Source of the DNA: an uncultured Alteromonas sp.
GTDB lineage: Bacteria > Pseudomonadota > Gammaproteobacteria > Enterobacterales > Alteromonadaceae
DNA: 64,000 nt
Direction of reading: 5' to 3'
Assembly: GCA_964584105.1 (NCBI GenBank)
Contig: CAZOYR010000003.1
Coordinates: 13,463 to 77,462, forward strand
Under the pieces are notes generated by a model, which had not been told where the DNA came from, did no database searches, and saw only the letters and a program-made list of their open reading frames with translations. The number at the start of each line of letters is the position of its first letter. The stretch's first letter is position 1. The position numbers were made by a program, and so were the translations under genes. This document shows positions 1 through 64,000 of the stretch, piece by piece.

Positions 1-381
1 AAACGCATTCTTGAAATTATCAGCGGCATTGCTGCGGATAATAATGCCGAGGTCGAAGAAGAAACGGTACTCAACGCGCTCCTTTCTCGCGAACGCATGG
101 GCAGTACCGGCATCGGAAACGGCATCGCCCTCCCCCATGGCCGCCTGCCTGGTCTGGCAAACGTGATCGCCATCGTGGTCACCAGTGATCCAGCCATCGA
201 TTTTGATGCCATTGATAACAAACCGGTGGATATTTTTTTCACCCTGTTGGTGCCGGAAGAACAAACAGAAGGCCACTTGCAAACCCTGGCTCTGGTTGCC
301 GGTAAACTCAGTGATAAAGAAACTGTAAAAGCCATTCGCCGGGCATCAACCAGTGATGATATAGTGAAGGCATTAAAATAA
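1..381 (+). CDS. ptsN: PTS IIA-like nitrogen regulatory protein EIIA(Ntr), 5'-truncated by the window edge
   Basis: Frame is open from base 1 (KRILEIIS...RERMGSTGIGNGIALPHGR). Contains the PTS IIA phospho-His motif and lies upstream of rapZ-npr as in the rpoN operon. Confidence 0.95.
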   Translation, partial: KRILEIISGIAADNNAEVEEETVLNALLSRERMGSTGIGNGIALPHGRLPGLANVIAIVVTSDPAIDFDAIDNKPVDIFFTLLVPEEQTEGHLQTLALVAGKLSDKETVKAIRRASTSDDIVKALK

Positions 382-417
382 TCTCTGCGGCCTGTCGCGT
401 GTAACCGGAGAAACGTT

Positions 418-1266
418 TTGAAGCTTATTATTATCAGTGGACGCTCAGGCTCCGGAAAATCCGTAGCGTTAAGGGCATTGGAAGATTTAGGGTATTATTG
501 TGTAGACAATATTCCGGTTAATCTGCTTCCCGCGTTAACTCACTCAGTGTCAGAGGAATACGACCAGGTCGCAGTGAGCATCGATGTGCGGAACCTGCCA
601 AAAGACCCCGCTGAATTAGTAGAGATTCTTGATTATCTGCCACAGTCCTGGGGCGTAACCATTGTCTACATCGATGCCAGTGACGATATTCTGGTAAAGC
701 GTTTCAGCGAAACACGCCGCTTACACCCGCTGGCAAAGCTTAACAAATCCCTGTCTGATGCAATCTATACAGAGCGTGAACTATTGGCCCCGGTGGCTGA
801 GCGCGCTGATTTGTATATAGACACCGATTCTATGTCGATTCATCAGCTTGCTGAACTTATCCGCGAGCGTATATTGGGCAAAAAAAGCTCCCGACTGGTA
901 TTAGTCTTTGAGTCTTTTGGCTTTAAGCATGGCATTCCTAAGGACGCTGACTATGTCTTTGATGCCAGGTTTTTGCCCAACCCGCACTGGGAACCGGATC
1001 TCAAGCATTTTACCGGCTTGGACGCCCCTGTTGAGGTATTTCTGGGTTCACAACCCATTGTTACCAAGTTCATTTGGCAGATTCAGAATCTGATCACGAC
1101 TTGGTTACCACACCTTGAGCGCAACAATCGCAGCTATGTCACAGTTGCAATTGGCTGTACCGGCGGTCAACACCGCTCTGTATTTGTCGCACAAACACTG
1201 GCTAAAACCTTCAGGGATATTCATCCGGATGTTCAAATCCGTCATCGGGAGCTAGCGGAAAAATGA
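418..1266 (+). CDS. rapZ: RNase adapter RapZ (P-loop NTPase, YhbJ)
   Basis: MKLIIISGRSGSGKS Walker A, DVRN, SFGFKHG and GCTGGQHRSV motifs; TTG start after GGAG. Confidence 0.96.
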   Translation: MKLIIISGRSGSGKSVALRALEDLGYYCVDNIPVNLLPALTHSVSEEYDQVAVSIDVRNLPKDPAELVEILDYLPQSWGVTIVYIDASDDILVKRFSETRRLHPLAKLNKSLSDAIYTERELLAPVAERADLYIDTDSMSIHQLAELIRERILGKKSSRLVLVFESFGFKHGIPKDADYVFDARFLPNPHWEPDLKHFTGLDAPVEVFLGSQPIVTKFIWQIQNLITTWLPHLERNNRSYVTVAIGCTGGQHRSVFVAQTLAKTFRDIHPDVQIRHRELAEK

Positions 1267-1535
1267 GTATAAAAAAACAGCTGACCATTGAAAACAAATT
1301 GGGCTTACACGCCCGCGCTGCTACCCAGCTGGTAGAGTTGGCCAACCAATTCGATGCTCAGATTACTCTGGTAAAAGGTGACAAAACTGCAGATGCCAAC
1401 AGTGTCCTGGGCCTGATGATGCTGGAAAGTCACCAGGGCGAAACCGTGACAGTCATCAGCGACGGGCCGGATGCCGAATCGGCTATGCAGGCAATAGAAA
1501 ATTTAATTGCGGGCCGGTTTAACGAATCGGAATAA
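1263..1535 (+). CDS. npr: Phosphocarrier protein NPr (HPr family)
   Basis: NKLGLHARAA HPr His motif; overlaps rapZ stop by 4 nt. Confidence 0.93.
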   Translation: MSIKKQLTIENKLGLHARAATQLVELANQFDAQITLVKGDKTADANSVLGLMMLESHQGETVTVISDGPDAESAMQAIENLIAGRFNESE

Positions 1536-1630
1536 AAAAGGGTCTCAGGCAAGGGCTATACCCAGACAAAAAATTATCCGGCAATTAGCCGGCCTCTCGT
1601 TTAATCTCCCTTTTCCACGAAGGATCGAAA

Positions 1631-2989
1631 GTGGCAGAAGCATTAGAATCTAAATTTGCACAAAGCCAGTTGCGTACGCTAAATGCGGCACTCAACGATG
1701 GCCGGTTTGTTTCTGTGCGCAAAATATTGCATGAGTTACCCCCCTCTGATGTTGCGCTGGTCCTTGAATCAAGCCCAACCAAGACGCGTGATGAGCTTTG
1801 GGAGCTCATTGATGGCGAATTCCATGGCGATATTCTTGAAGAGCTGTCTGAAGACGTCAGGAACGGCATCATTACTAAAATGGCGCCGCTGCGTGTAGTG
1901 GATGCACTGGAGGAGATGGACACCGACGATCTGGCCGAAACCCTCAGCAGTTTGCCAGATGAAGTCCTGCAAGACATTTTACAGTCGATGGATGCCCAGG
2001 ACAGGGTAAGAGCCGAACAGGCCCTCTCCTATGGTGAGGAAACCGCCGGTTTCATCATGAACACCGACACCATTACTTTACGTCCGGATGTGACCATCGA
2101 TGTAGTGCTTCGATATATACGCCTTAAGGGTGAGCTGCCGGAAAACACCGATACTTTGTACGTGGTTAACCGCACCGATAATCTGGTGGGCCTGGTCCCG
2201 GTGGCCAGGCTGCTGACCGCCGATCCGGAAGATAAAGTCTCTGAAGTAATGGATGAGGACGCCGAAGCGATTCCTGTCAACATGCCTGACGATGAAGTGG
2301 CCAGTTTGTTCGAGCGGTATAACTGGTTATCAGCACCGGTGGTTGATGAAAAGAACCGGCTGGTAGGCCGAATCACCATTGATGACGTGGTAGATATCAT
2401 TCGTGAAGATGCTGAGCACTCTATGATGAGTATGGCGGGTCTGGATGATGAAGAAGATACCTTTGCGCCGGTATGGCAAAGTACCCAGCGTCGTTCAGTA
2501 TGGCTGGGTGTGAATCTGGTGACCGCGCTGATGGCTGCTGCTGTCAGTGATTTATTTGAGGCTACGCTTAGTCAGCTTGCTGTGTTAGCCATTTTGAATA
2601 CTATCGTGCCCAGCATGGGTGGCGTGGCCGGTAATCAAACCCTGACGCTGGTGATTCGGGGTATGGCGCTGGGCCATGTCAATCCCAGTAACTCTCGCTG
2701 GCTCATCAGTAAAGAACTTGCTATCGGTTTTTTAAACGGTGTTATTTGGGCGGTACTTATTGCCAGTGTTATCGCGCTGTGGAAGCAAAACCTGATGCTC
2801 GGCGCTATTATCGCTTTCGCCATGATGATCAATCTGTTGGCCGCCGCGTTAGCCGGCGCTACCCTGCCAATCATTATGAAGAAGTTAAAAATCGACCCGG
2901 CACTGGCCGGTAGCGTTATCTTAACGACGATTACCGATGTGGTGGGCATTTTCGCGTTTTTAGGAACGGCAACGCTATTTTTGATGTGA
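1631..2989 (+). CDS. mgtE: Magnesium transporter MgtE
   Basis: Acidic N-domain, CBS pair (PVVDEKNRLVGRITIDD), MGGVAGNQ and DPALAGSVILTTITDVVG transmembrane motifs. Confidence 0.96.
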   Translation: MAEALESKFAQSQLRTLNAALNDGRFVSVRKILHELPPSDVALVLESSPTKTRDELWELIDGEFHGDILEELSEDVRNGIITKMAPLRVVDALEEMDTDDLAETLSSLPDEVLQDILQSMDAQDRVRAEQALSYGEETAGFIMNTDTITLRPDVTIDVVLRYIRLKGELPENTDTLYVVNRTDNLVGLVPVARLLTADPEDKVSEVMDEDAEAIPVNMPDDEVASLFERYNWLSAPVVDEKNRLVGRITIDDVVDIIREDAEHSMMSMAGLDDEEDTFAPVWQSTQRRSVWLGVNLVTALMAAAVSDLFEATLSQLAVLAILNTIVPSMGGVAGNQTLTLVIRGMALGHVNPSNSRWLISKELAIGFLNGVIWAVLIASVIALWKQNLMLGAIIAFAMMINLLAAALAGATLPIIMKKLKIDPALAGSVILTTITDVVGIFAFLGTATLFLM

Positions 2990-3017
2990 TGAGAGGTTAT
3001 CGCCTCTTCGCGTTCAT

Positions 3018-3045
3018 AAAAAAAGCTCCGTCAGGAGCTTTTTTT
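3018..3045. terminator. Bidirectional intrinsic terminator between convergent mgtE and sspB
   Basis: aaaaaaaGCTCC-gtca-GGAGCttttttt: hairpin with A-tract and T-tract flanks. Confidence 0.88.
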
Positions 3046-3063
3046 ATTCAGTTACACGCGCAA

Positions 3064-3540
3064 CTACTTAATAATTTTGAGGTTTGGTTTGCCTTTTTTC
3101 GGCGGTACCGGTGCGCTGTCTGCATCTGCTTCATTAACATCTGCTGATGGCTTTGGCGAAGAGGTTTCCTCGCTCACCGGCGCATCCTCCAGCGACGCTG
3201 CAGAAGCCGGATCTGACAGTTCTTCCTCTACAGCAAACACTGTGCCTGCACCGTTTTCTCGCGCATAAATGGCCATAACCGCCTGACACGGCATCCGGAT
3301 TTGACGGGGTTGTCCGCCAAATCGAGCCTGAAACGAAAGAAACTCTAAATCCAGGCCGAAGTTGACACAAGCAGAGGGTGAAATATTCAGCACTATCTGC
3401 CCGTCCTTTACAAACTCCTGTGGCACTTCTGTCAGCGCATTCGTTGCATCCACAACAATATAAGGCGTCATGTCATTGTCGACTATCCAGTCGAAAAATG
3501 CGCGTAACAGGTATGGCTGATTAGGTGTCATAGTGCTCAT
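3064..3540 (-). CDS. sspB: ClpXP protease specificity-enhancing factor SspB
   Basis: PYLLRAFFDWIVDN...VKDGQIVLNIS...ARFGG; acidic linker; C-terminal ClpX-binding tail PNLKIIK. Confidence 0.96.
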   Translation of the reverse strand: MSTMTPNQPYLLRAFFDWIVDNDMTPYIVVDATNALTEVPQEFVKDGQIVLNISPSACVNFGLDLEFLSFQARFGGQPRQIRMPCQAVMAIYARENGAGTVFAVEEELSDPASAASLEDAPVSEETSSPKPSADVNEADADSAPVPPKKGKPNLKIIK

Positions 3541-4169
3541 AGCGGGTTGTGTATTTCGCGTTCCTGATCGGTCAGCGATGCTTTGAATGAGCCACGCTCA
3601 AAAATGCGGGTCATATACGCATTGATTTCTTTCGCGCCGGCACCTTTTAATTCAATGCCCAGTGCAGGTAAACGCCACAATAATGGTGCCAGATAGCAAT
3701 CTACCAGGCTGAACTCTTCGCTCATAAAGTAAGGCAATTCAGAGAACACAGGAGCCAGAGACAACAGTGCTTCACGCAACTCATTTCTTGCTGATTCAAC
3801 ATCACCTTCACCGCGGAAGATACGTGCAGCCAGTGAATACCAATCCTGCTCAATACGGTGCATCATCAGGCGGCTCTGACCGCGTGAAACCGGGTAAACA
3901 GGCATCAATGGCGGATGCGGGAAACGCTCGTCCAGGTATTCCATGATGATGTGCGACTTATACAGTACAAGCTCTCGGTCAACAAGTGTTGGAACAGTTC
4001 CGTAGGGGTTCAGATCGAGCAGGTCCTCTGGCAGATTGCTCGGATCAGTGTAGCTGATTTCTACACCTACGCCTTTTTCGGCCAGAACAATCCGTACCTG
4101 GTGACTATAAATATCGATACTATCTGAGAACAACGTCATGATAGAGCGTTTATTCGCGGCTACGGCCAT
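3537..4169 (-). CDS. sspA: Stringent starvation protein A (GST-like)
   Basis: MAVAANKRSIMTLFS...YLDERFPHPPLMPVYP signature. Confidence 0.97.
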   Translation of the reverse strand: MAVAANKRSIMTLFSDSIDIYSHQVRIVLAEKGVGVEISYTDPSNLPEDLLDLNPYGTVPTLVDRELVLYKSHIIMEYLDERFPHPPLMPVYPVSRGQSRLMMHRIEQDWYSLAARIFRGEGDVESARNELREALLSLAPVFSELPYFMSEEFSLVDCYLAPLLWRLPALGIELKGAGAKEINAYMTRIFERGSFKASLTDQEREIHNPL

Positions 4170-4230
4170 TAATTTTCCTCCGTCGAGAGACTTTCACACT
4201 GTCTCCCAATCGACAGTGCGCCTAAAGCTG

Positions 4231-4255
4231 AAAAAGGGGGCAGATTGCCCCCTTT
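4231..4255 (-). terminator. Intrinsic terminator downstream of petC
   Basis: aaAAAGGGGGCA-gat-TGCCCCCTTT hairpin with a U-tract on the minus strand. Confidence 0.75.
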
Positions 4256-4279
4256 GGTATTATACAGAAAATGACAGGT

Positions 4280-5014
4280 TTAGTGTACTTCTCGCCAGTA
4301 ATCTTTTTTCAGAAGAAAAACAAATACAAACAGTACAAGAATAAACACCAACACCCATTTACCTATTTTTTCTGACTGCAGGCGGAATGGTTCACCAGTG
4401 TATTCAAGAAAGTTGACCAAATCACCAATGGCCTGGTCGTACTCTTCCGGCGACAATGCACCATCGCCGTCAGACTGGATGCCCGCGTAGCGCTTAACCT
4501 GTTCACCGTCGACCATTACTTCCTCATAAGTTTCACGAGGCGTTCCCTGCAGCGGCTGCAAGACATGTGGCATACCCACTTCGGGGAACACTTTGTTGTT
4601 CACACCGAAAGGGCGCTCTTCATCAACATAAAAGGTGCGCAGATAGGTATACAACCAGTCGCCGCCACGTACACGCGCAACCAGCGTTAGATCAGGTGGC
4701 GCCGCGCCGAACCAGGTTGCCGCTCCTTCTTCTGGCATCGCCCGTTTCATGTAATCAGTGACCTTGTCGCCGGTGAACTGCAGGTTCTCTTCGCCAAGCT
4801 CCTCAGGGATCCCCAAATCGTTAAATGTTCTGGAATATCGCTGATATTTCATCGAATGACAGCCGGAACAGTAGTTCATGTAAATCTGCGCACCGCGTTG
4901 CAGTGAAGCCTTATCTGTCAGATCAATAGGTGCCTCGTCTAAATGAACGCTACTGCCTGCAGCAACAGCCCACAACGGCACGAATAAAGACATTAACGCT
5001 AACAGTTTCTTCAT
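4280..5014 (-). CDS. petC: Cytochrome c1 of the bc1 complex
   Basis: Signal peptide, CSGCH heme motif, PPDLTL, GMPHVL, C-terminal TM anchor. Confidence 0.96.
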   Translation of the reverse strand: MKKLLALMSLFVPLWAVAAGSSVHLDEAPIDLTDKASLQRGAQIYMNYCSGCHSMKYQRYSRTFNDLGIPEELGEENLQFTGDKVTDYMKRAMPEEGAATWFGAAPPDLTLVARVRGGDWLYTYLRTFYVDEERPFGVNNKVFPEVGMPHVLQPLQGTPRETYEEVMVDGEQVKRYAGIQSDGDGALSPEEYDQAIGDLVNFLEYTGEPFRLQSEKIGKWVLVFILVLFVFVFLLKKDYWREVH

Positions 5015-6276
5015 TTCGGGATCCTCGCTGGAACAGGTTTAGTATTTTCATTTTTACTGTATAAGAACAGCGCAACGAAGAATCCAAAGTAAAGTACCGT
5101 CGCTATCTGTGAAGCGATGATTTTCCAGTTTTCCTGCGGTGTTCCCCCCAGATACCCAAGGAAAATAAATACCACAGCAAATACCAGCAGGTTGACCTTA
5201 TGCAGCCCGCACCGGTAGCGCCAGGACCTGACACGCCCTCTGTCAATCCACGGCATGGCAAACAAGGCCGCGATCGCACCGAACATCGCTAGCACACCAA
5301 ACAGTTTATCTGGCACAGCTTTCAAAATGGCGTAGAAAGGCGTGAAATACCAGACAGGGAAAATATGCTCAGGCGTTTTCAACGGATTGGCAATTTCAAA
5401 ATTAGGGTGTTCAAGGAATTTACCGCCCATTTCAGGCGCAAAGAACATGATGTAACAGAACGCAGCCAGGAATACGCAGAACGCGACCAGGTCTTTTAGC
5501 ACGATATGCGGGAAGAACGGCACAACATCATCTGCAATATCGTATTTGTCGGTATAATATTCGTGGATGGTATAGGGGGTTTTCTCACTTTCCGACAGTG
5601 AGCCTTTCTTATGCTTGATGGCTACGCCATCCGGGTTGTTAGAACCCACCTCATGCAGCGCGATAATGTGTAAAAACACCAGAATCACTATGACCAAAGG
5701 CAGGGCAATAACATGTAATGCAAAGAATCGGTTCAGGGTTGCGCCGGAGATGACGTAATCTCCCTGAAGCCAGATGACCAGATCCGGACCAATGACCGGA
5801 ATTGCCCCAAACAGGGAAACAATAACCTGCGCACCCCAGTAAGACATTTGCCCCCACGGCAGCACGTAACCCATAAAGGCTTCTGCCATCAGGGCCAGGT
5901 AGATGAACATACCGAACACCCAGAGCAGCTCTCTCGGTTTTTGATAGGAGCCATAAATCATGCCGCGGAACATGTGCATGTAAACCACAATAAAGAACGC
6001 GGATGCGCCCGTACTGTGCATATAACGGATAATCCAGCCGTAATCGATTTCACGCATAATGTACTCAACAGAGGCAAATGCGCCTTCTGCTGTAGGTACA
6101 TAATTCATGGTCAGCCAGATGCCGGTGATGATTTGGTTTACCAACACGATTGTGGCAAGAAAACCAAACACATACCAAAAATTCATATTCCGCGGCGCGG
6201 GATACTGGATAGCATGCATATTTGCCACGCGCATCATTGGAATGCGCTGTTCAATCCAGTTCATAAATCCGTTCAT
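5011..6276 (-). CDS. petB: Cytochrome b of the bc1 complex
   Basis: RYMHSTGAS, GYVLPWGQMSYWG, RFFALH and PVWY (PEWY-equivalent) motifs. Confidence 0.97.
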   Translation of the reverse strand: MNGFMNWIEQRIPMMRVANMHAIQYPAPRNMNFWYVFGFLATIVLVNQIITGIWLTMNYVPTAEGAFASVEYIMREIDYGWIIRYMHSTGASAFFIVVYMHMFRGMIYGSYQKPRELLWVFGMFIYLALMAEAFMGYVLPWGQMSYWGAQVIVSLFGAIPVIGPDLVIWLQGDYVISGATLNRFFALHVIALPLVIVILVFLHIIALHEVGSNNPDGVAIKHKKGSLSESEKTPYTIHEYYTDKYDIADDVVPFFPHIVLKDLVAFCVFLAAFCYIMFFAPEMGGKFLEHPNFEIANPLKTPEHIFPVWYFTPFYAILKAVPDKLFGVLAMFGAIAALFAMPWIDRGRVRSWRYRCGLHKVNLLVFAVVFIFLGYLGGTPQENWKIIASQIATVLYFGFFVALFLYSKNENTKPVPARIPK

Positions 6277-6277
6277 G

Positions 6278-6907
6278 CTATGCTTCCTCCGCGGTTGAAC
6301 CGATGATCATCGTAGTATCATCAACATACTGGTAAGGCGGTACAACAAGGTTCAACGGCGCCGGGACATTCTGGAAAACACGGCCGGCCATATCAAATTT
6401 TGAGCCATGGCAGGGGCAGAAGAAACCGTCAGGAACGCCTTCAACAATTTCCTCAAATGCGCCGTTTTTCAAATGTGTGGGTGAACAACCTAAGTGCGTG
6501 CAGATCCCGACCAGTACCAGATACTCCTCTTTTAAGGAGCGGTAATAGTTTTTTGCAAATGCGGGTTGCTGCTCGGCTTCCGAGGATGGATCCTTCAGGT
6601 TGGCCTCATGCTGCTTGAGCTCTTCGAGGATTTCTGGTGTACGACGCACAATCCAAACAGGCTTACTGCGCCACATGACCCGTATCAGTTGCCCGGGTTC
6701 TATCGCACTGATATCGACTTCAACATCTGCACCCGCCGCTTTAGCTTTAGCGCTGGGATTCCATGACGCAATGAATGGTACGGCCGCCCCTGCGACGCCT
6801 ACCGCGCCCACTACCGAGGTTGCCACAGTCAGAAAACGACGTCGGGTATTATCTCCCGGCCCTTTTTCAGGCGCAGACTCTTTTGCATCTACAGATACAT
6901 CGCTCAT
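6278..6907 (-). CDS. petA: Rieske iron-sulfur subunit of the bc1 complex
   Basis: Tat motif TRRRFL; CTHLGC and CPCHGS Rieske boxes. Start moved to the ATG at 6907, which has a GGAG RBS; the ORF track starts at 6991. Confidence 0.96.
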   Translation of the reverse strand: MSDVSVDAKESAPEKGPGDNTRRRFLTVATSVVGAVGVAGAAVPFIASWNPSAKAKAAGADVEVDISAIEPGQLIRVMWRSKPVWIVRRTPEILEELKQHEANLKDPSSEAEQQPAFAKNYYRSLKEEYLVLVGICTHLGCSPTHLKNGAFEEIVEGVPDGFFCPCHGSKFDMAGRVFQNVPAPLNLVVPPYQYVDDTTMIIGSTAEEA

Positions 6908-7056
6908 CCACATTTCTCCAGGTTGGACTGTTATGGCAGACCTATCAGAAGACACTGACAACATCGTCCTGTCATAACCGCTGGTCATCAACGTCCCTAC
7001 AGCACGTTACTGACTCAGACAAACATTTTTTTATAATATGTTATTTTTCGTACAAA

Positions 7057-7086
7057 ATCATACGGGAAAAGCCTTTCTGTTTACAA
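7057..7086 (-). promoter_or_regulatory. Candidate sigma70 promoter for petABC
   Basis: Minus strand TTGTAA-N18-TATGAT in an AT-rich intergenic region. Confidence 0.5.
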
Positions 7087-7268
7087 GGTTTTACTTACTT
7101 TAGCTGAATAAAAAAGTATCAAACCACAGTAGACTTTCGCTTACACCTGCACCAACAGGCCGTTCAGAAATTATACGCCCCATAAAATCGGCGAGCGATG
7201 CACAATCGAGGGTTAATTAAGAAATCGTAAGAATTGAAAATACGCTGAAGCAGGTTTCGGGCAGGCAT

Positions 7269-7299
7269 AAAAAAAAACCCGGCGAATGCCGGGTTTTTT
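7269..7299 (-). terminator. Intrinsic terminator of rplM-rpsI
   Basis: A9-CCCGGC-gaat-GCCGGG-T6, about 15 nt after the rpsI stop. Confidence 0.9.
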
Positions 7300-7313
7300 G
7301 CAAAAGCGAAAAA

Positions 7314-7706
7314 TTAACGCTTTGAGAACTGTGGACGCTTACGTGCTTTGTGCAGACCCACTTTCTTACGTTCAACACGACGATCGTCACGAGTAACGAA
7401 GCCAGCTTTACGTAATGGTGAGCGCAGTGCCTCATCGTAGTCCATAAGAGCACGAGTAAGGCCGTGGCGGATTGCGCCAGCCTGACCGTTAGAACCACCA
7501 CCAGCAACGGTGATGTAAACGTCAAACTTTTCAGTCATTTCTACAAGTTCTAGTGGCTGACGAACAACCATGCACTCGGTTTCACGACCAAAGTACTCAT
7601 CAAGAGCACGTTTGTTTACTGTGATGTTACCTGTACCTGGACGCAGGAACACACGAGCAGTAGAACTTTTGCGGCGGCCAGTGCCGTAGTATTGAGTATC
7701 TGCCAT
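7314..7706 (-). CDS. rpsI: 30S ribosomal protein S9
   Basis: [14 protein letters not shown]...[19 protein letters not shown]. Confidence 0.99.
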
Positions 7707-7718
7707 GTCAGTTGCTCC

Positions 7719-8147
7719 TTAGATGTCCAAAACTTGTGGTTGCTGTGCTGCGTGTGCGTGTTCGCCACCAGCGTAAACTTTCATTTTACGGAACATTGCA
7801 CGACCCAGTGGGCCTTTTGGCAGCATTCCTTTAACTGCTTTCTCAAGCACCATTTCTGGCTTATGAGCGATCAGTTTTTCAAAGTTCGTTTCTTTCAGAC
7901 CACCTGGGTAACCTGTGTGAGCATAGTACATCTTGTTCAATGACTTATTGCCGGTTACAGCAACTTTCTCAGCATTGATAACGATGATGTAGTCACCAGT
8001 GTCTACGTGAGGCGTGTACTCTGGCTTATGCTTACCGCGCAGACGACGCGCAATTTCAGACGCCAGACGGCCTAAAGTTTTGTCTGTGGCATCTACCACA
8101 TACCAGTCACGTTGTACCGTTTCTGGCTTAGCAACAAAAGTTTTCAT
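7719..8147 (-). CDS. rplM: 50S ribosomal protein L13
   Basis: [20 protein letters not shown]...[17 protein letters not shown]. Confidence 0.99.
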
Positions 8148-8270
8148 TTAAATTCACCCGAATAATTTCGTCGTTACTGATCCCATAACTGGAACCACCT
8201 AAAATCAATCCGTAAGCCCCTTCGAGCCTGTTGATTCTTCCACCTTCCCAAAGGCGGGTGTAACTGGGCA
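8148..8270 (-). promoter_or_regulatory. Structured rplM 5' leader (probable L13 autoregulatory operator)
   Basis: Three hairpins readable on the minus strand: CCGCCUU-uggg-AAGGUGG; AAUCAA..AGGCUC-gaag-GGGCUU..UUGAUU; UGGUUCCA-guua-UGGGAUCA. L13 autoregulation of rplM-rpsI is known in E. coli. Confidence 0.6.
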
Positions 8271-8306
8271 GGGCGCGAATTATACAGGTTTTGCATAAAA
8301 AGCGAA
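8271..8306 (-). promoter_or_regulatory. sigma70 promoter of rplM-rpsI with GC-rich discriminator
   Basis: Minus strand TTCGCT-N16-TATAAT-TCGCGCCC, typical of stringently controlled ribosomal protein promoters. Confidence 0.65.
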
Positions 8307-8388
8307 CCCTTAAATGCGAAAATTTAACTGGTAAAGCTTAAAAAAATCATTAGGGTGTCAAATCTTTCTCAGACAACAGCTTCAGACC

Positions 8389-9336
8389 ATGCAATTAAAG
8401 GGATTTTTACTTTTTGGACTGCTCATTATCGCGCCGTATTGTCTGGCCCACACCGCCGAAAAGTCTCCGGTATATCCGGCCCGCCAGCAGCCATCTGAGA
8501 CCGTGGTATTTACCAAAGCATTTTCCGGTGATGATTATGGCAAGTTTCAGATTGCCGTATTGCGAGAGGCATTGGCTGTTACCCGAAACGCCCATGAGCA
8601 TGAGATGGTACGGCCCCACCCGCTTGAGTTAACCCAAAGTCGTCAGATAAAGTTGCTGCAGACCGGCAAGGCTGATGTCATGTGGAGCGTTACCAGCGAT
8701 GCGCTGGAAACCTCCCTGATCCCGGTACGCTTTCCGTTGTTACAGGGTTTTAGTGGCCAGCGAATTCTGGCTATCGCTCCGCAGCGTCAATCTTCACTCC
8801 CGGCGACGATGTCACTGGCACATTTAAAGCAATTTCCCTCTGTTCAGGGCGGAGACTGGCCGGATTATCATATACTGTCAGCGCATCAGTTTAACGTTTC
8901 AGGTGCGCCGTGGAGCAGTTGGTATATGACCATGTATAAAATGGTTGAAAAGGGCCTGGTAACATACTTTCCACGTAACATCATTGAAGTTCATCGCGAC
9001 TTTTCCCACCATGCTTCACTCAATGTAGTGATAGAGCAGAACCATCTGTTGTCCTATCCCAGCTATGAATACTTCTTTGTCAATCCTGAACGCCCCGAGT
9101 TAGCCAGACGTCTGAAGACAGGGCTGTTGGCTTTACTGGCATCCGGCCGTCTGAAGATGCTGTTTGAAAGCATTCCTGAACACCGCAGCGCCGGAAAACT
9201 GATATTGGAGTCACACAGAATTGAACATCAACTGTCTAATCCGATTCTTTCTTATGAATGGGTCTCACCACGGTGGGCAATGACCCCACAGGCCTCGCAC
9301 AAAGAATTTAGTCAGCGTTTTTCTCAGCCGCTTTAG
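8389..9336 (+). CDS. Exported protein, probable periplasmic binding protein type 2 fold
   Basis: Signal peptide; Q-S-R...ADVMWS...LIPVRFPLLQG...QG-DWPD...YFPR...YFFVN pattern resembling Alteromonadales substrate-binding-domain proteins. The 3' end overlaps mazG by 29 nt. Confidence 0.65.
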   Translation: MQLKGFLLFGLLIIAPYCLAHTAEKSPVYPARQQPSETVVFTKAFSGDDYGKFQIAVLREALAVTRNAHEHEMVRPHPLELTQSRQIKLLQTGKADVMWSVTSDALETSLIPVRFPLLQGFSGQRILAIAPQRQSSLPATMSLAHLKQFPSVQGGDWPDYHILSAHQFNVSGAPWSSWYMTMYKMVEKGLVTYFPRNIIEVHRDFSHHASLNVVIEQNHLLSYPSYEYFFVNPERPELARRLKTGLLALLASGRLKMLFESIPEHRSAGKLILESHRIEHQLSNPILSYEWVSPRWAMTPQASHKEFSQRFSQPL

Positions 9337-10129
9337 CGTCCTGCCACATTTCTTCGAGCTCTGCTAAATCAAGCGCTGACAAAGACCGCTTTTGCTCCCT
9401 GGCGCAATGCTCGATATGTCTGAATCGCGTGGTAAATTTGTGACTGGCCTGGCGTAAAGCAGTGTCTGCATCAACATTACAGTGCCGGGCAAGGTTAACC
9501 ATGGCAAACAGCGCATCGCCGATTTCTTCTTCAAGCCGCTGCTGAGAAAACGGCTGGGCATGAACCTCTGCCTCGATTTCATCAATCTCTTCGCGAACTT
9601 TTGCAAGCACAGGTTGCACGGTATCCCAGTCAAAGCCGACTTTTGCACATTGCCTTTGTACCTTATGTGCCAGCTTTAATGCTGGCAAGCCGGAAGGGAT
9701 AGCATCAAAGATACTGTCACCGGCAGAAGCGCTGCTTTTCTCAGAGGCTTTAATGGCTTCCCATTGCGCACTTAAATCCTTTTCATCCACCTGGGTATCG
9801 CCAAATACATGAGGATGACGCCGGACCATTTTATCTGCGATTGCCCGGGCGACAGACTCAAAATCAAACGCGCCGTTCTCACGGGCAATCTGACTGTAAA
9901 ATACGATCTGGAATAACAGGTCGCCCAGCTCTTGCCGCACCGCTTCATTATCGTTAGTGGCAATAGCGTCTGCTACCTCATAGGCCTCTTCAATGGTATA
10001 TCGGGTTAGCGATGCCATGGTTTGCTTTTTATCCCACGGGCAACCGTCCGGAGCCCGCAAGCGGGCCATAATATCCAGCAGCCGGTTTAGCTGAGTGTTA
10101 TCTGGATTATTGTGTTTTTCGCTGTACAT
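9308..10129 (-). CDS. mazG: Nucleoside triphosphate pyrophosphohydrolase MazG
   Basis: GCPWDKKQT, EEAYEV, ELGDLL, RRHPHVF and a second EEIGD domain; follows relA. Confidence 0.96.
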   Translation of the reverse strand: MYSEKHNNPDNTQLNRLLDIMARLRAPDGCPWDKKQTMASLTRYTIEEAYEVADAIATNDNEAVRQELGDLLFQIVFYSQIARENGAFDFESVARAIADKMVRRHPHVFGDTQVDEKDLSAQWEAIKASEKSSASAGDSIFDAIPSGLPALKLAHKVQRQCAKVGFDWDTVQPVLAKVREEIDEIEAEVHAQPFSQQRLEEEIGDALFAMVNLARHCNVDADTALRQASHKFTTRFRHIEHCAREQKRSLSALDLAELEEMWQDAKAAEKNAD

Positions 10130-12281
10130 CCGTGATTCCTTTTAGCTGACGCAGTCGCGTCATCACCCGGGTCAGCGCTTCTAATGTTTTCACTTCAACC
10201 GAAATATCAATGGTGGCGGTCTGACGAGGTTTGTCGCTGGCGCTGTTTACGCTTAGTAATGCAACATTCTCGTTTGCCAGAACGGTTGTAATGTCTCTCA
10301 ACATGCCATCTCTGTCAGCGCAAAAAATAATGAGCATGGCTTCAAAGCCAACTTCCAGTGTGTCTGACCAATTCACTTCAATCAGCCGTTCAGGATGCTG
10401 TTCACTCAAATTCTGCAGTTGCTCACAGGCAGTTTTGTGTACGCTTACACCCCTGCCCTGCGTGATATAGCCGACTATGTCATCGCCAGGAACAGGCTTA
10501 CAGCAATTCGCTAACTGACTCATCAGATGCCCGACACCTTCAACCACCACAGTATCGCTTTTTCCCTTGGAGCCAGCGCTACGCCGGGTTTTGAGCTTAG
10601 GGCTGATTTGCGGTTCTGGCTCAGGTGGACTTAACTGCTGCTGCAGAAAATGCACAACAGACATTACCCGTACATCACCTGCGCCTATGGCGGCATGTAA
10701 ATCATCAAGATGTTGCAGGTTAAACTTTTTAGTCGCCTTTGAAGCCATCTTCAGCGGTACTGCGGCACGTTGCAATTCGCGTTCGAGCAGCTCTTTACCT
10801 GCCTGCTGGTTCTTTTCTTTATCCTGCTTTTTGAAAAACGAATGAATGGTCGCCCGGGCTCGTGACGAATGCACATACCCCAGCCCCGGGTGCATCCAGT
10901 CGCGGCTGGGGTTCAGCGCCTTGCCGGTGTGAACCTCTACCTGATCGCCACTTTGCAACTGATAGGTAAACGGCACAATACGCCCGTTGACTTTGGCGCC
11001 GATGCATCGGTGTCCGACATTACTGTGAATATAATACGCAAAATCCAGCGGCGTCGCGCCTTGCGGTAAGTCGATGACATCACCTTTGGGCGTAAATACA
11101 TACACGCGATCATCAAAGACCTGACTGCGCAGCTCTTCAACCAAATCGCCTGACTCAGCGACCTCTTCCTGCCACTGCAGAATTTTTCGTAACCAGTTGA
11201 TACGATCTTCGGAGCCACTGCCCTTGCCACTGCCGCCCTCTTTATATTTCCAGTGCGCAGCAACGCCTAACTCAGCGTCCTGATGCATTTGCTGTGTGCG
11301 GATCTGAATTTCGACCGGTTTGCCTTCCGGCCCGACAATGACGGTATGAATCGACTGATAACCATTAGCTTTCGGCGTTGCAATATAATCGTCAAACTCT
11401 TTAGGTATGTGCTTATATTTCGCATGCACCACACCCAGGGCGGCATAACAATCCTGTAATCTGTCCGCGATAATCCGCAACGCCCGGATATCGAATAACT
11501 GCTCAAACGTAAGCCGTTTTTTCTGCATTTTTTTCCAGATTGAAAAAATATGCTTGGGGCGCCCGTAGACTTCAGCCTTTATTCCCTGCTCATCCACCAG
11601 CGACTGCAATTCAGCAACGATATTATCAATATACTGTGCTCGCGCCTTACGTTTACCATCTAGCTGTTTAGCAATTTGCTTATAAGTAACTGGATGCAGA
11701 TAGCGAAATGCCAGATCCTCCAGTTCCCATTTCAACTGACCAATGCCCAGACGGTTTGCCAGCGGCGCATAAATCGTGGCGCATTCACGGGCTACCATCA
11801 CCCGTGTTTCTTCATCAGCCTTTTTTACCTGCTGCAGCGCGCATATGCGCTCGGCCATTTTGATAACCACTGCACGCACATCTTCGACCATCGCCAGCAG
11901 CATACGCCGGATACTGTCAATATGTTGCTCGTCAGGCACCTGCTTCATACCCGAACGGCGTGAATGCAACGCTTTAATCGCATCCATTTTTCTTACGCCG
12001 GTAATCAGTTGCTCAACCTTTGCACCAAACTGCGTTTTGATCTGTTCCTCGTCCAGTGCATGCTGATCGCAATAAGGCAGTACCAGGGCCGCCTGTAGCG
12101 TATCGTCATCCATGTTCAGCTGGGCCAGGATCTCTACCATTTCCTGGCCTACCAGCAGACGCTCGGGGGCGCTGGAGATATCACGAAGCTTTTGCTTTGT
12201 CTGCTCGGTTAATGCCAGGCTGTCCAGCCACAGTTCAAAGGGCGGACGTGTGGGTTCGTGTACTTTCCGTGTTGATACCAT
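10107..12281 (-). CDS. relA: (p)ppGpp synthetase RelA
   Basis: APLANRLGIGQLKWELEDL, GRPKHI, EFDDYI, YQSIHT, TGS, CC and ACT domains; degenerate hydrolase motif as expected for RelA. Confidence 0.97.
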   Translation of the reverse strand: MVSTRKVHEPTRPPFELWLDSLALTEQTKQKLRDISSAPERLLVGQEMVEILAQLNMDDDTLQAALVLPYCDQHALDEEQIKTQFGAKVEQLITGVRKMDAIKALHSRRSGMKQVPDEQHIDSIRRMLLAMVEDVRAVVIKMAERICALQQVKKADEETRVMVARECATIYAPLANRLGIGQLKWELEDLAFRYLHPVTYKQIAKQLDGKRKARAQYIDNIVAELQSLVDEQGIKAEVYGRPKHIFSIWKKMQKKRLTFEQLFDIRALRIIADRLQDCYAALGVVHAKYKHIPKEFDDYIATPKANGYQSIHTVIVGPEGKPVEIQIRTQQMHQDAELGVAAHWKYKEGGSGKGSGSEDRINWLRKILQWQEEVAESGDLVEELRSQVFDDRVYVFTPKGDVIDLPQGATPLDFAYYIHSNVGHRCIGAKVNGRIVPFTYQLQSGDQVEVHTGKALNPSRDWMHPGLGYVHSSRARATIHSFFKKQDKEKNQQAGKELLERELQRAAVPLKMASKATKKFNLQHLDDLHAAIGAGDVRVMSVVHFLQQQLSPPEPEPQISPKLKTRRSAGSKGKSDTVVVEGVGHLMSQLANCCKPVPGDDIVGYITQGRGVSVHKTACEQLQNLSEQHPERLIEVNWSDTLEVGFEAMLIIFCADRDGMLRDITTVLANENVALLSVNSASDKPRQTATIDISVEVKTLEALTRVMTRLRQLKGITDVQRKTQ

Positions 12282-12303
12282 TGCTTACCAACTCGCTGAA
12301 TAA

Positions 12304-13635
12304 TTAGTGTTTTGCATATGAAAATAGCGCCATGACTTCAAGATGGCGGGTGTAAGGAAACATCTCAATCAACCCGATTTTTTCAATCTTATAGCCTGCA
12401 TCAAGCATGATTCTGGCATCGCGGGTAAAACTGTTCGGGTTGCAAGAAACGTACAAAACCTGCCTGGTTCTTGCCGCGCCTATTTGTCGGCAGACTTCAG
12501 CAGCCCCTTCCCGCGACGGATCCAGCAGTATTTTGGTAACCCCATGACCTAACGCATTTTTTACGCTGACCGCATCGTTTAAATCCAGATGCTGCCAGGT
12601 GATATTTTCAATGCCTTGTTGTTGTGCGGCGGCCTGCCCCTTTTGCACCATCGACGCTACGCCTTCCACCGCGCAAACATGACCGGCATGACGGGACAGC
12701 GGAAAGCTGAAGTTACCCAGGCCGGCAAACCAGTCGGCTACGGTGTCATCCTTATCAGCAGCAAGCCAGTCAAGCGCCTGCGCGACCATTTTCTCATTAA
12801 CCTGTGCATTTACCTGCACGAAGTCATCCGGCGTTGGGGTCAAATAAAACGCCTCATCCGTTTTACAAATAAGCGTAGCCTCACGGTGTAAGGTTTCAAA
12901 CTCCCCGACCGTATTTTCAATCACAATATTAATTTTTTCATTAATGGCAAATTCCATCAATGCGTCGCGCAGGGCTGCCGGCAGATCACGGGTGGCTTTG
13001 ATGGTAAATTCTGCCACGTTATCGCCGGACAAGGCCTGAATGTGTCCAATATGCTGTATGGCTGAAAATGACATCAGCACGTCGCGCAACGCGGGCATAA
13101 CCGTTTGTAGTTGCTGCTCGAGTACCGGACAGGTGTCTATATCAACAATCGCTTTGCTGTTGGTTTGCCTGAAGCCGATTTTTGCTGCCTTTGGATTGCG
13201 GGCATCCACCGCAAACCGGGCTTTTCTGCGATAGGCCGGTCGCGTGCCGGTAATAGCTGGCTGCCACGGCAAGTCGGTGATATGCAGGTGATGCGCCCAA
13301 TAGTCACTCATGGCCTGTTCCCGCTCGTTCAGGGCGTCCTGAGCACTGATATGCTGAAGCTGGCAACCGCCACACTTTCCGTAATACTGACAAAAGGGAG
13401 CCACCCGAAGAGGACTTGCTTTAAGCACACGTTGCGTCACCGCTTTGCTCACCTGCTTCTGGCTGCTGATCACTTTCACCTTTACCTGCTCGCCAGGAAG
13501 TGCACCTTCAACAAACATGATGGGTTTTTGCGAACGACTAACCCCCACACCATGCATATCCAGGCTGTCCACTGAGACCGTTTTAACAACAGTTTCTTTA
13601 CGTGATTTTTTTGCAGGTTTATAAAAACTGACCAT
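12304..13635 (-). CDS. rlmD: 23S rRNA (uracil-1939-C5)-methyltransferase
   Basis: TRAM domain, C-x5-CGGC Fe-S motif, FVQVN, LDPSREG, YVSCNP; upstream of relA. Confidence 0.93.
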   Translation of the reverse strand: MVSFYKPAKKSRKETVVKTVSVDSLDMHGVGVSRSQKPIMFVEGALPGEQVKVKVISSQKQVSKAVTQRVLKASPLRVAPFCQYYGKCGGCQLQHISAQDALNEREQAMSDYWAHHLHITDLPWQPAITGTRPAYRRKARFAVDARNPKAAKIGFRQTNSKAIVDIDTCPVLEQQLQTVMPALRDVLMSFSAIQHIGHIQALSGDNVAEFTIKATRDLPAALRDALMEFAINEKINIVIENTVGEFETLHREATLICKTDEAFYLTPTPDDFVQVNAQVNEKMVAQALDWLAADKDDTVADWFAGLGNFSFPLSRHAGHVCAVEGVASMVQKGQAAAQQQGIENITWQHLDLNDAVSVKNALGHGVTKILLDPSREGAAEVCRQIGAARTRQVLYVSCNPNSFTRDARIMLDAGYKIEKIGLIEMFPYTRHLEVMALFSYAKH

Positions 13636-13650
13636 AGTTGCCCTGTATAA

Positions 13651-14028
13651 CTAGCCTTCAATAATTACGGTAGCCACCGCATAGTGTTTTTCATCGGAGA
13701 TCGACAGGTGACACCCGTGCGCCCCTTTTTCCTCGAACACAGTCAGCGCCCCCTGTGAAAACGTCAGGAACGGCGCGCCATTCTCGTCATTGTCAACGTG
13801 CATATGCTGCCACGACACACCGCGCCCTATGCCGGTTTGCAATGCTTTGGCCGCGGCTTCTTTAGCGGCAAAGCGCTTGGCCAGATACCTTACAGCATCA
13901 GTATGCTGTTCAAAAAAGGCCTGCTCGGCGGGCGTTAAAATGCGCTGCACAAAACGGGGTTGTCGCCGGATAGTGTCCTCTATGCGAGCAATTTCGACGA
14001 TGTCGGTGCCTATGCCTATGATCGCCAT
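13651..14028 (-). CDS. acpS: Holo-[acyl-carrier-protein] synthase
   Basis: GIGTDIVEIARI, RFAAKEA, LSISDE. Confidence 0.96.
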   Translation of the reverse strand: MAIIGIGTDIVEIARIEDTIRRQPRFVQRILTPAEQAFFEQHTDAVRYLAKRFAAKEAAAKALQTGIGRGVSWQHMHVDNDENGAPFLTFSQGALTVFEEKGAHGCHLSISDEKHYAVATVIIEG

Positions 14029-14777
14029 TAACGGGCTACCGTAGCGGCTATCCTGGCTTCCTGCATCAATGCGCGCATATCTGCCACTGCCTTATGCAAG
14101 CCATCAAACGCGGCGCGAGCGATAATCGCATGACCAATGTTAAGCTCAACAATTTGAGGAATAGCGGCGATAGCCTTTACATTATGATAATGCAGGCCAT
14201 GACCTGCATTAACTCTGATGCCCGCCTCATGCGCGTACTGAATGCCCGCCTTGAGCCGGGTCAGTTCATTGTGCGCCTGTATCTCATTGGTTGCTTCAGC
14301 GTACTGACCGGTATGAATTTCAATGTAAGGCGCACCACACTCCAGAGCGGCATCAATCTGCGCCTGGTCTGCATCAATAAATAAAGAAACCGCAATCCCG
14401 GCGTCTTTTAAGCGGGCGCACGCCGCTTTTGTCTGAGCCAGGTTTCCGGCCACATCAAGGCCGCCTTCTGTTGTCAGTTCCTGACGTTTTTCGGGCACCA
14501 GGCAGCAAAACGCGGGCTGGGTTTTCTCTGCAATGACCAACATTTCATCGGTGATAGCCATTTCTAGATTAAGGCGGGTATTGATAGTTTGTGCCAGTAA
14601 GGCGACATCTCTGTCTTTAATGTGACGACGATCTTCGCGCAAATGTACAGTAATGCCGTCAGCACCGGCGCGCTCTGCCACATCGGCCGCATGCACAGGA
14701 TCCGGATAATTTGTCCCCCGCGCATTTCTCAGCGTTGCAATATGGTCAATATTCACACCCAGTAAAATGTCACTCAT
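14028..14777 (-). CDS. pdxJ: Pyridoxine 5'-phosphate synthase
   Basis: [37 protein letters not shown]. Confidence 0.98.
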
Positions 14778-14843
14778 TCCGTCTCTTCCGATGCCATCAG
14801 TTAAAGCAGCAGTGTAACGAAAAAAGGCGCACGGCGGCAGGGT

Positions 14844-15539
14844 TTAACGAAATAATTCGCGGCTTTTGAGCGGCTTGTCACCTAATAGCAGATGAAGTGC
14901 CTGCCGGGTGATAATTTTTGCCGTTTTACGCGCCGGCGTTGTCCAGTCGCCCTGCGCCATATCAATAAGCCCCTGTCCGGGAAATCGTCCGCGCTGGATG
15001 TGTGCAGGTGCTGTAACAATGCCCTGTTCAGCAACAAAAATGTACCAAAGCCCCGCCTGCACCGGTTGATCGCTAGCCGCATCGTTGAGCCAGTCCGGTA
15101 ACAGCCCCATCTCTTCAAGCAACGCAAACTCAAATTGCCGTAAAATGACATCTTCCTCGCGGTGCTGCTCACTAAGCAGAACCAGTGCCAGCTGATACTG
15201 AGAAAATAACGCATCACTGGCCAGCCCCGCTGGCATCACACGGTTTATCAGCTCATTAAGGTACATGGCACAGAAGAGCGCTTTTCCTGTCAGGCGATGA
15301 GAAGGCCCGGCGCTCTCAATCTGATTAAGGTTTTTTAACTCTGACTTGCCAGAAAGCTGAATACGCACCGGACCGAAAGGCTGTAGCAAACTTTTACGAT
15401 CTGACTTACTGTTTTTAACGCCTTTTGCCACAGCAGACACCCGCCCCTGCGCAAGCGTGAAAAAATCGACCAGGTAGCTGGTTTCCCGGTAAGAGCGGCG
15501 ATGTAACACATATGCATCCAGCCAAAGCGCTTCAGGCAT
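14844..15539 (-). CDS. recO: DNA repair protein RecO
   Basis: AYVLHRRSYRETS...LLQPF...YLNEL...LRQFE...KPLKSRELF. Confidence 0.95.
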   Translation of the reverse strand: MPEALWLDAYVLHRRSYRETSYLVDFFTLAQGRVSAVAKGVKNSKSDRKSLLQPFGPVRIQLSGKSELKNLNQIESAGPSHRLTGKALFCAMYLNELINRVMPAGLASDALFSQYQLALVLLSEQHREEDVILRQFEFALLEEMGLLPDWLNDAASDQPVQAGLWYIFVAEQGIVTAPAHIQRGRFPGQGLIDMAQGDWTTPARKTAKIITRQALHLLLGDKPLKSRELFR

Positions 15540-15544
15540 TGCTT

Positions 15545-15820
15545 TCAGGCCCGCTTAATACGAACAACTTTCATCTGTTCAAAGGCGATACCGGCGATGT
15601 CTTCTTCATGCCGGTAATAGGTCAGATTAACCGTGGCGCCCTTTAATGTACGATAGTTACCTTTGCGGCGAAAAATAAAAGGGACATCATAACCATCAAG
15701 CATGATCGTATGCCGGATCCATTCTCCCTCTTCACGCTGTACATGAGACACCACTTTAACCCCGTCACTGTGGATAAGGCTGGCATGTTTGTCGGTCAGG
15801 GTCTTGGGATCAGTGTTCAT
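15545..15820 (-). CDS. Small hypothetical protein (beta-rich, possibly OB-fold)
   Basis: 91-aa ORF that fills the recJ-recO gap; the start overlaps the recJ end and the stop lies 5 nt before recO. Composition is protein-like. Confidence 0.7.
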   Translation of the reverse strand: MNTDPKTLTDKHASLIHSDGVKVVSHVQREEGEWIRHTIMLDGYDVPFIFRRKGNYRTLKGATVNLTYYRHEEDIAGIAFEQMKVVRIKRA

Positions 15821-17537
15821 AAGGGGCAATCTCCTGAACCATCAATTGCACCGTTTCCTGCCCGCGAAATGCATTAACCTCCAATTGATAAACGAGCTGT
15901 ACATAGCGGGACTGATAATTTGGCCAGACTGATGTATCCACATTAAAGGCAATGGCATCCACCTCTTCGCCAGAATCAAGTTTTAAAGCCAGTTTAAGGT
16001 GCTTTTCTTTCAGTAACCGCTGACTGGCAATCTCAAAAACACCATCAAACGCGGGCGCCTCAAATCCCTGACCAAAAGGAACAGCCTGCTTTAGTAAACG
16101 CGCCACACTTAATGACATCTCATCAACATGCAGCGCACCATCGGTAACAATACGCTGCAAGTCGCCCACACGGGCAAGATGGGTCGCGACCACATCATCG
16201 AATGTCTGCTGAAAAACCGTCAGAGACGTCAAAGGCAAACTTAATCCGGCAGCCATGGCGTGTCCGCCAAACTTAGGGATAAGTCCCGGTTGGCGAGTAT
16301 TAACCTCTTCCAGAACGTCACGTATATGCACGCCATTTACCGAACGGGCAGACCCCTTTATGGTATCTTCGTCCTGATGAGCAAAGGCAATCGTCGGACG
16401 TTTGTATTTATCTTTAATGCGCCCTGCAACAATGCCAATTACGCCCTGATGAAAATCCTTTTGATACACCACCAGCCCTGCTGGCAGGCTGGATGCATTC
16501 ACCGACACTGCAGCAATGGCTGCTTCGGCTTCCTCTTTCATTTCTGACTCAATGGTCCGGCGCTGTTGATTCAACCGGTCCAGCTCCGTTGCCATATAAC
16601 GCGCCTGCATAACATCCTCGCAAAGCAGGCATTCTATGCCCAGCGCCATATCATCCAAACGGCCTGCCGCATTGAGCCGGGGACCGACAACAAATCCCAG
16701 GTCAGAAGCGCTGATGTTGTCTGGCTGTCTGCCCGCGACCTCCAGCAACGCGCGGATCCCGGGACGGCATCGCCCGGCTCTGATCCGCTGCAGCCCCTGG
16801 TGCACCAGAATGCGGTTGTTCTTATCAAGTACCACGACGTCGGCAACGGTCCCCACCGCGACAATATCCAATAAATCGGCCAGGTTTGGCGGCATCATAC
16901 CGTGTTGCTCAAACCACTGTTTTTGCTGTAGCCGGGCACGGACAGCGAGCATCAGGTAAAAGGCGACGCCGACACCCGCCAGGTGCTTGGACATGAAGTC
17001 ACAGTCCGCCTGATTCGGATTCACAATCGCATCAGCCTGTGGCAACTCTGCCCCGGGTAGGTGGTGATCGGTAACAATCACGGTGGCGCCACGAGCCTTT
17101 GCCCGGTTCACACCATCCAGACACGCAATACCATTATCGACAGTGAGAATAACGTCGGCGCCATCGTCACAGGCAACATCCACAATTTCAGGGCTTAACC
17201 CATAGCCAAAATCAAAGCGATTAGGCACAAGATAAGCAATATTCTGCAGCCCCATCTGACGCAGCCCCAACATGCACACTGCGGTACTGGTGGCACCATC
17301 TGCATCAAAGTCGCCGACAATAATCACACGCTGTTGTTCAGCGATAGCCGTATGCAGCAATGCTGCTGCCTGCTCAATGCCCTTGAGATTTTCATAGTGA
17401 CAAAGTGCATTGACCCGGGTGTCCAGTTCGTCCGCTGAAGTGACATTACGGCCCCGATAGACCCTGTCCAGCACAGGATGTAGTGTGTCGCCAAGCGACC
17501 CAGCCTGTAATTCACGTCGGATTATTGCCAGTCCCAT
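15810..17537 (-). CDS. recJ: ssDNA-specific exonuclease RecJ
   Basis: GDFDADG, TVDNG, TDHH, GPRLNAAGR, FGGHAMAAG (DHH/DHHA1). Confidence 0.98.
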   Translation of the reverse strand: MGLAIIRRELQAGSLGDTLHPVLDRVYRGRNVTSADELDTRVNALCHYENLKGIEQAAALLHTAIAEQQRVIIVGDFDADGATSTAVCMLGLRQMGLQNIAYLVPNRFDFGYGLSPEIVDVACDDGADVILTVDNGIACLDGVNRAKARGATVIVTDHHLPGAELPQADAIVNPNQADCDFMSKHLAGVGVAFYLMLAVRARLQQKQWFEQHGMMPPNLADLLDIVAVGTVADVVVLDKNNRILVHQGLQRIRAGRCRPGIRALLEVAGRQPDNISASDLGFVVGPRLNAAGRLDDMALGIECLLCEDVMQARYMATELDRLNQQRRTIESEMKEEAEAAIAAVSVNASSLPAGLVVYQKDFHQGVIGIVAGRIKDKYKRPTIAFAHQDEDTIKGSARSVNGVHIRDVLEEVNTRQPGLIPKFGGHAMAAGLSLPLTSLTVFQQTFDDVVATHLARVGDLQRIVTDGALHVDEMSLSVARLLKQAVPFGQGFEAPAFDGVFEIASQRLLKEKHLKLALKLDSGEEVDAIAFNVDTSVWPNYQSRYVQLVYQLEVNAFRGQETVQLMVQEIAPYEH

Positions 17538-17679
17538 GCAGGTACACCTTTATGATATTACTGATAAGAGAAGATAAGTGTTCCGTCGCTATTTTAGCGG
17601 GAAATAGCGTGCGGGACTACAGTTTGAGGAAGGTCAGCGCCGAAATGTTGCCGGCGCTGTTTAGCAAAGAAACGGTAGG

Positions 17680-18384
17680 TTATTCTGCGTCCAGGGCCTG
17701 AGAGAGCATACCCGCAGGCTGGTAACCAGGTATCAGCGTACCATCGTCAAGAATAATATTGGGCGTACCGGTAACCCCCACAGACTGGCCAAACTGATAC
17801 TGCTCTGCCACGGTGTTTTCACATTGTGTCGGTGCGATGTCCTTATCCTGTTTGGCATCAGTCAGTGCCGCTTTCGTATCATCAGCACACCACACAGACA
17901 CCATCTCTTTGTAGGTCGGTGAGTTCAGGCCATTACGCGGAAAGGCAAGATAGTTTACCGTAATGCCCAGCGCATTTAGCTGGTCAATTTCCTTGTGCAT
18001 TTTGCGGCAGTAACCGCAGGTAGTGTCTGTAAAAACGGTAATTTCATGCTTTTCATTTTTTGCCTCAAAACGAATCGCATCATCTTTAAACTTTTTAATA
18101 CCGTCCAGACGCATATCTGCCAGCGCAGACTCGGTAATATTCTGCATACCATTTTGCATATCAAAAATACGGGCCTGCATGAAATAGCGACCGTTATCAC
18201 TGACATAAAATAGGCCACGGTCTGTGGTTGCCTGTTTGAGCCCCTCTACCGGCGAGTCCGCCAGCGCTGTTACATTCATACCCAGGACATTTTCCAGTTT
18301 TTGCTTAAGGGCATCATCCTGCGCGTACGCGACGCTTATCGACGCCGTTGTGAGGGCCAGAATGCTAATCAGTTTCTTAATCAC
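17680..18384 (-). CDS. dsbC: Thiol:disulfide isomerase DsbC
   Basis: Signal peptide, CGYC active site, GTP cis-Pro loop; xerD-dsbC-recJ context. Confidence 0.95.
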   Translation of the reverse strand: MIKKLISILALTTASISVAYAQDDALKQKLENVLGMNVTALADSPVEGLKQATTDRGLFYVSDNGRYFMQARIFDMQNGMQNITESALADMRLDGIKKFKDDAIRFEAKNEKHEITVFTDTTCGYCRKMHKEIDQLNALGITVNYLAFPRNGLNSPTYKEMVSVWCADDTKAALTDAKQDKDIAPTQCENTVAEQYQFGQSVGVTGTPNIILDDGTLIPGYQPAGMLSQALDAE

Positions 18385-18484
18385 AATTTCTCCTTACTCG
18401 GTCACTTAGTCTACAGACCGGTAATCTCACTTTTTACTTTCAATTTTAATGCATACTACCACAGGATAACTGAACACCAAGTTG

Positions 18485-19396
18485 TCAGCCACGGGGATGG
18501 TGCGTCTGAATCAGGTTCTGCAGTCGCTCTGTTGCCACATGTGTGTAAATCTGGGTGGTGGATAAGTCGCTGTGGCCCAGCAACATCTGAACAACACGCA
18601 GATCTGCGCCATGGTTAAGCAAGTGTGTGGCGAAGGCATGACGCAATGTGTGTGGCGAAAGGTGCTCTGTGATACCGGCTCGCACCGCATATTGCTTGAT
18701 GCGATGCCAGAATGTCTGGCGTGTCATCTTCTGTCCGCGACGGCTCAAAAATAATATATCACTGGTTTGTTTTACCAGCGCTGGTCTGGCGTGGCGCAGG
18801 TAACTGTCAATCCAGTCCATAGCATCTTCGCCCAGCGGCACCAGGCGCTCTTTGTTACCCTTTCCTGTCACCCGCACAACGCCCTGAACAAGGCTCACTT
18901 GCTCCATGGTCAGGCCGGTCAGTTCGCTCACCCGCAACCCGGTGGCGTACAGTACTTCCAACATGCACCGGTCACGATGCTCAACATCATCTTCTGTGTC
19001 CGGCGCATTTAACAATGCTTCTATTTGCGCTTCGCTCAACGATGCCGGCAGTCGCTGTGGCGTTTTAGGGTTACTTAGCACCGAGACCGGATTATCCGGC
19101 CGCACGTGGGTGGCAATAAGGTAATTAAAGAAGGCGCGCATCGCACTCATACATCGCTGAGTGCTGCGTGTCGACAGACCGCTATCGTGACGATGCCACA
19201 GATAGTCCTGAATCATCTCCGTCGTTAAGCGATCAATGGCACAAAAAGACTGCTGCTGGCAAAATAACGCCAGCTTGGTCAAATCGGTACGGTAACTTTG
19301 TTGTGTATGGTCGCTCAGGCCTTTTTCCAGCCACAACATTTGGATAAAACTGTCAATCAATTCCCGGTTGTCGTCGGTTAACTGCACCTGCCCCAC
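18485..19396 (-). CDS. xerD: Site-specific tyrosine recombinase XerD
   Basis: LYATGLRVSEL, GKGNKERLVP, SPHTLRHAFATHLLNHGADLRVVQMLLGH, TTQIYTHV. Confidence 0.97.
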   Translation of the reverse strand: MGQVQLTDDNRELIDSFIQMLWLEKGLSDHTQQSYRTDLTKLALFCQQQSFCAIDRLTTEMIQDYLWHRHDSGLSTRSTQRCMSAMRAFFNYLIATHVRPDNPVSVLSNPKTPQRLPASLSEAQIEALLNAPDTEDDVEHRDRCMLEVLYATGLRVSELTGLTMEQVSLVQGVVRVTGKGNKERLVPLGEDAMDWIDSYLRHARPALVKQTSDILFLSRRGQKMTRQTFWHRIKQYAVRAGITEHLSPHTLRHAFATHLLNHGADLRVVQMLLGHSDLSTTQIYTHVATERLQNLIQTHHPRG

Positions 19397-19399
19397 TGA

Positions 19400-20227
19400 C
19401 TAGATTCCCCGGTGACTTTTAATAATTTCGTAAGCAGCCTGAATATCCTGCGTTTTGTTTTTCGCCATTTCCAGTGCCTGTTCGGGAAGGCCTTTAGCCG
19501 CCAGCTTATCAGGATGATGCTCGCTCATCCGTTTGCGATAAGCCCGTTTCACGGCTTTATCGTCATCTTTTTCAGAAACGCCCAGAATCTGGTAGGCATC
19601 GGCAAGCGAGTGCGTCTCATCGTAATCAGCCCGCTGGCGCTGTCCACCGGCCCGTTGCCTGAACCGGCGCTGTGCATCATAAGCGCTAATCAGGTAATCC
19701 AGGTCATGTTTTTTAAAGCCAAGCGCCTTGGCCACTTTATCCAGTACACGCTTTTCACCCAATGTCACATTACCATCGGCAAACGCGGCCTGAATGAGAA
19801 TTTCCAGAAACACCTGAAGGATATCGCGACGTCCGTGGCAATTGTCATAAAGGGTTTTCAGCGTGTCGGTAATGGGATAATCCGCGGCTTTGCCTTCCCG
19901 AAATGCCTGCTGCGCTTCACGCCGGGCATCGCCCTGCAATTGCATTTCGTCCATCAACGCAGAGGCCAGTTGGATCTCGCGCGGGGTAACCTGACCATCT
20001 GATTTAGCCAGATGACCTAATGCGGCAAATAAACTATGAAAGAATATGGCTTGTTGCTTGAGCCCCGACTGGTCGGTAAAAAAACGCCCAAAGCCCCCCA
20101 GCTTATTGAAGTCCTGACTGTATGCGCGATCAAACAGATGCCCGACGATGAGGCCTAATATCGCACCGGGTATTTTTAAAAACATGAAACCAAAAATCAG
20201 ACCCAGTAATTTGCCCCAGAATGGCAT
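19400..20227 (-). CDS. djlA: Co-chaperone DjlA (TM + TerB-like + J domain)
   Basis: WGKLLG N-terminal TM, AKSDG, C-terminal J domain with HPD. Start set at ATG 20227 with a GAGGAG RBS. Confidence 0.95.
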   Translation of the reverse strand: MPFWGKLLGLIFGFMFLKIPGAILGLIVGHLFDRAYSQDFNKLGGFGRFFTDQSGLKQQAIFFHSLFAALGHLAKSDGQVTPREIQLASALMDEMQLQGDARREAQQAFREGKAADYPITDTLKTLYDNCHGRRDILQVFLEILIQAAFADGNVTLGEKRVLDKVAKALGFKKHDLDYLISAYDAQRRFRQRAGGQRQRADYDETHSLADAYQILGVSEKDDDKAVKRAYRKRMSEHHPDKLAAKGLPEQALEMAKNKTQDIQAAYEIIKSHRGI

Positions 20228-20575
20228 TGTTATAACCTCCTCATCACCGACATCCGCTGAACTCATACGCTTATACGTGGTCAGTGGCACTATAACTCAA
20301 AAAACAAAATAGAAAATATCGACTCGACAGGCAACTAATAATGCAGGCTCACCGTAAGCTGATTAGATAATGTGCGCGTTTATGCACAAAAAACAGGTTT
20401 AGCGCTGATTTTTTTAGCTCATCGGTTGGTTATTGGGTTAGAAGCGCTTAGAATTAGCGGTTAATTTTCGCTTAGCAGCGCAAAATGCGTCAACGTGACG
20501 CGTTAATAAAGCAGTCGGTGTCAGCTGACCCCGAAGAATATACGTTATCTATTACCACAGGCTATCCGTCATCGC

Positions 20576-22819
20576 ATGAAAAATACCTGCGCTTCGTTAT
20601 TATTATGTGCTTTAAGCTGGCAAACATATGCCCAGTCTGCAAACAGCACAGGCGATGATAATGACGCCGACAATTCATTACTTTGCCCTGTTTCGCCGGT
20701 TCAGTTCTCGACTGATCAACTTATGGCCCCGGGCGAGGTGCGAGTTGAGGCAAACCGTACAGAAGTGCTGTCGCAAAAAGAGGCGAACTTCAGTGGTAAT
20801 GTAGATATAACCTCTGACGCTGCCACCATTCGTGCCGACGAAGCAAAAATCCGCAACAACGGCCGACAGTTGCATGCATCGGGCGATGTACTGTATCAGG
20901 ATGCACAACTGAAGGTCAGTAGTGACGAGGTTTCACTGGATTCTGCTGAAGAAACGCTGCAGATGCAAAATACCGAGTACTTTTTCAATGGTTCAAGTGG
21001 CAGAGGCACTGCGCAGGTCATTGATTTGTCCACATCCGATGGACTCACTCTTGAAGATGTCCGCTTTACCACTTGCCCGGCTGGCGCTGAAGACTGGTCT
21101 ATCCGCGCATCAGAAATTGATATTGCGCGCGGCTCACTGTGGGGAGAAGCCAAGAACACCCGGTTTTATGTCGGCGATGTGCCTGTTTTCTACCTACCCT
21201 ATTTTGCATTCCCTGTGAGTAACCAGCGTCAGACCGGCCTGCTTTTCCCTGAAATTGGCAGTTCATCCAATACTGGCATTGATTACGAGCAGCCCTTTTA
21301 CTGGAATATGGCTCCTGAGTACGACATGACGGTGTCACCGCGGGTAATGTCAAAGCGTGGCGTTCAGCTTAAAACAGAGTTTCGGCATCTTAGCGAGCAA
21401 GGCTACAGCGTCGTAGATGTGGAATACCTGCCGTCGGATAAAGATACCACCAGCGATGATCACCGCTATTTTTACCGCATCAAGCATGACGGTATTCTGG
21501 GGCAGAACTGGACTGTGGGTGTCGATGTTAACGGCATAAGTGACGATAACTATATCGTCGACTTGGGTTCCGATGATTACAATCGGGCAGATACGCATCT
21601 ATTCCGTACGGTCGGCTTTAACTACTTTTCCGAGAATATGACCCTGGATTTGCATATTCGCGACTTTGAAACCATCGGGGATCGTCCGGATAATTATCGC
21701 GCGCTGCCCGAAGCGCGGCTGAATATGAACCAGCCACTGGGCTCGTTACTGGAATTCAGACTTGATTCAGAACTGGCTTATTTTGACAACGCCGACGAAA
21801 CGAAACCCACAGCCATGCGTTTTCATGTTGCACCATCACTGGCACTTCCCTATCAGCGCCATTGGGGTGAGTTAACGGCTGAAGCCACCTTAATGAACAC
21901 GACTTATCAGCAGAATAATGTGGAAGGCACCGAGCTGGACGAGGATGTAAACCGCCTGCTGGGCCGTGGCAGACTTTATGGTACCTTGTATTTTGAAAGG
22001 GATGGTAGCTGGTTTGATAAAACCGATACCATGACGTTCGAGCCCAAAGTGCAGTACTTATATACCAGTTACGAAGACCAGAGCAATATCGGTTTATACG
22101 ATACCACCACCCTTTTAACGGATGTTGAAGGACTCTTCCGGGGCCGCGAATATACCGGCCTGGACCGAATTATTGATAACAACCAGATTACCCTTGGTGC
22201 CACCTCGCGCATTATGGATGAACAAAACAGGGAACAATTTGCGGTAAGCCTGGGTCAGATATTTTATCTTGAAGATAATCGTATAATGTCTCCGGACGGT
22301 GATCGGGATCGATCGGCACTGGCTGCAGAATTGGATTGGCGATTTGACTCTCATTGGTATTTCCATTCTGATATACAAATCACGACGCAAACCGATAAGG
22401 TGGAAAGAAGCAGCCTGGGGCTGGAATATCGTCGTGACAGTGAAAGTCTGATTCAGCTTACTCACCGTTATGTGCGGGAGCTGAGCGGCGAAACCATTGA
22501 CCAGGTCGGCGTGTCGGTTAGCTGGCCAATCAGCAAAAACTGGCACTGGGTCGGGCGCTCGTACCGCGACCTTGAGCGCCACCGCAGCATTGAAACGTAT
22601 GTGGGCGTTGAGTATGAGTCCTGTTGCTGGGCGGTGCAGATTGTAGCGCAGCGTCAGTTAAGTAACCGTTTTGGTATTGACGGGCTGCAGTCGACAGATG
22701 AGTATGATTCCGGCGTAGGCTTACAATTTATCTTCAAAGGGTTAGGATCTGCGAAATCCAGCCGGCGCATGCTTGAAGATGGTATGTTTGGTTATCGGCA
22801 ACCCTATAATCTGAATTAA
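20576..22819 (+). CDS. lptD: LPS assembly protein LptD
   Basis: Signal peptide, FTTCP, PVFYLPY, RQTGLL, YESCCW; precedes surA. Confidence 0.96.
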   Translation: MKNTCASLLLCALSWQTYAQSANSTGDDNDADNSLLCPVSPVQFSTDQLMAPGEVRVEANRTEVLSQKEANFSGNVDITSDAATIRADEAKIRNNGRQLHASGDVLYQDAQLKVSSDEVSLDSAEETLQMQNTEYFFNGSSGRGTAQVIDLSTSDGLTLEDVRFTTCPAGAEDWSIRASEIDIARGSLWGEAKNTRFYVGDVPVFYLPYFAFPVSNQRQTGLLFPEIGSSSNTGIDYEQPFYWNMAPEYDMTVSPRVMSKRGVQLKTEFRHLSEQGYSVVDVEYLPSDKDTTSDDHRYFYRIKHDGILGQNWTVGVDVNGISDDNYIVDLGSDDYNRADTHLFRTVGFNYFSENMTLDLHIRDFETIGDRPDNYRALPEARLNMNQPLGSLLEFRLDSELAYFDNADETKPTAMRFHVAPSLALPYQRHWGELTAEATLMNTTYQQNNVEGTELDEDVNRLLGRGRLYGTLYFERDGSWFDKTDTMTFEPKVQYLYTSYEDQSNIGLYDTTTLLTDVEGLFRGREYTGLDRIIDNNQITLGATSRIMDEQNREQFAVSLGQIFYLEDNRIMSPDGDRDRSALAAELDWRFDSHWYFHSDIQITTQTDKVERSSLGLEYRRDSESLIQLTHRYVRELSGETIDQVGVSVSWPISKNWHWVGRSYRDLERHRSIETYVGVEYESCCWAVQIVAQRQLSNRFGIDGLQSTDEYDSGVGLQFIFKGLGSAKSSRRMLEDGMFGYRQPYNLN

Positions 22820-22874
22820 TTTACCCTGTCGGCAGACGCTCTGCCGGCCACATTAACGACAATAAAGAGTAATT

Positions 22875-24152
22875 ATGAAGTTCATTATCCGGGCTATGTG
22901 TTTAAGTGCCTTGCTTACTGTTACATGCTGGGCACAGCAAGTTTCACTGGACCGCGTAGCGGTAATCGTTGATCAGGGCGTTATCCTGGAAAGCGAGATT
23001 GAAAAACTGATTGCTGAGGTAAAGCGCAGCGCGCAGTCAGAAGATCAGGAGCTGCCTTCTGATCGGGTTCTGCGCACGCAGGCAATCGAACGCCTTATTC
23101 TTAAAAATCTGCAAATGCAGCGTGCAGAGCGAATGGGTATTCAGGTTTCTGATCCGCAGCTGGAACAAACCATCACCAATATCGCGCAAAATCAGAATCT
23201 GACCGTCGATCAATTGCGTCAGGCGATTGCTCAGGATGGACTGAGCTATGATGATTATCGCGAAAATGTTCGTGAAGAGCTGATTGTAGGTGAAGTCCGC
23301 CGCGCCAATGTCCGCCGTCGTATTTATATTACCCCGCAGGAAGTTAACTCACTGGTTGAGCTGATGAACGAACAGGGCGCTGAGCAGGCAGAATACAACC
23401 TTGGCCATATTCTGATTGGCCTGCCCTCAGAGCCGGATGAAGAAGAAGTTCAGGAAGCGCGTAAGCGTGCCGATCGGGTTTTGCAGCTTCTGCGCGACGG
23501 GTCTGACTTCGCCAAGATCGCGATCACCTCTTCATCAGGCTCTAACGCCCTGGAAGGCGGTGACATGGGATGGCTGAACATTAACTCTATGCCAACGCTT
23601 TTCGCCGAAGCGGTTCAGGGTAAAAGTAAAGATGAGCTGATTGGTCCGATTCGTAGTGGTGCCGGTTTCCACATTTTGAAAATAAAAGATACCCGTGGCA
23701 TTGAGAAGGTGACCGTGGAAGAAGTGAATTCGCGTCACATTCTTATCAAGCCATCTATTATTCTAAGTGAAGAGAAAGCCAAAGAGCGTCTTGAAACATT
23801 CCGCGAACAGGTTATTGCCGGCGATGCCGATTTTGCTGAGCTGGCCAAAGAACATTCTGAAGACCCGGGCTCTGCGCTTAAGGGCGGTAACCTTGGCTGG
23901 GCAGATCCAACAATGTATGTACCAGCATTTCAAAAAGCCTTATCAAACCTTGAACCCGGCGAGTTCAGCCAGCCTATCCGTTCCACACATGGATGGCACC
24001 TGATTCAGTTGGTGGACCGTAGGTTTGATGATGCCACCGAAAAGCGTAAAGAAGATAAAGCGCGTCAGCTGATATACAGCCGGAAATTTAAAGAAGAATC
24101 CGAGACCTGGATGCGTGAAATGCGTGATGCTGCCTATATTGAGGTGTTGTAA
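22875..24152 (+). CDS. surA: Periplasmic chaperone/PPIase SurA
   Basis: LDRVAVIVDQGVIL, two parvulin domains (HILI...GGDMGW; SEDPGSALKGGNLGW). Confidence 0.96.
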   Translation: MKFIIRAMCLSALLTVTCWAQQVSLDRVAVIVDQGVILESEIEKLIAEVKRSAQSEDQELPSDRVLRTQAIERLILKNLQMQRAERMGIQVSDPQLEQTITNIAQNQNLTVDQLRQAIAQDGLSYDDYRENVREELIVGEVRRANVRRRIYITPQEVNSLVELMNEQGAEQAEYNLGHILIGLPSEPDEEEVQEARKRADRVLQLLRDGSDFAKIAITSSSGSNALEGGDMGWLNINSMPTLFAEAVQGKSKDELIGPIRSGAGFHILKIKDTRGIEKVTVEEVNSRHILIKPSIILSEEKAKERLETFREQVIAGDADFAELAKEHSEDPGSALKGGNLGWADPTMYVPAFQKALSNLEPGEFSQPIRSTHGWHLIQLVDRRFDDATEKRKEDKARQLIYSRKFKEESETWMREMRDAAYIEVL

Positions 24153-24158
24153 ATTACT

Positions 24159-25148
24159 GTGTCTACGCAACCGTTAAAAATAGCCGTCACCCCCGGCGAA
24201 CCTGCCGGGATTGGTCCTGATCTTATTCTGCAACTGGCTCAGCAGGCGTGGGATGCACAACTGGTTGTTTTTGCCGATGAGGCTGTGCTATCCCGGCGTG
24301 CAGAACAGCTTGGTATATCAATAACGCTGACGCCTTTTGAACATGCCGGGACCCGGCTACAGACGCCCGGTGAGTTATTTATTCGTCAGATTGATACTGA
24401 TGCGCCCGTGCAGCCAGGAGTATTGGACAGCGCCAACGGTAAATATGTTGTAGAGACGTTACGTCAGGCGTGTCAGGCCAATATGGAAGAAGGCTTTGAT
24501 GCGGTTGTCACAGGGCCGGTTCACAAAGGGATAATTAATGAAGCGGGTGTGTCCTTTTCCGGTCACACTGAGTTCTTCGCGTATCAGTCAAACACCATTG
24601 ATGTGGTGATGCTACTTGCCACTGAAGGGCTCAACGTTGCCCTGGCGACCACACATATTCCTTTAGAATATGTTGCTAAGGCGATTACCGAAGAGCGGCT
24701 TCACCGGGTTATTCGTATCATTGATACCGATCTCAAACAGAAGTTCGGGATAGCCAGCCCGCATATTTATGTATGTGGTTTGAATCCGCACGCTGGCGAG
24801 AATGGCCATATTGGTAAAGAAGAGTTACACACGATTATTCCGGCGCTGGAAAAACTGCGCGAAGAAGGAATTAACCTGACGGGCCCGCTTCCTGCTGATA
24901 CAATCTTCCAACCTAAATATCTGGAAAATGCCGATGTGGTGCTTGCGATGTATCACGATCAGGGGCTACCAGTATTAAAATTTAAAGGCTTCGGGGCTGC
25001 AGTAAATATCACATTAGGCCTGCCTTTTATCCGCACGTCGGTCGACCACGGTACAGCAACGGATTTAGCCGGCACCGGTCAGGCCGATGCAGGTAGCTTT
25101 AGAAAAGCCCTCGAAAAAGCCATAGAACTTGCGAACAGTCACCTATGA
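24159..25148 (+). CDS. pdxA: 4-hydroxythreonine-4-phosphate dehydrogenase
   Basis: [37 protein letters not shown]. Confidence 0.97.
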
Positions 25149-25969
25149 GTAAAACCCATTTAGGCCACACCGCGAGAAAGCGGTTTGGCCAGAATTTCCT
25201 GCATGATGATTATGTAATTGAGCAGATCGTTAATGCAATCAATCCACAAAACGGCGAAAATCTGGTTGAAATCGGGCCTGGACTTGGCGCCCTGACCGAT
25301 CCGGTCTGTGAACGCGTCGATGCGCTTACGGTGGTAGAGCTTGACCGCGATTTGGCTAAGCGTCTGCGCCACCATCCATTTCACGGCGAAAAGCTGAATA
25401 TCATTGAGCAAGACGCATTAACACTGGACTTCAGCACAGTTTTAGCGGCCAGAGAAGATACGCAGAAGCGCCTGCGCGTGTTTGGTAATCTTCCCTATAA
25501 TATTTCCACGCCGTTAATGTTTCACCTTTTCTACTTCACCGACAGTATCAGTGACATGCATTTCATGTTGCAAAAAGAAGTGGTTAACCGCCTGGCAGCA
25601 GGCCCTGGCTCTAAAAACTATGGCCGCTTGTCAGTGATGGCGCAGTATTATTGTCAGGTCATGCCCGTGCTGACCGTTCCCCCTGAGGCATTCAAGCCAC
25701 CACCAAAGGTCGATTCTGCGGTGGTTCGTCTGGTTCCTCACCGCACGCCACCGGTTGACGTCACCTCGGTGAATACTCTGGAAAGAGTTTGTGCGCAGGC
25801 ATTTAACCAGCGCCGTAAAACGATTCGTAATAGTCTTAAAGACTGCATCAGTGAACAGGCGCTGTCCGAGCTGGGTCTGAACCCTGGTACGAGGGCCGAA
25901 ACGCTGTCTTTGCAGGATTTTGCCAGCATCGCGAATTATATTTCTGCGCAAGAGGTACCGCAGGAGTGA
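25145..25969 (+). CDS. rsmA: 16S rRNA dimethyladenosine transferase KsgA
   Basis: [31 protein letters not shown]. Confidence 0.98.
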
Positions 25970-26340
25970 AAGAATCATTAATTAAAGTTGATGTCAGCAC
26001 CCGGCATCTGCCGGATCATCCTGCCAATACCGATGAAAAGTACGCGTTTGCCTATCAGATCGTTATTACCAACGATTCTGATATGCCGGTTCAGTTAATC
26101 AGCCGTTACTGGCTGATTACCGATGGCTCGGGCAAAAAATCTGAAGTACAGGGCGAAGGCGTTATTGGTAAACAGCCTAAAATCGCGCCGGGAGAAAATT
26201 TTGAGTATACCAGCGGCGCTGTCATTGACACCCCGGTGGGTACCATGGAAGGCTATTACCAGATGCAAACGGAAGATGGCGACATGTTTAAAGTGCCGAT
26301 TGACGTGTTTACCCTCGCCGTTCCCAATATCATCAATTAA
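25966..26340 (+). CDS. apaG: ApaG protein
   Basis: YAFAY...SRYWLITD...GEGVIG...YTSG...GTMEG. Confidence 0.96.
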
Positions 26341-26367
26341 TTTTTCTGCAATTTAGTAAGGCATTTC

Positions 26368-27183
26368 ATGGCGTCAGGTCAGACAATTATCGTAGGCGAT
26401 ATCCAGGGCTGCTACAGTGGCCTGAGAAAACTGCTGGATAAATGCCATTTCGATCCATCCTGCGATCGCTTGCTTGCCGTGGGCGATCTTGTTGCCCGGG
26501 GTGAGGACTCACTGGCTACCGTGGATTATCTGATGAGCCTTGGCGATCGCTTTGATGCCGTGCTTGGCAATCATGATTTGCACCTGTTATCCGTGATTGA
26601 GGGGATACGTCCGGCAAACGCAAAAGACAACCTTGATAACCTGCTGGGCAGCGAAAAGCTTGCAGAAATTGGCCGGTGGCTACGCACCTTCGGACTGGCC
26701 TTAAAAGCGGATGAGCATCACACACTGGTTCATGCAGGCTTATTCCCGCTATGGAGTACTAATCAGTTACTGGCGTTGAGCAACGAAGTCAGCACGTGGT
26801 TGTCCTCTGAGCGCTATCCTGAGCTTTTGCAGAATATGTATGATAATGATCCTGAACAATGGAATGAACAATTGTCAGGCTTTGCCAGGTTACGTTTTAT
26901 TATTAATGCCTGTACAAGAATGCGGTTTGTGTCCACCGACTACCACTTGGACCTGAAGGAAAAAGGTAAGCCCGGCTCAGCCCCTGCACACTTAAAACCA
27001 TGGTTTGAGCTGGAAAATAATGGCTTAAAAGCCAGTGAAAAAGTGATATTCGGGCATTGGGCAGCATTAAATGGGGTAACAGATAAAAAGCAGGTAATTG
27101 GCCTGGATACCGGATATGTCTGGGGCAATAAAATGTCGGCTTACTGCATCGAAACCGGTGTTATTACACGGGTTCCAGCCTGA
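26368..27183 (+). CDS. apaH: Symmetrical bis(5'-nucleosyl)-tetraphosphatase
   Basis: GDIQGC, GDLVARG, LGNHD, HAG, FGHWAAL, LDTG. Confidence 0.96.
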   Translation: MASGQTIIVGDIQGCYSGLRKLLDKCHFDPSCDRLLAVGDLVARGEDSLATVDYLMSLGDRFDAVLGNHDLHLLSVIEGIRPANAKDNLDNLLGSEKLAEIGRWLRTFGLALKADEHHTLVHAGLFPLWSTNQLLALSNEVSTWLSSERYPELLQNMYDNDPEQWNEQLSGFARLRFIINACTRMRFVSTDYHLDLKEKGKPGSAPAHLKPWFELENNGLKASEKVIFGHWAALNGVTDKKQVIGLDTGYVWGNKMSAYCIETGVITRVPA

Positions 27184-27266
27184 AAACGAAAATCCTCTCA
27201 TCGGAAACGTTTGATTTTTCGCATATTCATCACATCTTATACGATACTTTAGTATCATTATTTTAC

Positions 27267-27293
27267 TTAAGTTCACCGTGCTTAAGTCGATAT
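27267..27293 (+). promoter_or_regulatory. Candidate sigma28 (FliA) promoter for the MCP gene
   Basis: TTAAGTTC-N11-GTCGATAT versus consensus TAAAGTTT-N11-GCCGATAA (6/8 and 6/8, exact spacer), upstream of a chemoreceptor. Confidence 0.7.
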
Positions 27294-27429
27294 AATACAA
27301 GAATCGCGCAATTTTTCGGTGCAGCCACTTAAAACTACACAAATAATGTGAAATTTTAAGCGCAATCTGTAATGATTTGGCATTAGCCGTCTAAATGATA
27401 ATGATAATTGGGTAGTAGCAGGAGTTCCG

Positions 27430-29454
27430 ATGAAAATCACGGTGGCCAAACGTATAATTGGTGGTTTTCTTACCATCAGTCTCTTACTGATATTAATCAG
27501 TATTTCTTCATTGTATAACCTCAACTCCATTGGTGCGGCCACTGACGAAGTTAACAACACTGCAATTCCGACAATTTCAGGAAGCAACACGTTACGAGCG
27601 ACTTTTTTGAACATGGGGCGACTCACCTTTGAGTCGTACATTGAAGAGGAGTTAGACGGCCTGAATGAAAAGCAGGAAAGCTTCAACGAAAGTAAGGCGA
27701 CCTTTAATAAAACGTATGCACAGCTAAAGCCGATTGTCAGCGATGATCCTGAACTGAAGTCCTCGCTGGATAAGGTCCAAAATAGCTATAGCAACTATAT
27801 CGCCAATGCTGAAAAGATGTATAAAATGCATCGCCAGTACATGAGTATGCGCAATACGATTGAAGATCAGATAGGCGTTGCAGAAGACAATGCGGACGAT
27901 GCTTCAACGTATCTGCTGGATTTCTCCTATTTACCTGAAGTGGAATCAAACCCGTCGCTGCAGGAAGCGGCAAGAATTGGCGGTGAACTGGAAAGCGCCC
28001 TGCTTTCAATGCTCACCGTATCCAACGAATACGTGAAAACCCAGACAATTATCCGTTCAGAAACACTGAGTAACGAAGTTTCTCTGGTGGTGGAAAATGT
28101 TTCTGAAAAGCTCTCAGCAATGCTGGATGCAGCAAATGGACAGGATGCCTCAGGCAGTCTGGAAGAAATCAGTGAGATGGTCAGCGAAGCGCTGGATGCG
28201 ATTTCCGGCAGCGATGGTGTGGTGCAACTTCATCAGGATCGTCTTTCATACCGAAATGCCGCGGAACAAGCCCTCAATGCGTCGGATAAAAATATTCAGA
28301 CGGCAATGGTTGAACTTGAAAAACTGCTGACGCTGACAAACCAGCGCGCTGAAGCCATTGATGAGCAGGTGACCGATAAAGTCTCTAACGGCAACCTGAT
28401 TGTAATTATTGTGGTAGTGGCTTCGTTAATTGCCGCCGCTATTATTGGTTACTTTACCGTACGTGCTATCACCCGCCCGCTTAACCGTGTTAACGAGCTG
28501 CTTCAGGTTGCCTCGTCCGGGGATTTAACACACAAGCTAGACGACTCCGCCAAGGATGAGTTCGGCCAGCTCGCACGTAACTGTAATTTGCTTATTGCTA
28601 ACCTTAAATCGTTGATCAATGGCATTAACGACAGAGCTGAACAGTTAGCGGCAGCATCAGAGCAAACCTCAACAGTAACCTCACAAACCACGCATTCGAT
28701 TCAGGACCAGAAATCGCAGATTTCACAGGTGGCAACCGCTACGACAGAGATGCATTCCACGTCTCAGCTGGTTGTCCAAAACGCTGAAGATACGCTTAGC
28801 CAAATTCGACATGCTGACAGTGAGGCTGAAAAAGTTCGCCAGATTTCTCTGGAAAACAAACGCACGATTGAAGTGTTGGCAAAAGATGTTCAGGAAGCGG
28901 CTGAGGTGATTAATAAACTGCATCAGGACAGCGCGAGCATCGGCGGCATTCTGGACGTAATTCGTGGCGTTGCTGACCAGACTAACCTCTTGGCGCTAAA
29001 CGCAGCTATTGAGGCAGCCCGTGCAGGTGAACAGGGCCGGGGCTTCGCGGTAGTTGCTGACGAGGTAAGAACGCTGGCAAGCCGCACGCAAGAGTCAACG
29101 CAAGAGATCAATGCCATGATTGAAGTACTACAGGCCGGTGCCGAGCGCGCGGTGGATGTGATGAATCAGGGTAAAGATCAGACCGCGGTCTGTGTTGAGC
29201 AAACTGATTCTGCGACCCGCGCATTGGATATTATCTCCACCGCCGTGCGTCAGGCGCACGATGTCAGCTCGCAGATTGAGCAGTCTGCACGTGAACAGAA
29301 TATCGTCTCGCAGGAGATCAGTGAGAAGCTGGAAACCATTGTTGGTATCGCAGAAGAAACCACGGTGGGTGCGCAGCAAACCTCTGAGTCCAGCCTGGAG
29401 GTGGCGCGTCTGGCTGAAGAGTTACAGCATTCAATACGCCAATTTAAGGTGTAA
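27430..29454 (+). CDS. Methyl-accepting chemotaxis protein with a large periplasmic sensor domain
   Basis: Two TMs, ~290-aa periplasmic region, HAMP (DEFGQL), signalling hairpin [31 protein letters not shown]. Confidence 0.96.
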
Positions 29455-29467
29455 TACCGGAAAGATG

Positions 29468-29495
29468 AAAAAGCGGCTTTAAGGCCGCTTTTTTT
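29468..29495. terminator. Bidirectional intrinsic terminator
   Basis: aaaaaGCGGCT-ttaa-GGCCGCttttttt between convergent genes. Confidence 0.88.
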
Positions 29496-29499
29496 GTGT

Positions 29500-30345
29500 T
29501 TACTGAGGCTGAACGTCAAGATAATTCGTCACTGATTCGCGCTCGTACTCAGGGGATGCATCAAAAAACAGGTTGAGCAAGTTCATATGCCCCGCGCCGA
29601 AAATCACTAATATGCGTCGTTCAGGGGCTTCTGGCACACGCTGAATATTACGAAAAATTCGCAGATTGCGGTTAAACCAGCGGCCGGTTTCAAAGTCTGC
29701 ACCGAAAAAAGGACTGCTGTCGGTTTCATACTTGAACTGGCCAATCAGATAATTCCCCAGTGTTTTTTCAATTGTTTGTTCGGCATTTAGTTGGCGTAGC
29801 TCTGCCATGATACTTTGGGATTTAAATACGGGCTCTCGCTCAAAACGCAGTGTCGTATCATGGTTGTTTTTGTAGAACCTACCAAAGGCGCTTTCCTGCT
29901 GCTCATCATCTAACGCCTTTGATACAGTGTTGTACATCTTCCCCCACGTGTCTGCGGCATAAATATTCTTATGACCGAGTCGTTTGGCAATGCGAAAGCC
30001 CAGCTGATAAACCTCAGAACGGCGCGATGAGATAAAGGCGTCATCAGCCAGGTACTGGTCGTACTGTTTGTTAACTTTTTTCTGATGCTCAAACGGATAT
30101 TCCACCACAATATGTGTGGGTTTAAATGCCATGAGTTGCTGCGCAATCTGTGTGATCTGTTGCTGGTTATCTGCTGTTAAGACATCGATTTGATGACTAC
30201 TGTCAATCGTTTGCACATCCAGGTTGGGGAAGTTGAAATGAAAGCTCCCTACCGTTAACACCCTGGTTATCTCATGATGGTGCTGGTCGGCTGATGCGGC
30301 GACACTACTGAACACGACTATCAGACTAAGTAAAAAATAACGCAT
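29500..30345 (-). CDS. Exported DUF5694-like protein (possible TraB/TIKI-like fold)
   Basis: Signal peptide; GSFHF, FKPTHIVVE, SEVYQLGFRIA, WFNRNLRIF, IFGAGH motifs. Confidence 0.7.
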   Translation of the reverse strand: MRYFLLSLIVVFSSVAASADQHHHEITRVLTVGSFHFNFPNLDVQTIDSSHQIDVLTADNQQQITQIAQQLMAFKPTHIVVEYPFEHQKKVNKQYDQYLADDAFISSRRSEVYQLGFRIAKRLGHKNIYAADTWGKMYNTVSKALDDEQQESAFGRFYKNNHDTTLRFEREPVFKSQSIMAELRQLNAEQTIEKTLGNYLIGQFKYETDSSPFFGADFETGRWFNRNLRIFRNIQRVPEAPERRILVIFGAGHMNLLNLFFDASPEYERESVTNYLDVQPQ

Positions 30346-30530
30346 GAATCTCCCGCTGCTTCTTTGTGAACAGGCGCTAACTTACGCAGCCCGGTGTCAG
30401 GTATCAATATTGAAAATGTAATGAAATCTTACACCTGCAATCAGTGTGGCGGAGTCAGCACGCGTAACGTCGCTAAACAATTTTGCTCAGCATTGAGTAT
30501 TCACTATGACATCTAAAAAAAGGATCGATC

Positions 30531-31064
30531 ATGAAAAGATGTATTTCAGCATCTGTTTTAGCCGTAGCAGTTCTTGCAGCGCCAGTATCCGGTGCCACAT
30601 TCACAACCGGACCTGTGTTCGAAAAATTCGGCAGAAAAGCCGATATCGCTCATACCCCCTTGGAGGAATCGGCAACCTTCAAAGTGGCTTTTGATGTAGC
30701 GACAGGCGCCGACCCCGGTAGTATTAATCGTAAATTTGATAGTGCAGCGCGTTTTATCAATATGCACGTTGCTAATGGTGTTGAACAGGACAACATCGAA
30801 CTGGCAATAGTGGTTCATGGTAGCGCCACCCTCGATTTGCTTAAAGATGATACCTACCGTCAGAAGCAATCAGCGGCCAATGCCAACCTGCCGTTACTCA
30901 ACGCGCTGTTGCGTGAAAATGTCAGAATTATTGTATGCGGACAGTCAATGGCAGGGCATGGTTTGAAGCCTGAACAATTTGTGCAGGGTGTAACTGTCAG
31001 CTTATCGGCAATGACCGCGCACGCCCGACTCCAGCAGAAAGGCTATACGCTCAATCCGTTCTGA
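30531..31064 (+). CDS. Exported DsrE/F-like family protein
   Basis: Signal peptide; KVAFD, ARFINMH, AIVVHG, CGQS, SAMT motifs. Confidence 0.78.
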   Translation: MKRCISASVLAVAVLAAPVSGATFTTGPVFEKFGRKADIAHTPLEESATFKVAFDVATGADPGSINRKFDSAARFINMHVANGVEQDNIELAIVVHGSATLDLLKDDTYRQKQSAANANLPLLNALLRENVRIIVCGQSMAGHGLKPEQFVQGVTVSLSAMTAHARLQQKGYTLNPF

Positions 31065-31373
31065 TAATGAAAATGTGGTGCGGATGAGTGACTTATGCAT
31101 GATCGAAAAGTCGTAAATACTTCTATAATGGTTATATATCTCTAAATATTTATACATCTGCAGGTCGTCATTCTGATGATGACAGCTGCTTTTGCTTTAT
31201 GGGTGCCTGTTTGTCAGGCGTCTGCATAGGCATTGAGTAGAGTAATTGTCCGATGGTTGGTAATTCTGCGATGTAAAACCTGATTGCACTTTAACTACGC
31301 TGATGAGAATGGATGCGGGGGTTCAGCTCAGTGAACGATGCAGTGAAGCATCAATTTACGAGAGGATAGCGCA

Positions 31374-33425
31374 ATGTCGCAAAATAATAATAAGCAAGAT
31401 GCTGACAACTCACAGGAAAAGGTTCGCGTAAATAAGATTCCGTTTTATGGGTCGGTTATCGGAATTATTACCTTTGCGCTATGGGCGATGTTTTTCACCG
31501 AGTCGGCCAGCTCACTGATAGGCAAGGCGCTTACCTGGATCTCTTCAACGTTTGGCTGGTTCTACTTTCTGGCTATCTTTGTCTATTTGCTCTTCGTCAT
31601 TGTCATTGCCCTTTCCCCATGGGGGAAAATACGGCTCGGTCAGGAACATACCCGACCTGAGTTCAATATCGTTACCTGGGCGGCCATGCTGTTTGCTGCA
31701 GGTATTGGTATTGATTTGATTTTCTTCTGTATTGTCGAACCCATAACGCAGTTTATGGCACCGCCGGTAGATATGGGCGCTGACGGCGATGCGGCGCGCA
31801 ACGCCATTAAGATAACCTTGTTCCACTGGGGTTTATCGGGCTGGGGAGTTTACACGCTGGTTGGTATGGCACTGGCATTTTTCAGTTACCGACACGGCTT
31901 ACCACTGGCCATCCGCTCTGCCCTGTATCCGGTTTTCGGTAAAAAAATCTATGGACCTATTGGCCACACCGTTGATATCGCGGCGGTATTGGGTACGGTG
32001 TTTGGTATTGCAACCAGCCTGGGTATTGGCCTGATACAGCTCAACTACGGGTTAAATCATGTGTTCGGTGTACCGGAAGGACTGACAACACAGGTCATTC
32101 TGGCCGTGGTTGTCATCATTTTCGCTGCCATCTCGGCTGTAACGGGTGTTGAAAAAGGCATCCGCCGGCTGTCAGAGTTCAACATGCTGATGGCGCTGCT
32201 GCTCATGTTGTTTGTATTGTTTGTGGGTGAGACACGTTTCTTACTAAATGCACTCATATTGAATATTGGCGATTACTTCTCTGATTTTGTCAGCATGTCG
32301 TTTAACACTTATGCCTTCGACCAGCCCACAGACTGGCTGAATGCGTGGACACTGTTCTTCTGGGCATGGTGGATAGCATGGGGACCGTTTGTCGGTTTAT
32401 TCCTGGCGCGTATTTCCCGTGGACGTACCATCGCCGAATTTGTTGCCGGCACACTGATTTTGCCGCTGTCGTTCATGATCGTATGGATGTCAGTGATGGG
32501 TAACAGCGCTATTGATATGGTAATGAACGGTGCGCAGGAGTTTGGTCAGCAGGCCATGGATAATCCCGGTTCTGCCATTTATATCTTCCTGGAAAGCATT
32601 CCCTGGGCTGGCCTGACTACCATTGTGGTGAGCATCCTGGCATTTGTGTTTTTTATCACATCAGGCGACTCCGGTTCACTGGTATTGTCAAACCTGACCT
32701 CTGTGCTCAAAGACCCCTACAGCGATGCGCCGCCATGGATGCGTATTATGTGGGCATCTATCATTGGTTTACTAACCATCGCCCTGTTACTTGCTGACGG
32801 GCTCACGGCCCTGCAAAGTGCGGTGGTAGTAACCGGGCTACCATTTGCAATCGTACTGTGTCTGATGATGCTGGGACTGTTCAAAGCACTGCGTGTTGAG
32901 GGGCTTAAACAAAAAACGTCGGATGCTAATCTGCCCAGTGGTACGCGCGTCGGTGAGACCGGTCAGAACTGGACACAACGTTTGCATCGTTTTGTAAGTT
33001 TCCCTGATCACGAGCAATGTCGTAAATTCCTCGATGATGTCGCAATGCCAGCCATGAAGGAAGTGGAGAGCGCGCTGAAAGAGCGGGATCTGGATGTAAG
33101 TATTTCTGAAAATCGCGATGCAGAAGACGAATTCATGTCGTTGCAGGTAGATTTGCACGAAGCCCAGGATTTTTACTACGAGCTTCGTCCCAGTCAGTAC
33201 TCCATGCCTTCATTTGCAACGCGTTCTGCAAAAAGCGGTTCCAAGTACTATCGGGTAGAACCGCTTCTGGCCGAAGGCGGACAAGGTTACGATTTGATGG
33301 GTTATACCAAGGCGCAGGTCATAGAGGATATCCTCACCCAGTTTGAACGCCACATGCACTTTTTGCATGCCCAGCGTATTCAGCCGGGAGCAGATACCAA
33401 CCTGTTTAAACCGGGTAATAAGTAG
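31374..33425 (+). CDS. betT: BCCT-family choline/betaine transporter with long C-terminal domain (BetT-like)
   Basis: WAAMLFAAGIG, FHWG, WTLFFWAWWIAWGPFVGLFLARISRGRT; the C-terminal domain GYDLMGYTKAQVIEDILTQFERH is typical of BetT. Confidence 0.9.
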   Translation: MSQNNNKQDADNSQEKVRVNKIPFYGSVIGIITFALWAMFFTESASSLIGKALTWISSTFGWFYFLAIFVYLLFVIVIALSPWGKIRLGQEHTRPEFNIVTWAAMLFAAGIGIDLIFFCIVEPITQFMAPPVDMGADGDAARNAIKITLFHWGLSGWGVYTLVGMALAFFSYRHGLPLAIRSALYPVFGKKIYGPIGHTVDIAAVLGTVFGIATSLGIGLIQLNYGLNHVFGVPEGLTTQVILAVVVIIFAAISAVTGVEKGIRRLSEFNMLMALLLMLFVLFVGETRFLLNALILNIGDYFSDFVSMSFNTYAFDQPTDWLNAWTLFFWAWWIAWGPFVGLFLARISRGRTIAEFVAGTLILPLSFMIVWMSVMGNSAIDMVMNGAQEFGQQAMDNPGSAIYIFLESIPWAGLTTIVVSILAFVFFITSGDSGSLVLSNLTSVLKDPYSDAPPWMRIMWASIIGLLTIALLLADGLTALQSAVVVTGLPFAIVLCLMMLGLFKALRVEGLKQKTSDANLPSGTRVGETGQNWTQRLHRFVSFPDHEQCRKFLDDVAMPAMKEVESALKERDLDVSISENRDAEDEFMSLQVDLHEAQDFYYELRPSQYSMPSFATRSAKSGSKYYRVEPLLAEGGQGYDLMGYTKAQVIEDILTQFERHMHFLHAQRIQPGADTNLFKPGNK

Positions 33426-33455
33426 CACCTACCCTGGCGTAAACATAACAAAATC

Positions 33456-33491
33456 AAACAGGTCATCATTATACCGATGACCTGTTTTTTT
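33456..33491 (+). terminator. Intrinsic terminator of betT
   Basis: AAACAGGTCATC-attatacc-GATGACCTGTTT-tttt. Confidence 0.85.
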
Positions 33492-33615
33492 ATATTATCT
33501 TCTACGCTCACCTTCCCCCTGCTCTGGCTCGCTTTGTTTTGCATTACCGATTATTAATGCGCTGTGCAGCTTCATTCCCCGTAACAACCTGGACATTCAG
33601 AACAGGAGAACAGCA

Positions 33616-33840
33616 ATGACGAAAGCATACCAGACCAACACCAAGGTAGAGTGGGAATGGGGTAACGGCAAAGGCCAGGGTAAAGTCAGAGAAGTCTTTT
33701 GGGAAGAAGTCACCCGCAAATTACAGGGCGAAGATGTCACCCGCAAGGCCGATGACAACAACCCCGCCTACCTGATAGAACAGGAAGACGGCGATGAAGT
33801 GTTGAAGCTGCATGATGAGCTTGAAAAAGCGAACAGTTAA
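33616..33840 (+). CDS. Small DUF2945 / HVA1-Tudor-like protein
   Basis: VEWEWGNG-GQGKV...VTRKA...PAYLIEQEDGDEVLK; AGGAG RBS. Confidence 0.75.
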   Translation: MTKAYQTNTKVEWEWGNGKGQGKVREVFWEEVTRKLQGEDVTRKADDNNPAYLIEQEDGDEVLKLHDELEKANS

Positions 33841-33844
33841 CTAC

Positions 33845-33862
33845 CAGGGCGCTAGCGCCCTG
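33845..33862. repeat. Perfect 18-bp palindrome between convergent genes
   Basis: CAGGGCGCTAGCGCCCTG is its own reverse complement; no U-tract. Confidence 0.7.
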
Positions 33863-33869
33863 AGCCTGC

Positions 33870-35219
33870 TTATTCAAATAAAGAACGGTGTAAGCCCTGA
33901 ACAATTTCAGTACTGTCGTTTTCGTTAACCAAAAATGACATATTGTGCGGGTTCGCACCAAAGCAAATCATTCTTAGATTATACTCGGAGACCGCTGCAA
34001 AGATTTTGCTTGATACCCCTTTAGCGCTTTGCATGTGATTACCCACAACAGTAACCAAATCATAGCCCCCTTCTACCTTCACATCACAGAAGGTTTCCAG
34101 TTCAGCAATGGTTTCTTTATTGAGCCGCTGGGCCACGGAGTTTGCCGGATTATCCAGCGTAAAAGACACTGAAATTTCTGATGTGGTCACCAGATCCACA
34201 CTGAGCCGGTGTTTAGCGATAATGGTGAACACCTGTTGCAAAAAGCCTTGGGCATACATCATCTGCGGCGTTTTTACCGTAACCATTACCTGTTCTTTAC
34301 GCCGTGTAATCGCCCTGTATGGAGGCTCATGTTCACAATCGCGCATGATCCAGGTACCGCCCTTTTCAGGCTCCCGGCTGGAACCGACAAAAACTTTAAT
34401 ATCCTGACGAAGCGCTGGCTCCATGGTGGCAGGATGCAGGACTTTCGCGCCAAAGGTTGCCATTTCAGCAGCTTCTTCGAAGCTTAGCTCTGGCAGTGGG
34501 TGTGCGTTTGGAGCAATGCGCGGATCGGTAGTATACACACCGGTCACATCAGTCCATATTTCACACACATCGGCTTGCAACGCCTCGGCAAGCAGCGCAG
34601 CGGTAAAATCGGATCCACCCCGTCCCAGCGTGGTCGTCCGCCCCTGCTCGTCAGCGCCGACAAACCCCTGAGTAATGACCATCGCCTTTTCGATTTCAGG
34701 CCGTAGCAGAAGCTCTGCTAATTCGTGGATTGCTTCAAGCTGTGGCACGGCTTCGCCAAACTCGCTATCGGTACGCAATACTTTACGCACATCAAAGTTC
34801 ATCACAGCATCATGCTGTTCACTGACCACGGCGCTGAACAGTAGCGAAGACATGCGTTCACCCATAGACAGCAACTGGTCTTTCAAATCGTCGCGATGAA
34901 GAATTTCTTCATGAAATGCCAGCTCACGCATCTCCGTCAGTAAATCTTCCAACTTGCCCAGGACCTGCTCCGGCTGAGCAAGCCGTGAGAGAATTGCATG
35001 TTCTATTGCTTCAACCGCATTACACACTTCACTGATCTGTTCCTGCGTCATGGGTGTGTGGGCCATACTGACAAGATGATTGGTCACACCGGCAGAGGCG
35101 CTGACCACCACAATACGCGTTGCTTCATTAGCCAGTACAATACGCGCACAATTTTGCATTGCCTCATAGGTCGCAACGCTGGTACCGCCAAATTTGGCGA
35201 TAGTTAATGCCTGAGTCAC
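33870..35219 (-). CDS. lysC: Aspartokinase III (lysine-sensitive type)
   Basis: AKFGGTSVA, VVVSA, TTLGRGGSD, WTDV, TSEIS and two ACT domains. GTG start at 35219 after GGAGG. Confidence 0.94.
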   Translation of the reverse strand: MTQALTIAKFGGTSVATYEAMQNCARIVLANEATRIVVVSASAGVTNHLVSMAHTPMTQEQISEVCNAVEAIEHAILSRLAQPEQVLGKLEDLLTEMRELAFHEEILHRDDLKDQLLSMGERMSSLLFSAVVSEQHDAVMNFDVRKVLRTDSEFGEAVPQLEAIHELAELLLRPEIEKAMVITQGFVGADEQGRTTTLGRGGSDFTAALLAEALQADVCEIWTDVTGVYTTDPRIAPNAHPLPELSFEEAAEMATFGAKVLHPATMEPALRQDIKVFVGSSREPEKGGTWIMRDCEHEPPYRAITRRKEQVMVTVKTPQMMYAQGFLQQVFTIIAKHRLSVDLVTTSEISVSFTLDNPANSVAQRLNKETIAELETFCDVKVEGGYDLVTVVGNHMQSAKGVSSKIFAAVSEYNLRMICFGANPHNMSFLVNENDSTEIVQGLHRSLFE

Positions 35220-35231
35220 ATCGACCTCCAT

Positions 35232-35693
35232 TTAGTCCTGATTGTCTGCTGGCGGGTTGATTTTAATCGTGTCGCCTTCTGCTATATCATGAGCGGCAAA
35301 CCACCCCTGATTCATCTCCAATGCGTAAGCCACCACGCCTGAAGCGCCTATCGATGTTAAATCGTGAGGCTGTAAGGCTTTAATATCTGTGATCACACCC
35401 TGCTTATTCACAAACGCCACATCTAGCGGAATATACGTATTTTTCATCCACATACTGGCCTGCTTGGGCGGCGAGAAACGAAACAGCATGCCACAGTCAT
35501 CGCATAAGCTACGACGATTCATCAGCCCTCTCGCGCGCTGTTCAAAAGTTTGCGCATATTCAAGCTGATAGTTTTCACCGCCCATTGCCACCGTCACTTC
35601 ATCAAAGCTGACCTCAGACGAATCATTGGCTTTGGCACAACTGCTCAACACCCAGGTCATCATTAAACAAAGCAAAAGTAAGGATATTCTCAT
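35232..35693 (-). CDS. DUF192 family lipoprotein
   Basis: Lipobox-like LSSC; RARGLM-R...GMLF...MWMKNT-IPLD...ALEMNQG. Confidence 0.88.
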   Translation of the reverse strand: MRISLLLLCLMMTWVLSSCAKANDSSEVSFDEVTVAMGGENYQLEYAQTFEQRARGLMNRRSLCDDCGMLFRFSPPKQASMWMKNTYIPLDVAFVNKQGVITDIKALQPHDLTSIGASGVVAYALEMNQGWFAAHDIAEGDTIKINPPADNQD

Positions 35694-35764
35694 GGTATTT
35701 TTCTTAATCGTGATTTCGTTGCTTATGGCAGTCTACCTGCGCCGGCATGGATTATCTACAGGCC

Positions 35765-35796
35765 AAAAAAAAGCCGGGCGTATTGCCCGGCTTTTT
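35765..35796 (-). terminator. Intrinsic terminator of acnB
   Basis: A8-GCCGGGC-gtatt-GCCCGGC-T5. Confidence 0.88.
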
Positions 35797-35814
35797 CGTC
35801 TCACAAATGACCTA

Positions 35815-38427
35815 TCAGGCGATATTCAACGTTGGAATAATCTTCGCCTTCGCGTCTTCTTCTGCCTGTTTAAAGCTTTCCATCTTGTCAAAGTTCAGGT
35901 AGCGATAAACATCAGCTGACATTGAGTCAATCTTACCGGCGTACTCCATATACTCTTCAGCAGTAGGAATACGGCCTACGATGGCACCCACAGCAGCAAG
36001 TTCGGCAGATGTCAGGTATACGTTGGCACCATCACCCAGACGGTTAGGGAAATTACGCGTTGAGGTAGACAGTACCGTCGCACCGGCATCAACACGCGCT
36101 TGGTTACCCATACACAGTGAACACCCTGGCATTTCCGTACGCACACCTACACGGCCGTAGATGTTGTAGTAGCCTTCTTCCATCAGCTGCGCTTTATCCA
36201 TCTTAGTCGGAGGAGAAATCCACAGACGGGTTGGCAGTGTCTTGCCGTAATTGTCCAGCAGCTTACCAGCAGCACGGAAGTGACCAATGTTAGTCATACA
36301 AGAGCCGATGAACACCTCATCAACATTGTCACCAGCAACATCTGACAGTGTCTTGGCATCGTCAGGGTCGTTCGGGCAACAAACGATTGGCTCTTTAATG
36401 TCATCAAGATTAATCTCGATAACTTCTGCATATTCTGCATCTTTATCAGCACGCATCAGTTCAGGCTTCGCCAGCCACTCTTCCATCTTCTGCGCACGAC
36501 GCTCAAGGGTACGCGGATCGCCGTAACCTTCGTTAATCATCCAGCGTAGCATGGTGATGTTAGAACGCAGGTACTCAGCAATAGATTCTTCTGACAGGTT
36601 GATAGTACAACCGGCCGCAGAACGCTCTGCCGAAGCATCAGATAGTTCGAACGCCTGCTCAACGGTTAAGTCTTCCAGACCTTCGATCTCAAGAATACGA
36701 CCAGAGAACTGGTTGATCTTACCTTTCTTCTCAACCGTCAGCAGACCTTGCTTAATGCCGTACAGAGGAATCGCATGTACCAGGTCACGTAGCGTGATAC
36801 CAGGCTGACGCTTACCCGTGAAACGAACCAGAATCGATTCTGGCATATCCAGCGGCATAACACCGGTTGCTGCCGCAAAGGCTACCAAACCGGAACCTGC
36901 GGGGAATGAAATACCCAGTGGGAAGCGCGTGTGCGAGTCACCACCAGTACCAACGGTATCAGGCAGCAACATACGGTTCAGCCAGCTGTGGATGATGCCG
37001 TCACCAGGGCGCAGTGAAACACCGCCACGGTTCATGATAAAGTCAGGCAGCGTGTGCTGAGTTTCAATATCAACCGGCTTAGGATAGGCCGCAGTGTGAC
37101 AGAAAGACTGCATTGTCAGATCGGCAGTAAAGCCAAGACACGCCAAGTCTTTCAGTTCGTCACGGGTCATAGGGCCAGTGGTATCCTGAGAACCTACCGT
37201 GGTCATTTTAGGCTCGCAATATGTGCCTGGACGAATACCGTCAACACCACATGCTTTACCTACCATTTTCTGTGCCAGTGAGTAGCCTTTACCACTGTCA
37301 GCAGGCTGTTCCGGCTTACGGAACAGATCCGTTGGACCCAGACCCAGTGCTTCACGCGCCTTTTCAGTCAGTCCGCGACCAATGATTAGGTTGATACGGC
37401 CACCGGCACGTACTTCATCCAGAATCACTTTTGACTTGTAGTTGTACTCAGCCAGTACTTCGCCAGTTTCGTGATTCGTGATCTTGCCTTCAAACGGATA
37501 GATGTCGATGACATCACCCATGTTCATTTTTTCAACGTCGGCTTCAAATACCAACGCACCGGCATCTTCCATTGTGTTGAAGAAGATTGGTGCAACTTTA
37601 GAACCGATACATACACCGCCACCGCGCTTGTTAGGCACGCCAGGCAGATCTTCACCGAAGAACCACAGTACAGAGTTAGTCGCAGACTTACGCGAAGAAC
37701 CGGTACCTACCACATCGCCAACAAAGGCAACAGGGTGACCCTGGTTTTTCACTTCTTCGATTTGCTTCATCGGGCCTTTAACACCGTGCTCTTCCGGCTC
37801 AAGACCGTCACGGGTCATTTTGTAGGCCGCCAGTGCGTGCAAAGGAATATCAGGACGTGACCATGCATCTGGTGCAGGAGACAGATCATCGGTGTTAGTT
37901 TCACCGGTTACCTTGAATACGGAATAGGTAATTTTGTCATCCATTTTCGGACGTGAAGTGAACCACTCACCTTCTGCCCATGACTCAATCACTTCGGTCG
38001 CGTATTTGTTACCGGCTTTATGCTTTTCTTCCACATCGTGGAATGCATCGAACATCAGCAGTGTGTGCTTCAGCTCTTTTGTAGCCAATGGTGCAAGCTG
38101 GTCATCGTCAAGCAGCTCAATCAGCGTGGCGATGTTGTAACCACCATGCATGTTACCTAATAGCTCTACCGCTTTTTCGCGGCTAATCAGCGGGCTGGTG
38201 TCTTCGCCTTTGGCGACAGCACTTAAAAAGCCGGCTTTGACGTAAGCGGCTTCATCTACACCAGGAGGAACGCGCTCTGAAATCAGTTCAAGCAGGTAAT
38301 CTTCTTCGCCTGCAGGTGGGTTTTTCAGCAACTCAACCAGACTGGCAACCTGTTCGGCGTTCAGTGCTTTGGGAGGGATACCTTGTTCAGCACGTTCTTC
38401 TACGTGTTTACGATACTCTTCTAACAC
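35815..38427 (-). CDS. acnB: Aconitate hydratase B / 2-methylisocitrate dehydratase
   Basis: MLEEYRKHVEERA, TNTDDLSPAPDAWSRPDIPLH, GTGSSRKSA, SQDTTG, IGSCMTN, GCSLCMGNQ. Confidence 0.99.
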   Translation of the reverse strand: MLEEYRKHVEERAEQGIPPKALNAEQVASLVELLKNPPAGEEDYLLELISERVPPGVDEAAYVKAGFLSAVAKGEDTSPLISREKAVELLGNMHGGYNIATLIELLDDDQLAPLATKELKHTLLMFDAFHDVEEKHKAGNKYATEVIESWAEGEWFTSRPKMDDKITYSVFKVTGETNTDDLSPAPDAWSRPDIPLHALAAYKMTRDGLEPEEHGVKGPMKQIEEVKNQGHPVAFVGDVVGTGSSRKSATNSVLWFFGEDLPGVPNKRGGGVCIGSKVAPIFFNTMEDAGALVFEADVEKMNMGDVIDIYPFEGKITNHETGEVLAEYNYKSKVILDEVRAGGRINLIIGRGLTEKAREALGLGPTDLFRKPEQPADSGKGYSLAQKMVGKACGVDGIRPGTYCEPKMTTVGSQDTTGPMTRDELKDLACLGFTADLTMQSFCHTAAYPKPVDIETQHTLPDFIMNRGGVSLRPGDGIIHSWLNRMLLPDTVGTGGDSHTRFPLGISFPAGSGLVAFAAATGVMPLDMPESILVRFTGKRQPGITLRDLVHAIPLYGIKQGLLTVEKKGKINQFSGRILEIEGLEDLTVEQAFELSDASAERSAAGCTINLSEESIAEYLRSNITMLRWMINEGYGDPRTLERRAQKMEEWLAKPELMRADKDAEYAEVIEINLDDIKEPIVCCPNDPDDAKTLSDVAGDNVDEVFIGSCMTNIGHFRAAGKLLDNYGKTLPTRLWISPPTKMDKAQLMEEGYYNIYGRVGVRTEMPGCSLCMGNQARVDAGATVLSTSTRNFPNRLGDGANVYLTSAELAAVGAIVGRIPTAEEYMEYAGKIDSMSADVYRYLNFDKMESFKQAEEDAKAKIIPTLNIA

Positions 38428-38499
38428 GATTTCTTCCTCATGGTTAATCCTGCCGGTGAAGTTAACGGTCTTGGCGACAGGACGTGACTAAATAAAAAC

Positions 38500-38534
38500 G
38501 CGGGGATTATAGCGGGTTAATGAACTTTTTTGAA
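38500..38534 (-). promoter_or_regulatory. Candidate sigma70 promoter of acnB
   Basis: Minus strand TTCAAA-N17-TATAAT followed by a GC-rich discriminator. Confidence 0.5.
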
Positions 38535-38601
38535 TGACTAAGGCCTTTCAATCTTTTATGACCGGTATTCAGCCGGTCAATGCCCATGTACTGGCTTATA
38601 A

Positions 38602-39678
38602 TTACTGACTATTGGCCGACACTTTCAATAAGGTGGCCTCTTCGCCATCAGTTAGCAGTAAAATTGCCCCATCAGACGATACATTTACATCGCGTAACCG
38701 CTGTGAAACGTCGCTGAATATGTGCTCAATACGAGGGGGAGACTCGCGCAAGTCTACAGCCAATAAGGCCTTTTCTTTGAGTGTGGTGACTAATAACTTG
38801 CCGGCCAGATACGGGAACTGCTCACCGCTGTAGTCGATCATGCCTGAGGGTGCCACCGAAGGCGTCCAGTTAACCAGAGGAGGCTTCATGCCCTCGTACT
38901 TTCTAAATGGACTAATGCGGGCACCGGAATAATCATCGCCCATCGTAGCTACCGGCCAGCCATAATTTGCCCCTTCTTCAATCAGGTTTATTTCATCACC
39001 GCCTGCCGGACCATGCTCGTGAGCGATAACCTCATTATTTTTCACGATTAAGCCCTGTGTATTCCGATGGCCCTGGGAGTAAACATAAGGCGCGTCAGCA
39101 AAGGGCGGCGACTGCGGCGCACTGCCATCTTCCCGGAAACGCAGAATCTTACCTAACTGGCTGGTTTTTACCTGCGCCTGCTCGCGATAGTCAAAGCCAT
39201 CGCCTGTAGTTACCAGCCAGGTACCATCATCAAGTACCGCCAGCCGGCCACCAAAATGCACCGGCGTGTCCTTGGCCGGTGTGACCGCGAGTATCTGTTC
39301 GATATTATTAAGCGTGCCTTTTTCAAGTATCGCGCTGGCAACAACCAGTTGATTGCTATCGGCGGTGCCTTTGGAATAACTGATAAGCACGCGATGAGAT
39401 ATGGCGTAATCCTGCGCCAGTGCAAGATCTAAAAGGCCGCCCTGTCCTTCGCTGTAAAGCGACGGTAATGTTTGCTGCTGACGTGTCGCCTCACCGTTTT
39501 TATCGATAAGCACCAGCGCGCCCTGCTTTTCTGTGACAATAAACTGATCGTCAGGTAATGCCACCAGCGCCCATGGCCGATTCAAAGTAAAATCTGTATA
39601 GGGTGATATTGAATAGGACTGCGGCGCGGCTAGCGCACCAACACTTAACAACACCACCAGCATCCAGGCATATCTCAT
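38602..39678 (-). CDS. PQQ-dependent soluble aldose sugar dehydrogenase (YliI/Asd-like beta-propeller)
   Basis: Signal peptide; GQGGLLD, HFGGRL, GHRN-QG, EHGP-GGDEIN, GANYGWP, RLRDV. Confidence 0.9.
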   Translation of the reverse strand: MRYAWMLVVLLSVGALAAPQSYSISPYTDFTLNRPWALVALPDDQFIVTEKQGALVLIDKNGEATRQQQTLPSLYSEGQGGLLDLALAQDYAISHRVLISYSKGTADSNQLVVASAILEKGTLNNIEQILAVTPAKDTPVHFGGRLAVLDDGTWLVTTGDGFDYREQAQVKTSQLGKILRFREDGSAPQSPPFADAPYVYSQGHRNTQGLIVKNNEVIAHEHGPAGGDEINLIEEGANYGWPVATMGDDYSGARISPFRKYEGMKPPLVNWTPSVAPSGMIDYSGEQFPYLAGKLLVTTLKEKALLAVDLRESPPRIEHIFSDVSQRLRDVNVSSDGAILLLTDGEEATLLKVSANSQ

Positions 39679-39807
39679 TGCAACTCCGGGGTTATTTGCA
39701 CGGCATCAGGTAAAGTTACAGTGACTTAACCTTCTTAACAACTGTTGGATTATTCAACAGATAGCCATTACACTGGCTTATCGTCTTATTTTTATTCTGC
39801 TTTTTTC

Positions 39808-40272
39808 ATGCAAATTCACAGCGCCCTGCCATTTATCAAAGCATATTTAGTCAGTTGGATTATCACCTATCTGCTAGCCAGTATTTTTCACACGCAACGT
39901 GTTTTGCATGAACTGGCCGAACTTGATGTGGTAATTAGTCTGGCAGATCGCGTCAGCACCACCCTGGATGACATCATCGGGTTGTTGCCCAAATATGGCA
40001 GCGCTATTGCACTTGCACTGTTTATTGCGCAACTGGTGGCGGTGATTATTACGCGACGTCGCGCTCACGTTGCACCCTGGACCTGTCTGGCCGGCGCGAT
40101 TGCCATGCTGGTGATGCTGCTGGCCATGCAGCCAATTATGAATGTGACACTGATCGCCGGCGCGCGTGAGGTAACTGGCATTGCACTGCAGTGTCTGGCC
40201 GGTGCAATCGGAGGCTTACTTTTCGCCACGCTTTACGGCTATTTTCAAAGCAAACAACTGAGCGACGCATAA
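39808..40272 (+). CDS. Hypothetical inner membrane protein (about 4 TM)
   Basis: Hydrophobic ORF divergent from the PQQ dehydrogenase and followed by a terminator; ATG 39808 chosen as the start. Confidence 0.7.
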   Translation: MQIHSALPFIKAYLVSWIITYLLASIFHTQRVLHELAELDVVISLADRVSTTLDDIIGLLPKYGSAIALALFIAQLVAVIITRRRAHVAPWTCLAGAIAMLVMLLAMQPIMNVTLIAGAREVTGIALQCLAGAIGGLLFATLYGYFQSKQLSDA

Positions 40273-40298
40273 AAAAACGCCGCTTTAAGCGGCGTTTT
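40271..40298. terminator. Bidirectional intrinsic terminator
   Basis: aaaaaaaCGCCGCT-tta-AGCGGCGtttt between convergent genes. Confidence 0.85.
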
Positions 40299-40303
40299 AA
40301 TCG

Positions 40304-41617
40304 TCAGGATGATAATTCAGCATCGAGCTGTTCTTTACTGCTCTTTTCAGACTGAACAAACTTCTTCCACTGCTGGGCAATGCCGCGGCTTTTGGGGAAC
40401 TTCTCCGCCTCAGCCAGCTGGTTCAGCGCTTTGGCGTACTGACCCGTGTTGTACAACGCCATGCCTTTTACCAGATGTGGCATACCTTCGTTACGAAGTT
40501 GTCCTTTTTCCAGCGCCCGCTCAGCAGAACTGATCGCTTTCTGCCACTTTTCAGAGTTCAGATAAATCTGTGCAAGTTGCGCATCCAGCTCACCATCTTC
40601 TGACAAGGCGGCGGCTTCAGATAACGCCGGAATGGCTTTCTCATTTTCCTTGGCAAGCTGCCAGCTTTGTCCCAGAAAACGCCAGTTACGCAGGTTTTTC
40701 TCCAACGTACCATCAGACAGTGCCTGCTCCATCAGTCTGGCGCCTTTATAAGGTGCCCGATGGTAGTAGTAAAGCTGCGCCAGATTAAAAATATCGGCGG
40801 CACTTTGTACATAACCCTGCTGATAGGCTGTTTCCATAATTGCCAGCTGTTTACGCTCTTCGCCAAGCTCGCCAAACATACCCGCTAACTGAATCCAGTA
40901 TTTAGGCTCGTTGAATAACTTCACCATTTTTACCAGAATATCTTTGACCTTTTCCGGGCGCTTTAGCTCGTAATACACCGCTCGCTGCAGAATCAGCCAG
41001 CCTTCATCCGGGATCATGCCCTTGGCTTCATGTTCAGCAACAGCCTGGTCGATATAACCTGCCGCTTCTTCGTAGCTCTTGTTCTGGTACAACGCCTGGG
41101 CTTTCAGCACCTTGTTTTTAGGCGGGATGTCACCTTCATTCAGTGATTCCCAACGCTCAAGGTATTTCACCACATCGGTATAATTACCCTGCATCAGGTG
41201 AAGCTGCGCCAGCGAAAACAACGTCGACATTTCAAACTTGCGCGGAATTGGCTGCTGTTCGACTACTGTGGCAAACGACTCCAGCGCTTTTTCGTACTGT
41301 TCGTCGTTGTAATAAATAAAGCCATAGAAGTTGTACATCATCGCCTGTTCATAGCTATTCATAGAGCTTTTCTTATCCTCAACTTCGTCAAGGATAGAAA
41401 TGGCTTCTTTGATGTCACCTTCATCAGCAGCGGTTTGTGCCCGTGATAACTGGTCGTAAACCTTGGAGCGCAGTGTGGGCACTTTCCGGGTTTTCTTATC
41501 ACTGGCTTTCTGCTGCGCTACAGCATCTGTTGAAACCAGCATTGCTGGCACAGCGGCACCATATACCGATGCGACAATCGCTGCAGCTAACAGGCGTTTT
41601 GATAATGATTTATGCAT
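40304..41617 (-). CDS. Exported TPR-repeat protein of a TtpC-type TonB operon (TtpD-like)
   Basis: Long signal peptide and multiple TPR-like helical repeats; last gene after tonB as in Vibrio/Shewanella TonB2 operons. Confidence 0.85.
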   Translation of the reverse strand: MHKSLSKRLLAAAIVASVYGAAVPAMLVSTDAVAQQKASDKKTRKVPTLRSKVYDQLSRAQTAADEGDIKEAISILDEVEDKKSSMNSYEQAMMYNFYGFIYYNDEQYEKALESFATVVEQQPIPRKFEMSTLFSLAQLHLMQGNYTDVVKYLERWESLNEGDIPPKNKVLKAQALYQNKSYEEAAGYIDQAVAEHEAKGMIPDEGWLILQRAVYYELKRPEKVKDILVKMVKLFNEPKYWIQLAGMFGELGEERKQLAIMETAYQQGYVQSAADIFNLAQLYYYHRAPYKGARLMEQALSDGTLEKNLRNWRFLGQSWQLAKENEKAIPALSEAAALSEDGELDAQLAQIYLNSEKWQKAISSAERALEKGQLRNEGMPHLVKGMALYNTGQYAKALNQLAEAEKFPKSRGIAQQWKKFVQSEKSSKEQLDAELSS

Positions 41618-41623
41618 ATCGAA

Positions 41624-42232
41624 TTACCCGTCTATCTGGAACGTAATACGGTTTTGCACACCGGACACTTCCGTGGCTTCACCGTTCACAACACGAGGCT
41701 TGTATTTAAACTTCATCGCCGCATCCACGGCTGCCTGTTCAAAAATACCTTCCGGATTTGCCTCTACCACTATAGGGTCGCGCACGGCGCCTTGTTTGGT
41801 CACGGTAAACTCAACGATAACAAACCCTTCGATACCACGTTGTAAGGCACGACGCGGATATACTGGTGACACTTTAACGATAGGCAAATATTCGCCATCA
41901 CCCGAGTCCAGGGCTAAGCCACCATCAAGACCACCTTCAGCGCCTACATCTGAGCTGAAGTCCATGGAGGTGCCTTCTGCGTCTGGCGAAGGTGAATCCA
42001 TTTGTTGTGGCTGCATTTGCGGCGGTGGCTGCTCCGGCTTGGGCGGCTTACGCGGCTTGCGATCTTTTTGCTCTACCGTCTCCTCCTGCTTGACTCTGAC
42101 AAAGTCAAGCACGCTTCCCTTTGGCGGTTCCGTTAGTGCGCTGCCACCCATTTTGATCAATGACTGCATCAAAAAGAACAGGCCTAACGTAATCGCCAGA
42201 GAAGCGAAGAATGCAATAATAAATCGTGGCAT
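41624..42232 (-). CDS. tonB: Energy transducer TonB (short, TonB2-type)
   Basis: N-terminal TM, Pro-rich linker, PVYPRRA...GIEGFV-VEFTV...KFKYKP C-terminal domain. Confidence 0.93.
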   Translation of the reverse strand: MPRFIIAFFASLAITLGLFFLMQSLIKMGGSALTEPPKGSVLDFVRVKQEETVEQKDRKPRKPPKPEQPPPQMQPQQMDSPSPDAEGTSMDFSSDVGAEGGLDGGLALDSGDGEYLPIVKVSPVYPRRALQRGIEGFVIVEFTVTKQGAVRDPIVVEANPEGIFEQAAVDAAMKFKYKPRVVNGEATEVSGVQNRITFQIDG

Positions 42233-42235
42233 GAC

Positions 42236-42643
42236 TTACTGCTCTTGTGCTGCGATTGAAACGTCGTAAACACCTGCGGCGCGCGAAGCATCCATCACTT
42301 TAATCAGTGTTTCTGTAGTGGCTTTTTTATCAGCCTGAATAACCACCGTGCCCTGCGGATTCTCGGCGTGCAGGCGCTCGATATTGGCCTGTACTGCACG
42401 CTCGTCAACACGGCGTTTGTTGATCCAGATTTCACCAGTGTCTGAAATCGCGATAAGCACATTCGCACGATCTTTCTTCACGGCGGTTGACGCTTCAGGA
42501 CGATTTACATCAATGCCCGCTTCTTTAACGAACGACGCGGTAACGATGAAGAAAATAAGCATGATGAAAACAACGTCCAGCATGGGCGTCATATCGATTT
42601 GTGCTTCTTCTTCGTCGACCAGGTTTTGAAAATGCTGCTTCAT
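42236..42643 (-). CDS. exbD: Biopolymer transporter ExbD
   Basis: IDMTPMLDVVFIMLIFFIVT TM with conserved Asp; IQAD. Confidence 0.94.
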   Translation of the reverse strand: MKQHFQNLVDEEEAQIDMTPMLDVVFIMLIFFIVTASFVKEAGIDVNRPEASTAVKKDRANVLIAISDTGEIWINKRRVDERAVQANIERLHAENPQGTVVIQADKKATTETLIKVMDASRAAGVYDVSIAAQEQ

Positions 42644-42670
42644 AATTTGATACCTTAACTTAATGCCTTA

Positions 42671-43195
42671 TCAGACATTACGTTCAATGATGATTGCATC
42701 CTCAAGATGCGTGCGTTCAGATTTCGCCTGACGGTTTAGCCAGGTTGAGGCAAATACCCCTGACAGTGCGCCAACCATACCGGCCATTGTCGGAATCGTT
42801 GCTTTGGACACCCCTGATGCCATAGAACGTGCATTCCCTGAACCGGAGATTGCCATGACATCAAACACCTCAATCATACCGGTTACCGTTCCCAGCAGAC
42901 CCAGCAGCGGACAAAGCGCCACCAGAGCCTGGATAATCGGGATACTGCCATTCAACTGAATAGACAGGGTCGAAATCTTTTTCTGTCTTACCTGCTCGGC
43001 ATACCACGAAGAGCGATCAGAGCGGGCTTTCCACTCTTTAATAGCCTGCTTCTTCTTACTTTTGTGCCAGACCAGGATGTACATCGCACGTTCGAGGATC
43101 AAAAGCCACATAACGAATATCAGCAGACCGATGACCAGCAGAACCTGGCCACCTGTTTCTGTGAAATCGCGAATTGCTTCGAGAAACTCAAACAT
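42671..43195 (-). CDS. exbB: MotA/TolQ/ExbB proton channel (small ExbB)
   Basis: PLLGLLGTVTGMIEVF, MASGVSKA...TMAG. Confidence 0.92.
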   Translation of the reverse strand: MFEFLEAIRDFTETGGQVLLVIGLLIFVMWLLILERAMYILVWHKSKKKQAIKEWKARSDRSSWYAEQVRQKKISTLSIQLNGSIPIIQALVALCPLLGLLGTVTGMIEVFDVMAISGSGNARSMASGVSKATIPTMAGMVGALSGVFASTWLNRQAKSERTHLEDAIIIERNV

Positions 43196-43197
43196 GA

Positions 43198-44571
43198 TTA
43201 GCTCCGCTCAGCGCGCTCTGCGATAACCCCTGCAGCTTGTTCCTGCAGAATGTAAACGATGTTTTTGCTACGGGTATTAAGCATGGCGTAAAGCAGTGTC
43301 ATAGGAATCGCCACAACCAGACCCAGTACCGTGGTAACCAGTGCGGTTGAAATACCACCGGCCATCAGTTTAGGGTCACCCGTACCAAACAGTGTGATAG
43401 CCTGGAAGGTGTTAATCATACCGGTTACAGTACCTAACAGACCCATCAGCGGTGCAACAACTGAGATAATCTTGATGATGGTCAGATTACGGCTCAGTTT
43501 AGGCACTTCACCTAAAATGGCTTCGGTTAAGTGCAACTCCAGTGCTTCGGTATCCGCATGTGGATACGCATCACGTACTTTCAGTACACGACCCAGCGGG
43601 TTCGTTGTTTTGATTTCTTTAGACTTAAGCTGCTTGTCAACTTTTGCTTTAGTGATAGTCAGTGCTACTAAGCGCCAGATAGCCAGGAACAGACCAAATG
43701 CACCTACAATAAGAATGATGTAACCAACCACTCCACCTTGTTCAACACGCTCTTTAAGCGTTGGTGCTTGAACCAGCAGACCCAGGATGGAACCGCCAGT
43801 TGGGTCAATACCAAACTCAACAATATTGCCATCAGAGTTTTGCAGCGCAGACGCTGAGTCCTGATAACGGTCAGCCGGCTGACGAACCAGTTCAGCTACG
43901 GTGCCGGTAGTGCCGTTATAGTCCAGATACTTCCCATCTGATACCAGGGCAAAAGGCCCTATACGAACCACTTCTTTAGTGACTTTCTCGCCACCCGCTT
44001 CAACAACCGACGTTTCAAACGCTTCAACATCACCTGATTCGGTCATTTCACGCTGAATTTCAAACCAGACGCGCTCGATTTCTTCGATAGAGGCCAGCTT
44101 AGAGCTTTTGCCCATTTCCTGCGCCATGTTATCCAGAAATTCTGAACGGCCCGGGATTTGCGCTGAAATTACAGAGTTCTGGAACTTGCTCTTGGTATCA
44201 CCAGCTACCTGCTGTAGCACACCGAACAACTCTTTGAGTGAGCCCATACGGTTATCCAGCGCACCGTTTAAGTCTGCCAGTTTAAATTCGTTTTCTTCAA
44301 ACTGGGTTTCAAGTTTTTCAGATTGCTGTAGCAACTGGTCACGTTTGGCACGTGTGTCATCCAGAATCTGATCCTGTTGCGCACGCTGCTGCATGAAACG
44401 TTCTTCACGTTGCTTGTTTTGCTGGCTTTGCGTGAACTGCCCTTCTTCCAATTGCTTAAGCAACGCGTCCAGATCAAGCGCGCGGTCATTCTGCGCCACG
44501 GCGCCGAAGCTCAGGCCAACGGCAGTCAGACCAACTACAAGTTTTTTCATTTGTTTAAACATGGTCATCAA
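43198..44571 (-). CDS. ttpC: Large ExbB-like protein TtpC (periplasmic domain plus MotA/TolQ/ExbB domain)
   Basis: Signal peptide, coiled coil, IDPTGG, then APLMGLLGTVTGMI and GGISTALVTTVLGL. Exact start codon uncertain. Confidence 0.85.
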   Translation of the reverse strand: MMTMFKQMKKLVVGLTAVGLSFGAVAQNDRALDLDALLKQLEEGQFTQSQQNKQREERFMQQRAQQDQILDDTRAKRDQLLQQSEKLETQFEENEFKLADLNGALDNRMGSLKELFGVLQQVAGDTKSKFQNSVISAQIPGRSEFLDNMAQEMGKSSKLASIEEIERVWFEIQREMTESGDVEAFETSVVEAGGEKVTKEVVRIGPFALVSDGKYLDYNGTTGTVAELVRQPADRYQDSASALQNSDGNIVEFGIDPTGGSILGLLVQAPTLKERVEQGGVVGYIILIVGAFGLFLAIWRLVALTITKAKVDKQLKSKEIKTTNPLGRVLKVRDAYPHADTEALELHLTEAILGEVPKLSRNLTIIKIISVVAPLMGLLGTVTGMINTFQAITLFGTGDPKLMAGGISTALVTTVLGLVVAIPMTLLYAMLNTRSKNIVYILQEQAAGVIAERAERS

Positions 44572-44575
44572 CCTC

Positions 44576-45334
44576 TTACTCTGTCATTGCCACTGGCAGC
44601 ATCAGCATGTCTGGTGCCAGTTGTTTCTTCGCCATTCTCAGGCCTTTGGTAATCTGGGTGCGGTAGCTGCTATCCAGCTCTTCCCATTGGCGAGTCTGTT
44701 TGTTCCAGACACCCTGACTGCTGGCGTCACGCGTCTGATAAATCAGTGCCGTACGACCTAAGCGTAAAAACTCAACGTCACGCTCCTGACCGTCAATTTC
44801 ATGGATGCCGTTATACGCTTCCATGGTGCGGCCATATTCCATTTCTACCTGGTATGCTTCCATTACACGACGAAACTTTTCTGATGCGGCCACATCGGCA
44901 CGATCCATCAGATTTTTCAGATCAGCAACGCGATTGGCGCGCTCTTCGGGCAAGAACGGCACATCCAGTTCGATGAACTGCTCAAGACCTTCAATCATAC
45001 GAATCATCAATGGCGTGATTTGACGCTCAATGACCGATACTTCATCGATAGAGTCGTTCAAATCAGTCATTTCCTGATTCTGATTTTCGATCTGTTTGCG
45101 CAACTGCGCGTTATAAACTTCCAGACCCTCAATTTCTTTATTCAGGGTTTTAAACTGCTGAAGTTTACTGTCAATTTGGTTGGTGATTTTATTGATTTTT
45201 TCCTGTGACTGCGCCGCCGATTCATTAATCTTTGCCGCCTCATCCACCACGGGTTTTAAATCTTCATCATCTTGCGCCATAGCAGCGGATGCCATCATGG
45301 CACTTGCCAGTAACAAGGAGTTGAAAAGCTTCAT
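44576..45334 (-). CDS. DUF3450 family periplasmic coiled-coil protein (TtpB-like)
   Basis: Signal peptide, coiled coil, DVPFLPEER, EKFRR, EYGR, FLRLGR; first gene of TtpC-type operons. Confidence 0.87.
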   Translation of the reverse strand: MKLFNSLLLASAMMASAAMAQDDEDLKPVVDEAAKINESAAQSQEKINKITNQIDSKLQQFKTLNKEIEGLEVYNAQLRKQIENQNQEMTDLNDSIDEVSVIERQITPLMIRMIEGLEQFIELDVPFLPEERANRVADLKNLMDRADVAASEKFRRVMEAYQVEMEYGRTMEAYNGIHEIDGQERDVEFLRLGRTALIYQTRDASSQGVWNKQTRQWEELDSSYRTQITKGLRMAKKQLAPDMLMLPVAMTE

Positions 45335-45394
45335 ACACTCAAACCTTTTAATTTAAAAAATCGGTATGCACCGACCAGAATAGAAACTGCGCGT

Positions 45395-45428
45395 AGGATA
45401 GGAGTTTTCTGTGACAGTTTTATTACAT
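45395..45428 (-). promoter_or_regulatory. Pho box promoter for the DUF3450-ttpC-exbBD-tonB operon
   Basis: Minus strand ATGTAAT-AAAA-CTGTCAC, exactly 10 nt, then TATCCT. Confidence 0.78.
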
Positions 45429-45473
45429 GACTGTCATATATAAACGCAGTCAGAGGATTCTTTCTGAAGATAG

Positions 45474-45499
45474 AAAAAGAGCCGCAACATGCGGCTCTT
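45474..45499 (-). terminator. Intrinsic terminator after the TonB-dependent receptor gene
   Basis: AAGAGCCGC-aacat-GCGGCTCTT with a minus-strand U-tract. Confidence 0.8.
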
Positions 45500-45507
45500 A
45501 GCGGGGA

Positions 45508-48264
45508 TTAGAACGTGTAGCTATAGCTTAGGCCAAATTCGATACCGCGCTCTTCACGCAACAAATCAAGACCTTCCTGCTCAATACGTTTTTCCTGATC
45601 CAGCAGGTTTTTCACACTGAATTTAATCTGCGTATTAAAATCCGGATAATACGAGTAATTAAAATCAATGGAGTGGAACGTTTGTTCCTCTGCATCTTCA
45701 TTACCCCGTGTACCCGGTACGATAATCCGCGGACCAAAGGCGTTATAAACCAATGTGGCTGAATGCTCACCGTTAGGCGAGTCATAACCCATCTGCAGGT
45801 TCAGCACCCACTCTGAGTGACCCACCAGGCGTCGCACATTGTTGGTAACAATGTTCGAGGCACTGGTTGCATCCAGCGCATCCAGTAACTGACGCTCAAA
45901 CAGACTGGTGCGATCATCGTCGGCTGCACCGATGACAACTTCTGAGTCGGACACGGTCACGTTACCAGTGACAAAGAAGTCGACCAAGCGGTCATCGATG
46001 ATGCTCAGGTCCTGCAAAAACTCGACTTCCACACCGTATAGCTCACCGGACTCACCGTTGGCAGTCAGCAGGTTTGGCGCTGCGCCACCGACCGTACCCA
46101 GTTCAACCAACTCGATGGGATTTTCGATGTCTTTGTAAAATATCGCTGCTGATAGGTTATTACCGGCTTCGCGATACCACTCCCAACGAAAATCCGCGTT
46201 ACGTAGCTTGGAGCTTTTCAGCAGGGGCGAACCACGTACCAGAAACTCGGTCAGCGGATCGATGAAGAACGTGGTGCTGATGTCTCGTAAATCCGGACGA
46301 ATGGCCGATTCGCTGATATTAAAGCGAAACTGCATCTCATCATCCATGATGTAAGTCACCGCCAGTGACGGGAAGAAATCATCTTCCATAAACGCCAGTT
46401 GGGCAATCTCATCAGATTCTACCGAGAATGTGTTGGCATGGGCTGAAAATGGCACCGAAATCTGACGGAAGTCTTCATAGCGGACACCGCCGGAGAAACG
46501 CCATTTATTATTAATAAAGGCATCGGCCATTAAATAATAAGCGTCGATTTTGGTGCCAGCTGCATACTCGTCACCGTCAGCCATGTTCGACTGTAAGATA
46601 CCGGCACCCGTTGCGCTGCCGTAAAAGTCGTCGCTGGCCAACTGATCAGCCGCGAAGATTTCGTCAACTCTATCGCCAAACAAGGCATCGTCGGCAATCG
46701 CGCGGTGCGGAACCTGAATAGTGATATTTTCAGCTTTACGGGCTTTTTCAAAGAAATCTGCGCCAGCCTTAACTTCCAGGTCAATGCCATCAAGCATGAT
46801 GGGATAACCTAAATTCCAGCCCCATGTATCTGACACATCGCGCAAGCTTTGATACTGACGATTAACGTTGGTTGCAGAGACGTCCTGTAACTGTTGAGAA
46901 ACAAACTCACCGTTATCCAGGTTGTTCTGATAGGTGGCAGACAAACCACCGGGAGCGTCACGGTTTGCACGGCTGGTGCCCGCATACCAGTCGAAGTACA
47001 TGAAGTTGAGCTCAGGGAAGTTGTGCGTGCCTTTAATCTGGCTGGAGGTCATGCGACGCTCTTCGAACAGCATATCCACACGCTCAAGCTCACGGGTGCC
47101 AAAGATGGTTTCGTTAACATCCACAAAATCACGTACTCGAACGCGATCGTTCATGTCGTGTAAAATAACGTTGGTAAGTTCTAACCGGTGGTTACTGTTA
47201 TATTCGTAACCCACGTTGAACATGCCGCTCCAGCTAACGCTTTGCTCGGTTTCAACACCGTCGTATGATTGCGCGAAGCATTTACCGTTAGCGGTTTCGC
47301 TGTCAGGCAAGCTTGCACACCCTACAGTACCCAGGTTAGTGCCCGACTGTTCCTCGCCCACGTTCCACTCATTTTCATAGGAAATGGCAGATAAAAAGCC
47401 GAATTCACCCACGTCGGTAATAAAGCGGTTACCTAATGTCGCACCAATATCAAAATCGGGGTCGACATTTTTTGGATCCGGACCGATATCCCAGAACATC
47501 GAGCCCAGCATGGCCTTGCGCTCTTCAAGTGTGAGCGGGTACGTTCCAGAGCCTTCAATACCATCATCAGCCTGTGCTTTATCAAGGTTAGACTGGATAG
47601 TACCAGAAAGCGCGCGGGTACCGTCGTCGCGGCCGGTCCAGTCATCGCCACCGCCACTATAGAAGAAGCCGTCTGTAGAGTTGTTAGTATTATAGTCAAC
47701 GCCACCGGATACCTTGAAAACAAATTCAGAAGGGATGGACTTGGTGCGAATATTGACGTTACCGCCACCAAAATGCGCCGGCATATTCGGAGAGAAAGAC
47801 TTTTGTACATTCAGACTTTCTATAATATCCGAAGGAAATAAATCCAGAGGCACAACTGAGCGGGTAGGATCCGGACTGGGTACACCCATGCCGTTTAGCT
47901 GGGTACTTGAGTAGCGCTCACCCAAACCGCGTACGTAAATAAATTTACCATCAACCAGGGTAAGACCTGTTACACGACGAAGTGCCGATGCAGCATCGCC
48001 ATCACCAGTACGTGATATCTGATCAGCGCCTAGTATATCTGCTACGAATGCCTGATTCTGACGTTCCTGCAAAACAGCAGCGGCTGTGCCTTTAAGTCGT
48101 GTTCCCGTGGCAACCACTTCTTCGATGACTTCCTGATCATCGGCCTGAGTCTGACCTTCCTGCGCCAGTGCTGCCTGAGAGGACAGTGCGCTCGCCATTA
48201 GTGCAATGCTCACTGCTGAGCAAAGCTTCGATTTTGATGGCATCGAACGGCTTTTGTAAATCAT
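45508..48264 (-). CDS. TonB-dependent outer membrane receptor
   Basis: Signal peptide, TonB box IEEVVATG, plug motifs (RVTGL, YVRGLGERY, LDLFPSDIIES-V-KS, GGNVNI), beta-barrel, C-terminal YSYTF. Confidence 0.95.
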   Translation of the reverse strand: MIYKSRSMPSKSKLCSAVSIALMASALSSQAALAQEGQTQADDQEVIEEVVATGTRLKGTAAAVLQERQNQAFVADILGADQISRTGDGDAASALRRVTGLTLVDGKFIYVRGLGERYSSTQLNGMGVPSPDPTRSVVPLDLFPSDIIESLNVQKSFSPNMPAHFGGGNVNIRTKSIPSEFVFKVSGGVDYNTNNSTDGFFYSGGGDDWTGRDDGTRALSGTIQSNLDKAQADDGIEGSGTYPLTLEERKAMLGSMFWDIGPDPKNVDPDFDIGATLGNRFITDVGEFGFLSAISYENEWNVGEEQSGTNLGTVGCASLPDSETANGKCFAQSYDGVETEQSVSWSGMFNVGYEYNSNHRLELTNVILHDMNDRVRVRDFVDVNETIFGTRELERVDMLFEERRMTSSQIKGTHNFPELNFMYFDWYAGTSRANRDAPGGLSATYQNNLDNGEFVSQQLQDVSATNVNRQYQSLRDVSDTWGWNLGYPIMLDGIDLEVKAGADFFEKARKAENITIQVPHRAIADDALFGDRVDEIFAADQLASDDFYGSATGAGILQSNMADGDEYAAGTKIDAYYLMADAFINNKWRFSGGVRYEDFRQISVPFSAHANTFSVESDEIAQLAFMEDDFFPSLAVTYIMDDEMQFRFNISESAIRPDLRDISTTFFIDPLTEFLVRGSPLLKSSKLRNADFRWEWYREAGNNLSAAIFYKDIENPIELVELGTVGGAAPNLLTANGESGELYGVEVEFLQDLSIIDDRLVDFFVTGNVTVSDSEVVIGAADDDRTSLFERQLLDALDATSASNIVTNNVRRLVGHSEWVLNLQMGYDSPNGEHSATLVYNAFGPRIIVPGTRGNEDAEEQTFHSIDFNYSYYPDFNTQIKFSVKNLLDQEKRIEQEGLDLLREERGIEFGLSYSYTF

Positions 48265-48313
48265 GCTAAAAAACTCCGTTAGAGCTGAGTCTGGAATTAG
48301 GGGGCTTCTAACA

Positions 48314-48341
48314 GCTTAGGCGCCGAATCAGGCGCCTAAGC
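48314..48341. other. Intercistronic 11-bp hairpin between the lipoprotein and TBDR genes
   Basis: GCTTAGGCGCC-gaatca-GGCGCCTAAGC; no U-tract in the transcribed (minus) direction. Confidence 0.75.
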
Positions 48342-48368
48342 ATTTTTATTTACTCTGTGGCGTAAGCC

Positions 48369-49817
48369 TTATTCCAGACCTACTGTTACCCAGCTTTCAG
48401 TCCAGTCAGTCGTTGCATCCATTGCACCAATGAAGTCGGTAGCATCGAAGAAGCTGTCATCAATGCTGACGCTGCCTTCAAGCAGTACAGAACCTTCCGC
48501 CGGCTGATAGCCATTGTCAGCCAGTCCAAGGCCGTCCTGCGCAACAACACTGTTGCCTTCCTGTCCTTCAAACCAGGCTTGAGTGAAGCCTTCGCTGCCT
48601 TCGTCATCGCTGAAGTTATTACCTTCAGCACAGGCAACGACAGAGTTAGTCATGGTTAAATCACCCGCATCAGCATTCGCCTGAGACTCGGCGCCGTTAA
48701 CGCGCAAACAGTTGCTGTATGCATCCGGACCGGTGATAACAAATCCTGATAACGCACCGGCAGTACCAGCACGTAAACGTACGCCGTTGGCATCGTCTGC
48801 GCCAAGAATAGTGACGTTAGCAACAGTTGGGTTTGTCAGCGGTGTCGCCGCCGCATCAAACTCACTGTTGTCTGATTCAAACGCATTATCGCCATCTGCG
48901 GCGTCTTGCTTGATAAGCACGTATTGCGCTTTACCTGTCCAGCCGAATGACCAGTCGAAAGAATCATCACCGTTAGCAGTCAGTACAATGTGCTTCACAT
49001 TTACCGTACCGCCGAAAAATTCAATACCATCATCAAGATTCTGGTGAACCTGAATGTAGTCAACTTCAGTACCTGAGCCCACACCGGCAAAGCTGATACC
49101 ATTTAGCTCATCACCGTTACCCAGTGTACGTCCGGCGTGCTTAACGACAACGTAGTTAAGCTTACCAGAGCTATCTTCAGGCATGTTGCCACCAAACTGA
49201 CCCGCGTCACCTTCAGCAGAAACACCGCAGTTATTCAGCTCATCATCTGTAGTTTCACCAACCTGGTCACCACATGAGTTAGCCGGTGCACGACCTAACA
49301 GTACCAGACCGCCCCACTGACCGATGGTAGTCTCCTGACCGGTTACATCCTGAATGGAGGTCATGGTAATTGGCGCTTCAGCCGTACCATTTGCCATGAT
49401 TTGTGAACCACGACGAACAACCAGGAAATCTTCACCAGCCTGACCAATGATAGTGGTACCAGCTTCAATCGTCAGGACCGCTGAGTTTTCGTTATCACCA
49501 CCGACCGCGGTACGACCATCCAGTACCCAGTGTGCGTCGGCGCTTAATGTCGCATCTTCATTAAATTCAACATTTGAAGATAACTGATACACCGGCTTGT
49601 CTGTGATTTCAGGAAAATTTGCTGACACATCTGATGCCAGGCCAGCAGTTACCAGTGGGTTAGCATCACCATCTGTTGGCGGATCCGTCGGGGTGGGGTT
49701 CGTAGTGCCGCCTTCGTTAGTTACGTCACCTTCATTGATATTGATATCACCGCCGCAACCAGCAAGCACTAGCGCGCTGGCAATTGCAGATGCTTGAAAC
49801 AGATGCTTAATAGTCAT
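48369..49817 (-). CDS. Acidic outer-membrane/surface lipoprotein, probable beta-helix
   Basis: Lipobox LAGC, Thr/Pro linker, Gly/Asp/Asn-rich; GQWGGLVLLGRA, ELNGISFAGVGSGT, DDGIEFFGGTVN, DDSFDW motifs. Confidence 0.85.
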   Translation of the reverse strand: MTIKHLFQASAIASALVLAGCGGDININEGDVTNEGGTTNPTPTDPPTDGDANPLVTAGLASDVSANFPEITDKPVYQLSSNVEFNEDATLSADAHWVLDGRTAVGGDNENSAVLTIEAGTTIIGQAGEDFLVVRRGSQIMANGTAEAPITMTSIQDVTGQETTIGQWGGLVLLGRAPANSCGDQVGETTDDELNNCGVSAEGDAGQFGGNMPEDSSGKLNYVVVKHAGRTLGNGDELNGISFAGVGSGTEVDYIQVHQNLDDGIEFFGGTVNVKHIVLTANGDDSFDWSFGWTGKAQYVLIKQDAADGDNAFESDNSEFDAAATPLTNPTVANVTILGADDANGVRLRAGTAGALSGFVITGPDAYSNCLRVNGAESQANADAGDLTMTNSVVACAEGNNFSDDEGSEGFTQAWFEGQEGNSVVAQDGLGLADNGYQPAEGSVLLEGSVSIDDSFFDATDFIGAMDATTDWTESWVTVGLE

Positions 49818-49859
49818 TCGATTCTCCGTCAGGACTATGTATTTTTAAAAGACAGGAGA

Positions 49860-49918
49860 AGACTACATAAGCTTAATGACACTTTTGTTACATTATGACA
49901 CTGTCACAAAAGTTTTAT
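49860..49918 (-). promoter_or_regulatory. Pho box promoter for lipoprotein-TBDR, plus an adjacent oppositely oriented Pho-like box
   Basis: Minus strand ATGTAAC-AAAA-GTGTCAT, 10 nt, TAGTCT (49860-49893). Plus strand CTGTCAC-AAAA-GTTTTAT (49901-49918). Confidence 0.78.
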
Positions 49919-50105
49919 ATTTTCGCGGGAACTTAAAATTAAACATTAAAAATCAAAAGCTTGAGCTCTACCGAGCGCTAATTTCGACCCGATTCAGAGC
50001 ACGTCATGGTGCTTTTTCATGCACGTTGACTGAAACATTGTATTTTTAGACTACAGTATACGATTGGCCGACGATTATTTTCTGGCAAGTTGCGGCGTCA
50101 AATCG

Positions 50106-51059
50106 TTACTTTTCATCAAGCAATCGCCGCTGACGCAACAGAACATCTTCACGCACCGGGAAGTAGCCATCTCTTGATACCTGCTGCTGGCCTTGCCGGG
50201 ACAAGACAAAGCGCAGAAACTCTCGCTCCAGCACCGGCAGTGGTTTACCGGGCGCCTTATTAATCACCAGATACAAGAAACGGGCAAACGGATACGTCTC
50301 GTTGCGTACCGTATCGCTGGTGAGCGGGATAAGATGTGCTTTATCCGTACCTATGGGCAGCGCACGCACGCCAGCCGTTTTGTAACCGTAGGCAGCATAG
50401 CCCATACCATTTCGGCTGGTTGCAACTGACAGCACCACAGAGGCCGACCCGGGCTGCTCATTCACCGTGGCGCGAAAGTCACCATCGCACAGCGCCATCA
50501 CTTTAAACAGCCCATAGGTGCCTGACACAGAATTACGGCCAAACAGCCGGATGGGGGAATTGCTGATGCCGGTATCCACACCTAATTGATGCCAGTGGGT
50601 GATGGGCTCAGGGCCGCCGCAAAAGCGCGTGTGAGAGAAAATGGCATCGACCTCCTGCAGCGTAACCCCGTCAATCGGATTACGTCGTTCTACAAAAATC
50701 GCAATCGCATCCATCGCGACCCGCAGGACTGTAGGTGGGTAGCCGTGTTCACGGGTGAACTCACGGATTTCGCTGGGCTTTAATGCCCGGCTCATCGGCC
50801 CGATTGTCGCCGTACCTTCGGTCAGCGCAGGCGGCGCTGTGGAAGAGCCGGATGCCTGAATCTGAAATTTAACCTGTGGATACAGTGTTTTGAACTCCTG
50901 CGACCAGAATGTCATCAGGTTAGCCAGGGTGTCAGAGCCGACAGACGTGATCTTCCCCGCCACGCCCGGTTGTCGCGTATATTCAGGCACGTCCCGGGGC
51001 TCAGCGAGAAGCGCCCCCGACACGACAAAACACAACAACGCAGTAATTATTTTAAGCAT
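50106..51059 (-). CDS. pstS: Phosphate-binding periplasmic protein, PstS family
   Basis: SVGSDTL, GSSTAPPAL, MSR, GRNSVSGTYG, EQPGSASVV; coupled to the phoR stop. No pstCAB in this window. Confidence 0.9.
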   Translation of the reverse strand: MLKIITALLCFVVSGALLAEPRDVPEYTRQPGVAGKITSVGSDTLANLMTFWSQEFKTLYPQVKFQIQASGSSTAPPALTEGTATIGPMSRALKPSEIREFTREHGYPPTVLRVAMDAIAIFVERRNPIDGVTLQEVDAIFSHTRFCGGPEPITHWHQLGVDTGISNSPIRLFGRNSVSGTYGLFKVMALCDGDFRATVNEQPGSASVVLSVATSRNGMGYAAYGYKTAGVRALPIGTDKAHLIPLTSDTVRNETYPFARFLYLVINKAPGKPLPVLEREFLRFVLSRQGQQQVSRDGYFPVREDVLLRQRRLLDEK

Positions 51060-52357
51060 TATGTTCCTGCAATTAATTCCTGGCTGAGTAAAAATGAAAA
51101 TTCGCTCCCCTGCCCGACAGTACTGGCAATTTCCAGCCGGGAGTTATGATGGGTCAGTACATGCTTAACGATCGACAACCCCAGACCGGAGCCGCCTGTT
51201 TTACGGGACCGGGCCTTATCCACCCGATAAAACCGTTCGGTCAGACGCGCCAGATGATTTTGCTCAATGCCGTCGCCATTATCAACTACGGTAAATCGGG
51301 CCCCGTCGCTGACGGCTTTCCAGTAAACATCTATCTGTCCGCCGGCAGGTGTGTAATGCACAGCGTTAAAAACCAGGTTGGAACAGGCGCTGCGAAGTTC
51401 CGTCTCTACCCCGAAGACTTTCAGCGTATCTTCAATATGAAAGGTAATCGTATGGTGTTTGTCTTTATTTAGTGCCTGCGCTTCGGCTTCCATCTGACGG
51501 AACATTGCCGGCATATCAACGATGTTCTCGTAGATACGCTCAGAGCTTGCCTCGATGCGGGATAGCACCAGCAAATCTTCGACCAGATTCTGCATGCGCT
51601 GGGTTTGCGCTGACATTTCGTTAATGGCTTTTGCCTGAAACGGGTCGACCTGCTCATCAGCTGGCAATAATTCAAGATAGCCATGCAATACAGTCAGTGG
51701 TGTGCGCAATTCATGGGATACATTAGCCACAAAGTCTTTACGCATTTCCTCCAACTGAGACACCCGCGTAATATCCCGGGCAATCAGCAGCAGGTGCGCT
51801 TCACCATAAGGCATTATGCGGTATTCGAATGTTTTGCCCGGGTTCGTCGGTGCAGGCACTTCGATAGGATGATCAAAATCGCCGGCATGAAAATAAGCGA
51901 TAAAGTCAGGGTGCCGGATAAGGTTATCCAGACGCCGCCCGGCATCAGCCGGCCACTTTAATCCTAAATCAAGACGGGCCAGACGGTTACACCAAATAAT
52001 ATTCGCCTTAGCATCGACTACTACCGCAGCATCGGGAAGTGCTTCTGAGCCCTCACGAAAACGCTTTACCAGCTCGCCCAGCTCTTTGCGTTTATTACGA
52101 TTACGCCGCTGCAGATAATAGATACCTTCATAAATATGTTCCCACACACCCTTTACAGTAGGTGGCGACATTTTGCGGCTATGCCACAGCCAGCGATTCA
52201 GTTTAAGCAGTTGCCAGTAATTGATGGTAAGCAAGACCAGCGCGCCCAGCGTTATTGCCAGCAACATATCATCCAGGTACCACCCCACTGCAGCAAACAC
52301 CAGCAAATAACCGCCTAATCGCAGCAGGCTTTTTAACCAGGAAAAAGGATAGTACAT
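51059..52357 (-). CDS. phoR: Phosphate regulon sensor kinase PhoR
   Basis: N-terminal TMs, PAS, [47 protein letters not shown]. Confidence 0.97.
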   Translation of the reverse strand: [432 protein letters not shown]

Positions 52358-52395
52358 AGTTAACGCATTGAACCTTGGTTGGGGAGATGAGCATT

Positions 52396-52423
52396 AAAAG
52401 GCACAGTGTAGAGAACTGTGCCT
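52396..52423 (-). terminator. Hairpin with short U-tract between phoB and phoR (partial terminator or stabiliser)
   Basis: AGGCACAGT-gtagaga-ACTGTGCCT, followed on the minus strand by a short U-run. Confidence 0.6.
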
Positions 52424-52433
52424 GTAAGGAAAG

Positions 52434-53120
52434 TTATTTTGTGGAAAAGCGATACCCCGCTCCACGCACGGTCTGAATCATAGCATCGTGACTGTGTTTG
52501 GCGATCGCTTTACGCAGACGACGTATGTGGACATCGACGGTACGATCTTCAACGTACACATTTGTTCCCCAAACATTGTCCAGCAACTGCTCACGGGAAT
52601 AAACCCGCTCCGGATGTGTCATGAAAAAGTGCAGCAATTTAAATTCGGTGGGGCCCATATCTACTGCTTCATCATTGGCCGACACTCGATGTGAAGTGGG
52701 TTCCAGTTTCAAACCGTTAAATTCGATGGGCTCTTCTTTAGAAGTAGGCGTTACCCGTCGCATTACTGCTTTAATGCGCGCCACCAGCTCTTTAGGCGAA
52801 AACGGCTTGGTAATATAGTCATCGGCTCCTGCATCCAGCCCGCGAATTTTGTCGTCTTCCTCGCCGCGTGCGGTTAACATAATGACCGGGATATCACGGG
52901 TAAACTCGTGTTGCTTCAGATGTTTTGCCAGCTGAACCCCACTGCCCCCGGGCAGCATCCAGTCCAGCAAAATCAGATCCGGATACGGCTCACAGATTTT
53001 TTCCTGTGCAATATCATAGTCTTCCGCTTCTACGGTATTAAACCCTGACTGCTCCAGTACAAACTTTAACATTTCGCGAATTGGCGCTTCGTCCTCAACC
53101 AATAAGACTGTCCGAGACAT
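52434..53120 (-). CDS. phoB: Phosphate regulon response regulator PhoB
   Basis: [60 protein letters not shown]. Start set at ATG 53120; 53138 is the alternative. Confidence 0.98.
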
Positions 53121-53152
53121 AGACTGTTTCCTGCTCATTTTTAAACGCCGCC

Positions 53153-53206
53153 ATTATTCATTGAATCTGTGACAGTTTTATTAAATGGGTTACAGTTATA
53201 TGTCAA
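53153..53206 (-). promoter_or_regulatory. Tandem Pho boxes in the phoB promoter (autoregulation)
   Basis: Minus strand TTGACAT-ATAA-CTGTAAC, cc, ATTTAAT-AAAA-CTGTCAC, 10 nt, AATAAT. Confidence 0.8.
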
Positions 53207-53313
53207 GTTTTTGACCAAACCATTGCAAAGCGGGCTTTACATTATTCTGCTTGTTTAAACACCGATTTGTGCATATTCTTGGGCAATGAGGATGTACATC
53301 AGGGTAAGGATAT

Positions 53314-55050
53314 GTGGTTCACATGACCCCAGTAAAAACCGGCTTGTCGAAAAAATTACTGACGCGTGTGCTGTCGGTATATTTTATCCTGACATTCATT
53401 GTGACTGTGGGCCAGATTTTCACTGAGTATTTCAGCACTAAGCAGAATATTGAAAGCGAACTGCAAACCCTCAAAAATACCTTTTCCACCAGTCTGACCC
53501 GTGCGATATGGGAGCTCAATACACCGCAGGCACTGACTATTGCTCGCGGGCTGATGGAACTGCCTATTGTTGAAGGCGTTCAAATCCGTGATGAAACCGG
53601 CGAGTACATTGCGAATCTGGGAAACACGGCCGACCAGCCCCGCCAGCCCATCAATAGTGGCATCATGCAGGACCACCCCGGCGGTGTGTTTGGTTACAGC
53701 TTTCCGCTTATCTTTGAGTTTTCCGGCCGCGCGTCCCACGTCGGCGACGTCACGCTGTATTCCAGTTTTGATATTATTTACAGCCGTATTGAAATCGGCA
53801 TCTTCTTTTTAATTGGTAATGCCATCGTTAAAACCGCGTTTCTGGTTTTTCTTTTTATGACCGCCTTCCGCCGCCTGTTGTCAGAGCCTTTGGCCAGTAT
53901 TACCGAACAAATGAGCGCCTTTGACCCGGAACACCCTAAAGATTCCAAAATCTCCGTTTTTGTCGAAGATGATAACGAGTTACGCCAGCTACAGTTTTCT
54001 TACAATCAGGTCATTGATGACTTGATTGCCTCACAAAATAAATTGCGCGGTACGCAAATGAAGCTGGAACGTAGCTACCAGCAAATTGATGAACAAAATC
54101 TGTTGCTGGAGCAGGAAGTTGCCAAGAAGACAGCCTCTTTATCGCAAATCATGCTGGATCTTGAACAGCAAAAAGATGAGCTGATTGGTAACCAGCGTGA
54201 GTTACGTGCTGAGATTGAAAATCGCCAGCGCGTTGAAAATGAGTTAAGAAAACGAAACACCGAACTGGCCAACTCCATGGATACGCTGAATCAGGCCAAA
54301 GATCAGCTGCTGGAGTCTGAGCGAATGGCTACTTTGGGTGGTCTTGTGGCCGGGATCACCCACGACGTGAATACCCCTATCGGGGTAAGTGTAACGGCGG
54401 CCAGCTTTCTTGAAGACAGGCTGACTAAACTGCAGAAACAGTTTGAAGATAAAACCCTGACTGCAGGTCAGATGGAGAGCTTTCTGGATGAGTCCCACCA
54501 GACAACCTCGTTATTAATGAAGAACCTGCAGCGCGCTTGCGAGCTAATCGAGTCGTTCAAGCAGATATCGGTTGACCAGACCAGCGATGCTGAACGCAAG
54601 TTCAATCTGGGTGAATATATCGATGAGGTCATGCAGTCACTGAAACCCAGCTTCAAACATACTACGCATAAATTCAATATTGAGTGCCCGGATGACCTGG
54701 TCATTCGCTGCGCGCCCGGCGTTATCGCTCAAATCATTACAAACATGGTAATGAACTCGCTGATTCACGGTTTCGACGGCCTTCATAATGGTCGGGTTTC
54801 ACTTACCGTGAGCGTTGACGGCGACGACGTCATTATGGATTACAAGGATAACGGCAAGGGGCTCACCGCAGAGCAGTTAGATAAACTTTTTGATGCCTTC
54901 TTTACCACCCGGCGCAGCGAGGGTGGCAGCGGTCTGGGCACACACATCATGTATAATCTGGTGACACAGGCACTAAACGGTACGATCACCCCCACCAGCG
55001 CCCCCGGTAAGGGGCTGAGCTATCATATCCGCTTCCCGCTGCGTCGTTAG
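53314..55050 (+). CDS. Orphan membrane sensor histidine kinase
   Basis: Two TMs, HAMP-like region, long coiled coil, SERMATLGGLVAGITHDVNTP H-box, NMVMNS, DNGKG, FFTT, GGSGLG. No adjacent co-transcribed regulator. Confidence 0.92.
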   Translation: MVHMTPVKTGLSKKLLTRVLSVYFILTFIVTVGQIFTEYFSTKQNIESELQTLKNTFSTSLTRAIWELNTPQALTIARGLMELPIVEGVQIRDETGEYIANLGNTADQPRQPINSGIMQDHPGGVFGYSFPLIFEFSGRASHVGDVTLYSSFDIIYSRIEIGIFFLIGNAIVKTAFLVFLFMTAFRRLLSEPLASITEQMSAFDPEHPKDSKISVFVEDDNELRQLQFSYNQVIDDLIASQNKLRGTQMKLERSYQQIDEQNLLLEQEVAKKTASLSQIMLDLEQQKDELIGNQRELRAEIENRQRVENELRKRNTELANSMDTLNQAKDQLLESERMATLGGLVAGITHDVNTPIGVSVTAASFLEDRLTKLQKQFEDKTLTAGQMESFLDESHQTTSLLMKNLQRACELIESFKQISVDQTSDAERKFNLGEYIDEVMQSLKPSFKHTTHKFNIECPDDLVIRCAPGVIAQIITNMVMNSLIHGFDGLHNGRVSLTVSVDGDDVIMDYKDNGKGLTAEQLDKLFDAFFTTRRSEGGSGLGTHIMYNLVTQALNGTITPTSAPGKGLSYHIRFPLRR

Positions 55051-55133
55051 TAAATTTACGCCGAAAGGCCGTTGCGCGAAGGGTGTCCGATTGGTACGCT
55101 TGCCGCCCGTAATTTTGAAAGTAGCGTGTGGCA

Positions 55134-56039
55134 ATGTGGTTTAAAAATATAAAAGCCTATCAAATAACCCAACCTTTATCGTTGGACGACGATGACCTGC
55201 AGAATGCGTTAAGTGAATTCACATTCCGGCCATGTGGCAGTCAGGATCTGGCGACCAGCGGATTTGTTTCTCCTTTCGCTCAGGTGGGTCAGGAAACTAT
55301 GATGTTCCATAAAGTACAGGAACGTTACTGGATCACCATCAAAAAGCAGGAGCGCATTCTGCCCTCTACGGTTGTCAATGCTGAGCTGGCTGAAAAGGTC
55401 GCCAAAATTGAAGCCGAGACGGGCTCTCCTGTCGGCAAGAAAGCACAAAGCGATCTAAAGCAGGAAATCATCACTCAACTGATGCCTCGCGCGTTTACCA
55501 AAAACAGCTATACCCATGGGTTTATCTCGCTGCCTGACAATCTTGTTGTTGTTGACAGCTCATCAGATGGTAAAGCCGAAGGGTTTCTGGCCATGGTCCG
55601 AAAGGCCATCACATCGTTGCCCGTTGTGCCGCTGGCGCGCCGTAGCCTGCAATCGGAGCTTACTCACTGGCTGACAGATGGTGCACCGGATAATATTGAG
55701 CTGCTTGAAGAGGCTGAACTCAAATCCACCGATGATTTGGAAAGTGTAATCCGCTGTAAGAATCAGCCCCTGGACAGTGAGGAGATCCAACTGCATCTGG
55801 ATTCTGGCAAGCTGGTTCAGAAAATCGGCTTTGCGTGGCAGGATACGCTGACTGCGCTTATCGCCGAAGATGGTTCTTTTAAGCGCATCAAATTTACCGA
55901 CCGCATGAAAGAAGAGATGGACGATATTCCAAAAGATCAGGCATCGGCCCGTCTTGACGCTGAATTTACGCTAATGTCCTCTGAACTTTGTGTGTTTCTG
56001 GATGATATGCGCAAAACGCTGCAACTGGTTGAAGACTGA
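55134..56039 (+). CDS. rdgC: Recombination-associated protein RdgC
   Basis: MWFKN start, ERILP-VV, LMPRAF, SLPVVP, RLDAEFTLM. Confidence 0.94.
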   Translation: MWFKNIKAYQITQPLSLDDDDLQNALSEFTFRPCGSQDLATSGFVSPFAQVGQETMMFHKVQERYWITIKKQERILPSTVVNAELAEKVAKIEAETGSPVGKKAQSDLKQEIITQLMPRAFTKNSYTHGFISLPDNLVVVDSSSDGKAEGFLAMVRKAITSLPVVPLARRSLQSELTHWLTDGAPDNIELLEEAELKSTDDLESVIRCKNQPLDSEEIQLHLDSGKLVQKIGFAWQDTLTALIAEDGSFKRIKFTDRMKEEMDDIPKDQASARLDAEFTLMSSELCVFLDDMRKTLQLVED

Positions 56040-56070
56040 TGCACCCTTAGTGTGACTTTCATGTTCGAAC

Positions 56071-56098
56071 AAGCCGGGCTTTATAGCCCGGCTTTTTT
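56071..56098 (+). terminator. Intrinsic terminator after rdgC
   Basis: AAGCCGGGCT-ttat-AGCCCGGCTT-ttttt. Confidence 0.88.
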
Positions 56099-56110
56099 AT
56101 AGCGGGTTGC

Positions 56111-56665
56111 TCAGGGGTAACAGATGATATCGATAAACGTGGTCTCACCGGTTGCATCCCGATAACCGTGGGGAGCATCTGCCTGCAGAATAAATTGCTC
56201 ATTAGCTTTCACGGTATGCCAGGTATCTTGGTGAAAAACAGCCAGCTCCCCACGTAACACATGTATATGCTCAGTCACGCCGGGGGCATGTGCTGAAGAG
56301 CGCTGCTCATGATGGTTGATCAGCGTTATTTCAAAGGTTTCCATCCCGGTGACCGGATTAAACTTAAATAAGGTTGTCACCTGCATATCAGGATCATGCG
56401 TAAATGCCGCCTGCCGTTGCTGACTAAGCACATAGGCATCGCTGGTTTGTGAGCTAATAAACGACGAAAATGAGGCATCCAACCCTGTCGCGATTTTCCA
56501 CAGCGTCGCAATGGTCGGGCTCGATTCCTCCCGCTCAATCTGGCCAAGCATGGCTTTAGATACGCCGGTAGCCTGCGCGGTTTTATCCAGAGACCACCCT
56601 TTCTGCTTGCGTCTGAATTTCAACTGGGCTGCAATTTGCTGCGTGATTTGTGCTGACTCTTTCAC
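56111..56665 (-). CDS. sutR: XRE-family HTH plus cupin transcriptional regulator (SutR/YdcN-like)
   Basis: WSLDKTA..TGVSKAMLGQIEREESSPTIATLWKIATG, cupin H..GV-EH..AD-PHGY. GTG start at 56665 after GAGG. Confidence 0.85.
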   Translation of the reverse strand: MKESAQITQQIAAQLKFRRKQKGWSLDKTAQATGVSKAMLGQIEREESSPTIATLWKIATGLDASFSSFISSQTSDAYVLSQQRQAAFTHDPDMQVTTLFKFNPVTGMETFEITLINHHEQRSSAHAPGVTEHIHVLRGELAVFHQDTWHTVKANEQFILQADAPHGYRDATGETTFIDIICYP

Positions 56666-56675
56666 GTCAATCCTC

Positions 56676-56728
56676 TTGTGCGCTATAACGCACAATGCTA
56701 TCTTTAACTGTGCGCTTTAACGCACAGT
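56676..56728. promoter_or_regulatory. Two palindromic operators in the divergent sutR/benE intergenic region
   Basis: TGTGCG-ctataa-CGCACA (56677-56694) and TGTGCG-ctttaa-CGCACA (56709-56726); 17/18 identical, 32 bp apart. Confidence 0.82.
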
Positions 56729-56762
56729 GTACCAGCCCGATTCGTAACGTAAAGGAGCCCTC

Positions 56763-57962
56763 GTGTTCAAGTCTCTCAGTGTCAGTCATGTTGCCGCCGG
56801 ATTGACCGCGGTTGTCGTGGGTTACAGCAGCGCAGTAGTTCTGGTCATTGAAGCGGCTCGTGCAGCCGGGGCTTCAGCTGGCATGGTCGTTAGCTGGCTC
56901 TTTGCATTAGGCATCGGGATGGGCCTGAGCTGTATTGTATTTTCCCTGCGCTACAAAATTCCGGTCGTCACCGCCTGGTCTACGCCGGGTGCGGCCTTTC
57001 TGCTCAGTGCAGCGGCGGCATTTCCGCTAAGTGAAGTCATCGGTGCCTTTGTTATTGCTGGCGTCTGCGGGTTAATCTGCGCACAGAGTCGCGCGCTGAC
57101 CCGTCTAATTACCGCCATTCCCACCAATATCGCCTCCGCGCTGCTGGCGGGGATCGTGTTACCGATTTGTCTGAATATCTTTATTGATGTGAGCGAAGCA
57201 CCTCTTGCTACAGCGATATTTGTTGCTACCTATATCATTGCAGGGCATATAATCCCGCGTTACCTGATGCTTCTCTTGCTGCTTCTGGGCGTAGGTTACA
57301 GTATCTGGTTGGGCGATTTGACCGCGCTGAACTGGCAAGTCAGCGTTGCCAACCCGGTCTGGGTCACGCCTGAATTTTCTATCGCGTCGGCAATTAGCCT
57401 TGGTCTGCCGTTATTTCTGATCACCATGCTGTCGCAGAATGTGCCTGGCATGGCAATTTTAAAAAGTTATGATTTTAAACCCGACCATAAAACCGTGCTT
57501 AGCGGTCTGGCGGCTTTACAAATTTTGCTGGGTCCCCTGGGTGGCTTTGCCTTTAATTACGCCGCCATCACAGCGGCTATTTGTATGGGTGAAGACGCCG
57601 GGCACAAGCGTGAACACCGGTATCTGGCAGCGGTCGTTGCCGGTTGCGCCTATATAGGCTTAGGTTTAGCGGCAGGCCTGGTGGTCACGCTGTTTACACA
57701 TATGCCCGGGGTTGTCATTCATTTGCTGGCAGGGCTTGCCCTGCTGGGCACGCTTCAAAGCGCACTGTTTAACAGCATGATACAGGAGCAATATCGAACA
57801 GCTGCATTGATGACGCTGGTGTGCACGGCCTCAGGCATGAGTCTGTTCAAACTGGGCGCACCGGTGTGGGGGCTGGGACTGGGCTTACTGATGATTTTAT
57901 TGGAGCGCACTCGCTACAAAAAGGCTCTTTCTGCAGCGAATACGCAGAATAGTGATCAGTAA
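56763..57962 (+). CDS. benE: BenE/YdcO-family membrane transporter
   Basis: AWSTPGAA, PLFLITM-SQN-PG, AAITAAIC, LAGLAL; divergent from an XRE regulator as with E. coli ydcN/ydcO. Confidence 0.88.
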   Translation: MFKSLSVSHVAAGLTAVVVGYSSAVVLVIEAARAAGASAGMVVSWLFALGIGMGLSCIVFSLRYKIPVVTAWSTPGAAFLLSAAAAFPLSEVIGAFVIAGVCGLICAQSRALTRLITAIPTNIASALLAGIVLPICLNIFIDVSEAPLATAIFVATYIIAGHIIPRYLMLLLLLLGVGYSIWLGDLTALNWQVSVANPVWVTPEFSIASAISLGLPLFLITMLSQNVPGMAILKSYDFKPDHKTVLSGLAALQILLGPLGGFAFNYAAITAAICMGEDAGHKREHRYLAAVVAGCAYIGLGLAAGLVVTLFTHMPGVVIHLLAGLALLGTLQSALFNSMIQEQYRTAALMTLVCTASGMSLFKLGAPVWGLGLGLLMILLERTRYKKALSAANTQNSDQ

Positions 57963-57976
57963 CAACTAATCACTAA

Positions 57977-58813
57977 TCAGGCAAAGATTTGTCGCGCGTT
58001 ATTCCGTAATTCGGCAAACTCCTCGGTTTCTACATCTTCAATGCCGCCCAGCGCACCCCGTTCAATAGCGCGTTTGAGCACCACCGCTTTTTTGTCGCCC
58101 ATTCTTCCGGCCAGGGCTGCACCAACGCGGACAAAGTCGAGATAGCCGAGGGTTTTAGGCACCATAGAAATATCCCGCCAATGTTCGGCGGAGTTAACAA
58201 ACGTAGTCCCGAAGCCCCATTCACGCATGATACTGCCTCCGATAGGGCCAGAGACTTTTTGAATTGCCTCATCCAGGAACGTTGGATTGGCGAACACATC
58301 TTCGTTGCGCTCAGCCTCAGTAAGAATGGGTAATACACCGATGTTGTGGACCAATGCAGTCAGTGTCATGGTGTCCACACTGATTTCACGCTTATTAGAC
58401 TTATTGGCATAAGTTTGTAACGCTGCCAGGGCGTTGGCCACTACCTCAATGGTATCTGCCCACTCTTTACGAAGGTATTCACCGACCAGCGTATTTTTTG
58501 ATACAAACAGCTGCTCCATAGCAAGCGCTGTTGCGATATTCTTAATTTGTTGCAAGCCAATACGGGTAACCGCCTGGCTGACCGAATTCACCTTCACCGT
58601 GCGCCCCAGATAAGCACTGTTGGCAATCTTAATAATCCGTGCTGTCAGTGACGGGTCCTTACTGATCACATCACCCATTTTTCCCAGGTTCACATCGGGA
58701 TCATCCGCAGTGCGTCTCACCTGTAAGGCAATAGCAGGAAGCGTGGGTAATACCAGCGTGTCGTTATTTATTTTATCTACAAGGATGGAAAGTAGTGCAT
58801 TTTCTGTAGACAT
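57977..58813 (-). CDS. HDOD domain protein
   Basis: LPTLPAIAL, DPSLTARIIKIANS, AVTRIG, LVHNIG. Confidence 0.92.
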   Translation of the reverse strand: MSTENALLSILVDKINNDTLVLPTLPAIALQVRRTADDPDVNLGKMGDVISKDPSLTARIIKIANSAYLGRTVKVNSVSQAVTRIGLQQIKNIATALAMEQLFVSKNTLVGEYLRKEWADTIEVVANALAALQTYANKSNKREISVDTMTLTALVHNIGVLPILTEAERNEDVFANPTFLDEAIQKVSGPIGGSIMREWGFGTTFVNSAEHWRDISMVPKTLGYLDFVRVGAALAGRMGDKKAVVLKRAIERGALGGIEDVETEEFAELRNNARQIFA

Positions 58814-59116
58814 AGGTTGTCCTTCTACGGCAAGAGAATCATTTTTATTTGAATGGGGAGGACAAAGGCCGCTTTATTTTTCAATAGCTTCAACATGGCA
58901 TCAGCACATCCCTGCTGATTAACTATATCAGCCAATTTACCATTGCGCACGTGTGTCAAAACAGTCCAGCGTATCGGATACTATAGCGTTGCTGTTAAGG
59001 AATGGTTATGCTTGGTTCACAGGGTTGGATAGCACAATCAACCGTACTACAGACCTGGGGTTTTGAACGCCCGATAATAATAATGACCCGCTAACAAAAT
59101 AATTGATAAGAGAACT

Positions 59117-60829
59117 ATGTTTACAAGCAGAATCACTAAATCAGCGCTTGCGGTGGCCACCGCAGTATTTTTCAGCACCGGCTGCAGCGAAGCCCCTGAG
59201 AACGAGACCGCCACAGGCACAGCGGAGCAACAGACCGTTGCATCGACCAACGACATTGATAAGCAGGAATCAGCCTTAACCATTGATCGCAAACGATTGT
59301 CTATCTATCAGCCGGTAGATCTTGACGCAGACATCAGTCATTTAAGCGATAACCAGCAAAAAATGGTGGCATTGCTTATCGATGCAGCAAAAATTATGGA
59401 TGACCTGTTCTGGCAACAGGCGTTCGGAGGCGAAAAATCTGCGTTTCTTAATCGCTTGAACGATGACGAGATTGCCCATTTTGCGCAAATAAACTACGGC
59501 CCCTGGGATCGACTAAATGGTGATGCAGCATTCTTATCCAATGTTGACAGCAAACCTGAAGGCGCGCAATTTTACCCACAAGATATGACCAAAGACGAGT
59601 TTGAAAAAGCAGACTTTGACGATAAAAAGGGGCTGTATTCGCTGGTTCGTCGCAACGACAAGGGCGAGCTTTACACGATTCCCTACTCAGAAGCCTACAA
59701 AGCGCAGCTGAACGAAGCGGCAGAGCTTTTAACAAAGGCGGCTGAACTTGCTGAAGACGAAGGCTTTGCAAATTACCTGACATTGCGTGCAAAGGCTTTA
59801 GTGAGCAATGAATACCTAGATTCGGATATGGCATGGATGGATATGAAAACCAATCCGGTGGAGCTGGTCATTGGTCCTATTGAAACCTATGAAGATCAGC
59901 TATTTGGTTATCGTGCCGCGTTCGAGGCCTACGTGCTCATTAAGGACAAAGCATGGAGCGATAAACTATCGCGTTATGCGCAATTTTTGCCTGAATTACA
60001 ACAAGGCCTGCCGGTACCAAAAGAATACAAAGCGCAGATGCCGGGTTCTGATGCTGATTTAGGCGCATATGATGTTGTGTATTATGCCGGTCACTCTAAT
60101 GCCGGTAGTAAAACAATTGCGATTAACCTGCCTAACGACGAACGGGTTCAGCTGGAAAAAGGTACACGCCGTCTGCAACTGAAAAATGCTATGCGTGCCA
60201 AGTTTGATCAAATCCTGATGCCTATTTCTGAGGCGTTGATTGTGCCAGAGCAGCGTGAGCACATTACCTTCGATGCGTTCTTTGCAAACACGATGTTCCA
60301 TGAAGTCGCACATGGCCTGGGAATCAAAAATACGCTGGATGGCAAGGGTACCGTTCGCGCAGCGTTAAAAGAGCACGCATCGGCATTAGAAGAAGGTAAA
60401 GCCGATATTCTTGGCCTGTATATGGTGCAAAGTCTGCTGGAGAAAGGTGAAATCACCGAAGGAACGCTGGAGGATTATTACGTGACCTTCATGGCCGGCA
60501 TTTTTCGCTCGGTACGCTTTGGTGCTTCCAGTGCCCACGGTAAAGCTAATATGATTCGATTCAATTATTTTGCCCAGGAAGGGGCTTTTGAAAAAACGGA
60601 CAAAGGCATGTACCGCGTTAATATGGACAAAATGCAGGCGGCAGTGAAATCATTGTCTCAAAAAATCCTGACGTTACAGGGAGACGGCGATTACAAAGGC
60701 GTAAGCCAATTGGTGGACAAGATGGGTGTGATTAAGCCTGAACTGGCCAGTGACCTGGCGAAGCTGGAAAAAGCCGATATCCCGGTAGATATTCACTTCA
60801 ATCAGGGTAAAGAACAGTTAGGTCTGTAA
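59117..60829 (+). CDS. Lipoprotein Zn-dependent hydrolase, peptidase M49 (DPP III)-like
   Basis: Lipobox STGC; IGPIETYED, AINLPND, HEVAH, LEEGKAD motifs. Confidence 0.85.
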   Translation: MFTSRITKSALAVATAVFFSTGCSEAPENETATGTAEQQTVASTNDIDKQESALTIDRKRLSIYQPVDLDADISHLSDNQQKMVALLIDAAKIMDDLFWQQAFGGEKSAFLNRLNDDEIAHFAQINYGPWDRLNGDAAFLSNVDSKPEGAQFYPQDMTKDEFEKADFDDKKGLYSLVRRNDKGELYTIPYSEAYKAQLNEAAELLTKAAELAEDEGFANYLTLRAKALVSNEYLDSDMAWMDMKTNPVELVIGPIETYEDQLFGYRAAFEAYVLIKDKAWSDKLSRYAQFLPELQQGLPVPKEYKAQMPGSDADLGAYDVVYYAGHSNAGSKTIAINLPNDERVQLEKGTRRLQLKNAMRAKFDQILMPISEALIVPEQREHITFDAFFANTMFHEVAHGLGIKNTLDGKGTVRAALKEHASALEEGKADILGLYMVQSLLEKGEITEGTLEDYYVTFMAGIFRSVRFGASSAHGKANMIRFNYFAQEGAFEKTDKGMYRVNMDKMQAAVKSLSQKILTLQGDGDYKGVSQLVDKMGVIKPELASDLAKLEKADIPVDIHFNQGKEQLGL

Positions 60830-60838
60830 TTATCAAAC

Positions 60839-60863
60839 GCAGAGTGGCGTAATGCCGCTCTGC
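60839..60863. terminator. Hairpin between convergent peptidase and hinT genes
   Basis: GCAGAGTGGC-gtaat-GCCGCTCTGC; weak U-tracts. Confidence 0.55.
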
Positions 60864-60880
60864 GCAATAATCACTGATGA

Positions 60881-61249
60881 TTATTCTAAGTTCTTGGGCT
60901 TGTCAGTGTAAGGCGGCCAGCCCAATAACTTACCACCCAGCACATGTAAATGTATGTGGTAAACACTTTGTCCGCCAAACTCATTGCAGTTCATCACAGT
61001 ACGATACCCTTCCCCAGCAATGCCCATTTCATCAGCCACTTTGGCAGCAACCAGGGATAAATGGCCCACTAATTCTTTGTCTTGCTCAGTAATATCATTG
61101 ATGGTCGCTATGGCTTTTTTAGGAATGACCAGAAAGTGCACCGGCGCCTGGGGGTTAATATCCTTAAACGCCAGGGCCTGTTCATCTTCATAAAGTATTT
61201 CAGCATCAATTTCGCGGTTGATAATTTTAGTAAAAATAGTTTCAGACAT
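60881..61249 (-). CDS. hinT: Histidine triad nucleotide-binding protein
   Basis: ETIFTKII, FKDINPQAPVH, GGQSVYHIHLHVLGG; start set at ATG 61249. Confidence 0.95.
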   Translation of the reverse strand: MSETIFTKIINREIDAEILYEDEQALAFKDINPQAPVHFLVIPKKAIATINDITEQDKELVGHLSLVAAKVADEMGIAGEGYRTVMNCNEFGGQSVYHIHLHVLGGKLLGWPPYTDKPKNLE

Positions 61250-61296
61250 AGCGAATCCTTTTTTTATGTGAATGAAGGGCAACCCTCAGTTTGCCC

Positions 61297-62097
61297 TTAC
61301 CCGAACACAAACCAGAGCAATACTGCGCCCAGTATCAGTCGATAAATCACAAACGGCAACATCCCAATACGGGAAATCCAGCTCAAAAACAGGTAAATAC
61401 AAAGGTACGCGCTGACAAAAGAAAACGCCGCACCATAGATAAGCGCACTCCAGTCTACCCGCTCGCCAGAACCAACCAGTTCCAGCGTTGCCAGTGTGCC
61501 TGCCCCGAGAATAACCGGGATAGAAAGCAAAAACGAAAAGCGTGCAGCGCTCTCACGATTAAAGCCCAGCATCAGCGCAGCGGTCATGGTAATGCCTGAA
61601 CGTGAAGTGCCCGGAATCAGCGCCAGTGCCTGCGCAAGACCTATAATGACAGCGCCCTTCAGGCCCATAGACGATAAGTCTTTGGTGTGCCTGGCAGCCT
61701 TGTCCGCGTACCACAACAGCAGACCAAAAATGATAGTGGTCGCGGCAATCACCAGCGCGCTGCGTGCATTAAGTTCAATCCAGTCTTTCAGTAAGAAACC
61801 GGCAATGACCGCAGGAATGGTTGCCAGTATGACATACCACGCCAGCCTGCTGTCTTGTGTCTGGTCAGATGAAAACCCTTTGCTCAGCCAGGCGCCGGCC
61901 ATACGCAAAATATCTTCACGAAAATAAATCATGACCGCGAGCAGACTTCCTACGTGTACGGCCACATCGAACGCCAATCCCTGATTAACCCAACCTAATA
62001 ACTCAGCTGGCAGAATGAGGTGGGCGGAACTACTGATTGGCAAAAATTCTGTGACTCCCTGAATGATTGCCAGAATAATAATTTCAAAAAGCGTCAT
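61297..62097 (-). CDS. uppP: Undecaprenyl-diphosphate phosphatase BacA
   Basis: [29 protein letters not shown]. Confidence 0.97.
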
Positions 62098-62100
62098 TGC

Positions 62101-62598
62101 TTAAACGTCTCTCCAGTCAAATACTACGGGCCACAATGGCTGGTCTTTATTCCCGAATTGTTGCCACAGCTGCTGATAGGTTTTGTTCTCAACCGGATGG
62201 ATGTCATCCGGCACCAGTTCAGCTAACGGGCGCAATACAAATGCGTTGTACAGAATCTCTTCTCTGGGCAGCGTTACAGGCTGCGAAGTCACTACGTCAT
62301 TAAACGTTAAAAGATCGAGGTCTAATGTGCGCGAGCAAAATTTTTTCTCACTGTGTGTTCGCCCGTGCGCCTGTTCAATCGCTTTAAGTATGTCGTTAAC
62401 TTGCGCCACATCAAGATCGGTCCAGGCACTGACGACCAGGTTGTAGAATGTCTCCCCGTCAAAGCCGACCGCCTCGCTTTCGTACACTGATGAGCACTGC
62501 ACATCACTGAAATACGTTTTCAGTGCGGCGACGCCTCCACGGGTATGCCTGGCTCTTTCAATGTTCGAGCCAACACTGATAAGAATTTTACTGAGCAT
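62101..62598 (-). CDS. folK: 2-amino-4-hydroxy-6-hydroxymethyldihydropteridine diphosphokinase
   Basis: ISVGSNI, FYNLV, RTLDLDLL, FVLRPLAEL; start set at ATG 62598. Confidence 0.94.
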   Translation of the reverse strand: MLSKILISVGSNIERARHTRGGVAALKTYFSDVQCSSVYESEAVGFDGETFYNLVVSAWTDLDVAQVNDILKAIEQAHGRTHSEKKFCSRTLDLDLLTFNDVVTSQPVTLPREEILYNAFVLRPLAELVPDDIHPVENKTYQQLWQQFGNKDQPLWPVVFDWRDV

Positions 62599-62950
62599 GG
62601 TTTCTCGACGCAGAAATGGTGACGGTAACAGCCCGGGCATCAGGCAGAATATCGGGTTTGGTGATCGCCAGGGAAACAGATGACACCGCAAAGGCAGACA
62701 GCACCGCCTGGCACAAAAAATGGCCCAGCGCCTCTAACAACTCAAATTGCGTTTCTTTGGCTTTATCCTGGATAAAGGCAGCAAGCTTTGCATAGTCGAT
62801 GGTATCGGTGACGTCATCGCTGGTGCGGGCTTTTGTCAGGTCAGCAAGAATGCTGACATCAATCAACAGGCGCGTCTTATGCGTTCGCTCCCAGTCATAA
62901 ACGCCAATAAGCGCATCAACGCTTAACTCGCGGATGTGTATCTGATCCAT
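62588..62950 (-). CDS. folB: Dihydroneopterin aldolase
   Basis: IGVYDWER, DTIDY, FELLEAL, KP; start set at ATG 62950. Confidence 0.94.
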   Translation of the reverse strand: MDQIHIRELSVDALIGVYDWERTHKTRLLIDVSILADLTKARTSDDVTDTIDYAKLAAFIQDKAKETQFELLEALGHFLCQAVLSAFAVSSVSLAITKPDILPDARAVTVTISASRNHAQ

Positions 62951-63073
62951 ATATTTAAGCCAGTTTTCAGCTGGCGTATTCTCGCCCGAACGCATCTGAA
63001 CGCATGCGACTGGCGCATCTACGCGCTTTTTAGTAGTGTGAGGCAAGTGTAACCTGAACCTCGGCCGTATGAC

Positions 63074-63691
63074 ATGATTGCAACTATTATTTTGATGGTA
63101 AGTGTGGCTTACCTGTGCGGTTCACTTTCCAGTGCCGTGGTTATCAGCCGCTTATACCGGTTACCCGACCCGCGCCAGGCAGGATCACAGAACCCCGGTG
63201 CCACCAATGTCTATCGCCTGGGTGGCCGTATCCCGGCTGTTCTGGTGCTGGTCATGGATATTCTTAAAGGCACGATACCGGTGTATATCAGTTACTGGAT
63301 TGGCATCGACGCTGTCGCACTGGGTGTCATTGCTATAGCCGCTTGCCTTGGGCATATTTTCCCGCTGTATTTCGGCTTTAAAGGTGGTAAAGCCGTGGCA
63401 ACGGCCTTTGGCGCCATGCTTCCCATTGGCCTGGAGCTGGGTGCACTGCTTATATTCACCTGGGGCGTGGCACTGTTTATCTGGGGTTACTCGTCGCTTG
63501 CCGCGATTATCACAGTGGCACTGGCGCCGCTGTATGTGTGGTTTATCAAGCCGCTTTACACCCTGCCTGTAGCCATGCTTTCAATCCTGATAATCGCGCG
63601 GCACCGGGCCAATATCGTCAGGCTGGTAAAGGGTGAGGAATCCAAAGTGTGGAATAAGCAGGGCAAACTGAAATCAGACAGCCAGCCCTAA
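63074..63691 (+). CDS. plsY: Glycerol-3-phosphate acyltransferase PlsY
   Basis: [36 protein letters not shown]. Confidence 0.97.
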
Positions 63692-63704
63692 TAATGTAAA
63701 TAGC

Positions 63705-64000
63705 CTATACCGGTTCAAGTGAATCCAGTGGCCAACGAGGATTGGCCGTTGCCCCCAGCGACACGGTCTGCCCCGCTTTGAGTCGCTGCATGCCGGCATA
63801 AGCAATCATAGCGCCGTTGTCGGTGCAAAATGCCAGATTAGGGTAAAATACCTCGCCCTTTATTTTGCGCATCATCGCTTCCATTTCGTTGCGCAGCCGC
63901 TTGTTTGCGCTCACGCCACCGGCAATGACCAGGCGCTTTAATCCGGTTTGCTTTAATGCCCGCCGACATTTAATCATCAGCGTATCGACCACTGCTTCTT
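63705..64000 (-). CDS. tsaD: tRNA threonylcarbamoyltransferase TsaD, C-terminal part (truncated by the window edge)
   Basis: [30 protein letters not shown]; convergent with plsY as usual. Confidence 0.95.

Follow-up and report, generated by a model that had tools for sequence, protein, structure and literature searches.

A Pho-type box heads an accessory TtpC-type TonB operon beside an ElpS-family lipoprotein–receptor pair in an uncultured Alteromonas

ElpS and CC0171 represent a family of lipoprotein–receptor pairs already published as phosphate-induced. Its members include pairs in Caulobacter (CC0170/CCNA_00169 and CC0171/CCNA_00170), Flavobacterium (Fjoh_0546/0545) and Bacteroides (BT4056/BT4055), and no cargo is reported. 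In Caulobacter, both genes are in the direct PhoB regulon (PMC2996285; PMC5172544; PMC11208175 supplement), which includes several receptors. At low phosphate, their published RNA-seq changes are log2 +10.2 for the lipoprotein and +8.0 for the receptor, and raw counts of the two are at about 2:1. An earlier statement that cc0171 is constitutive (PMC2996285, data not shown) is contradicted by the later RNA-seq. ElpS is cleaved and then released via type II secretion (T2SS). Iron has no effect on elpS. Deletion of elpS leaves alkaline phosphatase unchanged. Overproduction of ElpS raised phosphatase activity, ElpS itself being inactive, and the refolded protein has no pNPP activity. For the Flavobacterium pair, PMC8115612 gives +9.9 and +8.0 at low phosphate. 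For the Bacteroides pair, the lipoprotein was proposed to be a lid of the receptor, and lipoprotein and receptor genes were found near each other in 621 genera, according to a preprint (bioRxiv 10.1101/2023.03.17.533168). Price et al. report no clear fitness phenotype for BT4055/BT4056.

TonB systems of the TtpC type are known from Vibrio, in which TonB2 and TonB3 have six genes in a fixed order (PMC6957404). TonB2 carries a Fur box, and iron limitation induces it. Other TonB genes have been tied to phosphate starvation. Pseudomonas aeruginosa exbB2-exbD2-tonB4 belong to the sigma-VreI regulon, as described in PMC7035377, and are controlled by an ECF sigma factor. Caulobacter exbB/exbD (CCNA_02420-02421) are direct PhoB targets according to Lubin 2016, as given in the PMC11208175 supplement, whereas later data call them ‘not regulated’. 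For both sets, the parts of these sources available list no Ttp accessory genes and report no link to ElpS. No report of PhoB control of a TtpC-type operon was found in the literature covered, which was mostly open-access.

The window, a 64,000-nucleotide stretch of contig CAZOYR010000003.1 from an uncultured Alteromonas sp., contains both kinds of genes. A first-pass annotation had described eleven co-oriented genes here, and we recovered the same 11 minus-strand ORFs (53138 to 40304) and assigned their families by profile search. The first unit encodes the response regulator PhoB (52434–53138; TIGR02154, 369 bits against a cut-off of 296), the sensor kinase PhoR (51059–52357; TIGR02966 and NF008235, both above cut-off) and a PstS-family phosphate-binding protein (50106–51059; TIGR02136 above cut-off). 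A ribosome-binding site suggests that translation of phoB likely starts at 53120. The pstC and pstA genes are located apart from this PstS-family gene, on contig C29. The second unit encodes an ElpS-family lipoprotein of 482 residues (48369–49817) and a CC0171-type TonB-dependent receptor of 918 residues (45508–48264; PF07715 and PF00593). The third consists of ttpB (DUF3450; 44576–45334; PF11932), ttpC (43198–44571), exbB (42671–43195; 174 residues, PF01618), exbD (42236–42643; PF02472), tonB (41624–42232; PF03544 and TIGR01352) and ttpD (40304–41617; TPR families). TtpC, at 457 residues, and the shorter ExbB are both MotA/ExbB proteins. TtpC has a long N-terminal region and an ExbB-like C-terminal membrane domain (PF01618 at 337–443), with three predicted helices at 280, 368 and 409. 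The positions of ttpB and ttpD match those in PMC6957404, and the six genes and their order are identical to those of Vibrio TonB2/TonB3. An intrinsic terminator (45477–45499, minus strand) was found by a hairpin/terminator search between the receptor and the TonB operon, where one had been claimed.

This layout resembles the Caulobacter locus, in which an LAGC lipoprotein of about 50 kDa also directly precedes a homologous receptor. However, the T2SS genes are directly downstream there, while the window has a TtpB-headed TonB operon downstream and phoBR-pstS upstream, and its T2SS genes lie on contig C14, where a separate box-like site precedes gspC. The Flavobacterium and Bacteroides pairs, as described in the available parts of their sources, likewise combine a pectin-lyase-fold lipoprotein with a receptor, lie in a phoBR region and are strongly phosphate-induced; their homology to the window lipoprotein rests on the paper's statement rather than on an alignment. 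Unlike in the window, no TonB operon is described for them in those parts.

Promoters controlled by PhoB in E. coli contain two 7-nt half-sites 11 nt apart, located 10 nt before the −10 element. Read from sequence alone, the promoters of all three units have this geometry in half-sites, spacing and −10. Box 1 (53169–53186; 53153–53186 with spacer and −10) heads phoB-phoR-pstS and reads ATTTAAT-AAAA-CTGTCAC, 10 nt, AATAAT. Box 2 (49876–49893; 49860–49893) heads the lipoprotein and receptor genes and reads ATGTAAC-AAAA-GTGTCAT, 10 nt, TAGTCT. Box 3 (45411–45428) heads the TonB operon and reads ATGTAAT-AAAA-CTGTCAC, 10 nt, TATCCT; together with an inverted half-site at 45431–45437 this element spans 45395–45437. 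All three are on the minus strand. The annotated 7-4-7 boxes, exactly 10 bp before a −10-like hexamer, were thus confirmed, and they are conserved. Among relatives, mostly of one genus, the best site of each upstream region is followed after 10 nt by an xAxxxT hexamer for 33/33 phoB, 35/37 lipoprotein and 33/33 ttpB regions.

A plain consensus search allowing 3 mismatches was not significant (3 matches versus 5.2 expected) and recovered only the 45411 site among the three boxes. Significance is reached once box, spacing and −10 are combined. With a fixed rule, the 3.45 Mb genome yields 11 sites, three of them the window boxes and others at the heads of glpQ and gspC. Nine are intergenic, versus 0–3 per shuffle in 10 shuffles, and of 1377 upstream regions taken as background, 5 pass. 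The sensitivity of the rule is incomplete, as the pstC site scores 11/14 and fails. A sigma-70 scan gave 17 sites versus 16.4 expected and none on the coding strand at the three promoters, as would be expected if the −35 element is replaced. The three conserved boxes likely bind PhoB. The conserved geometry and the published induction of homologous pairs together support the PhoB control that had been proposed.

Two additional elements were overlooked in the first-pass annotation. One is box-like (TTGACAT-ATAA-CTGTAAC; 53189–53206, minus strand), lies 20 nt upstream of box 1 and is kept in the genus alignment. It is out of 11-nt phase with box 1, and may be a basal sigma-70 −35 element or a second PhoB site. 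The other is an inverted box (CTGTCAC-AAAA-GTTTTAT; 49901–49918, plus strand) head-to-head with box 2. An inverted site scoring at least 11 is found in 22 of 37 lipoprotein upstream regions.

Iron does not appear to be the signal. The best Fur-box match at the window promoters is 10–11/19, versus 14–15/19 in 5 of 8 Vibrionaceae TonB2-type control loci, in agreement with the reported absence of a Fur box. Across 40 window-type ttpB loci, the best match is at most 13/19. In published RNA-seq of A. macleodii, the counterparts assigned by gene order drop by 1.2–3.1 log2 under iron limitation, which supports an absence of iron induction. Under carbon limitation, ttpB changes by log2 −4.2 and two phosphate-binding-protein genes rise, suggesting a second regulatory input. 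A CRP site was searched for as this input; the best match here is 7/10 and none is conserved. The A. macleodii receptor was unchanged while its neighbors changed. The carbon response, the departure of the boxes from the ideal consensus and the PstS encoded beside the pair would fit binding of another OmpR-family regulator, or import of free phosphate at very low concentration. We consider this very unlikely, as identical geometry precedes phoB itself and glpQ, the homologues are PhoB-dependent, phosphate-porin-family genes are present (one, elsewhere in the genome, carries a three-half-site array) and the lipoprotein is strongly acidic.

The lipoprotein had no family in the Pfam/NCBIfam profile copies first searched, and is now assigned to PF28492 (Beta_helix_4) as one right-handed β-helix module. 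Its lipobox LAGC is at 18–21, compared to 17–20 in ElpS and 20–23 in L141, the head of a lipoprotein-receptor-gsp locus in which the receptor and gsp genes follow. It is 45% identical to L141 over 266 residues (E 6e-63), the sole match in that genome, and the two receptors are 29% identical over 918 residues (E 6e-84). Every named member listed in the L141 cluster is from Caulobacter, and acidic motifs are shared with these homologues; the homology to ElpS is drawn via L141, not CC0170 itself. The synteny survey that had been called for placed a receptor next to the lipoprotein in 63 of 68 loci from several phyla. The pair is a known one and not new.

A predicted model of the lipoprotein (pLDDT 92.5; single-sequence prediction reached only 40.6) has a pectin-lyase-like β-helix fold. 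The best match is Pel9A (Z 22.7, rmsd 3.3, 292 aligned residues), and lyases, epimerases and tailspikes lead the list (Z 20–22.7), with values that are flat over all β-helices and indicate the fold only. A PDB sequence search gave no match. An invariant Asp/Glu cluster lies on successive rungs of the predicted helix, the pI is 4.05, and conserved H258 and R349 are beside the cluster. Homologues contain one to three modules. These residues, the fold matches and the varying module number could indicate an enzyme or adhesin whose target, a phosphorylated surface polymer or a mineral, it would degrade or grip; the protein would be released from the cell, and the receptor would import the product. 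The T2SS-dependent release of ElpS and the conserved gspC box-like site (26/30 by a relaxed rule, 10/30 by the strict one) point the same way. However, the Z values discriminate no function, Foldseek found no match at E 0.001, and refolded ElpS was inactive. This role is unlikely as a full account, and is partly compatible with the explanation we favor.

The acidic cluster and low pI would also suit a pair that imports not phosphorus but a metal (Ca, Fe or Zn) with which phosphatases must be loaded under phosphate starvation, and the raised phosphatase activity upon ElpS overproduction agrees with this. PhoX and PhoD are Ca/Fe enzymes. However, neither was found in G000 or in the complete genome G006, both carriers of the module; PhoA also occurs in genomes without the module, and elpS is unaffected by iron. 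Metal import is quite unlikely.

An intercistronic hairpin with an 11-bp stem and no good U-tract (48314–48341, minus strand) lies between the lipoprotein and receptor genes, and was overlooked earlier. Relatives have strong hairpins of differing sequence at the same position. An Rfam search gave no match. The hairpin is likely a partial terminator or stabilizer giving excess lipoprotein.

The newer part of the locus is the motor with its own Pho-type box. Alteromonadaceae have two types of TtpB-headed TonB operons, and the window type is an accessory paralogue. A strict box precedes ttpB in 24 of 40 window-type loci (39 genera), 16 failing the strict rule, and in 0 of 20 loci of the other type. 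Among 120 family genomes, 89 have ElpS and the window-type motor, none the motor only, 11 ElpS only and 20 neither; the genomes are related to one another, and loss takes out linked genes jointly. That the operon is the housekeeping TonB was rejected: the other TtpB-level copy is present in all 120 genomes, the window type in 89.

In a FastTree phylogeny, the window TtpB is sister (0.974) to that of receptor-led Vibrionaceae loci, called TonB3 by inference from their layout; an IQ-TREE tree without supports gave the same grouping. However, TtpB identity is only 41–43%, these loci have no Pho box, and their receptor is unrelated to that of the window. A search of 101 Vibrionaceae genomes gave no ElpS. 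A role of Vibrio TonB3 as a phosphate motor is not supported. Compared to Vibrio TonB2, the window operon has a Pho-type box in place of the Fur box.

The annotation had called the motor dedicated to the pair. Its confinement to ElpS genomes (89/89) and its accessory nature support this in part, but 11 of 100 ElpS genomes lack it. In these and in genome G063, where the query used did not find it, the pair presumably runs on another TonB. Possibly, though we hold this short of probable, the motor is PhoB-controlled but general, adding TonB capacity for all low-phosphate receptors, with the ElpS receptor using either motor. The operon has its own promoter behind a terminator, and in genome G271 the box persists with the lipoprotein and ttpB 1.7 Mb apart. 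Lipoprotein and receptor were exchanged jointly, as one cassette, between closely related species in 16 pairs (PhoR and TtpC >93% identical, receptors 46–49%), and TtpC retains a mean identity of 88% while such alleles are exchanged. These findings, the genomes with ElpS only and the several receptors in the Caulobacter regulon would fit a general motor. On the other hand, no genome among the 120 keeps the motor without ElpS, G018 and G021 lack both, and an ElpS-type receptor is within 7 kb upstream of window-type ttpB in 24 of 40 loci.

On balance, we favor, with some confidence, that PhoB switches on the lipoprotein, the receptor and the accessory motor at low phosphate to import a phosphorus-bearing molecule. 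Phosphate shortage would cause PhoB to bind the three boxes and turn on ElpS, its receptor and the six-gene motor, which together would pull the molecule across the outer membrane. Induction by phosphate starvation through PhoB and surface exposure are published for homologues. The lipoprotein would most likely sit on the surface as a lid of the receptor, holding the ligand via a cation that it binds (Ca, Mg or Fe). The acidic cluster, strongly negative net charge and presumed cation-held ligand point to organic, polymeric or mineral-bound phosphorus over free phosphate. Of the sources in the original proposal, the organic or polymeric one is more likely than free phosphate. The hairpin would likely yield more lipoprotein than receptor, and the motor likely would also power further receptors induced by PhoB. 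The genome encodes PhoA and GlpQ, and phosphate released in the periplasm would be taken in by Pst.

In Caulobacter and Flavobacterium, few outer-membrane modules are induced as strongly by phosphate starvation as the ElpS pair, which occurs in hundreds of genera and has no cargo reported in the literature covered. Alteromonads play a major part in recycling organic matter in the sea. If the favored explanation is true, the paralogue with its own Pho box offers a handle: one deletion would remove phosphate-specific energized uptake and leave iron uptake untouched. The natural one-, two- and three-module alleles permit direct tests of specificity. The motor resembles one for iron uptake but likely supplies power in phosphate famine instead, which would give a TtpC-type system a non-iron job in the branch nearest to the unexplained Vibrio TonB3. 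More speculatively, and perhaps against the odds, Alteromonadaceae may split their outer-membrane energy supply by nutrient. The PhoB-wired TtpC-type paralogue would chiefly power an ElpS receptor importing cation-bridged organic or mineral-bound phosphorus, and the cassette would be exchanged between species, either to retune its substrate or as a way to evade phages, with the motor left unchanged.

Re-reading of the ORFs, families and sequence placed the eleven genes and three Pho-type boxes where the first-pass annotation had put them. The genes run on the minus strand from 53138 to 40304 and encode phoB-phoR-pstS, a lipoprotein (48369..49817), a TonB-dependent receptor (45508..48264) and the TonB operon ttpB-ttpC-exbB-exbD-tonB-ttpD, with TtpB, TtpD and TonB3 defined as in the accessible text of PMC6957404. 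The lipoprotein is 99% identical to its closest named record, from Salinimonas profundi (L071), which marks the window as alteromonad DNA. Completeness of the source genome, G000, is 89%. The synteny survey proposed earlier found the order phoBR-pstS-lipoprotein-receptor-ttpB in 30/34 loci of the genus. In one locus (L033, genome G032), pstS and the receptor gene are each split into two ORFs (130+206 and 168+749 aa), by a frameshift or an assembly error. In roughly ten genus loci besides L034:3999-4811, a 2OG-Fe(II) oxygenase gene (PF13640, 266-282 aa), absent from the window, lies between pstS and the lipoprotein gene, mostly accompanying three-module lipoprotein alleles. phoBR is divergent from the lipoprotein-receptor pair in Rheinheimera/Arsukibacterium records (L079-L087), and downstream of it in several other gammaproteobacterial records (L090-L092, L112).

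The three boxes (53186-53169, 49893-49876 and 45428-45411) head the phoB, lipoprotein and ttpB units. With loose consensus matching alone, Pho-box matches in the window were not above chance. A strict rule was derived from the E. coli consensus, without training on the window sites: at least 12/14 half-site matches, an AT-rich spacer and exactly 10 nt to an xAxxxT hexamer. Its sensitivity is incomplete, as it overlooks the pstC site (11/14). It gave 11 matches in 3.45 Mb of G000, three of them the window boxes; 9/11 are intergenic, versus 0-3 in each of ten shuffles. Other matches precede glpQ, gspC and rpoH (the last at 320 nt), and five have no nearby co-oriented gene. Across relatives, the top-scoring site stands 10 nt 5' of an xAxxxT hexamer in 33/33, 35/37 and 33/33 regions upstream of phoB, lipoprotein and ttpB, respectively, while spacers differ. 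The reported absence of a Fur box held: Fur consensus matches reach 10-11/19 at the window promoters, versus 14-15/19 in 5/8 Vibrionaceae TonB2-type control loci. We consider PhoB control very probable. Each of the three promoters also carries a conserved element 5' of its box. At phoB (53189-53206) this element is out of phase and led by TTGACA; at the other two (49901-49918 and 45431-45437) it is inverted.

Further Pho-type sites are scattered over G000. Upstream of gspC in the T2SS operon (L220, C14:18091), a box is followed by 10 nt and TAGTGT; among 30 genus loci, this box passes the strict rule in 10 and the relaxed rule in 26. In Caulobacter elpS and gsp are linked, whereas in G000 the box at a separate gspC operon is an echo in trans. 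Three half-sites spaced 11 nt lie upstream of a Porin_O_P-family gene (L221, C28, upstream of 30431). Box-like sites precede glpQ (C5:53661) and a PHO4/PiT transporter gene downstream of pst genes (C29:10641). At C91:10400 and C123:3526, boxes with 13/14 matches and no canonical -10 lie before two candidate Pho regulon genes, one encoding a protein of 103 aa with a likely signal peptide and the other a protein of 532 aa. No second pstS homologue was found in G000. PhoX and PhoD were not found in G000 or its relative G006 with the queries used; PhoX is present in most other genus genomes tested.

The lipoprotein-receptor pair belongs to the ElpS family and is itself already known. The lipoprotein matches PF28492 and is predicted to fold as a right-handed beta-helix (pLDDT 92.5, 78 sequences); its model scores Z 22.7 to Pel9A, and all beta-helices score nearly as high. 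It contains 74 Asp/Glu versus 15 Lys/Arg. The invariant acidic residues are D262, D263, E266, D284, D285, D288 and E314, and the acidic residues fall on successive rungs as judged by the predicted secondary structure. Pectate lyases are a precedent for a cation site in a beta-helix, and because of this likeness the acidic cluster may be a cation site. A homologous receptor is present in 63/68 lipoprotein loci, and five loci run on into gsp genes. The family was detected in 151/201 genomes of the order around Maricaulis. A member in L141 (486 aa, 49 kDa, LAGC; 45% identical to the window lipoprotein over 266 aa), whose cluster lists Caulobacter as named members, is followed by a receptor (29% identical) and gsp genes, the cc0170-cc0171-gsp layout of PMC2996285. 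ElpS is described there as surface-exposed, phosphate-repressed, unaffected by iron and without phosphatase activity of its own, and its promoter depends on PhoB (PMC5172544). The earlier remark that such pairs are phosphate-induced elsewhere is borne out by Caulobacter, where elpS and the receptor gene belong to the direct PhoB regulon (log2 +10.2 and +8.0; PMC11208175), and by Flavobacterium, where Fjoh_0546/0545, located in the phoBR region, are induced +9.9/+8.0 (PMC8115612; bioRxiv 719427). Price et al. connected ElpS, Fjoh_0546 and BT4056 and proposed the lipoprotein as a lid; few contacts were of high confidence, and they reported no clear effect on fitness (bioRxiv 533168).

The lipoprotein and receptor appear to move together. 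Among 30 genus genomes, identity averages 82% (PhoR), 88% (TtpC) and 61% (receptor). The correlation of pairwise identities is 0.79 between PhoR and TtpC and 0.13-0.14 between either and the receptor. In 16 genome pairs both flanks are >93% identical, yet the receptors are 46-49% identical and the lipoproteins differ (two-module vs three-module). The two genes are therefore exchanged as a unit between the second and third boxes, which suggests co-adapted partners. A strong hairpin of variable sequence, often followed by U's, separates them in relatives; lipoprotein:receptor counts are about 2:1 in Caulobacter (PMC11208175 supplement).

G000 encodes a second TtpB-headed six-gene TonB operon on contig C5, its promoter lost at the contig end. 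TtpB matches occur in 120/120 sampled family genomes. A copy at least 51% identical to the window TtpB (window type) occurs in 89, every one with a further match. Promoters were compared at 40 of these 89 loci (39 genera) and at 20 lower-identity loci. The box is present at 24/40 window-type loci by the strict rule and 31/40 by the relaxed rule, against upstream-region backgrounds of 5/1377 and 24/1377; the strict count is 0/20 at lower-identity loci, one of which (G332) is placed apart in the TtpB tree. An ElpS-type receptor is missing from the 7 kb upstream of 16 window-type loci; eight of these satisfy the strict rule (7/14 excluding two short contigs). The ttpB of G271 satisfies it, though its lipoprotein is 1.7 Mb distant. 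In the tree, the 41 window-type tips (support 0.57) group with G332 and four Vibrionaceae loci that are led by a receptor (0.974), and the C5 type lies opposite with Vibrio TonB2-type loci (0.985). No Pho box is present at the four Vibrionaceae loci, and a search of 101 Vibrionaceae genomes did not find ElpS.

The window-type motor and ElpS occur together in 89 of the 120 genomes, the motor alone in none, ElpS alone in 11 and neither in 20, counts inflated by linkage and kinship. Both-present and both-absent genomes contrast within nine genera; G018 and G021 lack both. The TonB operon had been called dedicated. This stands in that none of the 120 genomes has the motor without ElpS, but the 11 ElpS-only genomes and G063 show that the pair can do without it. 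We favor the reading that the window motor powers the window receptor.

A counterpart locus in A. macleodii, MASE_03045-03080, corresponds by gene order alone (hypothetical protein, receptor, DUF3450, ExbB, ExbD; PMC7190382 supplements) and shares the upstream benzoate transporter and downstream acnB. These data cover iron and carbon limitation with phosphate unvaried. Under iron limitation, 03045, 03055, 03060, 03065, 03070, 03075 and 03080 fell (log2 -2.55, -2.52, -2.52, -3.06, -2.64, -1.62 and -1.20); another DUF3450 gene rose by +5.4 and the receptor at the locus was unchanged. Under carbon limitation, 03055 fell (-4.2) while two phosphate-binding-protein genes rose, so a second regulatory input is possible.

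In the likely mechanism, low phosphate would act through PhoR and PhoB~P to activate the three promoters. The surface lipoprotein would catch a cation-bridged phosphorus source, the receptor would bring it in, powered by the accessory motor, and periplasmic enzymes would free phosphate for uptake by Pst. PhoA, GlpQ and PstC/A are encoded in G000. We lean slightly towards a cargo that contains phosphorus; free phosphate is a weaker candidate because of the half-sites upstream of the phosphate-porin-family gene. A different form of phosphate-linked TonB genes has been described (PMC7035377; PMC11208175 supplement). Our literature search, mostly of papers outside subscription, found no description of a PhoB-wired TtpC-type paralogue, and PMC10117737 offered nothing specific on this point. 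Relative to the known pair, the probably PhoB-controlled motor is the newer part of the system.
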